In this document: positions 1 to 64,000 of the stretch, in pieces | How the letters are laid out: every line of letters begins with the position of its first letter | Position numbering within the stretch: position 1 is the first letter of the stretch | Origin: a virus | Taxonomy: Duplodnaviria > Caudoviricetes | DNA: 64,000 bases | Strand: one strand, 5' to 3' | Virus record (IMG/VR): IMGVR_UViG_3300011908_000001 | Span: 8,376 to 72,375 of that record | The notes under the pieces: model-generated | What the model saw: only the letters and a program-made list of their open reading frames with translations | Database searches by the model: none | Told to the model about the DNA's origin: nothing | Made by a program: the position numbers and the translations under genes

Positions 1-1
1 G

Positions 2-274
2 CAGAAGTATGGTAAGAGACCTACTACCAAGGGGTTCAACATTCAGCAAGCCAGAGCCTTTATCAAACGTGATTTAGATACTTATGGAACGGCGGTTCTA
101 AAGGAGTTCCTACGCCGTGCCGTGCGTGCTTACAAAGGTAACTTAGCCTACCCAACATTAAGCTATCCACAGGCTATGATGTTGTACAAAGACAAGCTGA
201 TGCAAGAGGCAATCGACTACACCTTAGTTACCAAAGTTGAATCAGAAACAGATTTAGAGGGGTTAGAATGGTAG
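2..274 (+). CDS. 3' end of hypothetical protein (truncated by window edge)
   Basis: Open frame from base 2 to TAG at 272-274 (QKYGKRPTTKGF...DLEGLEW). Confidence 0.6.
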   Translation, partial: QKYGKRPTTKGFNIQQARAFIKRDLDTYGTAVLKEFLRRAVRAYKGNLAYPTLSYPQAMMLYKDKLMQEAIDYTLVTKVESETDLEGLEW

Positions 275-467
275 TGAGTTTGAGGAGTGTTTTTTAATGA
301 TTCAATATGCCGTGTCAATAACCAATTGGAAAGGCAAGCAAGAGACTTTGTACATCTTTGCTGACAACCTTGAGCATGCAGAATCTATAGTCGAGGTTAT
401 GCAAGGTGTTGACCAGTGGCATGTAATAGAGCCAGTATAAAATTTGCAAAAAAGTCCCATCTAATGC

Positions 468-496
468 TTGACAAAATACCTTTACTATGGTATAGT
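468..496 (+). promoter_or_regulatory. sigmaA-type promoter with extended -10
   Basis: TTGACA-17 bp-TATAGT, TG at -15/-14. Confidence 0.8.
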
Positions 497-560
497 ATTA
501 AGAGTAGAGAGACAGGTAACACACATCTTTTTAACAACACTTTAACGGAGGTTTTTATTT

Positions 561-1430
561 ATGGCAAAAGGACTTGAAGCAATCAAAGCAGCACAGGCTG
601 GAGACGGTAAGAAAGGATCATCTATCCGCACTTACATTAAACGTGGCGAGAGCTTGTTGGTACGAATCCCAGAAACAGTTATTGACAATATCAACGTTAA
701 GCAAGTAGTATCAGTTTGGCAACCACGTATTTTACCAACGCTGGCTTACAAAGCTAATGGCATTACTGATAAACGTGATTTGTTTGATGAAGCTTTAAAG
801 ATTATGAAAGAAGATCATTTCAAAGCTATTGCCAACGGAGAGATTGCTAAGGGTTCTCCAGAGGACAAAGAGTCTTATCTAAACGCAATGCAATTACAGC
901 CTAAGCCTACTTACTTGTTTAGTGTAATTCCATTAGAAGACTTTACTCAAGGTAAGGTTACATTCCCTGCTGGAACACCTATCATTCTTGAAACAAACAA
1001 TGGTAAGAATGGTGCTAACATCAACGCATTGGTATCAACTTTACAAAACTTAGAACGCAAGTTTAACACTAAAGCATTCACTATTACAGCTACAGGTTCT
1101 AATACCTTCTCAATCACTCCAGAAGACTTAGATGATGACCGAGCGGTAAGCAAAGAAGCTTTGAAAGTTTTTGAAGCAACTAAATCTTTAGAAACTTTAC
1201 CAGAAGAACTTAAGGAGTTTTACACTCACGAATATGGTAAGTTAGCCGTTAAACAAGAATTGTTCGACAATGCTCTATTTGAAGCTAACGAAGAAAACCA
1301 ACTAGAAAAACTTACTGAGTTTGGTTTTGACGTAACTCGTTTAGAGGGCGTTGACAAAGCTCCAGAAGAAGCTGACTTAGGTGATGCTTTCGGAGATAAC
1401 GAAGTAGGAGATAATGAATTGCCATTCTAA
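561..1430 (+). CDS. putative single-stranded DNA-binding protein
   Basis: Acidic C-tail ending DNELPF, strong promoter and RBS, within the replication region. Confidence 0.55.
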   Translation: MAKGLEAIKAAQAGDGKKGSSIRTYIKRGESLLVRIPETVIDNINVKQVVSVWQPRILPTLAYKANGITDKRDLFDEALKIMKEDHFKAIANGEIAKGSPEDKESYLNAMQLQPKPTYLFSVIPLEDFTQGKVTFPAGTPIILETNNGKNGANINALVSTLQNLERKFNTKAFTITATGSNTFSITPEDLDDDRAVSKEALKVFEATKSLETLPEELKEFYTHEYGKLAVKQELFDNALFEANEENQLEKLTEFGFDVTRLEGVDKAPEEADLGDAFGDNEVGDNELPF

Positions 1431-1462
1431 CGAGTGGCTTTTCTCCCATTAGGAGGTAGCAC

Positions 1463-2855
1463 ATGAACGAAGAAAAACCATTAGAGCTTGAGAAAGCCTA
1501 TATTGTAATGAATCCAAAGCAGTGGCTAGACATCGGTAACGCATTGTTGGTAGCCGGTAACCAACTTGACTTCGCCCAAGAGGTTCATCAAGGAGACCCT
1601 ATTTTACGATCTAATCTAGCGGCTGAAATTCATTTAGCCATTAAGGTACTTAACAAGGTGCACGCTAGTTCCAAGGATTTCATGGATGACCACGATGTTT
1701 CTGCTAACGTCATGTTGGAGAGCATCCATGATCAATTAGTTGGACTAGCTAATGAGCTTTACCCACTGCTTAATGAAGAAGATAAGAATGAATTGGTAGA
1801 GGAAACTAAAGCCTTCTCCAAAAAACTGAACAGTAGTTTTGCTGAACAGGTATTCACCCGCCTCTCAGACGATGAAGAGGTGCTAGAAAAGTTCCCTAAC
1901 GAGGGTAGCTTGCGCACTATGGTGGATGATACTTATGACTCTCATTTAGATGGGATGGTTGACGAGGCGTTCGGGGAGGTTATCAAATGAGTTCTGAACC
2001 AATCCGCTCAACTGTAAGAATCTTCCGAGAATGCTTATATGACCAAAGTTTCAACCTAGAGTTCTTCCGTGAGGACTTAGGGGAGGAAATTGCAAAGCAA
2101 CCAATTTGGACTCCTATGTCTTTCCTCGCTGCTGTTGGAGAGTCTTTGCGAATACTATGTGGGGAAGCCATAGAAATCCTCTCAGCTGATCCTCCGGAAG
2201 AACCTATCGTACTTCAAGTAGAAATTGACTACCATATTGAAGGTCTATTATTAAAAGCACATACAGTATATGCTTCTTCAAGAATTGGAAAAGCCAGTAA
2301 AGAAGAAGAGTCCTCACGACTCTGCGATTTGGTTTTACCCCAGATTACAGAAGGACTTAAACCCATCATCGGAGGTAACTAAATGGATTACTCACGGTGG
2401 CACATAGGCGACAAGGCGTTCTACCAAGGACAAACTTGTGCCAACACAGTAACTTATGGCGAGGAGTACGAGGTAATCCGTTTAGTAGAAGGAAAGCCTC
2501 GGCACGCCTTTATAAAAGATGACTCAGGGAATGACAAACTTATTCAAATGAGTTCATTATTCGTTAAGACTGGAGGTAAATAACCATGAGCAAGTATACA
2601 TTAAGTATTGCACCCGACGACAAAACACCTATTGAGACAGGTTTCGCTGATTTTTATAAACTGCCAGAGATTTTAGAAGAGTTCATCAAAGGATTTACAG
2701 GTGGCGAAAGCCCCTACCACAAAGTATCTTTCATGTTAGAAGAAGTTGGCACTGGAAGGTCCCAACTAGTAGAAGCTTCTTATGAAGCATTGGAGAACAT
2801 CCCTACCATTGGTGGAGAGGTAGTTCGACAATTAGTTAAAGGATTTACAAATTAG
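1463..2855 (+). CDS. four hypothetical proteins (1463-1990, 1987-2382, 2383-2583, 2586-2855)
   Basis: Abutting ORFs with GGAGG-type RBS; no recognisable motifs. Confidence 0.7.
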
Positions 2856-2868
2856 TTTTAAATACCAC

Positions 2869-2897
2869 TTGACAAATATCCACTAATGTGGTAATAT
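2869..2897 (+). promoter_or_regulatory. sigmaA-type promoter heading the RNA locus
   Basis: TTGACA-17 bp-TAATAT with TG extension; no ORF downstream for about 760 bp. Confidence 0.75.
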
Positions 2898-3003
2898 AGT
2901 TTTATAAGGTACTACAAAGTGCTTTAAATATTAGCTCAATGTTATCTATGAATTATGTGACCAACAGGTTAGGGGGTGCGGAAACACCTCTTAACCACAT
3001 TAC

Positions 3004-3104
3004 AGGGGAGTGGCGTGAGGGCATGCGCACCTGAGAAACCAGGGTCAGGTAATAATCAGCTGATAAAACTGACATATCGTAGGTTCGAATCCTACCTCCA
3101 TCTA
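3004..3104 (+). tRNA. aberrant tRNA-like element (extra arm, weak acceptor stem)
   Basis: Perfect T-arm GTAGG-TTCGAAT-CCTAC; D-like hairpin GCGT/ATGC; two central hairpins; only about 5 bp of acceptor pairing. Confidence 0.45.
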
Positions 3105-3204
3105 TACTTCCGTTAAGGAAGCTTTTGTAAAATCACCCCCCCCATGACTTCACAAAAAATAATCAAATATTTTTTCGAGATAAATGGTAGTAAATATATT
3201 AAAT

Positions 3205-3612
3205 AAATCAGGGAGACTCTTTAAACCGTAACGGACATTTCGGTTTAAACTTCTCCTTACATAATTCCTAGCGAAACGGGTGGAAGAGGCGTATTCCCGT
3301 TTAGTTGATCTTAGATTTACTAGGACTTCAAGTTCGCAAGAAACTTAGGCAGACGTGTCCATCCTCTAAGTACAGGTCAGAGAGGTTTCCTCCTTATAGT
3401 TTTTCACATAGCACCGATTGCCCTTTAAAGGGGCTGACCTAAGCATTATCACCTGAATGCGTTCATAGTGGTAGCAACGTCGTTAAACTGCTCGGCTCTT
3501 CGGAGCCTACATAATTGTGAGTGACCTGAATGGCTTTAGGTAAGGTCTCTGAAACGGTAGTATGAGCCACATACTTGACCCGAAGAGAGTGTTGACCACT
3601 TGGCTCTCTTAC
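3205..3612 (+). ncRNA. 5' domain of a large structured non-coding RNA
   Basis: Dense stems: TTTAAACCG/CGGTTTAAA, TCCTAG/CTAGGA, AAACGGG/CCCGTTT, AGGTCAG/CTGACCT, GGCTC-TTCG-GAGCC, AAGAGAG/CTCTCTT; GCAA tetraloop; no ORF in the track. Confidence 0.65.
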
Positions 3613-3619
3613 TTTAGAT

Positions 3620-4162
3620 AGGTTGTTAGTGTAGTAGGTAACATAGGCAGGAGGTTAGTTTTGAAAGAGTTTATGTATGGTTATTTAGTTAATGAAGACG
3701 GGGAGGTTTTCTCCACTAAGTATGGTAAGTTAAGAAAGTTAAAGGGCAGGAAAAATCAAAAAGGGTACCTTATGTATGTTTTGAGTTTCGAAGGTAAAAC
3801 CCAAGACTTTTCAGCTCACCACTTATCGTACTATGTAAATATTAGTCATTTCGACACCTCAGATGGTCTTCAAATAGATCACATAGATGGTAACAAGTTG
3901 AATAATAATTATTTAAATCTTAGGAGAGTAACACCTAAAGAGAATTACAATAACCCATCTACTAAGCCTGATAGTCGAGGAAATAAAAGTCCTAGATACT
4001 TAGAAATAGACATGGATGAATTAAAGGATCTTTTTATTTCAGGAGAGTCTATAAGGAGTATTTCGAAGCATTTCAAATGCTCAAGGCAAGTGGTAAATAG
4101 TAGACTTTCGAAGCTAAACCTATAAAAAAACGCCGACAGGGGTTCGAATCCTCTACGACCTG
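3620..4162 (+). ncRNA. tRNA-shaped RNA whose anticodon loop is replaced by an HNH ORF
   Basis: Acceptor AGGTTGT(3620-26)/ACGACCT(4155-61); D-arm GTGT-AGTAGGTA-ACAT; GGC/GCC; T-arm AGGGG-TTCGAAT-CCTCT. Confidence 0.75.
3661..4125 (+). CDS. HNH homing endonuclease
   Basis: IDHIDGNKLNNNYLNL HNH motif, C-terminal HTH-like segment, AGGAGG RBS plus TTG start. Confidence 0.85.
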   Translation: MKEFMYGYLVNEDGEVFSTKYGKLRKLKGRKNQKGYLMYVLSFEGKTQDFSAHHLSYYVNISHFDTSDGLQIDHIDGNKLNNNYLNLRRVTPKENYNNPSTKPDSRGNKSPRYLEIDMDELKDLFISGESIRSISKHFKCSRQVVNSRLSKLNL

Positions 4163-4169
4163 TATAAGT

Positions 4170-4350
4170 TTTCGGCTACCGAGTGGTCGAGGCTTAGAGG
4201 GAGGGCGGTCTCCCTTAAATGAACAGCGCACGTAGGCTTCCATGTCGAAGCCCTTTGAACTCCCTGATAAAACGAGAGGTGCCTACCAGATCGTATGCGC
4301 ACAGGGAGGATTAGTACGAGACTTTGGGCTCGCAGTCAGATAAGACAGAA
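4170..4350 (+). ncRNA. 3' domain of the structured RNA, with a candidate pseudoknot
   Basis: GCGCA/TGCGC and GTAGGC/GCCTAC stems; CTCCCTG(4260-66) inside the loop can pair with CAGGGAG(4302-08); 4192-4201 can pair with 3362-3371. Confidence 0.55.
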
Positions 4351-4360
4351 AAATCAGCTG

Positions 4361-4426
4361 TAGGATTTGTAGTAGGTGCAGTCAGGTAAAGGCGCCTGAT
4401 GGGGAGTTCGAATCTTCTCAGTCCTA
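4361..4426 (+). tRNA. compact tRNA-like cloverleaf with a non-canonical 8-nt anticodon loop
   Basis: TAGGATT/AGTCCTA, TGTA/TGCA, GTCAGG-TAAAGGCG-CCTGAT, GGGGAG-TTCGAAT-CTTCTC. Confidence 0.55.
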
Positions 4427-4435
4427 TTTTAATTA

Positions 4436-4509
4436 GTGGTAGTACCGAAGCGGTTTAACGGCTCGGATTGCAAACCCGATGTTCAGGGGTTCGAATCCCC
4501 TCTACCACT
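4436..4509 (+). tRNA. tRNA-Cys(GCA), CCA not encoded
   Basis: Acceptor GTGGTAG/CTACCAC, loop TT-GCA-AA, T-arm AGGGG-TTCGAAT-CCCCT; A:C mismatch at the base of the anticodon stem. Confidence 0.92.
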
Positions 4510-4570
4510 TAGGGCACACGCCCTTTCCATATGAGGTTTAAATTCCTCTTTCATATTTTTCCTCCCCTTT

Positions 4571-4606
4571 TACCCATTACATCGGAAAGTGTAGTGGGGT
4601 TTTTTA
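4571..4606 (+). terminator. intrinsic terminator ending the RNA locus
   Basis: CCCATTAC/GTAGTGGG stem followed by a T-run. Confidence 0.75.
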
Positions 4607-4634
4607 TTTTATTGTTGACAAAGTAACGGGAGGC

Positions 4635-4877
4635 ATGGTATACTCATCTTATAAATCATTAGGAGGAGATAGTATGGTTCTAGTAAGTGCGCTTGATACC
4701 AGCGATGGCACATATAAGGATGCACACATTAACGCATTCCAAGTAATCTTTAGCAAGGAAATAGGCGGAGGATACTTCTGGGTTGACTGCGTAGGGGGTC
4801 AAAGAATCCGCTGTGTAGGAAGTTACAAGGTTTTCATATCTCGCATGAATGTAGTTTTAAAAGGTGGTAGCAAGTAG
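4635..4877 (+). CDS. hypothetical protein
   Basis: ORF after promoter 4615-4644; true start probably MVLVS. Confidence 0.6.
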   Translation: MVYSSYKSLGGDSMVLVSALDTSDGTYKDAHINAFQVIFSKEIGGGYFWVDCVGGQRIRCVGSYKVFISRMNVVLKGGSK

Positions 4878-5840
4878 ATGATAGAGAATATTAACATAGG
4901 CAGAGACATTGTCATTCAGATTGACATTGCGGAATACCTTGAGCGTTTTGAATGGGAGCAAGCACGATGGCGTGATGATCGTCTAGTAGCCCGTTCACCA
5001 TTCCGTGATGACAACTCTCCATCATTCTTTGTTAACTTTAACAATGAGTGGTCAGGAAGTTGGGGTGATAGTGGTACTGGTCAGACAGGTAATTTAGTAT
5101 CTCTTACAGCAGAGCTTTTTGGAATAACCTATGAAGAGGCGTGGGAACAGCTTCGTGACGAGTATTTTGTTAAGCCCTATGAAGTGCCAGACATTTCCAT
5201 CCAGTTGAAGCAACCTCAAGTACCTACTACCTTCGATTTACCTAAGTGGTGTCCTTCGCCTTACTTAGGAGGTCGTGGTATCAGCGAGGTAACTCAGCTT
5301 GATTATATGGTGAATGAAGCAGATGGTCAAATAAACCTTCCATACATCGACGGAAGTGGCTTGGTACGGGCGTTGAAACACCGTAGTGTAGAGGCTAAAG
5401 ACTTCTGGTATCAGGCTGGTACACACTCTATTAATGACCTACTGTTCGGTTACCATTTAGTATACGAGAAGAAGCCTACCACAATCTTTATTTGTGAGGC
5501 GGAGATAGATGCTATGAGTGCCTATGAGATGGGATACGTTGGAGTTTCTACAGGTTCAGCCCACATGTCAGACAAGCAAGTTGAACTGCTTATTAAAACG
5601 GGCGTTACCAACGTGGTAATTGCAATGGATAATGACATGGCGGGTAATAAGGCTTCTGAGACTATCTTAAATAAGCTTTCCGAAAAGGACACATTTGATA
5701 TCTACCGTGTAATCCTTCCAGAAGGCGGAGACCTTAATGACCTATTGCAAAAGATTAAAGGAACACCTAAAAGAGTTAAGATGAAAGAGTTGACAAAGGC
5801 GGGTAACCTTCACAAAAAGATTTGGTTTAGAGGTATTTAA
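4878..5840 (+). CDS. dnaG: DNA primase (TOPRIM)
   Basis: IFICEAEIDAMS and IAMDND TOPRIM motifs; N-terminal zinc-finger-like segment SPFR..D..PSF. Confidence 0.88.
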   Translation: MIENINIGRDIVIQIDIAEYLERFEWEQARWRDDRLVARSPFRDDNSPSFFVNFNNEWSGSWGDSGTGQTGNLVSLTAELFGITYEEAWEQLRDEYFVKPYEVPDISIQLKQPQVPTTFDLPKWCPSPYLGGRGISEVTQLDYMVNEADGQINLPYIDGSGLVRALKHRSVEAKDFWYQAGTHSINDLLFGYHLVYEKKPTTIFICEAEIDAMSAYEMGYVGVSTGSAHMSDKQVELLIKTGVTNVVIAMDNDMAGNKASETILNKLSEKDTFDIYRVILPEGGDLNDLLQKIKGTPKRVKMKELTKAGNLHKKIWFRGI

Positions 5841-5904
5841 TTGTTGACAATAAACCTTTTTCATGCTATACTATTAAGGTATTATATTAAAGGAGGAAAT
5901 ATCT

Positions 5905-6186
5905 ATGTTTAAGAGTTCGGTAAAGAGCATTGCTGGTGCTACGTGGAAAACAGTTATTGAGATTGCCTTGGTACTAACTATCATCAACCTTGTACAGGAG
6001 TATGGATTCGCATTAAGCATCGCCTACTTAGCGCTTGTTGTAGTGGCTGCTTTCTTAACCCTAGTATTGTTTTCATGGTACAATTACCATAAGCTTGTAA
6101 AACAGTTTTCTGATGAACTTCATGTAAGTAAGGAAAAGGCTAAAGAAGTAATCAACAATACCTTTGCGAAAGGTGTGGGAAAATAA
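5905..6186 (+). CDS. membrane protein
   Basis: Two hydrophobic segments; own promoter TTGACA(5844)-17-TATACT. Confidence 0.7.
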   Translation: MFKSSVKSIAGATWKTVIEIALVLTIINLVQEYGFALSIAYLALVVVAAFLTLVLFSWYNYHKLVKQFSDELHVSKEKAKEVINNTFAKGVGK

Positions 6187-7175
6187 TGGCATACTTTAAA
6201 TATCCATCATTAACTAACCACTATGCAATCAACAAGTCACGTCAGATATCAGAGGCTCTTGAGACACTCTGCTATTCAACAGAGAAGATTCATGGAAGCA
6301 ACGTCCAATTTGCTTTTGAAAGAGATGAGCCAATCACTAAATTCAAAGCTTATTCACGTGGAGGTACCCTTATTTCTGGCACAGATTCAGAAGGTAATGT
6401 AGTGCAAGATAAACAATTCCCTCTAGTAGCAGATATGGCAGTAGCCTATAATTTACCAGAGGTGGCAGCAGATATCTTTGCTGACTACCACTCAATTGAC
6501 AAGATTAACATCTATGGGGAGTACTTTGGTAGCGGCGTTCAGAAGACCAACTACACCCTCTCAGAACTAGGTGAGAAAGATTTCCAAGTTTTCGATATCC
6601 TGTATAGCTTCAAAGGTGAAGATGAGGATACTCGCCACTCTATGGGTCTAGCTGAGCTGCTTCATTATGTAGGCGCAGAGAAGATGGCTACTATTGAAAG
6701 ATTTGGCTCTTTGAAAGACTTAATCGCCACTGATATCCCCACTGATTCAACCTATGGAGGTCAACGTGAGGGTAATGTCTATAAGAGCGTTAACGGAATG
6801 GCTATCTCACCTAACATTAAATACTTGGGTATCAAGCACAAGCGACCTGAGTTTTCAGAGGTAGCCTCAAAACCTAAGCAACCTAAGCAACCTGTCAAAC
6901 ATTCAGATGAACTACTCGAACTAGCTTCCAGTGTAGAAGACTATGTAACGATTAATCGCATGCGCAATGTACATTCACACGGAGATATCCCGTTCACCTA
7001 CAATAACATTGGAAAGATTATGTACTTGTTTAAACAGGATATTATTAAGGAGTTTACAGAAGATAACTCAGAAGTCAATATTAAAGAGTTAGAGAAAGCA
7101 CTTAAGATGAGTGATCGTCAAATTGCAATGCTTGCAAAAGATGTAATCAATGAATTAGGAGAGGTGGAAGATTAA
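6186..7175 (+). CDS. RNA ligase, Rnl2-like
   Basis: Nucleotidyltransferase motifs EKIHGSN (I), IYGEYFG (III), FQVFDI (IIIa), EGNV (IV), IKHK (V). Confidence 0.8.
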   Translation: MAYFKYPSLTNHYAINKSRQISEALETLCYSTEKIHGSNVQFAFERDEPITKFKAYSRGGTLISGTDSEGNVVQDKQFPLVADMAVAYNLPEVAADIFADYHSIDKINIYGEYFGSGVQKTNYTLSELGEKDFQVFDILYSFKGEDEDTRHSMGLAELLHYVGAEKMATIERFGSLKDLIATDIPTDSTYGGQREGNVYKSVNGMAISPNIKYLGIKHKRPEFSEVASKPKQPKQPVKHSDELLELASSVEDYVTINRMRNVHSHGDIPFTYNNIGKIMYLFKQDIIKEFTEDNSEVNIKELEKALKMSDRQIAMLAKDVINELGEVED

Positions 7176-7456
7176 TGGTTAAGAAAATTTTATTATCTAT
7201 TGGGGCTTTTGGATTAGTTGTTGCATTAGGAGGATGTGCATCTTTAGAACGTTTTGGTAAGAGCATGGGAAGTGATTTAGGTGGAGGCTTGTACCGTTCA
7301 GTAAAAGTTGTAACACAGACTGGTGAAGTAATCTTTGAGGACGAAGGAAAGTTTGATATTGAAGTCAACGATTACCGCTTGAAATACATTGACGAAAACG
7401 GCAAGTTGCGGATCGTTTACATCGGGGGTTCAACAGCCATCTTAGATGAGAAGTAA
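7175..7456 (+). CDS. small lipoprotein
   Basis: Signal peptide with LGGC lipobox. Confidence 0.7.
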   Translation: MVKKILLSIGAFGLVVALGGCASLERFGKSMGSDLGGGLYRSVKVVTQTGEVIFEDEGKFDIEVNDYRLKYIDENGKLRIVYIGGSTAILDEK

Positions 7457-7467
7457 GGAGGTTCACC

Positions 7468-7629
7468 ATGGAACAAGATAACGTAGAGATTACTTATGAT
7501 GAGTACATGACTTTAAAGCGTAGGGATGATTTCCTGACAGCCTTAGAAATGGCTGGTGTTGATAACTGGCAGGGTATTGAAGATGCCTATGATATATATG
7601 AAGAGATGATTTTAGATAAGGGGGTATAG
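7468..7629 (+). CDS. small phage protein with GVDNW motif (below ORF-track cutoff)
   Basis: AGGAGG RBS; MEQDNVEITY...LEMAGVDNWQGIEDAY..., 53 aa. Confidence 0.7.
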   Translation: MEQDNVEITYDEYMTLKRRDDFLTALEMAGVDNWQGIEDAYDIYEEMILDKGV

Positions 7630-7631
7630 TC

Positions 7632-7772
7632 GTGGAAGAAGAAATTATTAACGAGGAAGAGAAACAAGAATGCCCTTGTGAAGACTGTGGAGCATGCCAC
7701 ATTGATGGTTGGGAAGCCATGGCGTGCTGGAGCTTTATCAACGACCCTGATTATGACCCGTGGGAAATTTAA
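7632..7772 (+). CDS. 46-aa acidic Cys-rich microprotein (below ORF-track cutoff)
   Basis: GTG start; MEEEIINEEEKQECPCEDCGACHIDGWEAMACWSFINDPDYDPWEI. Confidence 0.6.
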   Translation: MEEEIINEEEKQECPCEDCGACHIDGWEAMACWSFINDPDYDPWEI

Positions 7773-7787
7773 AAGGAGGAATTTAAA

Positions 7788-8234
7788 TTGACAATTCACG
7801 CTGTTTTGTACTCGCAACCAAACTGTATTAAGTGTAAGATGACTTCCGATCGTTTACAAAAGGTCATGAGAGTTAAGCACGAACACCTTTTCGACGGGGG
7901 CAATGACGAGTGGTCTAACAAGAAGATTGACAAGTTCCGTGACCAAGGTTACAAGTCATTCCCAATAGTTCGTATTTACGACGACGAGACAGGTGCTAGA
8001 TTGGACGAATGGTGTGACTTCCAAGTAGGTCTTATCCAAAAGTATTCTGAGATGGCTAAGGAAAAGGAAGTAAGCACAGACACCCGCAAAGAATACCTAG
8101 TTACTTTATCAGTTAGCAAAACTGTAAATATCCTCTCAGAGTCAGATGACCCAGAAGATATTCGTAAGTCTGCTTTACAGAATATGAAAGGTGATGGTCT
8201 GAGCTGGAAAGTACAGGCTATCCAAACTAAGTAA
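7788..8234 (+). CDS. nrdH: glutaredoxin/NrdH-like protein with C-terminal extension
   Basis: LYSQPNCIKC CxxC motif, GYKSFPIV. Confidence 0.75.
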   Translation: MTIHAVLYSQPNCIKCKMTSDRLQKVMRVKHEHLFDGGNDEWSNKKIDKFRDQGYKSFPIVRIYDDETGARLDEWCDFQVGLIQKYSEMAKEKEVSTDTRKEYLVTLSVSKTVNILSESDDPEDIRKSALQNMKGDGLSWKVQAIQTK

Positions 8235-8317
8235 ATAAACTTTTAAGGAGAGCTTGACAAGGCTCTCTTTTTGTGCTATAGTAGTAAAGTAGATTAAAGG
8301 AGACAGGGGATGGCTTA

Positions 8318-9085
8318 GTGAAAAAATCAGTTCTGAAAGATAAGCTTATGTTAATGACTGGTAAAACGGCAGAAGAAATAGAGCCTATGATTACACATAT
8401 ATACGTACAGCTTTTCGGAGTATCCGGTAACGGAGGTAAATTCGGAGAGGCACATATTCCACAGGAGTTTTCAGATTACTTTATGGAGAACTCTCCAGTA
8501 GCACCTAAGCAAAAAGCTATTTATAAACAATTGAAAAGTTATGTAGAGACTTTCAAAAGATTTTACAACCCTCAAGAGGGGGATGCACCTATTAGAAATA
8601 TTTATCTATGGAGTAATGACAAAGGTAATGGGAAGTCAACTACCGCAGCTGTCCTTTTAAATGAGTTCATGATTATGGGATGGAAAGCATCGGTAGCACT
8701 TTCACGCAACTGGGATAAACCACCTGCATTCTTCTTGGATGTAAATGAGTTACAAGCACTTTATAATAAGTTCTCACGTAACGGGATCGCTCCGGAGATT
8801 GCGGAGGAGGCTTCCAGAGAATATTATAGATTGATTGACAAAGCTACTCAAGCACCATTAGTAGTGTTCGATGACATCGGTGTTCGTTCGGCTACAGAAG
8901 CTTTCCGTGGGGATATCCACACAATTATTAACAAACGTTTGGTAGACGGTCTTACAAGCATTTATACCTCCAACTTCCCATTGAAGTATATGGAAGAATT
9001 GTTTGATGAGCGTATTTACGACCGCATTCGTGCAAACTGTTTTGAAATTAACTTTAAAGGTCAAAGTATGAGAGGTGTGAAATAG
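8318..9085 (+). CDS. dnaC: DnaC/IstB-like helicase loader ATPase
   Basis: Walker A KGNGKST, VVFDDIG, TSNF, ERIYDRI. Confidence 0.85.
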   Translation: MKKSVLKDKLMLMTGKTAEEIEPMITHIYVQLFGVSGNGGKFGEAHIPQEFSDYFMENSPVAPKQKAIYKQLKSYVETFKRFYNPQEGDAPIRNIYLWSNDKGNGKSTTAAVLLNEFMIMGWKASVALSRNWDKPPAFFLDVNELQALYNKFSRNGIAPEIAEEASREYYRLIDKATQAPLVVFDDIGVRSATEAFRGDIHTIINKRLVDGLTSIYTSNFPLKYMEELFDERIYDRIRANCFEINFKGQSMRGVK

Positions 9086-9087
9086 TT

Positions 9088-10461
9088 ATGAGTAAAGCTA
9101 CTATCACTGGCGAGTTATTCTTGTCAAAAGTAATTAACGATAATGATGTCACAGCTCTTAATAGACACGGTATAACACGTGACCATTTTCAAACGTCTAC
9201 TGAGCAAAAGGCATATGATTTTATTATGGGATACGCCCGTTCTAACGAGGGTAATGCACCAAGTTTCCAATCCCTTTTAGCGCAGGTTCCAGACTTCGCT
9301 TATCAAGCTTCAACAGAGGATTCTTTCAAGTGGCTTGGAGAGAATATCAAGAAAGCTAAATTAAACTTGGCTTTCACGAGCTTCTTTAATGGGGAAGATT
9401 TCAACAAGCTTTGGGCATCCTCTATCAAGGAGAACAACCCTCAAGGATTTGCTGACGATGTCATCGCTGCTATCACAGGCATTAAGAACGACAATAGAAT
9501 CAGCGGTAAAACAGGTCATCTTTTAACGGATGCTCCAGAGTGGTATGCACCAGAGTACTACGACCGTAAAGAAGGCAACATCATTAAGTTTTGGAACAGC
9601 CACTTCAAAGGGTTAGATGAACTTTTAGGGGGCGGTTACCAAGGCGGTAATATGTACACATGGTTTGCTCGAAGTGGACGTGGTAAATCTATCGTAACCA
9701 TGGTAGAAGCCTTGTCAGCGGCTATGCAAGGGGCTAACGTCCTTATGTGGGTATTGGAAATGCCTAAGTATGAGTGGGCTTCACGTGCCTTTGCATTCCT
9801 TTCTGCACAGGATGAGGTTAAACGCTCTGTCATTGACGGTGTTGACTACTTAGGAGGCTATAATGTACAAGAGCTTACCAAGGGTCAGTTAGACTACCAC
9901 GAAGAACAAGACTTCATGAAGTTTATTCAATCACTGAATGATCGCATCGCAGGGTCAGTTACAATTAAAGCGGTAGATGATGAAGACTTTGTTAAGCGTG
10001 ACGTAAGACAGTTGGAACGGGACATTGTAGAGACTGATGCAAACGTAGTAATCGTTGACCCATTCTACTACATGAGCTACTCTAAGAACACCTCTCAAAC
10101 AGCCGGTGGAGATGCCGCTAACACCTCTAAAGAGTTACGGGGACTTGCAGGTCGTACAAAGGTGGTATTACATGTTATTACACAGGCTGATGAAGACAGT
10201 ACTGAGAAACAGGGTAATGAACGTGAGTTGAAATTGCCATCCCGAAGTGAAGTTAAGAAGACTAAGCAAGTGTTAGAAGATGCTTCTTACCTTTTAGCTT
10301 TTGATAGTTGTGACGGGCGCTTTGCACTAGGTGTTAAGAAAGGTCGTTCAGGTGGTGAAGGAGAAGAGTTGTCCGGCATTTTCCTACCATCTATTGGCTA
10401 CGTTAAAGAGTCAAATGATGCTATGGTTAAAGACCTATTCAACGGAGATATCGAATTTTAG
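9088..10461 (+). CDS. dnaB: replicative DNA helicase
   Basis: ARSGRGKS Walker A, VVIVDPFYYM, VITQADE. Confidence 0.88.
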   Translation: MSKATITGELFLSKVINDNDVTALNRHGITRDHFQTSTEQKAYDFIMGYARSNEGNAPSFQSLLAQVPDFAYQASTEDSFKWLGENIKKAKLNLAFTSFFNGEDFNKLWASSIKENNPQGFADDVIAAITGIKNDNRISGKTGHLLTDAPEWYAPEYYDRKEGNIIKFWNSHFKGLDELLGGGYQGGNMYTWFARSGRGKSIVTMVEALSAAMQGANVLMWVLEMPKYEWASRAFAFLSAQDEVKRSVIDGVDYLGGYNVQELTKGQLDYHEEQDFMKFIQSLNDRIAGSVTIKAVDDEDFVKRDVRQLERDIVETDANVVIVDPFYYMSYSKNTSQTAGGDAANTSKELRGLAGRTKVVLHVITQADEDSTEKQGNERELKLPSRSEVKKTKQVLEDASYLLAFDSCDGRFALGVKKGRSGGEGEELSGIFLPSIGYVKESNDAMVKDLFNGDIEF

Positions 10462-10473
10462 GAGGAGATTGTA

Positions 10474-11435
10474 TTGATGAATTTTAAAGTAGGAGATAAG
10501 GTTGTGCGAAAGTCTGGTAGCCCTTGCGAGTACTTCGGTAAAAATAGCTACTATGCAGTAACGGCAGTAGCCCCAGAAGAGGACAGGATTGAGGTACGTG
10601 ATGATGATGGCGACACCCTTTTCTGGGAGTCTTACAATTTCGAGTTGTATAAGCCAGAAGAAAAAGAACCTGTCATTGAAATCAGTCATTTAATAGAAGT
10701 CATAGAGTCATTGTTTGATTTATACCAGAGCAAAGAGAAGACTCTTGACTGCCTCGGAACATACATTGCAGGGTATGAGCGAGGATATAATAAATAATAG
10801 GTAGAAAGCCCTTGACAAGTTCAGGGGTTTTTTGGTATACTATGTTTATCAACTAAGAGACATGAAAGAGGGATTATATAATGGCTAAAGAAAAAGCACC
10901 CGTATTTAAGAAGATTGCCCAGTACAAAAAAATCGTGGCGAATGTCAACCCGTTTATTGCCATCGGAGACCTAATCGAAGACCATAATTGGGAGTATCAA
11001 ATGGACAGAGTAACTAAGGATATTATCAAAGTTCCTACACGTAAAACTTACCTTATGTGTGAGGGGTGTGCCTCTTGCCGAGAGATTACTAAACAGGGTA
11101 AATTAATTACAGATTGGAAAGTGGCTCAAATAGTTACTAAGCCCCTTGAAGAGTGGTCTAAAAAAGAAGTGTTGAGTCTAGTTTCCAAGCGGTACTCTAT
11201 CAGGGAGTTGGCTAAAGTTTCAGGGGTTAAGACAGCTAAGGCTTTTATTAGCACTGTTAAACCATTATTCAACGATGATAAAGGGATTCGCTCATTGCTT
11301 TTCTACAATATTCCATACAGCGTGATTAAGCTGTTAACCGGTATTTCTCCAGAGGAATACGAAACTTATAAAAAGGAGTATGACGAAGAGTTCGAAGAGC
11401 TACCATTAGATTTCACAGAAAAGGTTGGGGTATAA
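10474..11435 (+). CDS. two hypothetical proteins (10474-10797, 10881-11435)
   Basis: ORFs with RBS; the second has its own promoter and a CEGCASC motif. Confidence 0.7.
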
Positions 11436-12999
11436 TATGTTAAACGTTAACTTATCACTAGGGGAAGACTCAGAGAAAGATGCTCATGAAGCCATTAAAA
11501 AGGCTAATAAGGCAAAGGAAATACCAACACTTGAACAGTCATGGGAACTTATCTTTAGTAGAAAGAACTCTAAGCCTGACTTGAAGCGCCTTGAAATTGT
11601 CAAAGGTCTTATGGAAGAAGGTAAGCTAGGTCGTGAAGAAGATAAGCTACACAAAGCTTTCTCAAAGGCTGAGGCACTACGCCTCTACAAACGCTATCAA
11701 GAAACCATGCGAGACCAACGCCTTCAAGAAATCATGGTGAAGGATAACGAGTTCTTTCCCTTGGTAACAGAGCCAGCTAAAATCACGAAGCTTGTTCATG
11801 GAATTTTAAGAGCTGACGGAATGCCTTTGTTAGAGGCAGAACATATGGTGTCTGTCGATACAGAGACGGTTGGTGAAGCTGGGGGTGTGGACAAATATCA
11901 GGAGCGTATCGCAGGATGGTCACTAACCTATAAGATAGGTGATGAATACTTTAATGGATACATTCCTATCGAGCATTATAAAGAGGTTTCAGAAGGCGTA
12001 TGGGAGCCTGATGAACGAAACGTCCAATATGACATTGCAATGAACGCCTTGTTGTATATTTTCCGTAGCGGTGTTGACACAGTATGGCATAACGCCACGT
12101 TTGACTTAGGCTTAATTTACACCTTAACCAAGGAAGAACCTGTAGGTAACGTCCACGATACGATGATTATCATGCACCTTTTACAAGAGGATCGTACAGA
12201 GGCTGGTAAGAACTACCGTTTGAAAGACCTTGCCACGGAGTTCCTTGGAATCGAGTCCCAGACTTTTGAAGAAATGTTTGGTAAGAATGCCAAGTTCTCA
12301 CAGGTTCCTTTAGATGCTGCCAGATGGTACGGTGCCAAGGATACTTGGGTAGGCTACAAGTTACTGGAATGGCAAGTCAAGATACTTTCTAAACCACAGT
12401 TTGCAAAGATTCTAAGAGCATATAACCATATTGAGATGCCTTGTATCAGAGAAACTTTCCATACAGAGCGTACAGGATTCAGTATGAATATGACAGAAGT
12501 AGAAGCTCAGAAGAAGGAATGTGAAGAACGTATTGAAGAGTTGAAAGCAAGCCTCTCAGCGAGATTTGGGGAAGTAAACTTTGGGTCACCTGCTCAACTA
12601 CAACGTATGTTGTACTTTGACAACGACTGGAGCCAATATGTGAATAAAGATCATAAGAGTATTTTAGATGGTCATATTAAGTTTGATGAAAATGGCGTAA
12701 GTAACAATGGTAAATTTGCCATGACTAAGTCTGGATCGATCATTTTAGACCCTAAAGTAGATAAAGGTTCGACAGTAATCTCTAAGACAGGTGCTAAACT
12801 TCCTGCCGATTCAGATGCTTTGAAATCCATTGCCAAACACGCTCCAGAGGTTAAGGACTTGCTTGAGTTGAAAGATTTAACAAAGCATTTAACTTCCTTT
12901 GTAGAGAAGATTCCAAAGATGATTTCACCTGATGGAAGACTTCACGGAGACTTCAAACAGAGTAGTACCGTGACCTTGCGATATACTGCAAGCAACCCT
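11425..12999 (+). CDS. polA: family A DNA polymerase, exon 1 (3'-5' exonuclease and start of polymerase domain)
   Basis: VDTET ExoI, HNATFD ExoII, YGAKD ExoIII; ends ...TLRYTASNP at the predicted 5' splice site. Confidence 0.9.
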
Positions 13000-14087
13000 A
13001 AACTAAATTGGGGTTGTAAAACTGTGTGAACTGCGGGGAAACATTTAACTTAATAGGTACCAACTCCACTCCGGAAACGGGTAGAGGGCTTAGCTAACTA
13101 CTAAGGTAGGGTAAAAAGCCTATTAAGGTGCAATCCGCAACCAAGGTGCTAAAGCGATTAGCCATGCACAAGGTTCAGAGACTAAATCAGACTACACCTT
13201 TGTCGAGAGGACATAGGGAAGATAAGCAGAGTAAAATTTGTGAAGTCTGAAAGAGAGCTAATAAGGAGCTCGTAGCGCACAGGTCTTAGGGTAACGCCTA
13301 AGATGTGATATAGTCCTTTAGATACCACGCCAAAATAAACCTTAAAGGAGCTATTGATGGAACACTGGAAAGAGCATCATTTGAACTCTACTTATGAGGT
13401 CAGCGATTTAGGAAGGTTGAGAAATAAAGATACCGGAAGGATACTTAAAACAGAGGTAATAAATTCTGGATACGAGCGGGTGACCCTCCCTAAAGTACCT
13501 AGAGGAGGAGACGAATTGGTACACCGAATAGTTGCCATCGCTTTTTGCGAGGGTTATCAGGAGGGTTTGCAGGTAGACCACATAGACGGTCAGAAGCTCA
13601 ATAACAAAGCTTCGAACTTGCGATGGGTAAGTGTCTCTCAGAATATTAGGTATAACATTGATAGAGGTACTTTCAATTCTCATACGGCAAGGGAAGCACT
13701 TTTAAGTCTCCAGAAGAAATCAGTAAAGCAGTATGACAGATTTACAGGAGATTTTATCAGGGAGTACGAATCGCTCAACCAAGCATCCAAGACGGTAGGT
13801 ATCACTGCAACAGCTATTCATAAAGCCTTAAAAAGAGATAGCAAGTCTACTAAGTTATATAGGTGGGAATGGAGTAATCCAAATAGCGAACATACTCAGC
13901 GAGCCTGTAGAATAAAAGTAGTAGACTTTGAAGGGACACCTCATATATTCCCCAGTGTTAGGAAGGCTTCTGATTTCATAGGAGTAGATAATTCAACACT
14001 TCATAACCAACTCAAGAAAGGCGATACAATAAGTTATAGGGGATACGATATTACTAAGATATAAACCATTGGCGTGGTAGTCTAAAA
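13000..14087 (+). mobile_element. group I intron (IA2-like) carrying a homing endonuclease in P9
   Basis: P1 CAACCCT/GGGGTTG with U.G at the splice site; P10 TAAATT/AATTTA; P3 CTGTGTG/CGCACAG; P4 TGCGG/CCGCA; P7 GAGACTA/TAGTCC; P8 TCTTAGG/CCTAAGA; P9 TACCACGCCAA/TTGGCGTGGTA; splicing restores SNP-NLQQQP. Confidence 0.92.
13354..14064 (+). CDS. intron-encoded NUMOD4-HNH endonuclease
   Basis: YEVSDLGRLR, LVHRIVAIAF, VDHIDGQKLNNKASNLRW, C-terminal NUMOD1-like repeats. Confidence 0.9.
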   Translation: MMEHWKEHHLNSTYEVSDLGRLRNKDTGRILKTEVINSGYERVTLPKVPRGGDELVHRIVAIAFCEGYQEGLQVDHIDGQKLNNKASNLRWVSVSQNIRYNIDRGTFNSHTAREALLSLQKKSVKQYDRFTGDFIREYESLNQASKTVGITATAIHKALKRDSKSTKLYRWEWSNPNSEHTQRACRIKVVDFEGTPHIFPSVRKASDFIGVDNSTLHNQLKKGDTISYRGYDITKI

Positions 14088-15116
14088 AATTTACAACAAC
14101 AGCCTTATAAAGCACGTATGATGTTCGAGGCACCAGAAGGACAACTTATCCTAAGTGCCGATTTTAGTCAGCAAGAACCCCGATTAGCCGCTCACATGAG
14201 CAATTGTAAAGGGCTTATTGAATTGTATCAGAACGAGCGTGACTTGTACTCTGAGACAGCCGCTTCAATCTTTGACAAACCTTTAGAGGAGTGTGGGGAT
14301 GGCTCCATTTACCGTAAGCAGACAAAAGTTGTGGTACTTGCCGTTTTATATGGTATGTCTCACTTCACGTTAGCGGGCATTCTTGGCATTTCGAATGATG
14401 AAGGTAAAGAGTTGATTGACAACTTCTATAAGACTTACCCAGAACTTCATAAGTGGATTCAGAACAATGAGAAAGAAGTTGCTAAGCAGAAGTATGTGGA
14501 GACTCCTTGGGGCACTCGTAGACGTTTCACACGGACTAACTTCAACCTTCCGAAAAAACCTTGGGGAGCGATGACTGAACAAGACCGCAAAGATAGAAGC
14601 GCCGTTAACCGAGCTTTACGTCAAGCTACTAACGCTAAGGTGCAGGGTTCTGCATCTATGCAGACTAAACAAGTTATGGTAGCAGCAGGGAAGCTTCTAG
14701 CAAAGCTTAATAAAGCACGTGGTGCAGAAGTGTTCCAATTCCTCGGGCAAATTCATGATGAGGTCTTGTACCTTGTTCCAGAGGATGCCAAGAAGGATGA
14801 GATCGAAGCCATTAGAGACGTGATGATTAACACTGTCACACTTGTTGTCCCTTCTAAAACTGACATGGCTTTAGGAAAGTGTTGGGGAACTCTTCAAGAG
14901 GTGGATTACATTGACCAAGAAACTTACATGGTGGGAAGTGTTAAAGCCAATATGAAGACAGATTTAACAGAGGGTGTCGGGGAGGTTGTTAGTTGGAAGA
15001 AACCTTCTTATAAACCCTTAGGAGAAGTATTTGTAGATGGTGTGGCTACAGGAGTAACAATGTCTGAAAGAGAGTGGTCAGAGGCTACTACAAAATTCTT
15101 TGATAAGAAGAAATAA
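14088..15116 (+). CDS. polA: family A DNA polymerase, exon 2
   Basis: ADFSQQEPR motif A, RKQTKVVVLAVLYG motif B, QIHDEV motif C. Confidence 0.92.
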   Translation, partial: NLQQQPYKARMMFEAPEGQLILSADFSQQEPRLAAHMSNCKGLIELYQNERDLYSETAASIFDKPLEECGDGSIYRKQTKVVVLAVLYGMSHFTLAGILGISNDEGKELIDNFYKTYPELHKWIQNNEKEVAKQKYVETPWGTRRRFTRTNFNLPKKPWGAMTEQDRKDRSAVNRALRQATNAKVQGSASMQTKQVMVAAGKLLAKLNKARGAEVFQFLGQIHDEVLYLVPEDAKKDEIEAIRDVMINTVTLVVPSKTDMALGKCWGTLQEVDYIDQETYMVGSVKANMKTDLTEGVGEVVSWKKPSYKPLGEVFVDGVATGVTMSEREWSEATTKFFDKKK

Positions 15117-15185
15117 AAAAGGGGTTGACAAAAACCCCTTCCCATGGTATTATAATAAAGTAGTAAACAACAAGGAGGATTTCAC

Positions 15186-15452
15186 ATGGATCGTGAAGAG
15201 TTAGAAGAGCTTATTGAAGAGTTGCAAGGTGAAATTGAGACCGCTCAAAATGATTTAGAAACGGCGGAAGTGGCTGTCGATGATGCCCATGATGCTATGG
15301 TAGAGGCAGAAACAGACCTAGCCGAAGCCGAAGACGAGTTTGAAGATTTATCCATCTTATTAGCTGATTTGGAAGAACAGTTAGCAGATGCCGAAGGCGA
15401 ACTGGAAGACCTCGAAGACGAGGAAGACGAGGAAGACGAGGAAGATGAGTAG
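15186..15452 (+). CDS. extremely acidic helical protein (candidate DNA mimic)
   Basis: 44 of 88 residues are D/E, one R, no K; own promoter TTGACA(15125)-17-TATTAT. Confidence 0.7.
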   Translation: MDREELEELIEELQGEIETAQNDLETAEVAVDDAHDAMVEAETDLAEAEDEFEDLSILLADLEEQLADAEGELEDLEDEEDEEDEEDE

Positions 15453-15494
15453 GACTAATAACTTTTTACCATAAAACTTTAGGAGGAATTAAAT

Positions 15495-16025
15495 ATGGCA
15501 GTAAAGAAATCAGAATTGAAAGAGTTAGTACAATCAGTGTGGAACGAAAAGGTACGTGCACTTCGTAAGGAACGTGGGGAAAAAGAGCGTGCCCACAAGT
15601 TAGAAGCATTGACTCCTTATAAAGAGATGTTAGAAGACTACTTTGAAAAATCCCAAGCTAAGACGGAAGCCTACAACAAGATTTTAGATGCCTTCGAAGA
15701 AGCTGGTCTACGAAACTACCATTTCAACTACCGTAAAAGTGGTGAGTTCAACGGTACATTGGAGTCTAAACTAGAGTATATTGCTAATGACTTTTATAGT
15801 GGTACAGTGAAGGGTACCGAAGCTGTCATCAAGCCTTACGACGACAAACTTCGAGAAATCAACGCCTCTTATGGCGGTGTAATGACCAACCTTAAAAACC
15901 TATCTCCTAAGAAAGGATTTGAATACTTATTACAATTGGGATTTGACTTGACAGCACTCTCTAGTAACGAATCATCCGTGCCTATGATTGTAGTTGACCC
16001 AGAGTCCCTTGATTTGCCTAAATAA
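15495..16025 (+). CDS. hypothetical protein
   Basis: ORF with AGGAGG RBS. Confidence 0.7.
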   Translation: MAVKKSELKELVQSVWNEKVRALRKERGEKERAHKLEALTPYKEMLEDYFEKSQAKTEAYNKILDAFEEAGLRNYHFNYRKSGEFNGTLESKLEYIANDFYSGTVKGTEAVIKPYDDKLREINASYGGVMTNLKNLSPKKGFEYLLQLGFDLTALSSNESSVPMIVVDPESLDLPK

Positions 16026-16061
16026 TCAGGGGTAATAAGTCTTCAAGAATGCCTCTAATGC

Positions 16062-16090
16062 TTGACATTAGGGGCTTTTTATGGTATAAT
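16062..16090 (+). promoter_or_regulatory. perfect sigmaA promoter overlapping a terminator hairpin
   Basis: TTGACA-17-TATAAT with TG; -35 lies within GCCTCTAATG/CATTAGGGGC plus T-run. Confidence 0.85.
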
Positions 16091-16121
16091 TGGAGAGTAA
16101 ATATTAGGAGGTAATTATGAA

Positions 16122-16463
16122 TTGATTGAACAGTGGAGATTTTTATATTACCAAGGTGTTTTATCAGACACCTACGAGGTAAGCTCTTTTGGTAACATAC
16201 GAAACGCTAAAACGAAGAAACTTCTAAAGCCTCAGTACACAGGGTATGCCCACGTCAGAATCAAGCATGACGGAAAAGTACAAAACATTAGGATTCACCG
16301 AGCAGTTGCCTCAACTTTCCTCAGAAAGCTTGACCATGAGAACAGCGTTAACCACAAGAACGGAGATAAAACCGACAACCGTGTTTGCAACCTTGAGTGG
16401 ATTTCTCAGGCAATGAACGTGCGTAATTCACTACTTATGAGGGGGCTATTGAATGAAGAGTAA
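16122..16463 (+). CDS. free-standing NUMOD4-HNH endonuclease
   Basis: YEVSSFGNIRN, IHRAVASTF, VNHKNGDKTDNRVCNLEW. Confidence 0.88.
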   Translation: MIEQWRFLYYQGVLSDTYEVSSFGNIRNAKTKKLLKPQYTGYAHVRIKHDGKVQNIRIHRAVASTFLRKLDHENSVNHKNGDKTDNRVCNLEWISQAMNVRNSLLMRGLLNEE

Positions 16464-17502
16464 GAAAGGTTTGAAGGCTATTTCCGCAGAGACGGGAGAG
16501 ACCTACGTAGTTACGCTAGAAGATCGTATGGCACAGATTTTCATGGAACAGTTTGACAAGTTTTGTGAGAAAGGTTTAGACACTGATGAAGACCTCACCA
16601 GATGGCTTTATAATCAGTACTTAGACGTTCTAGGAATCAACCCTTTAAAAGATGTGCAAGAAGAAATGGTATTCTTTAGAAGCTCTTCTACTGGGTCATG
16701 CTTACGTGAACAGACGATGAAGGTAATTGACTTCATGGAGGGCACTAAGAAGTACGACAAGAAAGGTGACAAGCAGCCTCACCAAACTCGATGGACTGCC
16801 CTTGGAACGGCTGGTGGAGACGTGATGCAATTCTTTGTACTACTAATGGAAAAGCACTACGAACGACTTATCGGAGAGCCCTTCGCATTCCGCTTTGAAA
16901 GAGATGAAGTTGGACACCCTATGTTCGAGCAGTTCACCACCACTTACAAGTATTTCAAGAGTGGTAACATGAAGTGGGCAACGGGCGGTTCCGTAGATGG
17001 TCTCATGATTTTCACAGACCCTGATACAGGCAAGGAACACCGTGTGGGGCTTGAGATTAAATCCAAGCAAACCTCATCTGCAAGAACTTCTCTATACTCC
17101 ATGAAAGAGCCTGACAAGAAGCACGTGTGGCAAGTTAAGAACTACGCCATGCTACATGACTTAGAAAGTTACTTAGTAGTTTATCTAAACTTTTCTCATA
17201 AGACTTGGGAGTATACCTCAGAGGATTATGCTAAGACACCTGACGTACGAGTATTTGGCATTCATATTTCAGAGGCAGATAAGAAAGATGTAAGAGACAG
17301 GTTCTGGACGGCGGTTGAACACGCCCACGCAGGGACTTATCCTGAACTCGATTTATCCGCTTGGACATTCAATGATTACAAGACAGCCTGTGCCAGAAGC
17401 CTTACTCTCAAGGAGTTAGACCGGCTGGATAAGATTGCCACAGGTAAGTTCCAAGAACAGGCGCTACAACAAATTTATGATATACGGGAGGCTTTCAAAT
17501 AA
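16453..17502 (+). CDS. PD-(D/E)XK exonuclease
   Basis: GGSVDGL...GLEIKSK...WQVKNY motif order. Confidence 0.7.
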   Translation: MKSKKGLKAISAETGETYVVTLEDRMAQIFMEQFDKFCEKGLDTDEDLTRWLYNQYLDVLGINPLKDVQEEMVFFRSSSTGSCLREQTMKVIDFMEGTKKYDKKGDKQPHQTRWTALGTAGGDVMQFFVLLMEKHYERLIGEPFAFRFERDEVGHPMFEQFTTTYKYFKSGNMKWATGGSVDGLMIFTDPDTGKEHRVGLEIKSKQTSSARTSLYSMKEPDKKHVWQVKNYAMLHDLESYLVVYLNFSHKTWEYTSEDYAKTPDVRVFGIHISEADKKDVRDRFWTAVEHAHAGTYPELDLSAWTFNDYKTACARSLTLKELDRLDKIATGKFQEQALQQIYDIREAFK

Positions 17503-17924
17503 TGGAAAATTTATACTACCGTACACTGGTATTACACACCATTAAGAACGAATATGCTAGTGAGTGGACATTATATTTAGAGGATACTTTAGAGGGTTAT
17601 GAAGACCTCGCTAACGAGATTGTAGCTTCTATGCACGGCGAAGGAGAAATTGGTAAAGTGGTTTCACTATTTGATCTTACAGGAAGCTTAAAATACATTG
17701 ATGCCTCTCTCATCACCGACTTTACATTCTCGTCTAACTACTCTAAAGAACTCATGGAGGACATGGTTGCTGAGGCGTTAGGAGAGGATTACCACGAGAT
17801 TGATACAGCAGACGACTTTTACGTAGATACCTCATGTGATTGTGAGTATTGTGATGGTTACCCCGACCCTGATTATGACTTAGATTATGACGAAGACGAA
17901 GAAGAGGATGAAGACGAATGGTAA
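17502..17924 (+). CDS. acidic hypothetical protein
   Basis: C-terminal CDCEYC and D/E tail. Confidence 0.7.
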   Translation: MENLYYRTLVLHTIKNEYASEWTLYLEDTLEGYEDLANEIVASMHGEGEIGKVVSLFDLTGSLKYIDASLITDFTFSSNYSKELMEDMVAEALGEDYHEIDTADDFYVDTSCDCEYCDGYPDPDYDLDYDEDEEEDEDEW

Positions 17925-18484
17925 GATATATTGGACTTGATGTAAGCTCTGTTGCTACAGGGGTGGCAATTGTTGACCGAGCACCTGACGGCTCCTTAAC
18001 CCTAGTAGCCCATGACGTTATCACCACTTCCTCTAAACAGGAAATAGGGAAGCGTTTGATCCTATTCGCAGAAACCCTTCAAGGATTCTTTGATGACTAC
18101 CAACCTGACTATGTTATCCGTGAGGAGACGATTAATAATCGTGCCTCTAACGCCATCTTATTTAAGTTCTTAGGAGTGGCTCAATTCTTAGCGGCTAACA
18201 ATGGTCACCAAAAGACTTATGAATACTTCCCAACAACCATTAAGAAAGAAGTAACAGGCGCAGGAAGAGCTTCAAAAGAAACGGTAGCTGAATGTTCTCA
18301 GAAGTATTTCAGAGAAGACCTTTCAACTCTCACTGATGATGAGACGGATGCTATCGCCTCTATACTAACTCACCTCTCAAAGACTTCACTGATAACTACT
18401 GTAGAGGATTTTGATAAACAATTGGAACATGAGAAGGAACAAGAACAATTAGTAGAGGGGTATGAGAATGGGACTGTCAAATAG
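17918..18484 (+). CDS. ruvC: RuvC-like Holliday junction resolvase
   Basis: YIGLDVSSVATG, VIREE, DDETDAIA. Confidence 0.85.
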   Translation: MVRYIGLDVSSVATGVAIVDRAPDGSLTLVAHDVITTSSKQEIGKRLILFAETLQGFFDDYQPDYVIREETINNRASNAILFKFLGVAQFLAANNGHQKTYEYFPTTIKKEVTGAGRASKETVAECSQKYFREDLSTLTDDETDAIASILTHLSKTSLITTVEDFDKQLEHEKEQEQLVEGYENGTVK

Positions 18485-19040
18485 AAAACAGATTAAAGTA
18501 GCCTTTGCAGGTAAGAGTAGAGCTGGTAAAGACACCTTAGCTCACGAGTTATCAAAGGCATATCGGGCGGAAGGTAAGGGCGTAGTAACTTACGCCTTTG
18601 CCGAGGGTATTAAAGAGGTCTATAAGAAATATTTTAGTCACATTGCAGATACCGAGAAACCTCGTGATGCTTACATTAAAATTGGAGAAGCTTTCAGAGA
18701 AATTGATCCTAGGGTGTGGGTACTCAACCTTAAAGAGAAAGTTGATAGAAGTTATCAGTGGGACGTTGTAATCGTCACTGACCTCCGACGGGAAGTGGAG
18801 CTAGACTACCTCCGAAAAGAAGGCTTTAGCATCGTAATGTTAGGTGCAGATGATGAGGTTAGAGTTGCTCGTGCAGAGGCTCTAGGAGAGAAACTAGACC
18901 TTAACAACGAAGGCGATGAAGAGGTTGACCTTATTGACTATGACATGTATGTGGACAGTACCAACACCTTTACACCTCTGGACATTCAGAAGGTTAAAGA
19001 AGCCCTCGACAAAAAAATTGTTGAACGGGCGGTGAATTGA
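18462..19040 (+). CDS. deoxynucleoside monophosphate kinase
   Basis: AFAGKSRAGKDT P-loop, IVTDLR. Confidence 0.8.
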   Translation: MRMGLSNRKQIKVAFAGKSRAGKDTLAHELSKAYRAEGKGVVTYAFAEGIKEVYKKYFSHIADTEKPRDAYIKIGEAFREIDPRVWVLNLKEKVDRSYQWDVVIVTDLRREVELDYLRKEGFSIVMLGADDEVRVARAEALGEKLDLNNEGDEEVDLIDYDMYVDSTNTFTPLDIQKVKEALDKKIVERAVN

Positions 19041-19768
19041 TGTCAGAGCAGAATCAAATAAACCATTCAAAGGGTAAAGCATTCAACACTAATCGAGTTT
19101 TAAAAGACGGTAGCGAAGTACGCTACGACTTGCCATTATACCGCCAGATTACAGAAGCAGCTAACTCAAGGCTTTTTTCAAAGGCTGTGCAATACCTCAT
19201 TGAAAGCAAACTTTATAAAGTGTTCTTACCTGTAGAAGTTAGAGAGGAATTTATAAACGATATTACAGAGTTGTATTACCGAAAGTTTGGGTACCTGTCA
19301 GTTATGGATGATGCTTTATCCCACGCCTTGGCAGAGTATTATTTACAGACAGATGTCAAGGTCATGCCAGATTATGAGGTAAGACTTCCTAACTGCAACT
19401 TCTTGGAATATCCTTTTGAAGGGGCTCGCATGAGACTACGAAACCACATGTCCCCCTACCGCTACGAGGTACCTGTTGATATGACCACTAGCGAAGAGTT
19501 ATTCACGAGCAAGCTATTCTCAGGGAGCCTTCCAGAGGACGAGATGCAACAAGTAAACGAGACTATGGACATTACACAGGCTTTCGAACTAGCCAATTTA
19601 ACAAAGCTGGAACAAGACATTGTGTGGCTTAACTCAGTGGTTGGCATGAGCCTTAGAGACATCTCTGACCTCAGTGATGAGTTCCCTAGAAAGTCCGCCA
19701 TTTCATACAAACTTAAAGCTGCTAAGAAAAAACTTAAAAAAGCAGTTTTAGAAAACAATTTAAAATAG
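19037..19768 (+). CDS. sigma-factor-like transcription regulator
   Basis: C-terminal region-4-like HTH: LTKLEQDIVWL...GMSLRDIS...AISYKLKAAKKKL. Confidence 0.6.
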   Translation: MMSEQNQINHSKGKAFNTNRVLKDGSEVRYDLPLYRQITEAANSRLFSKAVQYLIESKLYKVFLPVEVREEFINDITELYYRKFGYLSVMDDALSHALAEYYLQTDVKVMPDYEVRLPNCNFLEYPFEGARMRLRNHMSPYRYEVPVDMTTSEELFTSKLFSGSLPEDEMQQVNETMDITQAFELANLTKLEQDIVWLNSVVGMSLRDISDLSDEFPRKSAISYKLKAAKKKLKKAVLENNLK

Positions 19769-19840
19769 CCGTTAAATACCCTTGACAAGTTCAGGGGTTT
19801 TTTGGTATACTAAAGGAGTAATAAAGACAGGAGGAACAAT

Positions 19841-21970
19841 TATGAAATTAAACCTTGAGTGGTTATGGATAGCATGGAAACAAGTTAATACCGGAGAGGA
19901 CTTTGCTACATGGGTTATTCAAAACCACCGAGTAAATGAGCAAGTATTCCTCAAGTCAAAGAAGCCAGAAGCCACTGAATATTCCTTGCCAAAAGATATT
20001 AAGGCAAAGGTTGAGGTAGATAATTATAGATATGACAATACAGAAGAGTATTTAGGAGGTGACTGATTGTGGTACGTAAATATATTTTTAAGTATGGAAT
20101 GCCAGATGGTTCTACAGGGTGCGAAGAGGTCAATGTAACCATGGATATGCTAGATACTATGTTAATTAAATATACTGACTGTTACGAAAGAGGCATCATA
20201 ACATGGTGGGATTATGAGGAGATGGTAACGTAATGTACAAGTTTAAAGAGGGAGAAATATATAAATGTGTAAGATCACTTGACGAGTATGTTTTCAAGGT
20301 TGACAAGCATTACCCAGTACGTATCAATAGTAGTAACAAACCTTGCTTATACAGTGAAGATGAGGATAGTTTTACAGATTTCTGTTTAAACCGTTTTACA
20401 GACTACTGGTTCAAGTTCGAGAAGGTAGAAAAAGGCTATGGGGAGGGTAAAAAGATGATAAACTTTACAGATGAAGAGTTACTTGTGTTGATTGCACTAT
20501 TAGGGGCACAAGATAATACTAGTATCAATGAGGCTATTGATAACCTTGATGACGAGTTCTTCTACTCTAAAGGAGTCTTCTTTATAAAGCCATTTATGAA
20601 TGGTATGAAAACGCCTGCTGACAATGTATATAATAGGTTACTTCATGAGTCAAACAAACGAGGCATATTAAAATGGGAAGAAGATGAGTGGCTTTAAACT
20701 TTATCATATAAAGGGGCTTGCACAAAAACCTTTTCTATGGTATCATATACACATAATGATTAGGGAGGAAATGAAATGGCAAAATTTAATATAGGCGATA
20801 AGGTACGTTGTAACGATTCCCACTATAACAATGATTCAGAAGTCTACTCTTTTGATGCACCATCAAACGTAATGGAAGTAGTAGATATGGAAGTAGCAGA
20901 TTATTGCAAAAGATTAGTATACTGCTTATGGGAAGGGGAAAAATGGGGCTACTGGGAAGATGAGTTAGAGCTGGTTGAGGGGGTTCTTAAATTCAAAGAG
21001 GGGGATATCCTAGTCGAGAAGGGTGGCAAGGGAGTTCGAAAGGTACTATCGACTAGCTTACCGGAATTAGAGTACCGCTTAGAGCGTTTAGTTTCTCCTA
21101 ACGGTGAGATTGCATCAGGTGAAATTAGCCTTGACAAAATATACGTGGAGGAGGCTTACAAACTAGCTGACAAGCCTTGGCACGTGGACTCTGCAGAAGA
21201 GTTTAAAAAAGGAGACTATTTAATCTCCACTTCTGATGCTAAGGGGCTAACTGTTGGAAAGACTTACATGGTAGTCAATACTTATGGAGGATTTGTTAGG
21301 GTTACTAATGACAGTGGTATTTTAGATGGGTACCGAACGAGTTGTTTCGAAAAAATCAGGTTTGTAAAAGTACAATCCACAGGTATTCCTACACCTAAGC
21401 CTTCGGTTATGGACTTCACTCCGAAACAGCTAGAGCGTATTGCATCCTTAAGGGTAGACATTGAGAAATGTGAGGAATTAGTTAAGCAGAAACGAGATGA
21501 ATTAGATCAGCTATTAGAGTTAGGAGGTAAAGCATGTATATTGTAACCTTTAAGTGGGGTTCTACTGGAAAAGAGTACGTACTTGGTGCATATGATTCGA
21601 AAGCTAGGGCAAGGGCTTCTGCGGAAGCCTCTGCTAGATTCAAGAGAAACGCCCTCTATAAAATAGTTAAATACTTCCCAACAGTAAGCCACCTCGAAGA
21701 CCCTTGGGAGAAGTATAGTGAAGAGACTGGTGGTTTGGAGGTTATAAAGTGAAACTATTTAAAAGTATTGTTGAAGGCATGTTAATTACTATGATGGTGA
21801 TCGGAGTAATCGGGTTAAATATAGTTATTGGATATGGTGTGTTTGAGTCTATCTACCTAACAACTGTTCCACACTATGGGCTAGCTATTTTTCTAGGCTC
21901 AATAATCTTTACACTTGATTTGTTTATACTTTGGGCATTCCTTGATATACAGGATATTAATAAACGTTAA
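19841..21970 (+). CDS. cluster of hypothetical proteins (19841-20066, 20233-20697, 20776-21546, 21534-21752, 21749-21970)
   Basis: ORFs with RBS; the last is two-TM; promoters at 19782 and 20718. Confidence 0.65.
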
Positions 21971-22009
21971 TTATCACACTATGTGCAGAGGTTTTAAAGC
22001 AGAAAGGAT

Positions 22010-22762
22010 TTGATTATGATTTTAACTTTGGCAGGTGTTATCGGTGTGGGCAAGTCTTCTATGACAGCCCTTTTAGCAGAGGTATTAGATACAAAGGCGG
22101 TGTACGAGCCTATTGAGAACAACGAGTTACTAGAGCTTTTCTATCAGGACAAGGAGAAGTATGGATTCGTCTTTCAAATAGACATGTTAAGTCGCCGTTT
22201 CGAACTTATTCAAGAGGCTATGAGTGTTAAGCATGGTATCTTAGACCGTTCCATTTACGAGGATGCAATCTTCCTTGACCAACTCTATGATGAAGGTGCT
22301 GTCTCCAAGGTAGAGAAAGAGGCGTACCACCGCCTTGCTTCACGTATGCTTAAAGAGTTAGAACCACTTCCTAAGAAGTCTCCTGATATGATGATAGTTT
22401 TAAACTGCTCATTTGAGGAAGAGATTAAGCGTATCAACGCACGTGCCAGAGAATTTGAAAAGGTGGAAGAAGGCACAGAGCTTTATGAATACTTTAGAAA
22501 CCACCATGAAAACTACCAGAGATGGATTCAGAAAGATTTAGGGTTCCCTAAGCTGGTGCTTGATGTTACTCATATGGACTTTGTCAATAATGTTGACCAC
22601 GCTGACGAGCTACTGTCAATCATCTTAAAAGCTCTAATAGACAACGATGTTTTAACTGAGGAAGAGGCTGTAGATGCCGCTGTAAGACATGTTACAAAAA
22701 CTTCAATAGACATGTCTGACTGCGATTTCGTGATTACTCAAGGGACTGTTAAGGAGGATTAA
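22010..22762 (+). CDS. deoxynucleoside kinase (dNK family)
   Basis: AGVIGVGKSS, YEP, FQIDML..R, DRSIYED, R.R.FE. Confidence 0.9.
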   Translation: MIMILTLAGVIGVGKSSMTALLAEVLDTKAVYEPIENNELLELFYQDKEKYGFVFQIDMLSRRFELIQEAMSVKHGILDRSIYEDAIFLDQLYDEGAVSKVEKEAYHRLASRMLKELEPLPKKSPDMMIVLNCSFEEEIKRINARAREFEKVEEGTELYEYFRNHHENYQRWIQKDLGFPKLVLDVTHMDFVNNVDHADELLSIILKALIDNDVLTEEEAVDAAVRHVTKTSIDMSDCDFVITQGTVKED

Positions 22763-22765
22763 TCA

Positions 22766-24078
22766 ATGAGAAAGAAATTGGTAATTAAAAGATGCTCTGA
22801 GTACTCATCAGAAGTCATCGAAATGTATACGACACCTCGTGATACACTCCATGTGGAAGTACTTATTGAGGATTACAATGTGGATGGAGGTTTACCCGAA
22901 GAGATTATATACCAAGGTTTCATGGATGATTACTTCGAACTAGACAAAGAGACTGCTAAAGAGTTAGTTAGTGCACTGCAAGAATATTTAGGGGGGGCAT
23001 AACGCATGTGGCAATTTAAAGTAGGAGACCAAATAGTTACTCGATACACCACTGATAATAACTTTACCTACCATGTTGTAGGTCTTGACAAGTCTGAAAA
23101 GATCGGTGCTAATTTCTATGTCATTAAGAACGATGTATCCGGTATTGAACTACGCTGTCCGAGAGACAATATTAACAGCACCTGTAAAATATTGGGGGAG
23201 GGATAAACATGATGGACGATTTAGCAACTTTTGTTATGTATATTTTATTGTACCTTGGTGTAAATATATTTCTATTCGGTTTAGGGTTTCTTATAATCTA
23301 TTTAATATATACTCTTAATGCAGAGGCAGTTAATGTACTGGGAAATTTCTTTAAATAAAGGAGGAAAAGGAATGATTACGATCGAATATCCCCACTATCC
23401 GAAGTTAAAAGATATCGCACACCTTTTAAGTATTAATGATGATTTCGATGTATCTTTAGACGATGTAGAGGTGGGAACTTTTAAACACAAAGCCCTAATA
23501 GATAACCACGGGGAAGCTTATGTAACTTATATTAGCTATGGTGTTGATGATTATGGCGATTATAGTTTCATGGTAATTGATTTAGTAAGTGATAAAAAAC
23601 TACTTTATAAGGGGGGGAAATTTAAATGAGTAAAAAGTCTAAGCCTGTTGGAGAGTTTCCTAAACTTGCGGATATCAAAGCGATCTTAAATCCTTATGAC
23701 GTCTTTGAGGTTACCGTTGATTGCGTTCTGGAAGTTGATTACCAAGACTTAATTGAGTTGGATGAACTTGTTGAGCGCTTCGGGGGATGCTATGTGCAGG
23801 AGATTTCGTATGACATCTTAGCGAGTGACTATGGCTTTGTTACGCTTGAGTTACACACCAGTTACCCGCCAGCGAAAGGGGATGATTAAATGTCAGAGTT
23901 ATTATTAGTCCTTTTATCTGGCTTTTTGCTAGCTGTGCTAGTGTTCATGCTTGGGGGAGTAATAATCTTCTTCAAACTTTTGGTAGGGCTGTTAGGTTGG
24001 TGGGTAATGTGGCTTCCTGCGGCGGGGTTAATCTTTGTGGTCACCATATTTATCTACTTATGGAAGGAGTCTCATTAG
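22766..24078 (+). CDS. cluster of small hypothetical proteins
   Basis: 22766-23002, 23006-23206, 23318-23629, 23626-23889, 23890-24078 (membrane). Confidence 0.6.
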
Positions 24079-24516
24079 ATGAAGGAACCTATTTTTAGAG
24101 TATATGTCAACAAGGTTGGTTACCTAGCTCCTCCACAGTTCGTTATCACACCTCGTGGAGAGGTTTTAATGGAGAATGAAGGGGTTTGGATACACCCTCC
24201 ACAAGACTTGCTCTATGTGCTTGAGAGACGACTTAATGAAACATCAGTGAACGGCGCTGAAATTATTTTTGAAGGCGACTTGGTTCAGCTCGTACCAGAG
24301 GCTTTCGATAGTGTTGATCCAGTATTTGGGTATGCTGGAATCAGAGATGGTCAAGAAGGTGTGGTACTAGAAGGTGATTTAGACTTTATTCCCCTGCATG
24401 GAGGAGGTTTCCACCGCCACTTGCAGAAGCTTGGCAACAACACTACGTGGGGAGAGCCTTATGATTTAGAAAAGATTATTACAGAGTATTTTGACAGGCT
24501 GGAGGAAAAGGAATGA
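24079..24516 (+). CDS. YopX-like protein
   Basis: IFRVY...IIFEGDLV pattern. Confidence 0.5.
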   Translation: MKEPIFRVYVNKVGYLAPPQFVITPRGEVLMENEGVWIHPPQDLLYVLERRLNETSVNGAEIIFEGDLVQLVPEAFDSVDPVFGYAGIRDGQEGVVLEGDLDFIPLHGGGFHRHLQKLGNNTTWGEPYDLEKIITEYFDRLEEKE

Positions 24517-25028
24517 CAGAGGAATTATGGAAAGTTGTGGAAGGTTTTCCCGATTACAGCGTAAGCAACCTCGGGAGAGTCATATCACGGCGGACTAGTA
24601 AAGAGAAGTTTATTGGTTCTCACGTTGATAAGAAATCAGGTTACAGTATTATAAACCTTAGAAATGATGATTTGGAAGGTGATTATAGAACTTCTGTGCA
24701 CAGGGAGGTTGCTAGGGCTTTTGTGGAAGACCCTGACCCTACTAATGGTAAGAGAATTGTCAACCACATTTCAGGAGACCCCACAGACAATCGTGCGGTT
24801 AACTTGGAATGGTGTACTTACAGTGAGAATTTAACTCACCCTAACTGCCACCGCAAACGCTCTAAAGAGGTTGTTAGAATAGATGTTCAAAATGGTTCTA
24901 TAAAGATATTTCTGAACGCCTCAGTAGCCGCTAGAAGTGTTGGCGGGAGGGCTTCTACAATTTGGCAGAAGTGTAATAAAGTTCATAACAAGTTAGAATA
25001 TTTAGGTTATTTTTGGGAGTGGGCTTAA
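24513..25028 (+). CDS. free-standing NUMOD4-HNH endonuclease
   Basis: WKVVEGFPDYSVSNLGRV, VHREVARAF, VNHISGDPTDNRAVNLEW. Confidence 0.9.
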   Translation: MTEELWKVVEGFPDYSVSNLGRVISRRTSKEKFIGSHVDKKSGYSIINLRNDDLEGDYRTSVHREVARAFVEDPDPTNGKRIVNHISGDPTDNRAVNLEWCTYSENLTHPNCHRKRSKEVVRIDVQNGSIKIFLNASVAARSVGGRASTIWQKCNKVHNKLEYLGYFWEWA

Positions 25029-25140
25029 AACCTACTCTCTTTTTGCGTTTGATAATCTTTTTTTTCAACTTTCAAATTTTGAAAAATTTTGTCTAGCTCT
25101 TAACTTTTAAAAAGATTTTTTCAGGTTTGGATAAAACATC

Positions 25141-25206
25141 AATAAAAAATGAGAAAATTTTTTCTAACTCTCATAATTATTTAATAAAAAATGAGAAAAT
25201 TTTTTC
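25141..25206 (+). repeat. 24-bp direct repeat, period 42
   Basis: AATAAAAAATGAGAAAATTTTTTC at 25141 and 25183. Confidence 0.9.
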
Positions 25207-26055
25207 CTATATAGCACCTTTCCGCCGTTTTACGTGTCTCTCACGAGCATTCTAAGCACGTTTCAAATAGCCAAACAGGCAATCACCCATCCAAAATCCT
25301 CACACAGCCTCTTAAAATCCTCTAAAATGTTACGACCACACTAACAAAACGCCGTTTCAATAGTTTAATCGTAACATCCTTACAAAAAGCTTTATTCGAT
25401 CGTTTGTAAAAGTCATTCAATCACTAACCAAAAAGCATATGAGCAACCATATAATAGCTTATGAAATGTGGTACATGAACAGCTTATACTAAATACATAC
25501 CCCACCAAGATTTTTATAAATCTTTACATAAAACGTTAAAAAAGCACTCCCCAGAATTTTACACAAACACTCCCCCAGATTTTTTCAAGGCACTACATAA
25601 AACGTGGCGTGTAGGCGTGTGTGTACCCCGGGATTTTTTTGATTTTTACACTTAAAACATCATGAAAAACACTTACTTGAAAAGCCTCAAAATAACACAA
25701 ATTTAACGAAAATTGAAGGCTTTTTAGCAAGACTTTTAACCATTTTAAATAACACCATTACGAAAGATTACACGATTGTCACTAAAAATACTATTTTGCA
25801 CACTGTAAAAAGTCTTGAAAACCTTGCTATCAAAGGATCTATACCTTATTTTGGCGGGTGTTCCGAAAAGTTTCCTACTATTAAAGCAATAAAAAGAACG
25901 ACGTTAAAAACTTTTTAAAAGAATTTAATTAAAATGGTTGTAATGTGTTTCATAACATGGTAAGATATAAACAAGTTAAGAGAACAACATGAAAACATTT
26001 AATCGGACGAACTCGAAAGAGTATAAAAGAATTTAAATTAAGGAGGTGAAAAGTC

Positions 26056-26142
26056 TTGGAAAACTTTATAATATTAGTTATGATAGTTGTAACATCGGTA
26101 GCGGCTGTTAAATGGTCACTTGGTGGCTATGAAGAAAAATAA
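26056..26142 (+). CDS. 28-aa hydrophobic peptide
   Basis: AGGAGGTG RBS, TTG start, MENFIILVMIVVTSVAAVKWSLGGYEEK; promoter 25938-25966. Confidence 0.65.
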   Translation: MENFIILVMIVVTSVAAVKWSLGGYEEK

Positions 26143-27681
26143 AAAAAGTTGTTCAAAAGTGTTGACAAAGAAATTCCAAAATGTTAAGATATAGACAAGT
26201 TAAAAAGGAGATGAAACAAGTGTTTGCAAATCGATCCCGCAAAGAACAACAAGAAAGAGACTTCTTTTCTAGGTGGTTCATTATTATAGGGGCGGTGGTA
26301 TTTATCGCCGTAGCTTGGTTTATGTAACATCTATTCGGACGAGCTTCAAACCAAAACTAAAAAATTAAAAGGGGTTTTAAAAATGAATGAAAAACAATTA
26401 ATCGAAAACATTTTGAACGTGGTAAGAAATGAAATGAAAGAATACGAACGAAAAGGCTTTTTGTACAATGCAATGAGCGACGTCAACTCTTGGAATGGTG
26501 CCTTTGAAGAAAGCTTTCCTTATGATATGGAATCCTTCAATGATTTCTTGTGTGGTTTAGAGCCTTTGGAAATAGTCAAACAGGTAAGTCCTTCAAAGTT
26601 TAATCCCAACAACGATTATTTTATAATGGGTATATACGGTATTGAAAGCATTACAGAAGAGGAGCTTGTCGAAAAACTTGACTACCTCGACGGGGATATT
26701 GTGGAAAGCTTTGTTGACGTGCTGGACTCGATTTCTTGGGAATGCTACACAACAGGTAAGGTCAGAAGCCTTATCGAAAGATTTTTAGAAAGCGAGGGCG
26801 AATAGTATGAAAAAACTTAACTACGAATTTTTAACAACTTTTGAAAATATTGCAGTAAACGACCTTTACAGCCACTATTGTAAATTAGTTAAAAATGGTT
26901 TGATTACAATCAAGGAAGCTGAATTTTGTTATGTTAAAAAACTCTTAAAAGAGTATCCAGAAAAAGCCTTCAATATTTACACTAATTGCCCTAACTTTTT
27001 AGAAAGTGGGGTAAAATAGAATGGACAAAAATACGACTCAATTTCTGCATAAGCAACTTACAAAGTCGTTTTATCCTTTGAACGATATTAAAAGGCTTCA
27101 GGTGTTGACCTTACAGGAACTAAACAATACCATTTCACGGCTTGAAAAGGGGGCTTCTGGTGACGAGATTGCGGACGGCTTGAGAGAGTTGTCCTCTAAT
27201 CTTGACCAAGTAGCCAGCAAATCTATTTCATTGGAACTTTTCTTAAGGTCAATGAAGCACCCTATTCAAGAATCACTTGGCGAAAGGGTGAATAGACATG
27301 ATTAATATAATTCTGTATTTACTTGCCTTTATAGGGCTCGCTACGGTATATTATGGACTATTTAAATTAGTGAATTATCTCATGGACACCGCAAACGATC
27401 TAAAATACAAATTTGAAAGAGAGCTTCAAAAACGGCACGAAAAAATAGCCGTCAAAAAGTTTATCAAAGAGGAAAAAGAAAAGGAAATTGAAAAAGCTAT
27501 CTTGCGAATGCACGCCGAAAAGTTAAGAGAAGAAAAAGCATTATCAGAGTTAGTCCAAAATATCGCGGACGATGATGGTGATGATGAGGATGGTGACAAC
27601 GATTTTGAAGTATTTTAAAAAAGTTGTTCAAAAGTGTTGACAAAGAAATTCCAAAATGTTAAGATATAGACAAGTTAAAAA
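26142..27681 (+). repeat. two identical 65-bp promoter cassettes (26142-26206, 27617-27681)
   Basis: Contain TTGACA-17-TAAGAT with TG extension. Confidence 0.92.
26220..26327 (+). CDS. 35-aa single-TM peptide
   Basis: AGGAG RBS, GTG start, MFANRSRKEQQERDFFSRWFIIIGAVVFIAVAWFM. Confidence 0.6.
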   Translation: MFANRSRKEQQERDFFSRWFIIIGAVVFIAVAWFM

Positions 27682-29835
27682 CACAACTAAAAAATAAAAA
27701 GGGGTTTTAAAAATGAATAAAAACAGCAACGAAAAAATCAGAGAACTACTAGTAACCAACAGAGGTTCTGAAGTGGAAGCTTTCACTACGGGCGGGCATA
27801 TTGTAATGGTACGACGTCAGGGAAATGATATCTATGGGAATCCCCTCTATAAGGTTATTCCAAAAAGCTTCATTTTCTTCCCTTTGGAATGTGCTTATAA
27901 AAATTTCCACAACAAAGAATACTATCTTATCCAATCATATAACCTTGAGAATGATATCATCGAGCTTCTGGACGAGGTAGATAGCAAAAAACCCGTTCCG
28001 GAAAGTTGGGTAAAAGATGCTAGTTACTACACCGAAAAAGGTTATATATTGAAACATGTTATTATGGTCAACAATCTTTGAGGAAGCAGGATAAAAAGCT
28101 TGCTTTCTCTTTCTAAAAATGGTAAAGTAAAGAAGTAGAAAAACAAAAATTAAAAGGGGTTTTAAAAATGAATAAAAAAATGCTTATTGAAGTTTATAAC
28201 ACCTATCATAAGGAAACAGAGTTTTTTGTAGGTTCTATGGAAGAAGCAAAAAAAGAAAAAGAAAATATGCTTTCTATTAAGGCGTGGGAACTCGCAGAAA
28301 ATGAGTTAGAGGAGGATTGGGAACTTTACTATAAAAGCTATAAAGAAGCTTTACAGGCTACTTATAAGGATATATTTTACACATTATGTAGTGAATTAGA
28401 ATATTCAATTGTTAAATAAAAAAATAAAAAGGGGTTTTAAAAATGAATATGCCAATTAAAAAATTATCATTAAATGATATTGAAGGACTACTTTTAAAAG
28501 GTCACACAATCTACACCACTCAAGAACTTACAGAAATAGGCGTTGCAAAGATTTATAGTGTGCCAGTCGGAAACGTTACTTATCTAGGATACTATGACGG
28601 TAAAGACTTTTTCCAAGACGGTTATGAACTTGAAAAAGGCGACATGGTTTACAGTGTTAACCCGTTCGGAAAACTTAAAGGAGGTAATTCTAATGCTTAA
28701 TATTCTAATGTTATTATCAGTTACAAAAGTTTTATTCATTATCTTTGTTGTCTTATCAGTGGTGGCGGTTGTGGGAATCTATGCAATGAGTAACGTCGCT
28801 TTAAAAAGTAAAATTAAAGAGTTTGAACGCTTTGGAGGTGGCTTCTGATGAAAGTATCAACTAAAGAATCTCGCATAAAAGACTTATGGAACACTTACAA
28901 AATCCAACCTGAAAAGGTTCGCAACGAGCTTTCTTTCATTGAGTGGGTTACTATCGATAGTGATTGGCTAGTGGCAGAACGTGAGCGCCTTGCAATCATG
29001 AAGGGGGCTTGTTAAGATGGGGAAGTCAGCGTATGAAGTTATTATGAAACAGATTAAAATGGAACAATTAGAGCTTCATGCACGACGTAAAAATGGTTGG
29101 GAACCTCGTGAGTTACGAGACTATTGTTCTGGCGTACTTAACTCGTTAAGGGGTATCTCAACGAGCTTTTACGAATCTAACTACTTCACTGAACACGAGT
29201 ATGAAAATATAGACAAAGCTTTGGACGAGCTGGAAAATGAATTTTAAAAAAGTTTAGGGGTTTGCACTTGCAAGCTCCTTTTTTATATGCTATAGTAAGG
29301 GTGTATTAAAAAACTAAACTAATTTAAAGGGGTTTTAAAAATGAATAAAAACAACCGTGCCAATCAACTTACTAAAAAGGCTCTTGTCCTTAAGCTTCTG
29401 GCAAGTCTACTAATAACCATCGCCCTATTTACTTCATGTGGGCAGGTGGAGGCAAGCGAGGCAGATAGCACCATCAAAGCCACAAACAACGTTTTCGCAA
29501 AGACTTACAGCGTTAAGCTCGACGGCAAAGACTTTATTCTAGCAATAGGCGAGGAAGATTTTTATAGCTTCATTCCTAAAGCAACCGCTAAAGAATTAAA
29601 AATCAAAGCTAACGGCATTTATGAAGTATACTACACCACTAGAGAATTAAGAGTGTTTGCAAGTGTTGACTACTCTTCTCATATATTTAAAAAGGATAAA
29701 AAAGTAAAGTCCTTAGAAAGTTTTGAGCTTAACTTCACAGAAGAAAACATTGAAGACATTATAAAAGCAGAGACTAACAACTCTTTCGCTTGGCTTCTTG
29801 GATTAAAGCCTTATGGAAAGATGGAAACAATATAG
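26383..29835 (+). CDS. early-type cluster of small hypothetical proteins; the last (29341-29835) is a probable lipoprotein
   Basis: About 11 short ORFs behind strong promoters; five share an identical start cassette; FTSC lipobox-like motif in the last. Confidence 0.7.
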
Positions 29836-29840
29836 GTATT

Positions 29841-29869
29841 AAGAGGGGCGTTTGATACGCCTCTTTTTT
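29841..29869 (+). terminator. intrinsic terminator
   Basis: AAGAGGGGCG/CGCCTCTT plus T-run. Confidence 0.8.
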
Positions 29870-31103
29870 GTGCATTCAAAAGGACTTACCAAGTGTGTTA
29901 GATATGAGTCGTAAGATGTGAGGCGTGGCAATGGTGGCAGTGGTGGCGTTGGTTAAATGTGTGGCGTGGCGTGCCTTCTTATCAAGTAAACAAGAGGCGT
30001 TCCCAACCCTTCACCATACCCTCACAAGAAGCCCCACAACAAGGGGCACAAGGCTTCCCACACGGTCACCATAAGGGGCGTTATACAACACTCATAACAA
30101 GAAGATACAACAGACTACACAAGAGGACTACACAAGAAGCACATTAAAAAGCCTTATATAAAAGATAATGGTGATAAAGCTTTGGAGAAGTCCTATCATA
30201 ATGGAATGGTAGTGGTGTAGGCTAGGCTTGTGACAGACCTCTATCCTACCTACTATATTAGATCATATCAAGAAGCCCTTACAGAGGACGAGAAGCCCCT
30301 TTAAAGTGATAGGGAAGTATCTTATAATAGTATTATAAAGGTGTGAGAGTGTGCCTTTTGTAATACTTAATAGCACCCCTTATTTAAAAGCCTCTTAACA
30401 TTCTTTGCGAATACATTTTTCAAAGGGGGTAAACTTTGGCAGGGGCTTTATAATGGTGGGGTATTGATTGGCGGGGGCAAAGTTGTGGGAGATAGCTTTC
30501 ATGTAGCCTTTTGATATTCTGAAAAGGTATTGTAGAATCTTAACACACCGTTCCAATCTATTCAGAAGGTATTCAAAATGATAGTGAACCATGGTCAAAG
30601 ATATGTAAAACACTATAGGGGGTGACGGCAGAGGCGCTGGCAATACTTCACACAAGATATCCCACTACCTTTTTAAAGGAAGCTGGACGGCTTTGTGTGT
30701 CTGCCTTGTTGATAAGCTACGACAAGAAGCCTATCATATCCACTTACTTATAGTCAGTTTACATAATGTGTATTATACAAAGTAGATTGATAACATTAAG
30801 AAGCCTTGCTACCTAGTTGTCACGGTGTCAACACACCACACACAAGCCAAGTAACAAGGCAATAACGAACGCTATTCAATGAAGCAGTAGGCACAGCCCT
30901 CACACACCGCCACACACCACCGTCACAGAGGCATGATGAAAGAGTCGAAGCATAACAGAACGAAGCCGGCGGTAAGGGTGGCTATAACTTATAAAAATCC
31001 TAGAAGCCCCCTGCACACCCAGCCTCCCACAAATTTCGGATTTTCCTAAAAGGGGTCTCGAATTTTATTTTTGGTATTTTTCCCTATTGGCTCAAAAAAG
31101 GAG

Positions 31104-32070
31104 TCATGAGTATTTTACAATAATATCCAACACCTCATCAACGGATTCTTTGTAAGAGTTAGAAATTATGCCATTGTAAGGGATGTGATAAAGAAAAAAA
31201 CCGTTGTTAACCGCATATTCTATCTTTCTTAGGTCGTGCCTACGTTGGGTAGCGAATTTATCAACGGCTTTTTCATAGCTCATATGCCCCATTGTAGACG
31301 GTCTGTAATGTTGGGAGCCGTTTATCTCCACTAAGAAATTTCCTACTTTGAAATCGTAAGAAAGGTTTCCCCCACCAACCCCTAAAAGACCTTTAAAACG
31401 AGCGCTAGTTTCCACCGGCAAGCCAAGTTTTAATGACTCTTCAAGGAAATACTTCTCACCGTACGAAACATGACAACCACAAATACTACAGCCGTGGGAT
31501 TCCCCCTTTCGGTGTCTTTTTATAGTCCACCTATTCCCACATTCACATACTAGGTCTAAAGGGTGATTAGCTCCTAAATATATTGAAGCCACCTTGATAG
31601 TTCCTCCATGATAAGTATCCAACTCTTCTTGAATACGCTGCTGGCGTTTAACAGCTGTACATTTATGGCAGTCAGCATATCCTGAGATAGCTACGCTCAT
31701 GTTGTACTCTTCTAGGTGACCCTCTTTACAGATGGCGGTGAAGTTTTTTTGAGATACTTGGGGGCATCTCTTTTATACACTTCATCCAATGGTTTTTACA
31801 AAGAACCTTCGATATAGCCTCTTTTAAAGACCTATCTTTTTCATACTCTTTAATTCTTTGCTTTTCAACACCATTAACCCTCTTTTTTTCTAACTTGCAC
31901 TCAAGGCAGTTAATGTTTTTGTAGCTCCTTGGCTCTCTCCAATGGGTATGACCTTTTTCACACTGATATTTAGCAGGGAAAGAAGACCCATTAAAATCGC
32001 TTACTAAGGTGAACCCTCTATCTTTAATGTACTCATTGTGTTTTTCTGATGGTTTTATACGCCTAACCAA
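31104..32070 (-). pseudogene. zinc-ribbon-repeat PD-(D/E)XK endonuclease interrupted by a 1-nt frameshift
   Basis: CxxGH...CxxC repeats; SYGE/YDF/VEING-QH/D..K motifs; removing one base of the T7 run at 31744-31750 joins the two ORFs; AGGAGG plus TTG at 32070. Confidence 0.7.
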
Positions 32071-32108
32071 TGTGTAGAACCTCCTCCTCCTAAGCATCAG
32101 AACCGGCG

Positions 32109-32231
32109 TTAACCACGCCATTTGGTATCTTCTCTATGCTGCTTGTTTTTACGCCTTAGTTGCCAGCTGATTAAAAGATTACCAAGGATCACCCCACACA
32201 TGGTGGATAATAATATGGTCAAAGCTTCCAC
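32109..32231 (-). CDS. 40-aa membrane peptide
   Basis: GGAGGT RBS, GTG start, MEALTILLSTMCGVILGNLLISWQLRRK...; perfect promoter at 32267-32295. Confidence 0.55.
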   Translation of the reverse strand: MEALTILLSTMCGVILGNLLISWQLRRKNKQHREDTKWRG

Positions 32232-32340
32232 AACGCCACCTCCGATCACCTTTATTAACATACCTTATTATAGCATAAAAAAGAGGCTTTGTCAAGCCCC
32301 TCTTAAAACTATTTATTACTTATCTCACACATCATCCTGC

Positions 32341-32853
32341 TTATACCTGTTTCTGAGACCATTTAGAAAATACTTCTAGGACTTGGGCGAACTCTCCCTG
32401 AGACAGCTTTTCGTAGGCATTGACCATGTCTTGTGTTCTCCCACTTTCTAGATCACCAACGGCTGTCATATTGACGTAAAAGTATAAATTACTTAGAACT
32501 GATTTAAAATACGAGTCAATGTGCTCTTCTTTCAACCACTCCAACACGATTTTCTGGTTGTCGTCTAACTGTGATTGCTGACTGGTCACCTCATACGTTT
32601 TCTCGAAAATATCTGGCTTACATGGATAAATCTCTCCTTCTACCCCTCTAATAATGTAGTCACCTGTTTTAGCAACCATTATCCCTTCTAAAGTTTTTAT
32701 TTCACACCATGCATCTTGCGGATAATTTTTACCGAAATTATAGGTAATAATTCTGTTTTCTGATACAGCATCCCAAAACCATTCTTCCCCTATAAGCCCT
32801 CTTGAATTTAATTTAAAAGCTTCAATAACTACTGGTTTCTTTCTGTATTTCAT
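32341..32853 (-). CDS. widespread phage protein (KYRKKP...GDYII...YPCKPDIF family) plus C-terminal domain
   Basis: Motif recognised from memory; start at MKYRKK. Confidence 0.65.
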   Translation of the reverse strand: MKYRKKPVVIEAFKLNSRGLIGEEWFWDAVSENRIITYNFGKNYPQDAWCEIKTLEGIMVAKTGDYIIRGVEGEIYPCKPDIFEKTYEVTSQQSQLDDNQKIVLEWLKEEHIDSYFKSVLSNLYFYVNMTAVGDLESGRTQDMVNAYEKLSQGEFAQVLEVFSKWSQKQV

Positions 32854-33407
32854 CCTTCCACCACCTCGTCCACCGGCACGGCAAACGCCCACAGGTTATC
32901 ACCTGCTGATTTTATTTCTTTTTCTGTTAAAAAGTAACGATACCCAAATACATTATCTGTAGTTGTCAATGTTGTAATAATTTCATCGTCACCATCTCCC
33001 TCGTCAATGACCAGATGATACTTAATGTTAAGATTAATTGTAACTGTATACAACGGCTCTTTCTCAACCTCGTAGCCATTAACCCATGCCTTCATAAGAG
33101 CTGTTGGATTGGCTAATGCCCACGCTACTCTTGGACTTTCATCACCTTCGCTTGGAAAGCTGTAATACCAGTCGTGATAAGTAACCACTACACTGTGTGC
33201 ATCAACGCCGAATTTATTCCAGTCATCAAGCATGTTGGCAACATCTTTTGGTACGAGCTGCTTGCGAACTTTGGCAGTATCCTGTGGTATTTCATTAAAA
33301 TCATAAACAAACTGTGTCAAGTCCTCCACCAGCTCATTATATGATCCAGTAGAATAGTATCTGTCTATAATGCTACGTACCTCTTTTTTAAGTTCTTCTT
33401 TATTCAT
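32850..33407 (-). CDS. DUF1642-like protein
   Basis: VPKDVANM...KAWVNGYEVEKEPLY...TEKEIK...WAFAVPV. Confidence 0.7.
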   Translation of the reverse strand: MNKEELKKEVRSIIDRYYSTGSYNELVEDLTQFVYDFNEIPQDTAKVRKQLVPKDVANMLDDWNKFGVDAHSVVVTYHDWYYSFPSEGDESPRVAWALANPTALMKAWVNGYEVEKEPLYTVTINLNIKYHLVIDEGDGDDEIITTLTTTDNVFGYRYFLTEKEIKSAGDNLWAFAVPVDEVVEG

Positions 33408-34601
33408 TTACACCATCCTCCATGACTTCTTTGATAAACCCCTCAATATCCTTAACCTGCTGGGAAGTCCACTCAAGCGATCTCTTACTCTTCTCAACCC
33501 GTTCCTCTGCTTCTTTCAATTCCTTTTGGTGCTCTTCAACAAGGCTTTTCATACGGTCTAACTCAGATACCAGAGGAGCCACTGCCTTAGCCTTTTCAAC
33601 AGGGTCAGTAACGGCTTTACGAACGTCTGCCTCATACTCATTGATAAAGTCCTCTTCATAAGGTACTAAAGCCTCAATCAGCTCTTTAGAGGCGATGAAC
33701 CCGTCGGAGATGTTGTCTTGCCAAGCACGCAGTCGAAGAAACTCGATGTCCTCTCCATTGGAAGCACGACCCTCTAACACGTCATATAGGTAGCCTACTT
33801 TCAGCCCCTCTATTTCTTCTTTTACCATCACACCTTGGGTTTTACTAAGATCGTTAAAATTCATTAAAATTCCTCCTTATCTGAGTCCAATAAAACAGCC
33901 TTGTCGGCGGTTAACAGTATCCTTTCGATATAGCCTTCCGCCCTCTCTAAGCTGTCGAAATACTGTAAATAATACCTGCTAGGAAACCCCCTGTGAGGGG
34001 TCACCTTAACAATGTATTTAAACCTCTTCATAATCCCACCACACTACGTCACAGTCGTCCTCATATTTCAGGCAAGTGGCTTCCAAGTCCTCTTCATTTA
34101 CCAACTCGGTTCCTACAACGCCGTCATACAGCTCGTAGCTAAACTTGTACATAGTCATAATGTGTTAACCCCTTCCTTAAAGCCTTCTAAATAGGCGATC
34201 GTCTCGTTGACAGTCCACCCATAGTTCTTAATGGCTTCGATAAGCTTGTCTACGTCAATAGAAGTACCCTCATCAGCGGCGTTCTCAAGGGCTTTGCCCC
34301 CAGTGCTTGCTACTACCTCCACTTGGCGAGGCTCCAACCACCATCTCCCAAAATCTGCTGAGTCAATTACTAGGTCTCCATCCTTGTCAATGGACGTGAC
34401 CTCATAAACTTCCCCTACTTTCACAATTCCCCTATCCGAAGGAGTAGCGTGTACAACCTTTACAAGGTCACCTTCATAGAATTTTCTACAATCTTCTACC
34501 ATCCCTAGTTTATCGCCTTTTTTAAACATACTAAAACCTCCAATTAATTTATAAACTAAGTATAACCCCTGAACAGGTTTTCTGTCAAGCCTTAAATACA
34601 A
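33400..34601 (-). CDS. hypothetical proteins (33400-33864 with coiled coil; 34155-about 34529)
   Basis: ORFs with RBS; promoter -35 at 34583. Confidence 0.65.
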
Positions 34602-34857
34602 AAAAGCACTCCCCAGCTAGCTAAACTAGAGAATGCTTCGACGGCTGTTTGCAACGCTGTGCACTGCGTTCAAGTGGTGAGGCGCCACCTCTTAGCGCTT
34701 TTAAAGGTATCCACTCATTAGGCACATAACCCTTGCCTGATCCCCATTATTTATTTAGCGGATGAGGACACCCCTGCTTTAAGTGCTTCATACTGGCATA
34801 ATTCACACAACCCTACAGTACCCTGTTGGCTAGGACATATAGGGTAACCAACTGTAT
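34600..34857 (-). ncRNA. putative ~255-nt structured RNA
   Basis: Perfect promoter (TTGACA 34892-87, 17 bp, TG-A-TATAAT) and 13-bp terminator (34600-38) with no RBS-led ORF between. Confidence 0.6.
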
Positions 34858-34888
34858 GAGACTATTATATCATATAATGGAGTTTTTG

Positions 34889-37800
34889 TCAACCATTAGT
34901 TACTTTAATAAACTTAATTAAGCCTCTATCCAAGATATTGAAGTAGGATGCTCCATTAGAGGACGGTATTTCAAGGAAACGTGTGTCTTGCTTGTCTAAC
35001 TCGTTGCGTACATACTGTTTGGCAGAATCATATCCTTGGTAAGTAACCGTGTTGACAGTACCATCTGAAAAGTACGTGTCAATATATCCTAAACTCTTAT
35101 ACATAGCTATTCGTCCTCCTTTGTAAAGGCGTATACAGCGCCCTCCCCATACTTCTCTTTCACCAACTCGTCGATCTGCTGTTCAGCAACTTCTTGGTCA
35201 TGGCTGCCAAAGGCGCTGAGAACGTCTAAGTCCCCTGACTCATTGCTGATTAATACAATATACTTACAATCGTTTCTCACTTGCCTTCCTCCTTTAGACT
35301 TTCTAACACCTTTTCAATGTCTTCTACAAAGACTACTTGGTCGTAAGGATAATAGTTCTCGAAAGCTGTCTTCAATTCTAATCGATTCTCTCTAATAAGC
35401 TCTGCTAACTTCTCACTGGGTTTTAGCATATTGCACCCATAACCGTTCTAATGCAATCAGCCCCAGTTATAAGTCGTTCTCTGGTAGCTTCTACCTCTAA
35501 CTCGACAGTAAAATTATCCCCTGAGACAATATTAACAACTGTCCCTTCTTTATGCAGTCTCCCACCAATCGTTTTAATGTCCCTGTCAAGCACACAATAA
35601 GACTCTCCTAAATAAGACATCACACGTTTGGCTTCTTCAAGGTGTTCAATAAGTGAACAAAGCTCGTGATATTCCATAGTAAGTTCCAAGCACTCTTCCT
35701 CACCATATATACCTAATAAAGTAGCTTCTTTATTGCCGGTTAGCTCGATGTTCCACTCATTCAAAATACCCATCGAATTGACTACAAATGAATTTTTTGA
35801 TTCCATTATAACCCTCCCTAGTTTTCTGGTTTAATTACCATTGGGTAGCCTAGTAATTGTTGAATAGCCGACCCTTCTGACATGTTAACAAATCCCGTAA
35901 ATTCGCCATGCTGTGCCTTTTCATAAAACCAGTTTCTAAATTGGAATAAGAAACTACCCATTTCATACCCTTCGGTAGAGTTGTATTCTTTAAGCATGGA
36001 GACGGGTACTTCTACCTCTTCATCCATGTACCATTTACCAGATTTCTTAAAATAGCTTACCAATACTTTCAGAGGTTCATCCTCTGGTATTCCGTCTACA
36101 AAACTAAGCTTCTCAAAGTCAATCTCAGCGGACTGCTCATCAGCCTCTTCAAACAAAGCATCCAATACATCATTAAGTTCTTCGGGAGTTCCCTCCATAG
36201 TTATGTTGATTTTCATTCTTCATCCTCCTTAGCCAGCGGCGTTCCCCACTGCTTTATTATGTATTTACTATACCACCTAAAGGGGGTTTATGTCAATATC
36301 TTTTTAACAAAAAAAAGACGTTCTTTCGAACGCCTCTGTAAATGCTATTGAAATACATGTAGTAAATCTCTCTCTAGCTTATCAACCGTCTGTAAATCTT
36401 CCTGATATTGCTGATAGCTATCCTCTACTAATCCTTTGTACAATTTAAGCTCTTTGCGAGTCTTAACATACTTCTCTAGCTTATCAATGTCAAGTTCCTC
36501 TAAAAAGTCTAATGTAGGCTTAATATGGAGCTCTTTATGGTCATTGGCGATGAAACACCCTAAGCGTTTACCGTTAATAAATACTTCCAACGGGTTGTTC
36601 TCAACCTCAACAGGTCTCATGATCTTAGGGTGGGCTGGTCGAAAGGCTAATCTAATAGATGATTTACTTACATACTGACCGTCCGAACCGGCACCGTCGA
36701 TATTAACGCTGTTACCAAGTATATCAAGCACCTCCGTATAATCACCTTTTTTGTAAAGCTCTTTTGAACCTTTTTTATAAGCATAAGAAGGATTATCGAG
36801 TATTTCTACGATGTCGCCTACTTTAAAATCCTCTTTAGAGTGGTGGTAAACTAAATTTGATTTATGGAAAGGTACCCATAAGATAGTTCCAAATTTATCC
36901 ATTACCACCCCACATAAAAGATTTTCTGCGGATAATTGAATTACTGCTACCCTGCCATATCCAAAATCTCCCTCGATGTAGTCGCCTACCTTGATTTCTG
37001 CCGGTACGAAGAGGCTTTCTGAATACCCACAAATATCATTAACGTTGTTAATCACCTCTAGGTCATCTGAGTACGCATCATGTTTAACCACTTTGTAGTA
37101 GCCACCCTTTTTAATATCGTTCCAATACAAGGGATCAATACATTTGACAATATCACCTTTTTTAAAATAGCTGTTCATCTACTGTTTCCTCCTTTAATAT
37201 AGCCATTCATACCCAAAGTCTAGGAGAACGTCCTCCTCAAAGGGTTGGGCTCTCCATAACTCCGTGTCAAGGTATGCTAACTCATCATTAATAAACTTCT
37301 TCCACTCTTGCTTATCTACTCGCCTTTGGTAGCGCCGCTGCTCAACCTTTAGCTTAGGGTCAAGCTTCCCTGTATAATATGAATAGTCCCAGTCAATATA
37401 CTTGTACCTAGCCTTAATGTAATCGCTGTATCCCATGTCTATCAAATCCTTCCGAAAGGTTATAGTTCCTTTGAAGAAGAGTTTACCAGAGGGCTATCTT
37501 ACAAACATTTGGTTAAAGCTTTTGATAGCTGCCTCGTCATATACATCTAAAGCATACCCTCTAGGATTTAACAACTCAACTTCACGAAACATTCGATTCT
37601 CTTTGCTAGAGGCTACCTCAAGTGAGGCAACAAGTGTTAGAGGGTTAATATCGTTCTGGTGGTAAAGCAAAATGCTTTCTCCTAGGGCATTTTCATCACT
37701 ACTTCCTAAGACCATTAGAAAGTCTTTAACTTCTCCCAAGTCATTCAGAACAAGAAGAGGTTCAACGACCTCTCCCTCCCACTGGAAATCTTGTACACGG

Positions 37801-38362
37801 CTTACTAACCAGTAATCGTTACCCATTATAAGGTACCTCCAACAGGCAGAATGAAACGACCTCCAAGAGGCTGCTCAACGTATGAGATAGAGGCATTGGT
37901 AAACTCCTCACTACGCTTACTAAAGTCACTATCAGCTTGAGAACGTAGAATGTAACGTCTCAGGTTAAGGAAGTCTAAGTATTCACTCTGTGTGAACACC
38001 TCGCAAACATCTCTAACTGATACTCCGTCGGCTTTTTCTTCTACCACTTCTTCAAGGGAGTTGGTGTATCCCATAATAAACTGGTACGTATCTGGTTCAA
38101 TAGATGTTAGAGGACTCTTGATAGCCTCTACAATGTCCATTTCATTGACTACCAAGTCTGGGATATCCCCTTTGCCAACAGCCTTCAAAAAGGCAATGCG
38201 GTCAGAGGGGTTACCATGCGCCATGTAAACAGCCTCAATTACGGGGGCTGTCTGGTCAGCTTTGTAAAGCTCTAAGTCCACATCTACTTTAAGGTACCGT
38301 ACAAGTACTTTAGCACCTTTGTCTACATTGCTAAAATTAGCTTCCATCTCGTATTCCTCCAA
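34889..38362 (-). CDS. cluster of hypothetical proteins
   Basis: 34889-35104, 35423-35806, 35818-36216, 36345-37178, 37194-37445, 37494-37826, 37826-38362. Confidence 0.65.
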
Positions 38363-38437
38363 TCATTTGATAAAACCATCTTACCACGCCATCTGTGAAA
38401 CTGTCAAGCATTTTTTGCTCCGCAATTTAAAAGTATT

Positions 38438-38657
38438 AAAAAAGCCCCTACGCCAAAACTGACATAGAGACTCCCTCAGGATCACCATTAGTATTACTTA
38501 TACAAGGATTTTATCAATCTTTCTTAACGCCGTTTATCAAAGGCTTCTTATAAGCATCTTGTATCAGAGGTGGTTAAGCATCTGTTAGTAATGGAAAGTC
38601 TATGTTAACGAGCGAAGCTCGTAGCGAACAAAGTTCGCTTAATAAGAACCTTTCCTT
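38438..38657 (-). ncRNA. putative ~220-nt RNA or origin element with twin triloop hairpins
   Basis: TTGCAT-17-TATAAT promoter (38692-38664), terminator 38438-72, hairpins at 38608-38639. Confidence 0.5.
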
Positions 38658-38772
38658 AAGTGCATTATAACATCTTTTGGAAAGTCATGCAAGCATTAGA
38701 ACGGTATATTAGAAAATTCTAATCTATTCTTATAACTTTCTTAAACATTAGTAAGCTGGAAGCCCTTTTTAA

Positions 38773-41045
38773 CTAATCCACCCGTTTGAATCTACCATCT
38801 TTAATGGCTTGTCCTAGCTCTTCTGCAAAGATAATCTCTTGGTCAGGGGTGAATAAAGCGAACTTCTCAGCTAGTGGCATAAGTATTTCGTAAACTTTAG
38901 GGTAAACTTCTCCTTCCGGAGTGTAAGGTAAATCTACGAGGATGTAGAAGATGGAAGAAACATAAGTTACCCCCTCCTTAAAAAAGTCAATCTCCTTTAC
39001 AGCCTTTTCCAAGTCGTTAATAAATTGTTCCATTTCAATAGTTGTATTCATAGTACCCTCCTAAATTTTATCTGCTTAGCATGTACTGAGAAAGGTCGTT
39101 AATAGCTTTTGTGGCTTTTACCGACTCTCTATCGATTTCTTCATCAAGCCGTTGCATAAGACCCTCTCGAATGCGTTCATGAATGTTACTGTCAATGCTT
39201 ACATCAGCAAGCTGTTTGCGTAATTGACCAATATTGGCTACTGCTTTTAAATATTCCGTCTGTGAATCGTATAATTCCTTCATAATTGCCTCCCTAAGCT
39301 TCATTAAATGGTTACTAGCCCATTTGATTGAGCATACATCTTTCGTAAACGTTTAAGCAATGCTTTCACGACCAGTCACCTCCTTAAACTTTTCACGCCA
39401 TTTCCATACTGGGACAAGGTGGTTGTTAATCTTGCCCATGACTATACCTCCTAAATCACGTGCAATAACAGAGGCTGATCCAAAAGTACGTCCATGACCT
39501 TCTAACTCTTCTATAAGGTCTGGGATATTGTCAATGTAGAATAACGCCTTGTTGTCTAAGTAACTGTCAAAGATACAATTTCCAACTACTACAAAAAAGT
39601 TGTCTAATACTGGCTCCCATTCATACTCAATTTCAAGGGTGGCAACTGAACTCGTAGGGGACTGGCTATCCAAACATAATGGAGAAGCTGTTTTCTTCAA
39701 AGTGTAAAAGTTGCTAAGCATTTGGAGTTCCTCTTCATTTACCCTTCCAAATTTATCGTAGGCAACAATCCCGAACTCCTCTTTAACCATCTCTGCGATA
39801 TGCTTGTTTTGATGTTTTACCATACCACTTAGGTACTTTTCTAAATCATATTCTTCTTCAAACATCCATCTCACTCCTTATGATTTCTTCCCAAGTCTTC
39901 ATAACGTCTTCAAAATCTACGACATCAACCTTATCTACAAGTATCTTAACATACTTACCCTCAAGTTGTAAAGCCTTTTTTGAAATTTCTGCACGGCTTT
40001 TGTTAAAGTAGCATGAATGGATGCTGTACGGCTGTTGGTAAGTCTCTTTTACATATATGGCGTAAATCATCAGAACTCCTCCCAGCCTTTAAGCTTGCTA
40101 CTGGCAGATGCTTCTTCTAAGGCTGTGTAAGCTCGTTTAAGGAGTTTTGATTCAGGGGTGTCCTCTTGTAACGAAACGTCCTTTCCAAGGCTCAGGGCGC
40201 CCTCTAGGAAGTCTCTGGCATCACTTAACTCCCGCTTCTCCTTTTGGAGTTTCTCGACTTGCTTTTCCAGTGATTTGATACGCCCCATTAACGCCAGCTC
40301 CTCCTCCGGTCTAGCAGGGTTGCCCAGTAGTCCTACTTCGTCTCGATCTTGAAGTAATCCTCTATTGATACCATTGTTATACACCCTTGATATAATAGGT
40401 GTCAAATACAATTGAACAGCCTTGGGGTCTCCCATCTGATACATCGCTTCACCTGAAAGTATCTGAAAGGCTATAACCCCTTTGTCTGAGTCCTCCACAG
40501 CAATGTAGCCATCGTGTAGCCTCTTCTCTACTTTAACCTTAATACGCCCCATAACGATCATCTCCTTCACACCACTATAATACCACCTTATAGAGTAATT
40601 GTCAATAGGTAAAATAAAAAAGACACCCTTGCGGATGTCCTTAGTATTGCCCACCTATGCTTACCATATCTGAGAAAGCCTCTAATACGCTTTTTCCAGT
40701 GATATGGTTATCATATTCTTGCATAAAGTTGTATTCAAGCTGCCGTAATTCACCATGAATCCACCCAATTCCCTCAGCGTAGCCTGAATCCAATTCAATA
40801 AGAATCCCGTAAGGGTTTTGTTGAGCTGTAAAAAAGGGATCATCGCTCTCATCATACTTAAAAGGTTCCCAATCAGCCCACACCCACCCGTTTGGAATTG
40901 CCACGAGGTTTGCAAACTCTTGGTATTCACCCAAATCTTTAAATAAAATGGATAGTGGCTCATCCATAGACTTTACTAGTTCTTGCATGATATCTTTGGT
41001 ACCGAAGGCTGTTACTAATTCTAACACACTTTTTGGATATTTCAA
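38773..41045 (-). CDS. cluster of hypothetical proteins
   Basis: 38773-39051, 39068-39304, 39353-39874, 39858-40070, 40070-40552, 40641-41045. Confidence 0.65.
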
Positions 41046-41148
41046 TTAAATTCCCCCTCATTGTCTCTGGTAATCTGTTTAAGAGCTTTTAAGGGCTCTC
41101 AGGTCTATTTATATTACCTCATACTAAAACCTCTTAGAGAGCTTCCTG

Positions 41149-41625
41149 TTAAGTATAATGAACTCTTGTGCGACTGACTGTGTAGATGATGCCTTTTTCA
41201 ATATTGACAAACTTGTTTGGATACTTGCTCGAGGAAACCTCTGCCCCAAGCTTCTTAATCTTAGCATAAGCATCGGCTTCTGTCAAGTAGACTCCAAATA
41301 TTTCCGATGCCCCGTTGAAAGTGGCTTTATGAACCACCCAACCTTCATGATAACCTGTAGGAGTCATAGAAAGCTCTGCATCCTCATCAGAGAAGAACTC
41401 GTCTAAGGGGTATCCCAGAGCCTTTGAAATCTTAATAAGGGTTGTCATAGAGATATTAGCGCCTCTTCTAGCAAAGAAAGAGGAATGCCCAATCTCCTTG
41501 CATAAAAAGGACTGTGTAACACCATTGATTTCCATTAAGTATTCAATTCTCTCCCAAAGACGGTCTAACTCTTCTTGCATTTCGCTTCCTCCTAAATTAG
41601 TTTCATTATTTCTTTTACAATACAT
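41149..41625 (-). CDS. XRE-family HTH protein with C-terminal domain
   Basis: RIEYLMEINGVTQSFLCKEIG...TLIKISKALGYPLDEFF. Confidence 0.7.
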   Translation of the reverse strand: MYCKRNNETNLGGSEMQEELDRLWERIEYLMEINGVTQSFLCKEIGHSSFFARRGANISMTTLIKISKALGYPLDEFFSDEDAELSMTPTGYHEGWVVHKATFNGASEIFGVYLTEADAYAKIKKLGAEVSSSKYPNKFVNIEKGIIYTVSRTRVHYT

Positions 41626-42410
41626 GGATCACTTACTAACTCTAGCTTGTCTTCCAAGTCCTCCAGAGTAATCAAAAAACCTTCTGAATATTTATTTAAT
41701 TTAACAATGTCCTCGAAGACTTGCCCGTCTGCTTGGTAAATTGTTAGACTAACCTTTCCAGAGTTATCGTAAGGATTTTCTACTATATAGAAAGCATAGG
41801 TGTATTCTTCGTAGTCTGTTGACCAACCGCTATGCTTCCATGCGTAAACTTGCCCAACCTCTGGTAAAAGCGTTACTTCAACGCCCTCTTTTTCACCTTC
41901 TGGAGTATTGAACTTCTTCATCACCTCATGAACGTCGTTGGCTAATTCCTCGGCAGTACAGTAAGCTTTTGATAGGTTGCCAGAAGAACCAAAGCCGTTG
42001 TCACCTCGGTCTTTTTCTTCCACTTCATCAACCTCGAACATCTCTGCATAAGGTCGTTCAGAGAATACAATCTGAGCAATCTTAAACCCTCTAGGAATCA
42101 TAAGAGGCTCTGTGGTAAGGTTTGTGACAATCACTTTAACTTCTCCTGTGTACTCTTCATCCACGGTGCCGTACCACACCATCATGTTGCCTTGGAGGGA
42201 AAGTCCTGAACGGGGGCGTACACTACCCTCCATACCCTCTGGAATGTCAAATGCAATACCTGTGGGAAGGGCTTGTGTAGCGGTTGATGACTGGAACTTA
42301 CCAAGGACTACTGCCTCACTTGTATAAAGGTCAAAGCCTGCATCTGTAATGCGCTTTTGGCTAGGCTCAGTAGCGTGCTCTGATAACTTGCTGTATTTGA
42401 TTGTCTTCAT
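41592..42410 (-). CDS. dut: trimeric dUTPase with ~125-aa C-terminal extension
   Basis: DAGFDL, RPRSGL, GTVDEEYTGE, IAQIV, RGDNGFGSSG. Confidence 0.92.
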   Translation of the reverse strand: MKTIKYSKLSEHATEPSQKRITDAGFDLYTSEAVVLGKFQSSTATQALPTGIAFDIPEGMEGSVRPRSGLSLQGNMMVWYGTVDEEYTGEVKVIVTNLTTEPLMIPRGFKIAQIVFSERPYAEMFEVDEVEEKDRGDNGFGSSGNLSKAYCTAEELANDVHEVMKKFNTPEGEKEGVEVTLLPEVGQVYAWKHSGWSTDYEEYTYAFYIVENPYDNSGKVSLTIYQADGQVFEDIVKLNKYSEGFLITLEDLEDKLELVSDPCIVKEIMKLI

Positions 42411-42805
42411 TATTCATAACCTCCGATTAAACTAGTTACTTCGTGGACTGTTTTAAGCTTATGCTTAAGCGATTTAATCTCTCTTTCTAAAACCTGTTTA
42501 TGTCGAACGTATTCCCCTATGAGGCTCTCTTGGGCTTGGTTATCCTTTTTAACACGCTCTAACTCATCCTTGATGGAAACAAGCTCATTGAACTCCTCCT
42601 TGATGGAAACAAGCTCACTGAACTCCTCCAAACTCATGCGACGAAATTTGGCAGATGATTTCCATCTCAAATCAAAGTCTTCGTCACGTAATTGTACCAT
42701 GCAACTATCACAGTCTAAAACCTTATAAGGCTTTCCCTTTATAAAGCAGGGATCGTCCCACTTGTCAATAGAAACTACGTATTCTCCTCTTTCAAACTTG
42801 CTCAT
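42410..42805 (-). CDS. hypothetical protein with 10-aa tandem repeat
   Basis: 30-bp tandem duplication at 42567-42626. Confidence 0.7.
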   Translation of the reverse strand: MSKFERGEYVVSIDKWDDPCFIKGKPYKVLDCDSCMVQLRDEDFDLRWKSSAKFRRMSLEEFSELVSIKEEFNELVSIKDELERVKKDNQAQESLIGEYVRHKQVLEREIKSLKHKLKTVHEVTSLIGGYE

Positions 42806-43239
42806 TAAATTACCTCCTTAATAACTTTAACTTGTATTTATGATAACCTATAAAAGGGATACCTGTCAACCCCTACTCACAAATTTCTACAATATGATTG
42901 CATAACTCTTCTGGAATACGGGATCGATCCTTAGTTCCCCTTAATTCATTGTGTACCTGTTCGTGTTCCGGCGAATAATTCCAATACTTTCATAATGCCC
43001 TCCTATACATATAATACATAAGCTTCCATAGTCCGTACAGCATCCCTTCCGTGTCCGTTTACTTCGGTGTAGAAACGCATCTCGGCAATGGCATTCTCTA
43101 AGGCATAGCATGCTGAAACGTCTTCCCAAACTGAATGTTCCTCGTCGTAAATTTGAATGTAATAAACTACTGTCATAAAAATCTCTCCCTTCACTAATTA
43201 TGATACAATAAAAAGGGGTCAAGTGTCAACCCCTTTAAT

Positions 43240-45177
43240 TTAACTTATTGAATTTAGGTAAGCACAAAGTGTCTGAGCAATCTGAGCGTAACCCTCATTA
43301 GTTGGATGAACGCCATCTCTAATGTTATTAGCTACGTCTATTACGGCATTAATGGCTATTAAGTCAATGTCAGTTCCATCAAAAGCTTCAATCATACGTT
43401 TTACCACAAGGTTATTGTTCAGGCGAACTCTCCACTGTGTGTAAGAGGTGTTCGGGTAGTTCTTACCAAACTGGTCTACATTACTGGTAGGAGGTGTTGG
43501 AAGGTTATACGCCACCTTTATAGACGGGTCTACCGCTTTTATACTGTTCTTAATAAAGGTAAGGTCGCTCTTCATCGACTTAAGTTTATCCTCTACCGTA
43601 CCGTCAGAAGAGTTATAAAATACATCATTGATCCCTAACTGAATAATAACTACATGGGGCTTCTCAATACTATTATGTTCCAAGTAGTAGCTAAAATCAA
43701 AGTCCTTAGTAGATGGGTTGTAGAATGCGTTGGAGGTAGTACCTTGTGATGCCATACGATAACTAGCGAAAGTCCAACCAGAACGACCCTCATGATTGTA
43801 AGGGGAGGTGCCTTGAGTTCCCAATAGCACTAGATTATCCCCTAGTTCATTCTTCATAGAACGCCCTAGCACACCATTAACATCATTGGACGAGTTTACA
43901 GTGCTATCTCCTATAAGTATCGCTTTTATCGGAGTAGAGCGAGGTGAGGAAGCCACCACTGAAACCGTTTTGCTCGTCTTCAATTTACCGTCAAGGTCGT
44001 ATAAATCTACCTTCAAGTTTCCTCCTGTTGTAAACTTCTCAAAATAAGAGTTAGCTTGCTGTGTACCCCTATTAAAGTTAATGTTTAAATCCTTCATTCC
44101 GTACTTCAATAAATTAGAAGAGTATAAAGTCATAGTTTTGCCTACTGTAGTATAGACTTTAGAAGGCAAGTTAATACTAGGGATTGTAGTTTCAGAATCT
44201 CCTACGGTTACCCCTTTAAGTTTGGCAGTATACGGAACATAGTCAGTAACAGCTGTTCCATATTCCAACTGGGCGGTATTTAAAGTGTTGTTAAAGGGGG
44301 TTACTCTAATAAGAAACTCAGAGGGCTGGGAAATCGTTTTTGATTGCCCGCTAACTAAAGTTCCTCCACTAATAAACTTCTTGCTAATGTCATACAGTGC
44401 GTAGAATCTAATATTGCTTAATGTTACAGGAGCCTGTTTGACGTAGAGATAATCACTAGTCCTATATGCCTCGTTTGCAAGTAGCAATCCTAGAGCAGGG
44501 TCTACATAACCACTGACGGTATCGTCCTTGTTGAAAAGGTTTTTACCTACCTCTACAAAATCTAACTTAGTCACGGGGATGCTGTCGTTAAGGATGTTTG
44601 TCTTTCCGTTAAGAGGCAACATCTTAGAGAATCGGTCTTCCATTTCAGACATAGAGTTTCGAGAGCCTTCCATAAAGGAGTCGAAAGTGGCTTTACTACT
44701 AATTAGCAGACTCTCAACTGTTTCTCTCGTAGTGGTCATAAAAGTATCGAAATAAGCGTTGAATTGAGCTAGTAATTTATCCAAAAGGCTTACGTACTTA
44801 GTGGCATCTTTAGCAGTCAAGTCAACGGCTTTTCTTACTTCTATGCGAATGTTTCCTGTGGCGAATTGTTCGTCGTCTCTTTCGAGGTTAAAATAGGCAC
44901 GTGAGAAAACTCCTTCTACAGAAGATGCCATGTTGTCAAATTGAACCTCTACCAGACCGTTAGAGCTACCTACCACTTTTGCAGGGATAGTTACTACCTC
45001 TCCAAGAGGGTTCTGAGCTAAAAGCGTGACCACTGTTGCGGACAAGTTGAACGGTCGTCTATTTAACCCTAAAATTTGAAATCCGTAAGTCACCAACTTA
45101 TTGTCCCCTTGTGTAAGCCGTACTCCCTCTGATGACTGGTATTCTGAACCGTTTAATGAAATCTTAGCATAATACAC
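43240..45177 (-). CDS. BppU-like N-terminus + carbohydrate-binding-like domain + SGNH/GDSL hydrolase
   Basis: RLTQGDNKLVTYGFQI...GLVEVQF; LIGDST, HEGRSGW, QLGIND, DGVHP. Confidence 0.8.
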   Translation of the reverse strand: MYYAKISLNGSEYQSSEGVRLTQGDNKLVTYGFQILGLNRRPFNLSATVVTLLAQNPLGEVVTIPAKVVGSSNGLVEVQFDNMASSVEGVFSRAYFNLERDDEQFATGNIRIEVRKAVDLTAKDATKYVSLLDKLLAQFNAYFDTFMTTTRETVESLLISSKATFDSFMEGSRNSMSEMEDRFSKMLPLNGKTNILNDSIPVTKLDFVEVGKNLFNKDDTVSGYVDPALGLLLANEAYRTSDYLYVKQAPVTLSNIRFYALYDISKKFISGGTLVSGQSKTISQPSEFLIRVTPFNNTLNTAQLEYGTAVTDYVPYTAKLKGVTVGDSETTIPSINLPSKVYTTVGKTMTLYSSNLLKYGMKDLNINFNRGTQQANSYFEKFTTGGNLKVDLYDLDGKLKTSKTVSVVASSPRSTPIKAILIGDSTVNSSNDVNGVLGRSMKNELGDNLVLLGTQGTSPYNHEGRSGWTFASYRMASQGTTSNAFYNPSTKDFDFSYYLEHNSIEKPHVVIIQLGINDVFYNSSDGTVEDKLKSMKSDLTFIKNSIKAVDPSIKVAYNLPTPPTSNVDQFGKNYPNTSYTQWRVRLNNNLVVKRMIEAFDGTDIDLIAINAVIDVANNIRDGVHPTNEGYAQIAQTLCAYLNSIS

Positions 45178-45330
45178 TATATCTCCTCCTTAATAACTTA
45201 TAAGGCTATAATACCACTTAAAGGTAAATCTGTCAACCCTCTTTTGGACATTTTTCAAAGTTATAAGAATTGTTTACTGTAGAGGCATTCTTGTAAGAAT
45301 GATATACCTAATATAGTTAGGAGGATTTCA

Positions 45331-45972
45331 ATGGGCAAAATTAAAGTAGGGTCAAGGGAGCTTGATGATAGTCGTCAGAGACAGTACATGACCACTTCTC
45401 AAGAACCTACTACATATGATGGAGTTGACTTAACTACTCTTAAACCTAAAATGAAACGATTCGCAAGGCATTATATGTCTACTGTGAACGTCACCCAGTC
45501 TGCGGAAGCTTCTGGATACACTCCAGCAAGTGGATTCAGGCTACTTAAACGTGAAGATGTCCAAGCTTACTTACAATGGCTTGTTACGGACGAAGCAAAC
45601 GCTGAGATAGCTTCCCCTACAGAGGTGCTGGAAGGACTAACGAGAGCTGCCAATGGGGAAATGTATGACCAAGTTGTTCTACAGAGTGGCAAGATAGTTG
45701 AGAAACGGATTGATGCGAAAGATCGTATCTCAGCCTATAACACCCTTGCTAAATTCCATGGATTGCTTCAACCAGAAGTACAAGTCAACCAACAGTTTAA
45801 CATTAATGTGGACATCGTTGATGCAGTTGAAGATGAAGCTGAAATTATTGAAGATGAACCAGAGTTACTTGAAGCAGACTTTTCAGAGGTAGATGATAAC
45901 GTTGAAGAAGAGGATACCTATAACTCAGCTGATTTTAATTCTGGGTTCTTAGGAGGTATCGGAAAACAATGA
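45331..45972 (+). CDS. terS: terminase small subunit
   Basis: KMKRFARHY...NVTQSAEASGY...RLLKREDVQAYL. Confidence 0.85.
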   Translation: MGKIKVGSRELDDSRQRQYMTTSQEPTTYDGVDLTTLKPKMKRFARHYMSTVNVTQSAEASGYTPASGFRLLKREDVQAYLQWLVTDEANAEIASPTEVLEGLTRAANGEMYDQVVLQSGKIVEKRIDAKDRISAYNTLAKFHGLLQPEVQVNQQFNINVDIVDAVEDEAEIIEDEPELLEADFSEVDDNVEEEDTYNSADFNSGFLGGIGKQ

Positions 45973-47246
45973 CCTTAGACAAGGCTAACGTAAACATCAA
46001 AATTACTAAACGCTTCTTTAATGAAGTGTATATGAAATACATGTATAACCAACCGCTAGGACAGAAGCGGATAATGGTCTTCTATGGAGGGGCTGGTTCT
46101 GGTAAATCTAAGTTTGTAGTACAGAACGCCCTCTTAAAAGGGCTTAGCGAACGACGTAAGTTCCTAGTCTGCCGTAAAGTGGATAACACAATCCGTGACT
46201 CAATCTTTGCCGAGTTTGTACAGGGGCTGAGAGAGCTTAATATATATGACATCTGTGACGTTAAGAACAGCTACTTGACGATTACACTTCCTAACGGCAC
46301 TGAATATATCTTCAAAGGTCTTGAAGACCCAGAGCGTATCAAGTCCATTCAAGGTATCTCAGATATCATCATGGAGGAAGCTACGGAGTTTACGGTAGAT
46401 GACTACTCACAGCTTAACTTACGTCTCCGTAACAAAGCTATCAAGAATAACCAAATCACACTTATGTACAACCCAGCTTCTAAAGCCAACTGGGTATATG
46501 GCATGTTCCATGATCCTAAGAAACCCCGACCTAAGAACTGTCAAGTGGTTCATACTACTTATAAAGACAACCGTTTCTTATCCCAAGACTACTTAGAGAA
46601 CTTGAAAGACATGATGAACACTAACCCTGTGTACTATGAAATCTATGCACTGGGCAAGTTCGCAAGCCTTGGTAAAATGGTGTACACGAACTGGACTAGG
46701 GGTACAATGGACATTCAGAAAGAGATGCGAACAGGTCGTTGGCAACCTAAGTTTGGAATTGACTTTGGCTTTAGTAATGACCCCACCGTGATTATATCAG
46801 CTCTTGTCAATAATGACGATAAGAAGATTTATATCTTTGATGAGTTCTATAAGACAGGCATGTTCAACAGACAGATTTATGAAGTCCTTAAGAGGAAGAA
46901 GCTATTAGGCTACCACATGTTCGCTGACTCAGCTGCTCCTAAAGACATCGAGGAAATTAAACGGCTTGGTGCTAGATATCTGAAACCAGCCAAAAAAGGT
47001 AAGGATTCTATTAACCATGGTATTCAATTCTTACAGGGGTTTAAGATTATTGTAGACCCTCGCTGCAAACATACTATAGAAGAGTTTGAGAACTATGGTT
47101 GGAAGAAGATTAAAGGAACTAACGAGTATGAGAACAAGCCGATTGATACATTTAACCACTGCTTAGATGCCCTTAGATACGCTGTGTCAGACATGATCCC
47201 ACGAAACACTGTAAGAACAATCAATAAGTCCTTGTTGGGCTTATAA
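45969..47246 (+). CDS. terL: terminase large subunit (PBSX family)
   Basis: YGGAGSGKS, IMEEA, GIDFGFSNDP, NHCLDALRY. Confidence 0.95.
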   Translation: MTLDKANVNIKITKRFFNEVYMKYMYNQPLGQKRIMVFYGGAGSGKSKFVVQNALLKGLSERRKFLVCRKVDNTIRDSIFAEFVQGLRELNIYDICDVKNSYLTITLPNGTEYIFKGLEDPERIKSIQGISDIIMEEATEFTVDDYSQLNLRLRNKAIKNNQITLMYNPASKANWVYGMFHDPKKPRPKNCQVVHTTYKDNRFLSQDYLENLKDMMNTNPVYYEIYALGKFASLGKMVYTNWTRGTMDIQKEMRTGRWQPKFGIDFGFSNDPTVIISALVNNDDKKIYIFDEFYKTGMFNRQIYEVLKRKKLLGYHMFADSAAPKDIEEIKRLGARYLKPAKKGKDSINHGIQFLQGFKIIVDPRCKHTIEEFENYGWKKIKGTNEYENKPIDTFNHCLDALRYAVSDMIPRNTVRTINKSLLGL

Positions 47247-47258
47247 GGAGGAACTTAA

Positions 47259-48815
47259 ATGGCAATACCTAACGGACAAATTAACCCGGGCGATTTAATC
47301 ACCACTAACGAAAAGCGGAAGTACCACATCCGAAGAGACTTTGAACTTGAGGATTTAATCTCCCTTGCAGATAACCATTTTAATACGTCTGCCAACTATG
47401 ACCTTTTATATGACTACTATAAAGGTAATCACATTGCTATTCAGCAACGCCGCTTTGACGATACTAACAAGCCTAACAGTAAGGTGGTTCACAACTTCCC
47501 TAAACTAGTAGTGGATACATCTGTGGCATATCTCGCTGGGGAGCCTATCACTTATTCTGGAGATGAGGAAACTATTAGAGCGATGGAACCTATCTTCCGT
47601 GAAAACTTTATTGACGACCTCAACACTGAGGAAGCTAAGTTCTCAGCTATCTTTGGACATTGCATTGAGTTAGCGTGGATTGACCGACATGGTAAACTCC
47701 GCTTTAAAGTAGTGTCCCCTAAGAACTGTTTCATCGCCTATTCAATGGATTTAGATGAGGAGCCGTTGTGTGCCGTTTATTACAATGAGCTACAAAGTAT
47801 GGATGAGTATACTACCACTCGTGTATATGAGGTATTCACTGCTGATAAAAAGCTCTCTTTTAGCACAGAGTCGAAAGCAAACCCTAAGACTATGGCTATA
47901 GATACTAAGATTAAAGGATTCAGAGAAGACCCTAACGTCCTTAAAATCTTCCCTGCTTATGAGTTGTTAGCTAATGAGGAACGTCTTGGGGACTTTGAGG
48001 CTCAACTAGGTTTAATTGATGCTTATAACTTATCCGTCTCAGACAGTGTTAACGACATTGCTTACTGGAATGATGCTTACTTGTGGCTGCAAGGATTTGA
48101 CCTATCAGAAGATGGTGAGTCTGTAGCTAATATGAAGAACGACCGTGTAATTGTTACTGATGAAGCTGGTAACGTTAAGTTTATCACCAAGGACATCAAC
48201 GACAAGCACGTTGAGAACATTAAGAACCGTGCACGGGAGGACATCTTTAGTCTTTCACAAACCCCTGACCTAGCCTCCGAACAGTTTGCTGCTGCTTCTG
48301 GTGTGGCTATGAGAGCTAAATCACAGCCTCTTGAGAATAAGACGGCGATGAAAGAAAGCAAGTTTAAGAAGATGATGCAACACCGATTCATGGTCGTAGC
48401 GGAGTATCTTAAAGCTAAGAAAGAGCCTAATGCTATTAACCTTAAACCATTAGATGTAGAGCCGGTCTTTGTACGTAACTTACCACAGTCTTACGCTGAG
48501 CTTGCTGACATGGCTGTTAAGTTGAAAGACACAATGTCCGATGAAACTATCTTAGCACAATTCCCATTCATCACTAACCCTGCTGACGAAGCCATCAAAG
48601 CTTCTGACCAACGAGTTCGGAGAATGAAAGAGTCTGGGCAAGCCTTTGATGTTCCTAAGTTAAATGGTGTGGCACAGGCTTCACAGGAGTCTTCATTGAA
48701 GCTTAACAATGACAAATCTAAGAATATAGGAATTGAAACAGCTGACCCTATGGCTGCTAAAGAGCAAGAGAAAGCTCGTAACAAAGCACCTATCAAACAA
48801 CCTAAATTAAAGTAA
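47259..48815 (+). CDS. portal protein (SPP1 family)
   Basis: YYKGNH, HNFPKLVVD..V.YL.GEP, ASGVAM; position. Confidence 0.92.
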   Translation: MAIPNGQINPGDLITTNEKRKYHIRRDFELEDLISLADNHFNTSANYDLLYDYYKGNHIAIQQRRFDDTNKPNSKVVHNFPKLVVDTSVAYLAGEPITYSGDEETIRAMEPIFRENFIDDLNTEEAKFSAIFGHCIELAWIDRHGKLRFKVVSPKNCFIAYSMDLDEEPLCAVYYNELQSMDEYTTTRVYEVFTADKKLSFSTESKANPKTMAIDTKIKGFREDPNVLKIFPAYELLANEERLGDFEAQLGLIDAYNLSVSDSVNDIAYWNDAYLWLQGFDLSEDGESVANMKNDRVIVTDEAGNVKFITKDINDKHVENIKNRAREDIFSLSQTPDLASEQFAAASGVAMRAKSQPLENKTAMKESKFKKMMQHRFMVVAEYLKAKKEPNAINLKPLDVEPVFVRNLPQSYAELADMAVKLKDTMSDETILAQFPFITNPADEAIKASDQRVRRMKESGQAFDVPKLNGVAQASQESSLKLNNDKSKNIGIETADPMAAKEQEKARNKAPIKQPKLK

Positions 48816-48827
48816 GGAGACTAAACC

Positions 48828-49577
48828 ATGGCGATGAAGTTTGATACAGAAATGGAACGAGAGCTTGTACGCCTGATGACTGACTATCATGACGACTTGG
48901 GCGGACTAACACTCCGCCTTAAAGTTGAATTGAATAACTTGTTGTCAGACTACATACTAGAGGTGGCAGACTTGAGAGAAAATGACATCGCAGGATTGAA
49001 TGTCCTCACTGAACAACTGTATGGAGACATCTCTGTGGTTTTAGCACCTCTCCTTAATGAGTACCTAAACATGGCAGAAAAAGCTCACAGAGAGGCTGTA
49101 AAAGCTATTGTTGGACAAAATTACAGCGTAGAGGAATTGCTTAGTGTAGGGATGACAGATTCAAAAGGAAGCATTGAGCAAGCAAAGCAAACTACTTATA
49201 ATATCATTGCAGCTCTTACTTCTGAGATTTCCTCCATAGTGGCTAGAGGACTTACAAATAAAGACGGATTGACTGCCAAAGACATCAGAGATTTAGCTGA
49301 TAAAAAAGACAGTCTACTTTATCAAGTACGTAGACACTTTGAGGCTTTCCTAAGCTTAATGATTAACGAAGCGGTGCTCCAAGCTTCCCCTTTAATAGGA
49401 GCCACAATGTGGTACTGGCAAACTCACCCTGAACTTACTCGTAGCGGAACGTGCCCGACTTGTAAGATGCACGCTCAAGGTGGTGCCAACGGCGATGGGA
49501 TGTATACCTCCATTGACCTTCCTATGATACCCGTTCATCCACACTGCGTATGTGTACTTATACCAGTAAATCTTTAA
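48828..49577 (+). CDS. minor head (MuF/SPP1 gp7-like) protein
   Basis: TCPTC...PVHPHCVC; position. Confidence 0.75.
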   Translation: MAMKFDTEMERELVRLMTDYHDDLGGLTLRLKVELNNLLSDYILEVADLRENDIAGLNVLTEQLYGDISVVLAPLLNEYLNMAEKAHREAVKAIVGQNYSVEELLSVGMTDSKGSIEQAKQTTYNIIAALTSEISSIVARGLTNKDGLTAKDIRDLADKKDSLLYQVRRHFEAFLSLMINEAVLQASPLIGATMWYWQTHPELTRSGTCPTCKMHAQGGANGDGMYTSIDLPMIPVHPHCVCVLIPVNL

Positions 49578-49672
49578 GAGTTTAAGGCAAGGACACTCTA
49601 AGGACTTCCAAAAATAAACCAAGCACGCACAGGGCTTAATTGAACTGTGGAGGGCGAAGGAGATAATTTCAA

Positions 49673-50314
49673 ATGACAGATCAATTAAACAACTTAGGTA
49701 TTGAAGATATTTTAGGAATCGTCGAGGCAAACGAAGATATTGCCAATCAATTACAAGCTAAATTCGTGAATACTAAAACGGTAGAAACTTTCTTACATAC
49801 TCCCGAAGGTGAAAAAGTCGTAGCACCGATTAAAGATGCTTATGCTTCGAAAGCCATCGAGGGATGGAAGAACAAAAACCTTGACCGAATCATTCAAGAA
49901 AAAGTGCAAGAGTTGAACCCACCTGAAAGTAAAGAGCAACGTGAACTTCAAGCTATGCAACAACGTCTTGCAGCTATTGAAAAAGATAAACAAGCTCTTG
50001 AACAACAACAGGTGGCGGCAGAAGAATTATCAAAATTAGGTTTGCCGTCTAACTTCGCTTCTTATATTGTTGGAGACTCCACGGAAGTTACTAAGCATAA
50101 AGCTAAGAGTCTGGAAGTTGAGATTTCTAACTTCGTCAAACAAACAACAGATACAGCTTTACAACAATATGGTGCTCAAACAGCTCCAGTAAACGTGGAT
50201 AGTGCAACTACTCAAAACTATAGCAATCAAGACCCTTATGAAATGGGTGTAGAAGAAGCTATTCGTTTACAAAACGAAAACCCTGTATTATACGCTAAAC
50301 TATTTGGTGAATAA
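49673..50314 (+). CDS. scaffolding protein
   Basis: Helical protein, GLPSNFASYIVG, directly upstream of the capsid gene. Confidence 0.75.
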   Translation: MTDQLNNLGIEDILGIVEANEDIANQLQAKFVNTKTVETFLHTPEGEKVVAPIKDAYASKAIEGWKNKNLDRIIQEKVQELNPPESKEQRELQAMQQRLAAIEKDKQALEQQQVAAEELSKLGLPSNFASYIVGDSTEVTKHKAKSLEVEISNFVKQTTDTALQQYGAQTAPVNVDSATTQNYSNQDPYEMGVEEAIRLQNENPVLYAKLFGE

Positions 50315-50353
50315 ACAGTAAATTAAAACATAACTTAAAGGAGTTCACACATT

Positions 50354-51196
50354 ATGGCAAACGGATTCGCACCTAAAACAGGTTTAAAAGGCTCTCAATC
50401 AACTGCTACAATTGATCAATTAATCAACCCTCAGGTAATTGGAAACTTTTTAAACAAGAAATTAGTAAACAAAATCGTATTAGCACCTTTCGCAACGATT
50501 GACAATACATTGATGAACAGCGCCGGAGATACTTTAAGCATTCCACAATGGAACTACATCGGCGAAGCACAGGACGTAGCTGAATATGGAGAAATCCCAA
50601 TTAAAGAATTGAAAGCTACTATGACTTCTGTAACAGTTAAGAAAGTTGTACAAGCTGTAACATTATCTGATGAAGCTATCTTATCAGCTCACATTCGTCC
50701 AGTTGACGAAGCTACAAACCAAATCGCAACATCTATCGCACAAAAAGTTGACAACGACTTCTTAGCTGCTGTTAAAGCATTGCCTGCAACAGAAGTTACT
50801 GACTTAGGCGTTAAAGGTTCATACGCTTGGGTATTAGAAGGACAAGCTGCTTTCGGAGAAGACTTAGATGAAGCTACTGCTTTAATCGTATCTCCTAAAA
50901 TGCGTGCTAACATCTTACAAGCTCCTGACTTTGTATATGTTGGACAAGGTGACAAGATTGTTTCAGGACAAATCGGAACTATCTTCGGTGTGGCTGTAAT
51001 CGTATCTAGCAAATTGGGTGACGAAGAAGCTATCTTAATCCGTGAAGGCGCCTTGAGCTTATTGCTTAAACGTGGTTTCAACGTAGAACCTATCCGTGAA
51101 GGTAAGATTCGTGCAACAACTATCTCAGCTGACCAACACTATGCAGCTTATGTACGAGATGCTACAAAAGTTGTTTACATGACAAAAAAAGCGTAG
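50354..51196 (+). CDS. major capsid protein
   Basis: LINPQVIG, GDTLSIPQWNYIGEA, IAQKVDND, ADQHYA. Confidence 0.9.
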   Translation: MANGFAPKTGLKGSQSTATIDQLINPQVIGNFLNKKLVNKIVLAPFATIDNTLMNSAGDTLSIPQWNYIGEAQDVAEYGEIPIKELKATMTSVTVKKVVQAVTLSDEAILSAHIRPVDEATNQIATSIAQKVDNDFLAAVKALPATEVTDLGVKGSYAWVLEGQAAFGEDLDEATALIVSPKMRANILQAPDFVYVGQGDKIVSGQIGTIFGVAVIVSSKLGDEEAILIREGALSLLLKRGFNVEPIREGKIRATTISADQHYAAYVRDATKVVYMTKKA

Positions 51197-51459
51197 CCCC
51201 ATCAGGGGTTACGTTGAATAAATCAGCGTTAACTCTTGTAGAAGGGGCGAGCGAAACACTCTCTGCAACGGTAGTCCCTGAGGATGCCGAAGATAAGACA
51301 GTGACATTCACTTCTGATAAACCAGAAATCGCCACTGTAACACCTAAGCAAGGCACAGTTAAAGCTGTGAAAGCTGGTAGTGCTACAATCACTGCTACTA
51401 CTGTTAATGGAGTAACAGCTAAGGCTACCGTTACAGTAACTGAACCACTGGCACCCTAG
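51190..51459 (+). CDS. Ig-like (Big_2) capsid extension via -1 frameshift
   Basis: A AAA AAA slippery site (51184-90), downstream 9-bp hairpin, VAPSGVTLNKSALTL in the -1 frame, no RBS of its own. Confidence 0.82.
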   Translation, partial: SVAPSGVTLNKSALTLVEGASETLSATVVPEDAEDKTVTFTSDKPEIATVTPKQGTVKAVKAGSATITATTVNGVTAKATVTVTEPLAP

Positions 51460-51580
51460 CGAGCCCACTGACGTTGAAGTAACTAACGTTAGCTTTGACA
51501 GGGTGACAATAAAAAGTAAATAAACTCTCTAAGGAGCCTGCCCTCTAAGTGGGTGGGCTCTTTTTGACAGGAGGTATTAC

Positions 51581-53206
51581 ATGGACTTTCCAGTAGATGA
51601 AACGCCTCTTCCAGAAAAATACGAAGATGTTAACATAGATGAATTAAAGATTATCCAAGGATATGGGTCAATCAGCCTTAGGGACAACTTGTTAAAGCTT
51701 TTAAAAGGCAGAGCTATGCAACATATTTGTATGTACATCAAAAGACCTTTCTCAGTTGCTTCGTTCCCACCCCCTCTTGAATATATTGCTGATGAGTTAG
51801 CTGCTAGTCGCTTAAGCTTAATTAACTCAGAGGGTATAAAGACAGAGGTTACCGACATCTCTCGTTTTGACTATCAGGACGACATCTATCGAAACTGGTA
51901 CTCAGTTTTAGACGAGTGGATGGCACAAGAAAATGGTGGCAGCAATAAGAGATTCTTCATGATGTAGGAGGTGCACTAAGTGAGAGCAAACGAATTAATA
52001 ACTCTAGTCCAGTTTAACGACCCTGAGTACACTGATACTGGAGGGATTTACAACGGTGATGCTACAGTTATTGCACAGGGTATCCCTGCTACGATAACCT
52101 CAATGCCTACAGAAGTTAAACTGCTTATGAACCAAGATGAGCAACTAGAGGACAGGTACCTGATTCAGCATAAGTTCTTCGAACTAAAAGAGGTTCGGGT
52201 GGATGCTATTTATAGACATTCAAATGATACATGGTACTACATGTTTAAAAACCACACAATGGGTGCAGGTCAGACTTGTTCATATCTAGTAGAATACCGA
52301 GATGTGAGACGTACAGAATGGACTGATGACCCATGGCTGGGGTAAGTATTCAAATAATCTCCACACCTGATTGGAATGCTAAAGCAAAAAAGATGACAAC
52401 TGCCCTTAATGCTATAGCAACGGTTCGTGGAGAGCAGTTGGTGGATGAAGTTAAAAGGAACATCACCGCCAATGATAACATAGATACAGGTACTCTGATA
52501 GACAATCTGAGAGGAACTAAATCCGTCTCTCCTACACAGGTTGAAATGGAAGTTGAATCGGACGTATCAAGCCATCCGGAAGGTCACTCAGGCTATGCTC
52601 CAATACTTGAATACGGTTCTATTAGAACACGTGCTTACAAGAACTTTGAGCCAGCCCTTGAAACTGTTCAAAAGATGGTTATGCAAGACCTCTCAGAAAT
52701 AGATTTGTAGGAGGTTTAAGATGGTCAAGACAGTCACCAATTTAACCCCTAACGCTTTAAACCCTATCGAGAGACCAACTAGAGCTCCATTCCAATTTAG
52801 GTCAGCCTCCGTGGCGTTACAAAAAGCCATCTATCAGATGTGTAAAGCCCAAGGTATTAAAGTGTGGGATGGTACTAACAGAAAACCTGATTATCCTTTC
52901 GTAAAGATTGGAGAAGAATTGACAAGCGGAGCTGAAATCTCTAAAGACCACTCCGTAAGAAATGTCAACTTAACATTGCACATCTGGTCGGACTTCCCTG
53001 ACACAGCCGAAGTAAAGGCGTTAGGAGATTTCCTTATAGACCTTATAGTTTATTCACCTTTCCAACTTGAACAAGGGTACTGCTTAGGAAGTCGAAGACT
53101 TGACCATGTCAGGTACACTGAGGCTTCTAATGGAATGGATAAAGGCTCACGAGGCTACCTGTTCCTAGACGTTCAAGTTATAGACGGTTTAAACTCACCA
53201 ACATAA
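51581..53206 (+). CDS. head-tail connector (51581-51967), head closure (51980-52345), HK97 gp10-like (52333-52710), tail terminator (52721-53206)
   Basis: Synteny; DTGTL/ILEYGS and YPFVKIGE/LHIWS motifs. Confidence 0.75.
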
Positions 53207-53228
53207 CATTCAAAGGAGATTACAAATT

Positions 53229-53927
53229 ATGGCACAAGCAGAATTATGTCAAAGCAATTACGTCCGTGGGGTTGCGGTACTTATTGAAGTTCAAGACCAA
53301 GCCACTGGAGAGTTTAGTAAAGTAGCAGCTCAACGAGGTGGAACATTAAACCGTTCAGCAGATACCTTGGATGCCTCTTCGAAAGAAGACTATGGATGGG
53401 CTAATAACGAGGCTGGTATTAAGTCTTGGTCACTAGACTGTGACGGTTTGTTTGTAGAAAACAACAACGGTTTTGATGCCCTTAACGTAGCTTGGGTAAA
53501 CGGAGATTGCGTACGAGTTCGAGTTCGCTTCCCTTCCGGATTAGTCTTCGTAGGTAACGCTATTATCACAGACTTCCCAATTGAGTTCCCTTATGACGAT
53601 GCTGTGACATACTCATTGACATTTGAAGGTAAAGGCGCTTTGGTACAAGCTCAAACAACGCCTACAGTATTACCTAAATCAATGGTATTAAAAGCAGACA
53701 AAACTTCTATCACAACTTCTACAAAAGCTCAGTTAAGTGTTGAGTTCACACCTTCTAACACGACTGACAAATCAGTAGTCTACACTTCTCTAAATCCATT
53801 AGTAGCAACGGTGAGTGCTGATGGTTTGGTTACAGGGCTTAAAGCTGGAACAGCCACTATGAATGCCCGTTCTAACGCTAACTCAGCGGTAACGGCGATC
53901 TTAGATATCACTGTAACGGCGCCCTAA
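53229..53927 (+). CDS. tail tube protein (TP901-1 type) with C-terminal Ig-like domain
   Basis: AAQRGGTLNRSADTLDASSK, KSWSLDCDGL, VTYSLTFEGKG; Big_2-like tail. Confidence 0.9.
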   Translation: MAQAELCQSNYVRGVAVLIEVQDQATGEFSKVAAQRGGTLNRSADTLDASSKEDYGWANNEAGIKSWSLDCDGLFVENNNGFDALNVAWVNGDCVRVRVRFPSGLVFVGNAIITDFPIEFPYDDAVTYSLTFEGKGALVQAQTTPTVLPKSMVLKADKTSITTSTKAQLSVEFTPSNTTDKSVVYTSLNPLVATVSADGLVTGLKAGTATMNARSNANSAVTAILDITVTAP

Positions 53928-53996
53928 TCCTCCCGTAGAAGTGAGATTTTAGAATGTCACTGACACAGGTGTAACGATTACTACCACATGACGATA

Positions 53997-54032
53997 AAGG
54001 TGGGTGAGATATTACTCACTCGCCTTTTTATT
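53997..54032 (+). terminator. intrinsic terminator after the tail tube gene
   Basis: AAGGTGGGTGAG/CTCACTCGCCTT plus T-run. Confidence 0.8.
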
Positions 54033-54077
54033 TTGCAAGGAAGAACCTTACCTCGATTGGCAGGTTTTCTCCTATAC

Positions 54078-54106
54078 TTGACAAATAACCTATTGTATGC
54101 TATAAT
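54078..54106 (+). promoter_or_regulatory. perfect sigmaA promoter inside the structural region
   Basis: TTGACA-17-TATAAT with TG. Confidence 0.8.
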
Positions 54107-54150
54107 AGACTACGGATATCTTTTAATTTGCATACATAAAGGAGATAAAA

Positions 54151-54844
54151 ATGATTATACAATTTCAAGGTAAAAACAGGAATTTGAAAATGACATACTA
54201 CTCCATTCACTTGTTAGAGTTGGCTTTTCAACAACCTTACGCTAACTTCATTTTAGAGCAAACAAACTTCAACCAGTCATTATACTGTTTCTGGGCGATG
54301 ATTCAGAACGACAAAGATTTCGAAGGTTTATCAGTTCCCCAGATAGCTGACCTCTTGGACGACTCGTTGGAAAAAGGTGAGTTCACTTTAGAAGAGTATT
54401 TCGACAAGGTTAACAAAAGCTACTCAGATAGCTTGATCGTGCAACAACTATTTAAGAAGACAGGTTCGGACTCTAATCCCAGAGGACGGGGAGAGCGAAA
54501 CTCCCCTTCTCCAAGTAAGATACTTCTTGCAATTATGCGGAGACTTCGAGATTTCTCCAACAGAGTTTTGGCGAAGTACTCCGAATGAGTTCAACGGTCT
54601 GTTAAGAGGTAGTTTAATTCGTCAGAAAAGAGAGGCTGCTCTTGTGTTACCTCTTTACCAAACTAAGAAGAAGCTTAAAGTTAAAGATATTCTTGGGTGG
54701 GAACTTACTGATGAAGATGAAGGCTTTGGTACAGAGAAAGCTAAGAAAGCTAACGTGATGGATACCTTCGATTCCCTAGAAGAGAAGATTGCGTACAAGC
54801 GTGAGGAAATTAACGACCTGTTTGATTCCTTTGACGACTTCTAA
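54151..54844 (+). CDS. tail assembly chaperones G / GT (overlapping ORFs)
   Basis: Position before the tape measure gene; ISPTEFWRSTPNEF motif in the second frame. Confidence 0.8.
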
Positions 54845-54861
54845 AGGAGGATTTATCCTAC

Positions 54862-57800
54862 ATGGCAGATAATGAAATGCGAATAAAGATTGTTGTTGAC
54901 CAGTCGCAGTACCAGAGTGCGATGAAGAATATGGGACAGCAACAAGGGAATTTGATAAAGGGGTTCGGGGCTGCTGGTAAAGCTGGCGGACTCTTTGGTA
55001 AACAGGTTGCTGGTGGTATGAATGAAGCCACTGGTGCCACCAATAAAGGAATTAAAGCATGGTCAAGTTTTAACACTGGTTTCGGTACAGTTACCGCCGC
55101 TCTAAGTCCATTCACGTTAGCGATGCAAGCAGGAGGTAAGGCTATCGGCGCTGCTGGTGGCTTTATCAAAAGCTCACTGTCAGACTATGCCACCTTTGAA
55201 TCGACTCTGAAACAGGTTCAAATCATCGCTGGTGGTACAGATGCCGACATGAAGCTTCTTAGCGACACTGCAATCAAGCTTGGTGCCAACACCTCTATTG
55301 GTGCCCAAGAGGTAGCCAATGCGGAAATGGAGTTTGCTAAGTTAGGATTTACGGCTACTGAAACAGCCCAAGCTATGACAGGTATTGTGTACGCTGCTGA
55401 GGCTTCTGGTTCATCTATGGAGGTAACCTCAGGTATTGTAGCCTCTGCCTTGAACACTTGGAACTTAGGGGCTACAGAAGCTGAACACGTAGCCGACGTA
55501 CTATCTATGACTTCCAACAAAACAGCTGCCGATATGACAGACCTAGGGTATACCTTCCAATACGCTGGTGCCTCTGCAAAACTAGGTGGAGCCTCTATGG
55601 AACAGTTAGCAGCTTATACGGGTATCATGGCTGACCAAGGTATCAAGGGTTCTAAAGCGGGTACAACTTTACGTACAGCCTTTACTAACTTGACTTCACC
55701 TACTGAGGCTGCTGCTAGTGCATTAGACTCTTTAGGTATTAGCTTGAAAGATACCGATGGAAATGCTCGCCCTATTCCTTCTGTTATTGAGGATTTACAA
55801 GATGCTACTCAGAACCTCTCTGACTCAGAAATCTTAGACCTTTCAACTAAGCTCTTTGGTAAGACTGGTGCGGCTGGTATGTCAATGGTATTGAAACGTA
55901 CAAAAGATGAAACACGAGACCTTACTAACGAGTTGGTAAACTCCACTGGGACAGCTGCTGAGCAGGCTGCTAAAATGCGTGAGACATTAGCTGGACAGTT
56001 AGACCAAATCGGAGATGGTTTCAATACTCTAAAACTAAAAATTGGTGAGGCGTTTACCCCTCTGGCAACGGATGGTGCAAAAGCCGTTAACGGCGTACTG
56101 GATGGATTAACAGAGAAAGTCGACCAAGCCGCAGTATCCTTTAAAGGGTTCACAGAAAGTGCTAATTTCCAAGGGATGATAGGAAGCTTTGGAGAGTTAG
56201 GCTCAGCAGCTGGTGATTTTTTCAGTAAGATGTTAGGGAATGGTGGTTTTAGAGCCATTGCAGACGATGTTGTACAGTTTGCAACAGATGTTGCTAATGC
56301 TGGTACCTCATTTACTAACTTCCTTACGGAGTCTGGAGGAGCAATCGACTTCTTCGAGGATTTACAGGAAAAACTAAAGGGAGCTTCTAAAGCTATTGAG
56401 GAAGTCAACCCTCTTGCACAAGGTTTGAACAAGCTGTTTGGAGCTGATAAAACAGCGGAAGTTAAGAATCATTCTACAGAGATGGGTAAGTTCGCCTTGG
56501 CTATCCGTAACATGAATGTCAATGCCAAAGCTATTCAGACAGACCCCTTCTCAGCGTTTAACTTACCTAAAGCAGAAGCTGAAATGAGACTCATTGGAGA
56601 AACAATGAGCAAGCTTAATGAACAAGGTAGGAACTTCAAACTTATTGACGAGACCCAAGCAACAGCATTTACAGGGGCTACACAAACTATTCAACTAAGC
56701 TTAAATCAATTGACTGCTACAGTGGCTGCTGAGAATGCTAAGTTTGCCCAAGACCCTAGTTACAACCCTGCTGGTGCCTTGGCTAAGGCTACTCAAGAGG
56801 CGATGCCTGCCGTTCAGGAAGCGTTAGCCGCACAGTTAGAGACAACCCGTGTTGCAGGTGTTGAACAGTTGAACATCCTAACAGAGTTCATGGGTCAACA
56901 AACGATGCTTACGACCGACCAGCAACAACGTCTCTTAGCGGCTGTTCAAACTGGTAACCAACAACAGGTTGCTGAACAACAGTCACGTAACGCAGAGATA
57001 CTGAGTATTTATCAAAACTTATCAACCATGACTGTTGCAGAGCGTTCTGCAGGATTAGCAAGGATTGCTGAGCTAGAACGTCAAAACACTGCACAAGTAG
57101 TAGCAGAAGCTAATCTGCGGTCTGACTCAATCATCCAAACATTGGCGGCTCAAGTAGCTGCTACAGGAAGTCTTTCAGAACAGCAGAAAACGGCAGCTGT
57201 TACCGCCGCTAACCAACAGCGTGATGAAACTGTTAAAGCTGCCCAAGACACTTATGTTAAGCGTGTAGCAGCAATTCAGACCATGACCGATGAAGAGGTA
57301 GCAGCCTCTGGTAAGTCTCGTAGCGAGCTGATTAGGGCTGCTCAAGACACTATGATATCAACCGTTGGTTCGGCTGAGAATATGCGTTCTGAAACGGTCA
57401 GCAAGATTCAGGCAATCGCTGATAAAGCCGCTGAGGCTGATGGCTCTAAGATAGACATTGAAGCCTTGACAAGAGGTTTTGATGAAGCCGTCCAACAAAT
57501 GGATAGAGTTCTATCTTACAATGGTAAGACTGTTACAATCCCTGTTATGACTGTAACTGCAGCTGGTTCTGTGGATGCAGCTAAGGCAGCTGGGGGTCCC
57601 ATTCCTACTAAGGCTCGGGGTGGGTTGACAAGTGGTGTAGCAACTGCTTCTGGTACAGGCTCAGCCACTTTCCATGCAGGTGCTTCTGCCGCGGGTGTGG
57701 GTACACAGCTTGGTCAAGGAGGGTTCTCAATGTCAGGTGGTGGAGTCATCACTAACGAACGTGGTAGAGAGGTTACAATGCCTGTCAGCAACGCCACTTA

Positions 57801-57984
57801 CATGAGACCTTTCGCAAGGGCTATAGCCAATGAACTAGGTGCATCAGGACTTAGTGGAGGAGCTCAGGAGATTGTAGTTCCAGTTTACCTAAATGGTCGT
57901 GAGTTTGCAATCGCCACTAACAAGGATATGACTACTGAACAGTCTAAGTATAAATCTATGAAAAACCGTGCAAAAGGAAAATAG
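54862..57984 (+). CDS. tape measure protein (TP901 family)
   Basis: Ala/Gly-rich; core with AQEVANA...AKLGF, YTFQYAG, KAGTTLR. Confidence 0.93.
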   Translation: MADNEMRIKIVVDQSQYQSAMKNMGQQQGNLIKGFGAAGKAGGLFGKQVAGGMNEATGATNKGIKAWSSFNTGFGTVTAALSPFTLAMQAGGKAIGAAGGFIKSSLSDYATFESTLKQVQIIAGGTDADMKLLSDTAIKLGANTSIGAQEVANAEMEFAKLGFTATETAQAMTGIVYAAEASGSSMEVTSGIVASALNTWNLGATEAEHVADVLSMTSNKTAADMTDLGYTFQYAGASAKLGGASMEQLAAYTGIMADQGIKGSKAGTTLRTAFTNLTSPTEAAASALDSLGISLKDTDGNARPIPSVIEDLQDATQNLSDSEILDLSTKLFGKTGAAGMSMVLKRTKDETRDLTNELVNSTGTAAEQAAKMRETLAGQLDQIGDGFNTLKLKIGEAFTPLATDGAKAVNGVLDGLTEKVDQAAVSFKGFTESANFQGMIGSFGELGSAAGDFFSKMLGNGGFRAIADDVVQFATDVANAGTSFTNFLTESGGAIDFFEDLQEKLKGASKAIEEVNPLAQGLNKLFGADKTAEVKNHSTEMGKFALAIRNMNVNAKAIQTDPFSAFNLPKAEAEMRLIGETMSKLNEQGRNFKLIDETQATAFTGATQTIQLSLNQLTATVAAENAKFAQDPSYNPAGALAKATQEAMPAVQEALAAQLETTRVAGVEQLNILTEFMGQQTMLTTDQQQRLLAAVQTGNQQQVAEQQSRNAEILSIYQNLSTMTVAERSAGLARIAELERQNTAQVVAEANLRSDSIIQTLAAQVAATGSLSEQQKTAAVTAANQQRDETVKAAQDTYVKRVAAIQTMTDEEVAASGKSRSELIRAAQDTMISTVGSAENMRSETVSKIQAIADKAAEADGSKIDIEALTRGFDEAVQQMDRVLSYNGKTVTIPVMTVTAAGSVDAAKAAGGPIPTKARGGLTSGVATASGTGSATFHAGASAAGVGTQLGQGGFSMSGGGVITNERGREVTMPVSNATYMRPFARAIANELGASGLSGGAQEIVVPVYLNGREFAIATNKDMTTEQSKYKSMKNRAKGK

Positions 57985-57997
57985 GAGGAATTAACAT

Positions 57998-60900
57998 ATG
58001 CCATGCTCACACAAACCAGTTAACAGACCTTACGACTTCATGAACCTCTCCCCTGCGTATCAGTGGGGGATTGGTCGTGTAGCAGGATACACACACTTTG
58101 ACCAAGCAGAATTTAGCCCTTTGGTAGGAGAGTCTCGTGTCGATTGGGAAATTAACTTCAATGAAAAAGCTTCTGGAAAAACAAGTCCCCATAAGATTAC
58201 TGTAGAAAACAAAGACCATATCTTTCACTACAACGTATTAAGAGGCTCTCGATTCCTAGCGAGCCCAGTCATGTTGTTCAATGGGGCTCAATACGTACAG
58301 AACTCCCCTAGGGATGATTCTGCAAGAGCAATGACCCAAGAAGAGGGTCAAGGCTTAATGTTCTATTGGGACGATTTTATAGGTGAATACGGGGTAGTCC
58401 GAGCTGGTGATGAGTTAACTATCACGGTTGACGTAAGACTTAATGGGTCTGTGGAAGAAAACGGAGGTAGTGCCTCTGAACTAGTTAGGTTGAAAGCTAC
58501 TCCGAACTTCTCAGAGCCTGACCAAGTCTCTGCCCAAGAAATTGGGGGCGGGTTTACAAGGGTTATCTTCAAAACAACTATTATCAACACTGAGTGGTTA
58601 CCCGACGAAGGGTGGGGAGATCAGTGGGGAGTGGTTAATCCTCCTGTTCCTGACCGTACAGGACGTACTTGGCATAAAGACCGCTTGATAGGTGTTGTGC
58701 AAAACGTTGACAATGTTCAGCTTGAAATGACTCGACCCCAAGTATCTCGTGAAGGTTATATAGACTACCGAGAAGCTTCGTCTGACATAATTACAACTAA
58801 CCAATTTAAATGGGATGGCTTCAAGAAAGGTTATCGCCTTTTGAATGACGGAAAATATACTAAATCAAGCTTCCAATACGAGTGGGCTGATCCTACTTTC
58901 AAGGCTATTCCATCGGATAGTGGATGGCAACGTATTAAAACCTTTACTGTAATGAAATTTACTAAGTTGCCATTTAAAACTCCTTCTGGAGAAGATCCCA
59001 ACAACGTGTATGGCAAGGTGTCATGGTACTCAAGTAATTCTGAGGATTCTATTATCCGTTCAGACATCTTCTCTCAAGAGGATGGGTTATACGGTGGTAA
59101 GTTATCCGTTATTAAAATACCTGATGGAGCCAAGTACTTCCGACTTCACGTAACAGGGTATTCCCAACAGGCGGTAGATTTCCGGATGGGGTTTAATGAT
59201 ATCTCATATGTACACACCTCGTCAGCGACTTCTGAAATCACTCAAGAGATGTACGAGGGTGTTACAAAGATGCTTGACGGCAAAACTGCTAAAGCCTATG
59301 CTGATAATTACTATGAGCGTGTTAAAGTAGATTACCGAATAGACCTTATTGCAGAGATTAAGAAAGTGTTTCCTAAGGCGTTCGATGGGCTTGACCTAAC
59401 ACAGTCTGTAGAGCTTGTACGCTCGATAGCATATATGATGAAGCTTACTGCAACGGCTCGTGGGGGTGACGATGACAATGTCATGCACTGGCACATGAAG
59501 AATAAGGACAATGTAGCGGGGGGTATCCACGGATTCAAAGGTGAAAAACTTACAACTTATACCCACCTAAGTACTTGGCAAGATTGGATTCAGGATGACG
59601 GAACTCTATGGGGATATTTCTACACAGAAGCTCCCGAAGAAGGGGTTGGTCAACAAGCTTGGGTGGAGCTGGATTACTTTAAGATTGACATGTCTATTGT
59701 GGCTGCTAACTCTGACATAGCTAATTGGGACTACCAGTCTTCGGACTCTAGGTATACGATGACTTCTATTGACACTCCGATGATGCGTACCGAAGAGAAC
59801 ATGCAGAACTCATCTGTGCAGGTTACTCATGGTTACGATATCTACGGAGAGGTTATGAAACAGTACCCTGAGTTCTTTGGCGATTGCTACACCTATGAGG
59901 ACTGCATTACTAAGCTTAACGAACGGATTAAGTCATTAACCTTTGAAGTAGAGTCTTATATCCCCGACCCCGACGTAGGAGGAGAAGGGTATGTGAACTT
60001 TGTAGTAGAGGCTGCTGACCGTATCCGAGACTCGAAAACAAGGTTAGCTAAAAACACTCAGAATTTCATTACTGTAAGCAACGAGCGAGGAAACTTCATT
60101 AAGGATAATGGTTATATCTACTTAGGTGGAGAAAGACCTCCAGAAGACCGTAACATAGAGTTGGGTATTATGTCAAATATTACCTTCCAATTATGGATGG
60201 ATAGAAAGTACGATAGTGACAAACGTATCTTCCGCTATAACAAGAAGAAACAGCCTTGGTTCCTGTTTGTAAGAGACATCAAACGCTCTGTCCTTCCCCC
60301 TAAAATTAACAACTTAGTGGATATGAATAGAGGTCGTAATCGCTACTCATATGGTCAGACAGAAGCTGCTCGAACAATAACATTGAGTTGCTTTATAAAA
60401 GCCGAAAGTGAAGAAGAATTGGCTCCTCTTTTAGAAGAATTAGCTGACTATTTAGACGTCGGAGAAACCACCCTACAACTATACGATTCACCTGAACGTG
60501 TATATAAAGTAGTCCTTGATGGAACGACTGACATTTCGCAGACACTTCACATGGGTGAAATAACATTAAATCTGATTTTATTGGACAATTATGCGATCGG
60601 GAAGGAAGTTGTAGTTAGAGAGAGCTATTCGGAAGATACTAGTATTCCTTTCTTGCAACTTAAGAATGAGGGTACAGCACCTACTCATCCGAAATATCTA
60701 TTGGACTTCAAGAAAGACTCCCAATTCGTTGATTTGATTGGTGAGCAAGAGTCTGCCAATATTTCAATCGGTAGACGTACTAAGTCTTCTCCGGCAGATA
60801 CTAACAAGAACCTTCGACCACGTGTCTTCTACTCTAGGTTTATAAACGACGATGGAGCTGGCTGGATAAACCTTAGTGACACTCTTATGCCACAGTACAT

Positions 60901-61762
60901 TGAAACTCAAAAGCCTACGTTAAGTGGTTCCATTCAACGCTCTAACGGAATGATGAACCTCAATGGGTGGAAGTATGGTGACAACAAAGTCGCAGGGCTT
61001 CATGGTCACGGCGTTATCGGAACCCTTAAAAAGAATGTTAACAACTTCGTGTGTGAGATAACTCCTGCCATCTACGGTAACAGCCCTAAGAACTCGTTGA
61101 ATGCTATCTACGTAATTTTCTATGATGAGGTCAACAACCCTATCTGCCATGCTAAGATTGGTACTAGACCAGAGGACGGAAACATTGATATGTACCTCCT
61201 AGAGGAGGGTAACACGGCTAACTGGGGTCGTTTCCACCAGTCTAATGGAAACAAGTGGGATGACTTCAAGGGTAAGTTTGTCATTGAGCGTAAGAACAAT
61301 AAGTGGAGACTAACGGCAGGTCAGTACAGAAACCGTAAGTTTGACCCCGCTCCAGAGTCTAGCTTCAACCTTGGTACCAGCATGTTGAAAGACACTAAGA
61401 CTACCGGTTGGGTAAATCTTCCAACTGAGACTTGGGATAGACCTGTAGCACGAGTAGGGCTTTACTTAGCTACTTGGAAAGACCGTCCGTTGGCAAGTCA
61501 CTTGTCTGTTCGTAGATGTATCGTGTGGGAAGACTTAACAGAGGATTCTATCAACCCTCAAGAGAAGCCTATCATCATCAACTCAGGTGACCAAGTTCTA
61601 GTTGACTCAGAGAAGGGTCAAGTTTACTTGAACGGTGTCCTTACCCCTAAGTTGGTCGACCCGATGACGGATTGGTTCTCTGTTGATAAAGGCGATAACT
61701 TAATTGGAGTTAATAACTTCGTTGGAGATTTGACAGTAATTTATAATGAACGATTTAAATAG
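57998..61762 (+). CDS. very large distal tail (Dit) protein with ~740-aa N-terminal extension
   Basis: Dit-like core from about aa 741 (RSVLPP...RTITL...ELADYL...PERVY), C-terminal VIYNERF. Confidence 0.75.
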   Translation: MPCSHKPVNRPYDFMNLSPAYQWGIGRVAGYTHFDQAEFSPLVGESRVDWEINFNEKASGKTSPHKITVENKDHIFHYNVLRGSRFLASPVMLFNGAQYVQNSPRDDSARAMTQEEGQGLMFYWDDFIGEYGVVRAGDELTITVDVRLNGSVEENGGSASELVRLKATPNFSEPDQVSAQEIGGGFTRVIFKTTIINTEWLPDEGWGDQWGVVNPPVPDRTGRTWHKDRLIGVVQNVDNVQLEMTRPQVSREGYIDYREASSDIITTNQFKWDGFKKGYRLLNDGKYTKSSFQYEWADPTFKAIPSDSGWQRIKTFTVMKFTKLPFKTPSGEDPNNVYGKVSWYSSNSEDSIIRSDIFSQEDGLYGGKLSVIKIPDGAKYFRLHVTGYSQQAVDFRMGFNDISYVHTSSATSEITQEMYEGVTKMLDGKTAKAYADNYYERVKVDYRIDLIAEIKKVFPKAFDGLDLTQSVELVRSIAYMMKLTATARGGDDDNVMHWHMKNKDNVAGGIHGFKGEKLTTYTHLSTWQDWIQDDGTLWGYFYTEAPEEGVGQQAWVELDYFKIDMSIVAANSDIANWDYQSSDSRYTMTSIDTPMMRTEENMQNSSVQVTHGYDIYGEVMKQYPEFFGDCYTYEDCITKLNERIKSLTFEVESYIPDPDVGGEGYVNFVVEAADRIRDSKTRLAKNTQNFITVSNERGNFIKDNGYIYLGGERPPEDRNIELGIMSNITFQLWMDRKYDSDKRIFRYNKKKQPWFLFVRDIKRSVLPPKINNLVDMNRGRNRYSYGQTEAARTITLSCFIKAESEEELAPLLEELADYLDVGETTLQLYDSPERVYKVVLDGTTDISQTLHMGEITLNLILLDNYAIGKEVVVRESYSEDTSIPFLQLKNEGTAPTHPKYLLDFKKDSQFVDLIGEQESANISIGRRTKSSPADTNKNLRPRVFYSRFINDDGAGWINLSDTLMPQYIETQKPTLSGSIQRSNGMMNLNGWKYGDNKVAGLHGHGVIGTLKKNVNNFVCEITPAIYGNSPKNSLNAIYVIFYDEVNNPICHAKIGTRPEDGNIDMYLLEEGNTANWGRFHQSNGNKWDDFKGKFVIERKNNKWRLTAGQYRNRKFDPAPESSFNLGTSMLKDTKTTGWVNLPTETWDRPVARVGLYLATWKDRPLASHLSVRRCIVWEDLTEDSINPQEKPIIINSGDQVLVDSEKGQVYLNGVLTPKLVDPMTDWFSVDKGDNLIGVNNFVGDLTVIYNERFK

Positions 61763-61773
61763 GAGGAAGTTGC

Positions 61774-64000
61774 ATGATTACAATTAGAAGCATTAATGGA
61801 GAAATTCTTACACACTTTGACAATAGTGTTCCTAATGGTAATCCGTACTTCGAACCAGTGATGACAGATGATATGGAGAGCTTGGTTTCAAGCTTCTCCT
61901 TTTCTGTTCCATTGGAGTTAGAAGATACGGTTTATCTACAGGGGCTCAACCAAGTACTAACAAAAGACCGTCACGGAGACTTACGGTTATTCATCATCAC
62001 GGATGTGTATGAGGAATGGACTACTGTAGGGGGTATTGTTCGAGTTGAGTGTGAGGATATTTCCATTTCTGAGATGAATGACATTGTCGTTAATCCTTTT
62101 AACGGTATAAATTTCAACGACACACTCTACAAGACTTTCGAGGGTTCTGGATGGAAGTTGGAATACGGAGCCAACTGGGAAGATGTTGACAATACTACGA
62201 TGGTTTTAGAAGAGTATGACAACATGCGTAGTGTGATTGCTTCTATTGTTGATACATATGGCTGTCAATTCAAGTTTAAGGCACAAGAAAACCAGTATGG
62301 TGAAATCACTAGAGTGGCGGAAGTATACAAAACTAGGGGTACTGATACCGGTAAGTATTTCTACTATGATAGAGACCTTTTAGGCATTGAGAGAGACATC
62401 CAACATTCCAATATCAAGACCGCTATACATGCCTACTACACAGGTTACAACGGAAAGACTTACACGCTTAATAACTTTGTTCCTGTCAACCCTGACCCTG
62501 ACTTTCGCAAGGATAAGAACTCTACACTAATCATCAACAAAGAAGCCTCTAAGCTTTATGACGATGGAAACTCCTATCGCATCATACCTTATAAAGCTCA
62601 AGTTGAAGGTGACCCTGAGCTAGTTTACCGAGAAGCCATTAAAGAGCTTAAAAAGTATGCTGAGCCAATCTATACTTACAAGGTTAATGTAATTCTTCTT
62701 CAAAACCTCCATGGATGGGATGGGGAGGATATTGAACTAGGCGACACAGTGTGGATGAAAGAGCGTGTGGGAAATCGTGAGCTAGGTTTGGAAGCACGTG
62801 TAACAGCTTATGAATATCATGAGGATGACCCTTCATCTGACGTTGTAACATTCAGTAACTTTAGAGAGATTGACACGACTGATGCAAAGGAGATTGCTGA
62901 GCGTGTATTCATCGCCTATGCTAACTCTCCTGACGGCAGAGTTGACTTCTCTATTGATGACAGTACTAACAGAGCTTACATGGGTGTCTACACTTCTGCT
63001 ACACGTACTCAGTCACCAGACCCTGACACCTACACATGGAGCCGTACTAAAGGTGAAGATGGTAACAGTGCCCCTTCGCTAGACTTGACAGCCTCTCAAC
63101 AGGTTATGAAACTCAAGGCGGACGGGACTCCTGATGGTGCTCAGACGATTACTTTCGCAGCTACTAAACAGAATAGTACCACAGCTGTTGTATGGGAAGC
63201 TATTCCTTATAAAGGTAACTTAGAACAGCCTGCTATCACGCTTGGTGGAACTGGTGATGTTAGGACTTTAACCAGCGCTCAATGGGATAAGGACTGGACT
63301 CGTTTACAAGTGACTGTTACCATGGGTAACCTGAAAGATATTCAAACTATTGTAATGGTATCAGATGGTGCTACAGGGGCTTCTGGAACGGCGATAGTTG
63401 GGTTTCTTACAAATGAGTCAACCACCTTTGCAGCTAACCCAGAAGGCGTTGTAGATGACTATTCTAATGGTAGTGGTCGATTCGTCATTTATGAGGGGAC
63501 TAAAGAGGTTACTTCTGGAGTTGCCTATACTAAGGTATCCAGTGTAGGTATTAACTTTTTGATAAATGCTACTACAGGTGAGTACATTGTTTCTAACATG
63601 ACCCAAGACCATGCTCAAGCAGTTGTTAAGGCGGTCTACAAAGAAGTTACCATTACCAAGTTCCTGAGCTTTGCTAAGTCTAAACAGGGGGCTAAGGGTG
63701 ACAGAGGAGACCAAGGCATCGCTGGTGAAAAGGGTGTAGACGGTAAAACTCAATATACACACATCGCATACGCTGATGATGCTAATGGGGGAGGGTTCTC
63801 ACAAGACCCTGCAAATAAAGCATATATTGGGATGTATGTAGACTTTGAGGAGATGGACTCTACTGACCCTAAAAAATATGCTTGGAGCCTTATTAAAGGT
63901 GCTGATGGAAAACAAGGTGTAGCTGGTCAAAAAGGGGAAGACGGACGTACTCCATACTTCCACACGGCTTACATTAACGACACTGATTTTGGTACTTATG
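61774..64000 (+). CDS. tail-associated (Tal/endopeptidase-like) host-specificity protein, truncated by window edge
   Basis: AGGAGG RBS, MITIRSINGEIL...; collagen-like GAKGDRGDQGIAGEKGVDG and YTHIAYAD/YAWSLIKG repeats; absent from the ORF track because it has no stop in the window. Confidence 0.85.
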   Translation, partial: MITIRSINGEILTHFDNSVPNGNPYFEPVMTDDMESLVSSFSFSVPLELEDTVYLQGLNQVLTKDRHGDLRLFIITDVYEEWTTVGGIVRVECEDISISEMNDIVVNPFNGINFNDTLYKTFEGSGWKLEYGANWEDVDNTTMVLEEYDNMRSVIASIVDTYGCQFKFKAQENQYGEITRVAEVYKTRGTDTGKYFYYDRDLLGIERDIQHSNIKTAIHAYYTGYNGKTYTLNNFVPVNPDPDFRKDKNSTLIINKEASKLYDDGNSYRIIPYKAQVEGDPELVYREAIKELKKYAEPIYTYKVNVILLQNLHGWDGEDIELGDTVWMKERVGNRELGLEARVTAYEYHEDDPSSDVVTFSNFREIDTTDAKEIAERVFIAYANSPDGRVDFSIDDSTNRAYMGVYTSATRTQSPDPDTYTWSRTKGEDGNSAPSLDLTASQQVMKLKADGTPDGAQTITFAATKQNSTTAVVWEAIPYKGNLEQPAITLGGTGDVRTLTSAQWDKDWTRLQVTVTMGNLKDIQTIVMVSDGATGASGTAIVGFLTNESTTFAANPEGVVDDYSNGSGRFVIYEGTKEVTSGVAYTKVSSVGINFLINATTGEYIVSNMTQDHAQAVVKAVYKEVTITKFLSFAKSKQGAKGDRGDQGIAGEKGVDGKTQYTHIAYADDANGGGFSQDPANKAYIGMYVDFEEMDSTDPKKYAWSLIKGADGKQGVAGQKGEDGRTPYFHTAYINDTDFGTY

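Follow-up and report, generated by a model that had tools for sequence, protein, structure and literature searches.

The region at 3205-4350 is probably, at somewhat better than even odds (about 0.55), the central part of a 1.7-kb noncoding RNA operon in the tRNA island of an Enterococcus-type phage of about 72 kb. The operon would be a mosaic of exchangeable RNA modules, only one of which, a domain at 3253-3392 that we call module A, is widely conserved (coordinates refer to the 64,000-nt stretch of DNA analyzed here, hereafter the window, and all features lie on its plus strand). Module A is a structured RNA family without an entry in Rfam 15. The first-pass annotation had proposed a structured, conserved, tRNA-associated RNA class at this locus, a description that holds for 3253-3392 as a family absent from Rfam and fails for a single RNA of about 600 nt.

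The view of the locus as one unit running from one promoter to one terminator and punctuated by tRNA-like elements was confirmed, since both ends were found. The sigma-70-type promoter of the RNA operon (2869-2897) agrees with the consensus at 10 of 12 positions, with TG present, and the intrinsic terminator (4573-4608) consists of a hairpin at 4573-4598 and then a T run; the promoter block at 2862-2893 is kept in the related loci L001 and L002, and the terminator-side block at 4488-4605 in relatives. Behind the promoter lies tRNA-like element 1 (3004-3104), with a long extra arm, a non-standard anticodon-like loop, and an acceptor stem that is degenerate in this copy. It scores 20 bits against the Rfam tRNA model and its counterpart in the closest relative, L009, 31.9 bits; the L009 copy is 96% identical to that of Schiekvirus EFP01, and the arms, as read from the sequences, covary among the window, L002, and L009. 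A weak terminator-like hairpin (3107-3121) and a variable spacer (3122-3252) follow, the latter with a local hairpin in the MFE fold (about 3210-3258) and no blast match in L009 or in L001-L003. Module A comes next, delimited by a covariance model (R1) and a covariation table, and then module B (3393-3619), a structured region common only to the window and L009, a tRNA-Trp homolog split by an HNH cassette (3620-4162), and a window-specific 3' region (4165-4309) that holds both a hairpin at 4234-4251 and the segment 4192-4205, complementary to module A. The distal part comprises a 3' terminal block (4310-4356) conserved only within the group of ~70-kb Enterococcus phages, tRNA-like element 3 (4361-4426), whose T arm and 8-nt anticodon-like loop were read from the sequence and which neither ARAGORN nor Rfam called, and tRNA-Cys(GCA) (4436-4509), detected by both tools (57.6 bits in Rfam).

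The flanks of the tRNA-HNH module are free of ORFs, as first described, with none longer than 56 aa in 3205-3620 or 4163-4350, the exception being the HNH ORF itself at 3661-4125. The UUCG and GNRA tetraloops are likewise present, in the UUCG hairpin of module B (3494-3507) and the GCAA hairpin of module A (3330-3346). The 5' RNA of relatives is partly covered by contigs from the RNA libraries of two studies; such contigs can derive from DNA, and they give a weak hint of operon expression. Contigs from sequencing runs cover only parts of the stretch, with at most one-third of its words in any run.

Module A is about 140 nt long and folds into five hairpins: 3275-3281/3296-3302, 3310-3314/3320-3324, the GCAA hairpin, a hairpin with a GACG loop (3348-3351/3356-3359), and a last hairpin with a 13-nt loop (3363-3367/3381-3385). 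All five helices form in the window in this order, including the GACG-loop hairpin and the 13-nt-loop last hairpin. The window scores 129.5 bits over the full length of model R1 and about 50 other phage and prophage loci score 15-27 bits; the full-length matches are EFP01, 46 IMG/VR contigs, and three Enterococcus genomes. In the alignment, paired cells make up 92.3% of the total, whereas shuffles give 70.4% and slid controls no more than 42%; of the 33 pairs, 24 show double (compensatory) changes. These figures come from an alignment fitted to the R1 model and dominated by few sequence types, so that independent events are fewer than the cell counts suggest. The last hairpin is paired in 98.9% of cases across 35 sequences, with four of its five pairs covarying, and the GCAA hairpin is the weakest helix (76% paired). 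Compensatory changes were also seen between the window and its nearest relatives, and a metatranscriptome variant carries further ones in the 3310-3324 hairpin.

Folding energy gave a different picture from covariation. The flanks had been described as stem-dense, but their folding energy does not stand out from that of shuffled sequences (MFE z-scores of -0.04 for 3205-3620 and -0.89 for 4163-4350). On this measure they fold no better than shuffles, an outcome that the first-pass annotation had named as refuting; only 3253-3392 and a few hairpins are saved, by conservation and covariation. The pairing of 4260-4266 with 4302-4308, taken at first for a candidate pseudoknot, is an ordinary nested helix in the predicted local folds. 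A reading of the locus as a non-functional spacer, made of decaying tRNA genes and recombination scars and with its complementarity a by-product of repeated tRNA-like sequence, would account for the nonsignificant z-scores, for the mosaic and variable content (with 4165-4309 lacking a homolog), for the degenerate acceptor stem of element 1 and the pseudoknot lost in this copy, and for a long-range duplex (described below) that is partly generic T-stem-like sequence. However, the compensatory changes in module A, those that separate the window from its nearest relatives and those of the metatranscriptome variant included, and the conservation of this module across unrelated phage families argue against it, and we consider it quite improbable.

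Enterococcus prophages, Schiekvirus myophages, and this siphophage group all have module A behind a tRNA or tRNA-like element. Of the prophage loci, those inspected have at most about 10 nt between the tRNA-like 3' end and the start of module A; in the window, the end of element 1 is 150 nt upstream, with the variable spacer between. In Schiekviruses, a true ROOL precedes the module A copy by about 120 nt. Pairing of the 5' leader with the loop of the last hairpin, which makes a pseudoknot, does better than shuffles in most members, with about -10 kcal/mol in prophage copies and 0 to 3 of 200 shuffles as good. In the window the same pairing reaches -4.1 kcal/mol, which is the level of shuffles, and L009 behaves likewise, which may mean that module A has a different mode of action, or is decaying, in these two phages. 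A candidate second pseudoknot (3343-3348/3366-3371) competes with the GCAA hairpin and has only 3 bp in most members.

The remainder of the operon is exchangeable. Ten related loci differ in content, and the notion that the two flanks are one co-inherited unit did not survive their comparison. In L009, modules A and B and an intact tRNA-Trp are followed by the terminator, with no 3' domain; L018 is without the terminal block; and prophages and Schiekviruses join module A to a different downstream module. Module B is 83% identical between the window and L009 and shows compensatory changes between the two, for example, in a small hairpin around 3453-3466 (read from the sequences). Phages of the EH93P1/EH802P1/9181 type (the EH group) have only 3255-3380 and 4310-4356 in common with the window. 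The 3' block at 4310-4356 is 83 to 88% identical in L001-L003, L010, L011, and L013 and missing from the prophage and Schiekvirus loci. For 4165-4309, searches of phages, IMG/VR, metagenomes, and sequencing runs returned no homolog; the EH-group counterpart of the hairpin at 4234-4251 shows two compensatory pairs. Between the 5' and 3' parts stands the tRNA-Trp homolog or, in relatives, a tRNA-Arg. Other routes to relatives yielded little: the neighboring primase, used against IMG/VR as a single protein and then as an alignment, recovered none, and of two exact patterns scanned in IMG/VR one had no match and the other five chance matches in coding regions, while a strict pattern run on other collections found one metagenome relative, L018, and none in genomes.

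The tRNA-Trp homolog was recognized by alignment to the intact tRNA-Trp of L009, L002, and L003. Its 5' part (3620-3645) comprises the acceptor 5' strand and the D arm, and its 3' part (4126-4162) the 3' anticodon stem, the T arm (4138-4154), the acceptor 3' strand (4155-4161), and the discriminator (4162). Compared with the tRNA family (RF00005), the locus retains acceptor, D, and T arms that can be aligned to intact tRNA-Trp, with the HNH cassette (3644-4125; RBS at 3648-3653, ORF at 3661-4125, 154 aa) standing in for positions 27-35. As a tRNA, 3620-4162 fails to complete a cloverleaf with its anticodon and 7-nt loop and is called by neither ARAGORN nor Rfam. An alternative tRNA with 3372-3378 and 4157-4163 as its acceptor stem was rejected, with the T arm out of register. 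The insert is 482 nt long, of which 465 belong to the ORF, and substitutes for 11 nt of the anticodon arm; the encoded protein matches Pfam HNH_3 (E = 1e-8), and its homolog in EH93P1 is annotated as I-HmuI-like, whereas EH802P1 and 9181 have no HNH gene. The uninterrupted allele was found in a contig of run X18, which joins 3643 to 4126 through 11 other letters, identical to L009. The HNH gene is present in three of nine tRNA-Trp loci, L001 and L018 being among the relatives that bear it, and the tRNA-Trp is intact in six relatives. The first-pass annotation had taken the HNH gene for cargo of a large RNA; it is a polymorphic insertion into tRNA-Trp instead and, judged from these alignments, is a putative selfish element of the homing-endonuclease type that destroyed the anticodon arm.

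An I-HmuI-like HNH ORF within a phage tRNA gene is the classical setting of a group I intron. This setting fits a reading in which the flanks form a group I or other self-splicing ribozyme that removes the HNH insert from the tRNA. Yet there is no Intron_gpI match even at E <= 10, the insert consists almost wholly of ORF and, instead of interrupting the tRNA cleanly, takes the place of 11 nt, and the flanks occur around uninterrupted tRNA-Trp genes in relatives and hence are not intron parts, so that the intron is effectively refuted.

A feature particular to this phage is a 28-nt complementarity of 3358-3385 with 4150-4164 and 4192-4205. Both pairings noted in the first-pass annotation are there: the 10-bp complementarity of 3362-3371 with 4192-4201 (8 Watson-Crick and 2 G-U pairs) and the perfect 8-bp pairing of 3371-3378 with 4157-4164. 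Together with 3358-3360/4203-4205 and 3381-3385/4150-4154, they make one composite duplex, which dominates the computed ensemble (pair probabilities mostly of 0.7 to 1.0, with one junction pair at about 0.5). Its ddG is -24.3 kcal/mol, against -3.9 +/- 2.3 kcal/mol for 400 shuffles (0 of 400 reach it) and -16.4 kcal/mol for the best of 1,527 natural 32-mers; corrected for all downstream windows, the duplex gives -23.9 against a null of -13.2 +/- 3.3. In the predictions, the spanning duplex is favored over the local conformer by about 14 kcal/mol.

Such a duplex would be expected if 3205-3619 and 4165-4350 were the two domains of one large GOLLD-like RNA, closed by 3358-3378/4157-4205 and with the tRNA and HNH gene as cargo of its linker. 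The pairing lies far beyond chance and the transcript of this phage strongly prefers it in the predicted ensemble, the 5' and 3' blocks co-occur around a tRNA in five relatives, and tRNAs in GOLLD linkers provide a precedent (bioRxiv 10.1101/2024.12.08.627333). However, none of seven relatives has a comparable complementarity, which reaches significance only in the window; L009 has the identical 5' strand without any 3' domain; and that strand belongs to the covariation-backed local hairpin, 99% paired in the 35 sequences, which disposes of the spanning helix as a conserved closing helix. Moreover, where the central tRNA is intact it must be cut out to function, and the two halves are therefore severed, and no similarity to GOLLD or ROOL was detected. 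A single two-domain RNA thus seems rather unlikely. A conserved spanning helix picked out by eye in the EH93P1/EH802P1/9181-type relatives, with one apparently covarying pair, was discarded: its duplex and cofold energies are no better than those of shuffles, ensemble folds pair the region locally, and the 3' partner lies in a local hairpin with a compensatory change of its own. Missing from seven relatives and in competition with the covariation-supported hairpin, the 28-nt complementarity is at best a lineage-specific alternative pairing; in the models, the duplex would require the conserved local hairpin to open, along with the acceptor and T stems of the tRNA.

In the predicted global fold, 3381-3385 pairs with the 3' strand of the T stem, 3372-3378 with the 3' strand of the acceptor, and 3389-3393 with 3647-3651. 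This arrangement might constitute a phage-specific cis-acting switch, in which the spanning duplex would sequester the acceptor and T strands and the CCUCC stretch at 3389-3393 would pair with the HNH RBS, limiting processing or translation of the HNH transcript; the complementarity is indeed strongest in this HNH-bearing phage. We find the switch doubtful, given that L009 has the same 5' strand and the same CCUCC stretch without an HNH gene, and that no such duplex exists in the HNH-bearing L001 and L018. In further model-based possibilities, the duplex could keep the 5' and 3' RNAs joined once processing has taken place, or it could mask the tRNA-shaped transcript of the HNH gene. The leader, the loop of the last hairpin, and the downstream module share matching complementary motifs, and such repeated motifs could, from their sequences, support alternative or intermolecular pairing; the 28-nt duplex of the window would then be one lineage's version of it.

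Under the preferred reading of a mosaic RNA operon, the locus would be transcribed as one precursor, which RNase P and RNase Z would cut at the tRNAs and tRNA-like elements, releasing stable structured RNAs. By analogy with the context of ROOL and GOLLD, module A may be a compact RNA domain that acts with a partner. Module A loci have unit lengths of 413 to 1,141 nt, and it is possible, as a tentative proposal, that module A, the tRNA-like element before it, and the modules behind it make up an undescribed class of 0.4- to 0.9-kb phage and prophage RNAs, a third ROOL/GOLLD-like RNA of tRNA islands. Module A might instead be a ribozyme of a new kind that lies next to tRNAs. Literature searches by motif string and by topic returned no description of this RNA, although the approximately 10,000 unnamed viral RNA candidates of PMC10690425 could include it.

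These results add a further covariation-supported RNA domain to the niche of ROOL and GOLLD, a domain that accompanies ROOL in Schiekviruses and stands by itself in prophages and in this phage. ROOL and GOLLD are abundant RNAs that form cages. The question of their function becomes more testable with module A, a small and tractable element for genetics and structural work in the cultivable Enterococcus phages EFP01, EH93P1, EH802P1, and 9181, and with the natural deletion and insertion mutants at hand (L009, which lacks the 3' domain, and alleles that do or do not carry the HNH gene). The annotation of published phage genomes can also be corrected, as stretches of 1.3 to 1.9 kb that appear empty are probably RNA operons.

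Membership in GOLLD or ROOL, which had been suggested for this RNA, was not borne out: Rfam searches of the region matched neither of them, nor Intron_gpI, at the gathering threshold or at E <= 10, and relatives and prophage copies matched no large RNA family, the positive control being for ROOL only. In that control the same tool gave 264.8 bits for EFP01 and 263 to 268 bits for L049 and L060, and the membership threshold of ROOL (RF03087) is 99.1 bits. Like ROOL, module A is a structured RNA of Firmicutes phages and prophages, Enterococcus included, in or beside tRNA islands. Unlike ROOL, which measures about 580 nt and differs in its helices and pseudoknot, the conserved unit here is about 140 nt, its 5' and 3' surroundings are not co-inherited, and it is also found without ROOL, in prophages and in this phage. 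The locus is like GOLLD in its phage and prophage setting near tRNAs, in the variable part beside a conserved part, and in the tRNA-Trp between the parts, just as tRNAs sometimes lie within the GOLLD linker (bioRxiv 10.1101/2024.12.08.627333), a context that alone does not establish membership. However, in GOLLD it is the 3' region that is universally conserved (bioRxiv 10.1101/2024.12.08.627333), whereas here conservation lies on the 5' side; the 3' region can be dispensed with, as L009 lacks it, and in the window it is unique. The total conserved structure is also much smaller than in GOLLD.

Theta ribozymes, minimal HDV-like folds, adjoin viral tRNAs (PMC10879173). Module A resembles them in being a structured RNA directly beside viral tRNAs and, in most members, in having a pseudoknot with the 5' leader, and it differs from their minimal folds in its five hairpins and, by inspection, in the order of its strands; Rfam found no match to the HDV family in the window or in the prophage copies. 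Phage tRNA clusters of the T4 type encode the species 1 and 2 RNAs and SegB in T4, and T5 carries HNH genes in its tRNA region. The operon described here is like these clusters a polycistronic tRNA operon that probably encodes small stable RNAs and has been invaded by homing endonuclease genes, but its endonuclease gene lies inside the anticodon arm of a tRNA without an intron, and its extra RNAs are larger and pseudoknotted.

The virus record is complete at 72,375 bases (IMG/VR), of which the window is a part, and the named phages closest to it are EH93P1/P2, EH802P1/P2, and 9181, Enterococcus phages of ~70 kb (three phage types, here the EH group). The locus lies within an ORF-poor stretch (2856-4634) with small early genes on one side, a Toprim primase on the other, and a Rnl2-type RNA ligase slightly beyond. 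The first-pass annotation had proposed a single unit from a promoter at 2869 to a terminator, and we found both signals bracketing this stretch, a good sigma-70 match at 2869-2897 and, at 4573-4598 with a T run behind it, an intrinsic terminator, each conserved in relatives. The ligase (6186-7175; Pfam RNA_ligase and T4_Rnl2_C), which the RNA operon precedes by 1.6 kb, keeps the same relative place in two related loci (L013 and L014). We favor, with a probability of about 0.55, a polycistronic tRNA-island RNA operon of exchangeable modules, in which module A (3253-3392) is a stable, compact RNA domain of a family unlisted in Rfam. By analogy with tRNA precursors, RNase P and RNase Z would cut the transcript at its tRNA-like elements, and module A would act as a stable, compact domain with some partner.

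We compared the window with nine further homologous loci, from GenBank phages (EH93P1, EH802P1, and 9181, here L001, L002, and L003), from a search via the primase protein (L009-L011, L013, and L015), and from a metagenome (L018). The window carries modules A and B (3393-3619), a tRNA-Trp split by an HNH gene, and a 3' domain composed of a unique region (4165-4309) and a terminal block (4310-4356). Its closest relative, L009 (primase 84%), has both modules (83% identical over 3257-3643) and an intact tRNA-Trp(CCA), with no 3' domain, continuing directly into the terminator region. EH93P1, EH802P1, 9181, and L013 share only the 5' block 3255-3380, followed by a different module B, a tRNA-Trp (HNH-split in EH93P1, intact in the others), and a 3' domain of their own with the terminal block. 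L018 has module A, a different module B, and an HNH-split tRNA-Trp followed by a tRNA-Arg, without the terminal block, while L010 combines a divergent module A (98 bits), a different module B, an intact tRNA-Trp, and the block. The L011 contig does not include modules A and B; no tRNA is seen before its block, and a tRNA-Thr lies downstream. The more distant L015 has an intact tRNA-Trp and an RNA region without blast-level similarity, where module A is below threshold (8.6 bits). The unique region 4165-4309 gave no match in any collection or sequencing run searched. The 5' and 3' domains, which had been read as flanks of one RNA, thus differ in distribution across the ten loci and are therefore not a co-inherited pair.

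The L009 junction falls within the T arms of tRNA-Trp and tRNA-Cys(GCA) (4436-4509), which are nearly identical, and looks like a deletion by recombination between them. Apparently lost are the 3' domain, tRNA-like element 3 (4361-4426), and the tRNA-Cys body (L009 3562-3740 versus window 4126-4163 and 4484-4684). L015 belongs to a Toszka/Entf1-like primase group (49% identity) and has at the equivalent place its own 1.3-kb RNA operon (1360-2680), which contains, besides the tRNA-Trp, an ORF of 41 aa, two elements bearing a T arm, and the motif UUACAUA followed by A/U and U. Throughout the family, module junctions repeatedly show this motif (window 3257-3266 and 3508-3517, L015 2029, and many prophage loci just before the terminator), which may be a processing site or linker.

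The only real ORF in 3205-4350 codes for an HNH_3 protein of 154 aa (3661-4125). Alignment to intact tRNA-Trp genes showed acceptor, D, and T arms retained around it, 11 nt of the anticodon stem-loop being replaced by a 482-nt cassette (RBS plus ORF); the uninterrupted allele across the 3643/4126 joint was seen exactly in a contig of sequencing run X18. The cassette is present in the window, EH93P1 (and its twin EH93P2), and L018, and missing from L002, L003, L009, L010, L013, and L015. Rather than cargo of the surrounding RNA, as first supposed, this polymorphic HNH behaves, judging from these alleles, like a free-standing homing-endonuclease gene whose insertion inactivated a dispensable tRNA of the phage. 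An intron is hardly credible, the cassette being too small to hold a ribozyme and the group I intron model unmatched at E <= 10. The split tRNA-Trp of EH93P1 has an altered first acceptor base (L001 ~2046), giving a mismatch at 1-72, a pair that is formed in the uninterrupted EH802P1 tRNA-Trp; split copies may thus be decaying. Immediately behind module A, the stretch CCUCC (3389-3393) is complementary to the HNH RBS (3647-3651) and paired with it in the predicted global fold; L009, a locus without the HNH gene, has it too.

Of the tetraloop hairpins noted in the initial reading, one with UUCG and one with GCAA exist in the sequence. Folding energy alone does not set the flanks apart from shuffled sequence (z = -0.04 and z = -0.89). 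The helix said to span the insert (3362-3371/4192-4201) is complementary over 8 Watson-Crick and 2 G-U pairs, and 3371-3378 is perfectly complementary, over 8 bp, to 4157-4164 at the tRNA 3' end. Both belong to a larger composite duplex, in which 3358-3360, 3362-3371, 3372-3378, and 3381-3385 pair with 4203-4205, 4192-4201, 4157-4163, and 4150-4154, respectively. Pair probabilities are mostly 0.7-1.0, with one junction pair near 0.5 (folds of 600 to 1700 nt), and the ddG is -24.3 kcal/mol, versus -3.9 +/- 2.3 in 400 shuffles and -16.4 for the best among 1527 natural 32-mers (corrected for all downstream positions, -23.9 versus a null of -13.2 +/- 3.3). In the nearest-neighbour model, the alternative conformer, with local hairpins and tRNA arms formed, is ~14 kcal/mol less stable than the duplex. 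On both statistical and thermodynamic grounds, this phage has a strong complementarity, well beyond chance. However, none of seven relatives tested has long-range complementarity above the null, and their ensembles pair the region locally. L009 has an identical 5' strand and lacks the 3' partner, and both there and in the EH group the complementarity to the tRNA 3' end is reduced from 8 to 5-6 bp. Furthermore, the 5' side of the duplex consists of the loop and 5' strand of module A's best-supported hairpin, a local fold transcribed about 800 nt ahead of the partner, so it should form first. For all these reasons, we treat the duplex as a probable lineage-specific alternative or intermolecular pairing, not as the defining structure. 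A single closed two-domain RNA seems unlikely: the duplex, beyond chance and predicted most stable in this phage, speaks for it, but the wrapped 600-nt architecture is not conserved and its domains are not inherited together. A phage-specific switch on the tRNA-shaped HNH transcript, to which the same duplex could belong, is equally doubtful, and would be compatible with the operon reading.

What is conserved, of the structured tRNA-linked RNA originally proposed, is module A. Aligned to relatives, 3240-3400 contains several hairpins with compensatory changes, and we built a covariance model from eight sequences. In the Enterococcus phage EFP01 (Schiekvirus), it gave a match over its full length (25 bits, with an E of about 1e-6) that lies 120 nt downstream of the phage's ROOL RNA. 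A degenerate pattern from both sequence types retrieved 47 IMG/VR and 26 genome contigs, among which the model confirmed 46 of the 47 viral contigs and three Enterococcus genomes (E. malodoratus, Ca. E. wittei, and E. hermanniensis); it also confirmed a 518-nt contig labelled Vibrio. In an alignment of 36 rows (35 distinct), fitted to the model and dominated by few sequence types, standard pairs occupy 92.3% of cells, versus 70.4% when shuffled and 33-42% with slid partners, and 24 of 33 pairs have both-sided changes. The GACG-loop hairpin is 99.3% paired and the last hairpin (3363-3367/3381-3385) 98.9%, four of its five pairs covarying. The 3310-3324 hairpin has a fourth compensatory version in run X20, where a metatranscriptome contig holds a variant of 3277-3482. 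That the stretch is a non-functional spacer, as the unremarkable folding energy of the flanks might suggest, is quite improbable beside this covariation. Most module A members also have a pseudoknot of 6-9 bp between the 5' leader and the last-hairpin loop, in at least four different complementary sequence pairs, the prophage type being matched by only 0-3 of 200 shuffles. It is missing in the window and L009, a loss that deserves attention in this lineage, since it is this very loop that has become complementary to the tRNA 3' strand.

Among the prophage loci that we inspected, the start of module A lies within about 10 nt of a tRNA or tRNA-like 3' end, and further conserved modules and a terminator come after it, in units of 413-1141 nt. 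In Enterococcus prophages and Schiekviruses, such units (L038 7311-7875, L021, L061, L067, L035, L019 1923-2339, and about 40 other IMG/VR loci) open with a tRNA-like element that has a 7-bp acceptor and either a T arm or a substitute hairpin; module A comes next, then an optional insert, in some a real tRNA, and a second conserved module with a closing helix of 7 bp before the terminator. They have no Rfam match and are unannotated in GenBank records, including published Schiekvirus genomes. The tRNA-like element 1 (window 3004-3104, L009 2905-3006, L019 3501-3601) is conserved and horizontally shared; the L009 and EFP01 copies are 96% identical. Its 7-bp acceptor stem in EH802P1 and L009 is degenerate in the window; its anticodon-like and extra arms covary, and its loops are non-standard. 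A mini tRNA-like element of roughly 46 nt (L013 3085-3130, L010 2885-2930) has a 7-bp acceptor stem and T arm, without D and anticodon arms.

At the gathering threshold, Rfam 15 matched only tRNA-Cys, and at E <= 10 it gave no GOLLD, ROOL, group I intron, tmRNA, RNase P, or HDV family hit in 2800-4700; the relatives' loci likewise had no relevant match. The same tool recovered ROOL in the EFP01 tRNA island (264.8 bits) and in two IMG/VR Schiekvirus-like contigs (263-268 bits), so that membership in GOLLD or ROOL, the classes suggested at first, is not detectable for this RNA. Our literature search by motif and topic found no description of the module A RNA, which may already be listed, because large catalogues of unnamed RNAs exist. 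The module A family, supported by covariation and missing from Rfam 15, shares its niche with ROOL and GOLLD and adjoins ROOL in Schiekviruses.

Follow-up and report, generated by a model that had tools for sequence, protein, structure and literature searches.

Homing endonucleases are thought to survive within self-splicing introns or inteins, or between genes. In the window (the whole stretch of 64,000 nt that was analyzed, from a phage of 72 kb with relatives among the phages of Enterococcus hirae), an intact I-HmuI-like HNH endonuclease gene (3661–4125) lies inside a structured RNA gene, between two tRNA halves (3620–3648 and 4132–4162). No splicing is involved, and the two ends of the insert are shaped so that the tRNA fold survives. 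What is this tRNA body, how did an endonuclease gene come to lie in it, and does the shape of the RNA matter to the gene? A preliminary description of this DNA proposed that the gene shelters in the anticodon loop of a tRNA-like RNA or, alternatively, that the loop is excised and the halves are joined by the phage RNA ligase. From this interpretation we retain the ribozyme-free endonuclease in a tRNA body, but neither its position in the loop nor the excision and ligation. According to our analysis, it is established, or nearly so, that a homing-endonuclease cassette occupies the position of the anticodon arm of a tRNA-Trp, with an empty allele in sister phages and signs of lateral transfer in relatives. 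We further consider it probable that the cassette took the place of the anticodon arm in the tRNA-Trp gene of this phage, that it homes at the DNA level and that it gives rise to a processed, self-hiding, tRNA-shaped mRNA.

An HNH gene between two tRNA halves

On re-reading of the sequence, all the coordinates and pairings previously given for the tRNA halves and the HNH ORF hold (Table 1). The acceptor stem (3620–3626/4155–4161) has 7 bp, one of them G·U, and the shell formed by the two halves shows zero mismatches across the acceptor, D and T stems. The unconstrained minimum-free-energy fold of 3620–4162 (543 nt) forms this acceptor stem and corresponds exactly to the cloverleaf plus the long closing helix, that is, to a tRNA with a giant anticodon arm. 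The acceptor/T-arm minihelix shape needed by RNase P and RNase Z is present in this predicted fold. The folding z-score of the whole element is only −1.44, short of significance, because the interior of the ORF is unstructured.

Table 1. Features of the endonuclease element and of the RNA operon in the window
Feature	Position	Strand	Evidence or remark
Promoter-like site of the ~1.7-kb non-coding RNA operon	2869–2897	+	Consensus scan
Acceptor stem, 5′ strand (tRNA positions 1–7, former tRNA-Trp)	3620–3626	+	7/7 pairs with 4155–4161
U8/A9	3627–3628	+	Sequence reading
D-arm, 4-bp stem and 8-nt loop	3629–3644	+	Near-identical to the D-arm of the intact tRNA-Trp of EH802P1
Anticodon-stem stub, 5′ strand, 3 bp	3646–3648	+	Pairs with 4132–4134; in unconstrained fold
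Shine–Dalgarno hexamer of the HNH gene	3649–3654	+	6 nt upstream of the start codon; half inside the closing helix
Closing helix, 5′ strand	3652–3667	+	Overlies codons 1 (TTG) and 2 and half of the Shine–Dalgarno hexamer
HNH homing-endonuclease gene, 154 aa, TTG start	3661–4125	+	ORF list; Pfam HNH_3; PHROG 59; PDB 1u3e
Closing helix, 3′ strand (last six codons of the ORF)	4105–4121	+	Sequence reading, fold, shuffle test
Anticodon-stem stub, 3′ strand	4132–4134	+	Pairs with 3646–3648
T-arm, 5-bp stem (one G·U), canonical 7-nt T-loop	4138–4154	+	Sequence reading, ARAGORN
Acceptor stem, 3′ strand (positions 66–72), and discriminator G73 (4162)	4155–4162	+	CCA not encoded
tRNA-Cys(GCA)	4436–4509	+	ARAGORN; Rfam 57.6 bits; same operon as the element
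Intrinsic-terminator-like hairpin and U tract, operon end	4573–4598	+	Position conserved in relatives; annotated terminator in 9181

The ORF runs from a TTG start (3661–3663) to a stop codon at 4123–4125; 12 nt separate its start codon from the 5′ strand of the anticodon-stem stub, and 6 nt its stop codon from the 3′ strand. Between 3645 and 4137, no anticodon arm with a 7-nt CCA loop was found anywhere, only the 3-bp stub. This stub (3646–3648/4132–4134) is no better than in shuffled controls; for stub stems of 3–4 bp, a fraction of 0.11–0.41 of the shuffles reaches the observed value. The element at 3620–4162 is called neither by ARAGORN with default settings nor by Rfam RF00005. When introns are allowed and the threshold is relaxed, ARAGORN reports 3619–4163 as a tRNA with a 460-nt insert. 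Rfam yields a weak tmRNA/tRNA-clan match across 4108–4155.

Other identities of the element were tried and rejected. The absence of a group I or group II intron core, already claimed in the preliminary description, stands: between 2000 and 6000, Rfam detected no intron or ribozyme family at E ≤ 1, the 12 and 6 nt beside the ORF leave no room for a core, and excision restores no anticodon arm. A bulge-helix-bulge intron of the archaeal or eukaryal type was dismissed, as there is no anticodon loop and the helix has a single 1-nt bulge. The tmRNA model scores 10 bits against a cut-off of 47 in Rfam; pair 3–70 is G–C, and the ORF begins at a TTG codon preceded by a ribosome-binding site.

The shell is a former tRNA-Trp gene

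The element belongs to an RNA operon of ~1.7 kb (from 2869–2897 to 4573–4598) that the window has in common with EH93P1, EH802P1 and 9181, all of them Enterococcus phages (L002, L003 and L004, respectively, in our numbering of relatives). In the consensus scan, the promoter-like site of the operon matches 10 of the 12 hexamer positions and has an extended −10; an equivalent promoter layout is found upstream in the three phages. The same scan revealed no strong promoter directly upstream of the HNH ORF. A whole-genome search (72 kb) identified the tRNA-Cys(GCA) of the operon as the only canonical tRNA of the phage, and found no tRNA-Trp elsewhere in the genome.

At the homologous position of the operon, EH802P1 and 9181 carry an intact tRNA-Trp(CCA), and EH93P1 carries the split form with the HNH gene. 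The empty allele that the preliminary description had suggested looking for therefore exists at the same locus, and a presence/absence polymorphism at one site is seen between close relatives, EH93P1 and EH802P1. These two phages share 98% identity in the left flank of the cassette and 91% in the right flank, and ~21 nt of anticodon arm in EH802P1 are swapped for a cassette of ~490 nt in EH93P1. Base for base, the EH93P1 shell is the tRNA-Trp of EH802P1, position 1 excepted. A1–U72 and G73 are common to the window shell and to the intact tRNA-Trp of EH802P1 and 9181.

As EH802P1 and 9181 have an intact tRNA-Trp in the place of the split form of EH93P1, the shell is the tRNA-Trp gene resident at this locus. 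Judging from these alignments, the cassette replaced the anticodon arm of this gene rather than splitting its loop. The ORF is thus not in the anticodon loop, as first proposed: the whole arm is gone, and the shell is therefore a dead tRNA-Trp gene. The phage has lost its tRNA-Trp, and no functional tRNA is regenerated.

Contigs of four runs contain a ~95% identical relative that likewise carries the element, and neither an empty allele nor transcript ends were found in the contigs of those runs. A megablast search of phage records gave no match, nor did a search for exact copies of a 26-nt operon motif or an IMG/VR scan with a single protein.

The endonuclease looks active

The HNH ORF turned out to be what it had been taken for, a genuine I-HmuI-type gene: it matches Pfam HNH_3 at 1e-8 and the structure of I-HmuI (PDB 1u3e) at E = 4e-18, in an alignment that includes the catalytic motif, and it is assigned to PHROG 59. 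The match of its C-terminal part to a helix-turn-helix domain is weak (HTH_7, E = 0.022, below Pfam's cut-off). We found 114 homologs of the protein in a large protein collection, and the residues of the HNH motif are invariant across 21 homologs. The endonucleases of EH93P1 and the window share 67% protein identity, and their ORFs differ at 79 of 154 third codon positions. Changes at third codon positions are 2–3 times as frequent as changes at first or second positions. By these counts, the ORFs evolve like working genes. With its intact HNH motif, its match to I-HmuI and its changes found mainly at third positions, the endonuclease looks active.

tRNA shells enclose the endonuclease genes of relatives

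When IMG/VR, metagenome contigs and genome contigs were scanned with profiles, most matches were distant HNH relatives. Run on 198 loci, a strict automatic shell finder proposed 10 candidates, against 7 in the reversed-strand control; because it was not discriminating, close homologs were inspected by hand. A tRNA shell of the Trp or Cys type surrounds the HNH gene in all close relatives examined with enough flank (14/14), and all 15 elements fold with an acceptor stem and a T-arm unprompted. This layout recurs in many uncultivated phages.

The Trp-type shells (window, EH93P1, L198, L005 and L199–L201) contain the endonuclease alone and have a discriminator G. They have A1–U72, save those of EH93P1 and L198, where T1 lies opposite T72. 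Shells with a discriminator U, as in tRNA-Cys, are those of L203/L204, L006, L007, L008, L088, L089, L202, L090 and L092. Most cassettes of this second type also bring a complete tRNA-Cys, the 5′ part of which overlaps the end of the ORF. Such a replacement-tRNA layout is present in L007, L088, L202, L090 and L092; in L088, L007 and L202, the last codons of the HNH gene overlap a tRNA-Cys.

At the level of sequence comparison, mosaic patterns show that the cassettes move. The elements of L203 and L204 are 100% identical, with flanks only 60–85% identical; the tract of identity includes the two tRNA halves and breaks off no more than a few bases from the tRNA ends. In L088 and L008, one cassette lies between unrelated flanks, and the tract that these two share begins only past the D-arm. 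Between L088 and L202, the flanks are identical and the cassettes have diverged to 55–93% identity.

Distant relatives of 230 aa are more varied: no shell is seen in L095, and L094 has an incomplete second copy of an odd tRNA beside it. In the distant relative L137, a complete tRNA-Gln holds the HNH insert, which separates the anticodon loop from the 3′ strand of the stem and has a tRNA-like module at its 3′ end. As predicted from its sequence, exact removal of this insert would restore the tRNA-Gln.

A closing helix covers the start of the gene

The 16-bp helix reported in the preliminary description (3652–3667 × 4105–4121, with two G·U pairs and one bulged A at 4116) was recovered both from the sequence and in the unconstrained fold. 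It spans three of the six Shine–Dalgarno bases, the TTG start and the last six codons, so that our reading agrees with the occlusion described earlier (half of the ribosome-binding site, the start codon and the last codons). Because of the G·U pairs, the pairing is specific to the transcribed (sense) strand. The leader/tail duplex of the window is stronger than that of 494 of 500 shuffles (z = −3.0). Corresponding z-scores are −5.1 for EH93P1, −5.4 for L198, −4.1 for L006 and −2.8 for L092, and range from −2.6 to −3.4 in the tRNA-Cys-type group L007/L008/L088/L089/L202.

The sequences of the closing helices are unrelated from group to group, and the helix exceeds shuffles in three such subgroups. 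In three independent subgroups it adjoins the stub and thereby lengthens the tRNA's own anticodon stem. The ribosome-binding site lies under the helix in the window, EH93P1, L006 and the L007 group; the start-occluding helix has a counterpart in EH93P1, and further ones of unrelated sequence in other subgroups. By comparison with shuffles, no closing helix beyond the stub was detected in L005, L199, L203 and L204, and it is therefore not obligatory in the family.

Between L088 and L202, at least five positions differ on both strands of the helix and complementarity is kept. Between the window and EH93P1, one G–C pair has become A–U and one G·U pair has become A–U (compared by eye).

Covariation and mismatches in the shell

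The preliminary description had called for a covariation check, and compensatory changes among homologs are indeed found, in the acceptor and T stems as well as in the long helix. Among four Trp-type shells, 5 of the 7 acceptor pairs and 3 of the 5 T-stem pairs have changed on both sides, with one broken cell. Comparing by eye the tRNA halves of the window and EH93P1 (50 nt), we counted ~13 differences, about nine of them in stems, and one broken pair. The covariation in the acceptor and T stems may, however, be a legacy of functional tRNA genes invaded independently of one another. It is therefore no proof of selection after insertion, since it possibly arose in working tRNAs before each invasion. 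Stems with one mismatch occur in 3 of 11 distinct shells, compared to 3 of 46 intact tRNAs of the same loci, and in EH93P1 and L198 the mismatch is at position 1–72. Taken from these alignments, the excess hints at a relaxed constraint on the shell.

Discussion

In the mechanism that we favor, when a relative with an intact tRNA-Trp gene co-infects, the enzyme presumably cuts or nicks that gene in the anticodon-arm region, and repair would copy the cassette in, the D-arm and T-arm sides of the tRNA gene serving as homology. The cassette-bearing allele would no longer be a target because it is devoid of the anticodon arm. At the RNA level, the HNH gene, without a promoter of its own, would be transcribed within the 1.7-kb RNA operon, where the acceptor, D and T arms together with the helix of the cassette ends would form a tRNA with a giant anticodon arm. 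Acceptor/T-arm minihelices are substrates of RNase P and RNase Z, and processing is therefore likely whether it is selected or not. The two enzymes should cut at 3619/3620 and after 4162, which would produce a 543-nt tRNA-shaped mRNA whose two termini are buried within the acceptor stem; through these cuts the ends of the neighboring RNAs in the operon would remain correct. Once the 3′ strand of the helix is transcribed, the ribosome-binding site and the TTG would be hidden, so that the endonuclease would be made only in the short co-transcriptional interval before this strand exists. It is plausible that the two RNases trim the RNA in this way and leave a tRNA–mRNA hybrid that is stable and represses itself. 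A broader proposal seems possible but doubtful to us, namely that this HNH clade is specialized in tRNA bodies as a ribozyme-free safe haven, with a transcript that is cut by RNase P and RNase Z, stabilized at its ends and throttled by the helix, and that, when nested in a tRNA as in L137, the element could be an intron removed by the tRNA-trimming enzymes.

The same arrangement could be a plain insertion scar, in which the tRNA halves are DNA homology arms only, the RNA shape has no role and the helix acts, if at all, as an ordinary brake on translation. The tRNA-Trp of the empty allele is normal, as this predicts, and the shell, having lost the anticodon, cannot decode. The scar is also compatible with the one-mismatch stems of 3 of the 11 shells (position 1–72 of EH93P1 and L198 among them), with the identity of L203 and L204 that ends at the tRNA ends, as expected of homology arms, and with the four elements that lack the helix. 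It does not account for the window shell, which is free of mismatches in its acceptor, D and T stems, or for the single broken pair between the window and EH93P1, whose halves differ at ~13 of 50 nt and whose ORFs have changed at half or so of their third positions (79/154). The helix, moreover, adjoins the stub as an extension of the anticodon stem in three independent subgroups, and processing by RNase P and RNase Z is likely from what these enzymes recognize, selected or not. We therefore judge a roleless scar to be unlikely, and favor a cassette that would home into the DNA and be read out as a processed, self-hiding mRNA.

It is quite improbable that the whole tRNA-shaped unit, shell and endonuclease together, is mobile with its own processing ends and merely occupies the slot of tRNA-Trp. 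The identical tract of L203 and L204, which covers both tRNA halves and ends near the tRNA ends, and the tRNA-like module at the 3′ end of the L137 insert would fit such a unit. The EH93P1 shell, however, is the resident tRNA-Trp of EH802P1 except for position 1, the difference between the two phages is bounded by the anticodon arm and not by the tRNA ends, and the tract shared by L088 and L008 starts only after the D-arm. A protein-spliced intron, with nucleases excising the insert and the phage Rnl2 sealing the halves into a working tRNA, comes close to being excluded. An Rnl2-type RNA ligase is indeed encoded 2 kb downstream of the element (6186–7175), and L137 offers the example of an HNH insert whose exact removal would restore a tRNA-Gln. 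Excision and ligation cannot, however, restore a working tRNA here because no anticodon loop survives: no CCA anticodon or loop is present in 3645–4137, and any removal leaves the 3-bp stub and a long A-rich loop. The junctions differ among the window, EH93P1 and L005 and define no common loop, and neither a bulge-helix-bulge motif nor a ribozyme is present. The ligase is also encoded by 9181, which has no endonuclease and whose tRNA-Trp is intact. The joining of the halves by the phage ligase, the alternative raised in the preliminary description, is thus abandoned in favor of a replaced anticodon arm that is never restored.

A full-text literature search, which leaves most subscription journals outside and is no proof of absence, returned no description of an endonuclease gene replacing a tRNA anticodon arm. 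Several known systems resemble parts of the element. In group I introns, the endonuclease ORF lies in a peripheral loop, often with its start occluded, and some of these introns are located in tRNA anticodon loops or in phage genes. The element likewise has a selfish ORF in a helix-closed loop of a structured RNA, a sequestered ribosome-binding site and start, and an empty allele in relatives; it differs by having no ribozyme core and by leaving its host RNA unrestored, with the anticodon arm gone. In a tmRNA, too, a coding stretch is enclosed by a long helix, which connects the two strands of a tRNA-like acceptor/T-arm domain. Such an RNA has, however, the G3·U70 alanine identity and a tag ORF without a start codon, whereas the window element has G–C at this pair, a start codon of its own and an enzyme as its product.

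T4 SegB is the closest natural precedent. This GIY-YIG endonuclease, encoded by an intronless gene in a tRNA cluster, recognizes a conserved tRNA-gene motif and homes into relatives lacking it (PMC2330249). Its transcript overlaps a tRNA, and tRNA processing was proposed to lower SegB expression (PMC2330249); in our set, the endonuclease genes of L088, L007 and L202 similarly overlap a tRNA-Cys. Endonuclease genes in phage tRNA clusters were called rarely observed in the same work (PMC2330249). Like the gene in the window, SegB and the F-Tfl HNH enzymes of T5 are intron-free endonucleases among phage tRNA genes (PMC2330249). They are, however, situated between tRNA genes, whereas the window gene lies inside one, in place of the anticodon arm and with cassette ends that form a helix; the window enzyme also differs from SegB in its family, HNH instead of GIY-YIG.

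The layout further recalls the engineered tRNA scaffold, chimeras of which are recognized by cellular factors, precisely processed and protected in Escherichia coli (PMC3753655). There too, the insert goes in at the anticodon stem-loop, where a hairpin closes it, and the acceptor stem, D-arm and T-arm are retained (PMC3753655). The scaffold is man-made and takes non-coding inserts, whereas the window holds a natural phage gene with a protein-coding insert, an ORF of 465 nt. In Lak megaphages, "enigmatic" tRNA introns, unclassified as self-splicing, were described, one of which may encode a tRNA, with alleles that have or lack the insert (PMC6784885). The parts of that article devoted to these introns mention no endonuclease gene and predict that the tRNA can be restored (PMC6784885), whereas the anticodon arm of the window element is deleted.

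If its transcript is processed and self-repressed, the element would represent a third "safe haven" strategy for homing endonucleases and a natural counterpart of the engineered tRNA scaffold. It would then also offer a simple route by which phages gain, lose or swap tRNAs. The special value of the window lies in the clean pair of filled and empty alleles to which it leads in cultured phages, and which identifies the shell as a former tRNA-Trp. EH93P1 and EH802P1 were isolated on two strains of one host species, E. hirae DO93 and DO82, and the pair would be directly testable given a common permissive host. Our observations also bear on annotation. Standard tRNA finders miss split tRNAs of this kind, and the tRNA repertoires of phages appear different where only an endonuclease cassette differs; EH93P1 itself is annotated without a tRNA at this locus.

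Relatives of the endonuclease in and around tRNA genes

Among the loci carrying relatives of the HNH endonuclease, L203 and L204 represent two phages in which the element is 100% identical while the flanks are 60-85% identical. This identity breaks off no more than a few bases away from the tRNA ends (features are collected in the table). The distant relative L137 presents another arrangement, as its gene interrupts a tRNA-Gln(UUG) at the point where the anticodon loop meets the 3' stem strand. ARAGORN, run with the default threshold, calls this tRNA and reports an intron of 638 nt. The 3' end of the insert, which ends in a tRNA-like module, forms a perfect 12-bp closing helix with the anticodon loop. 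Unlike in the tRNA-Trp shell of the window (the tRNA halves around the gene), exact excision could restore the tRNA in L137. At L094, the direct repeat resembles a duplicated 5' part of a downstream tRNA-like gene that is unusual and has a long variable arm.

In tRNA-Cys-type relatives, a tRNA-Cys is transferred together with the endonuclease gene, whose stop codon falls within the 5' part of that tRNA (L088, 1694-1716; also L007, L089, L202, L008, L090 and L092). RNase P cleavage would therefore sever the endonuclease mRNA ahead of its stop. A comparable overlap has been discussed in the case of T4 SegB and tRNA-Arg (PMC2330249).

Features in the window and at related loci
Feature	Location	Remarks
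Aberrant tRNA-like element	window 3004-3103	perfect T-arm
Terminator-like hairpin	window 3107-3121	just 3' of the preceding element
Second aberrant tRNA-like element	window 4307-4426	immediately 5' of tRNA-Cys
Rnl2-type RNA ligase gene	window 6186-7175	Pfam RNA_ligase and T4_Rnl2_C
Shell with the same endonuclease protein	L203 and L204, ~1442-2009	without internal tRNA
HNH gene inserted in complete tRNA-Gln(UUG)	L137:1091-1805	~38% identical, distant relative
232-aa HNH relative	L094:236-1033	direct repeat (~32 nt) on both sides

Non-coding operon and RNA ligase of the window

The HNH gene is the sole coding part of a 1.7-kb RNA operon (window 2898-4610), which has conserved blocks in common with the Enterococcus phages EH93P1, EH802P1 and 9181, for example at ~3333-3358 and ~4325-4357. 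Neither the non-coding operon nor its conserved blocks gave any Rfam family match at E <= 1. In a close relative found in the public sequencing run X1, 353 different letters stand in place of window 3031-3332. The first of the two aberrant tRNA-like elements scored 20.2 bits against the Rfam tRNA model, under the cut-off, and ARAGORN called it, with a 14-nt "intron", only once the threshold was relaxed. Its counterparts are kept in Enterococcus phage EH93P1, which has the split form, and in its sister phages EH802P1 and 9181. The second element has its T-arm at ~4402-4418 and two alternatives for the 5' acceptor strand, near 4307 and 4362; it could be a further tRNA gene whose anticodon arm has been damaged.

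The Rnl2-type RNA ligase gene lies downstream of a Toprim primase gene (window 4878-5840). Phage 9181, whose tRNA-Trp(CCA) is intact, also keeps the ligase, which is thus not bound to the split tRNA.
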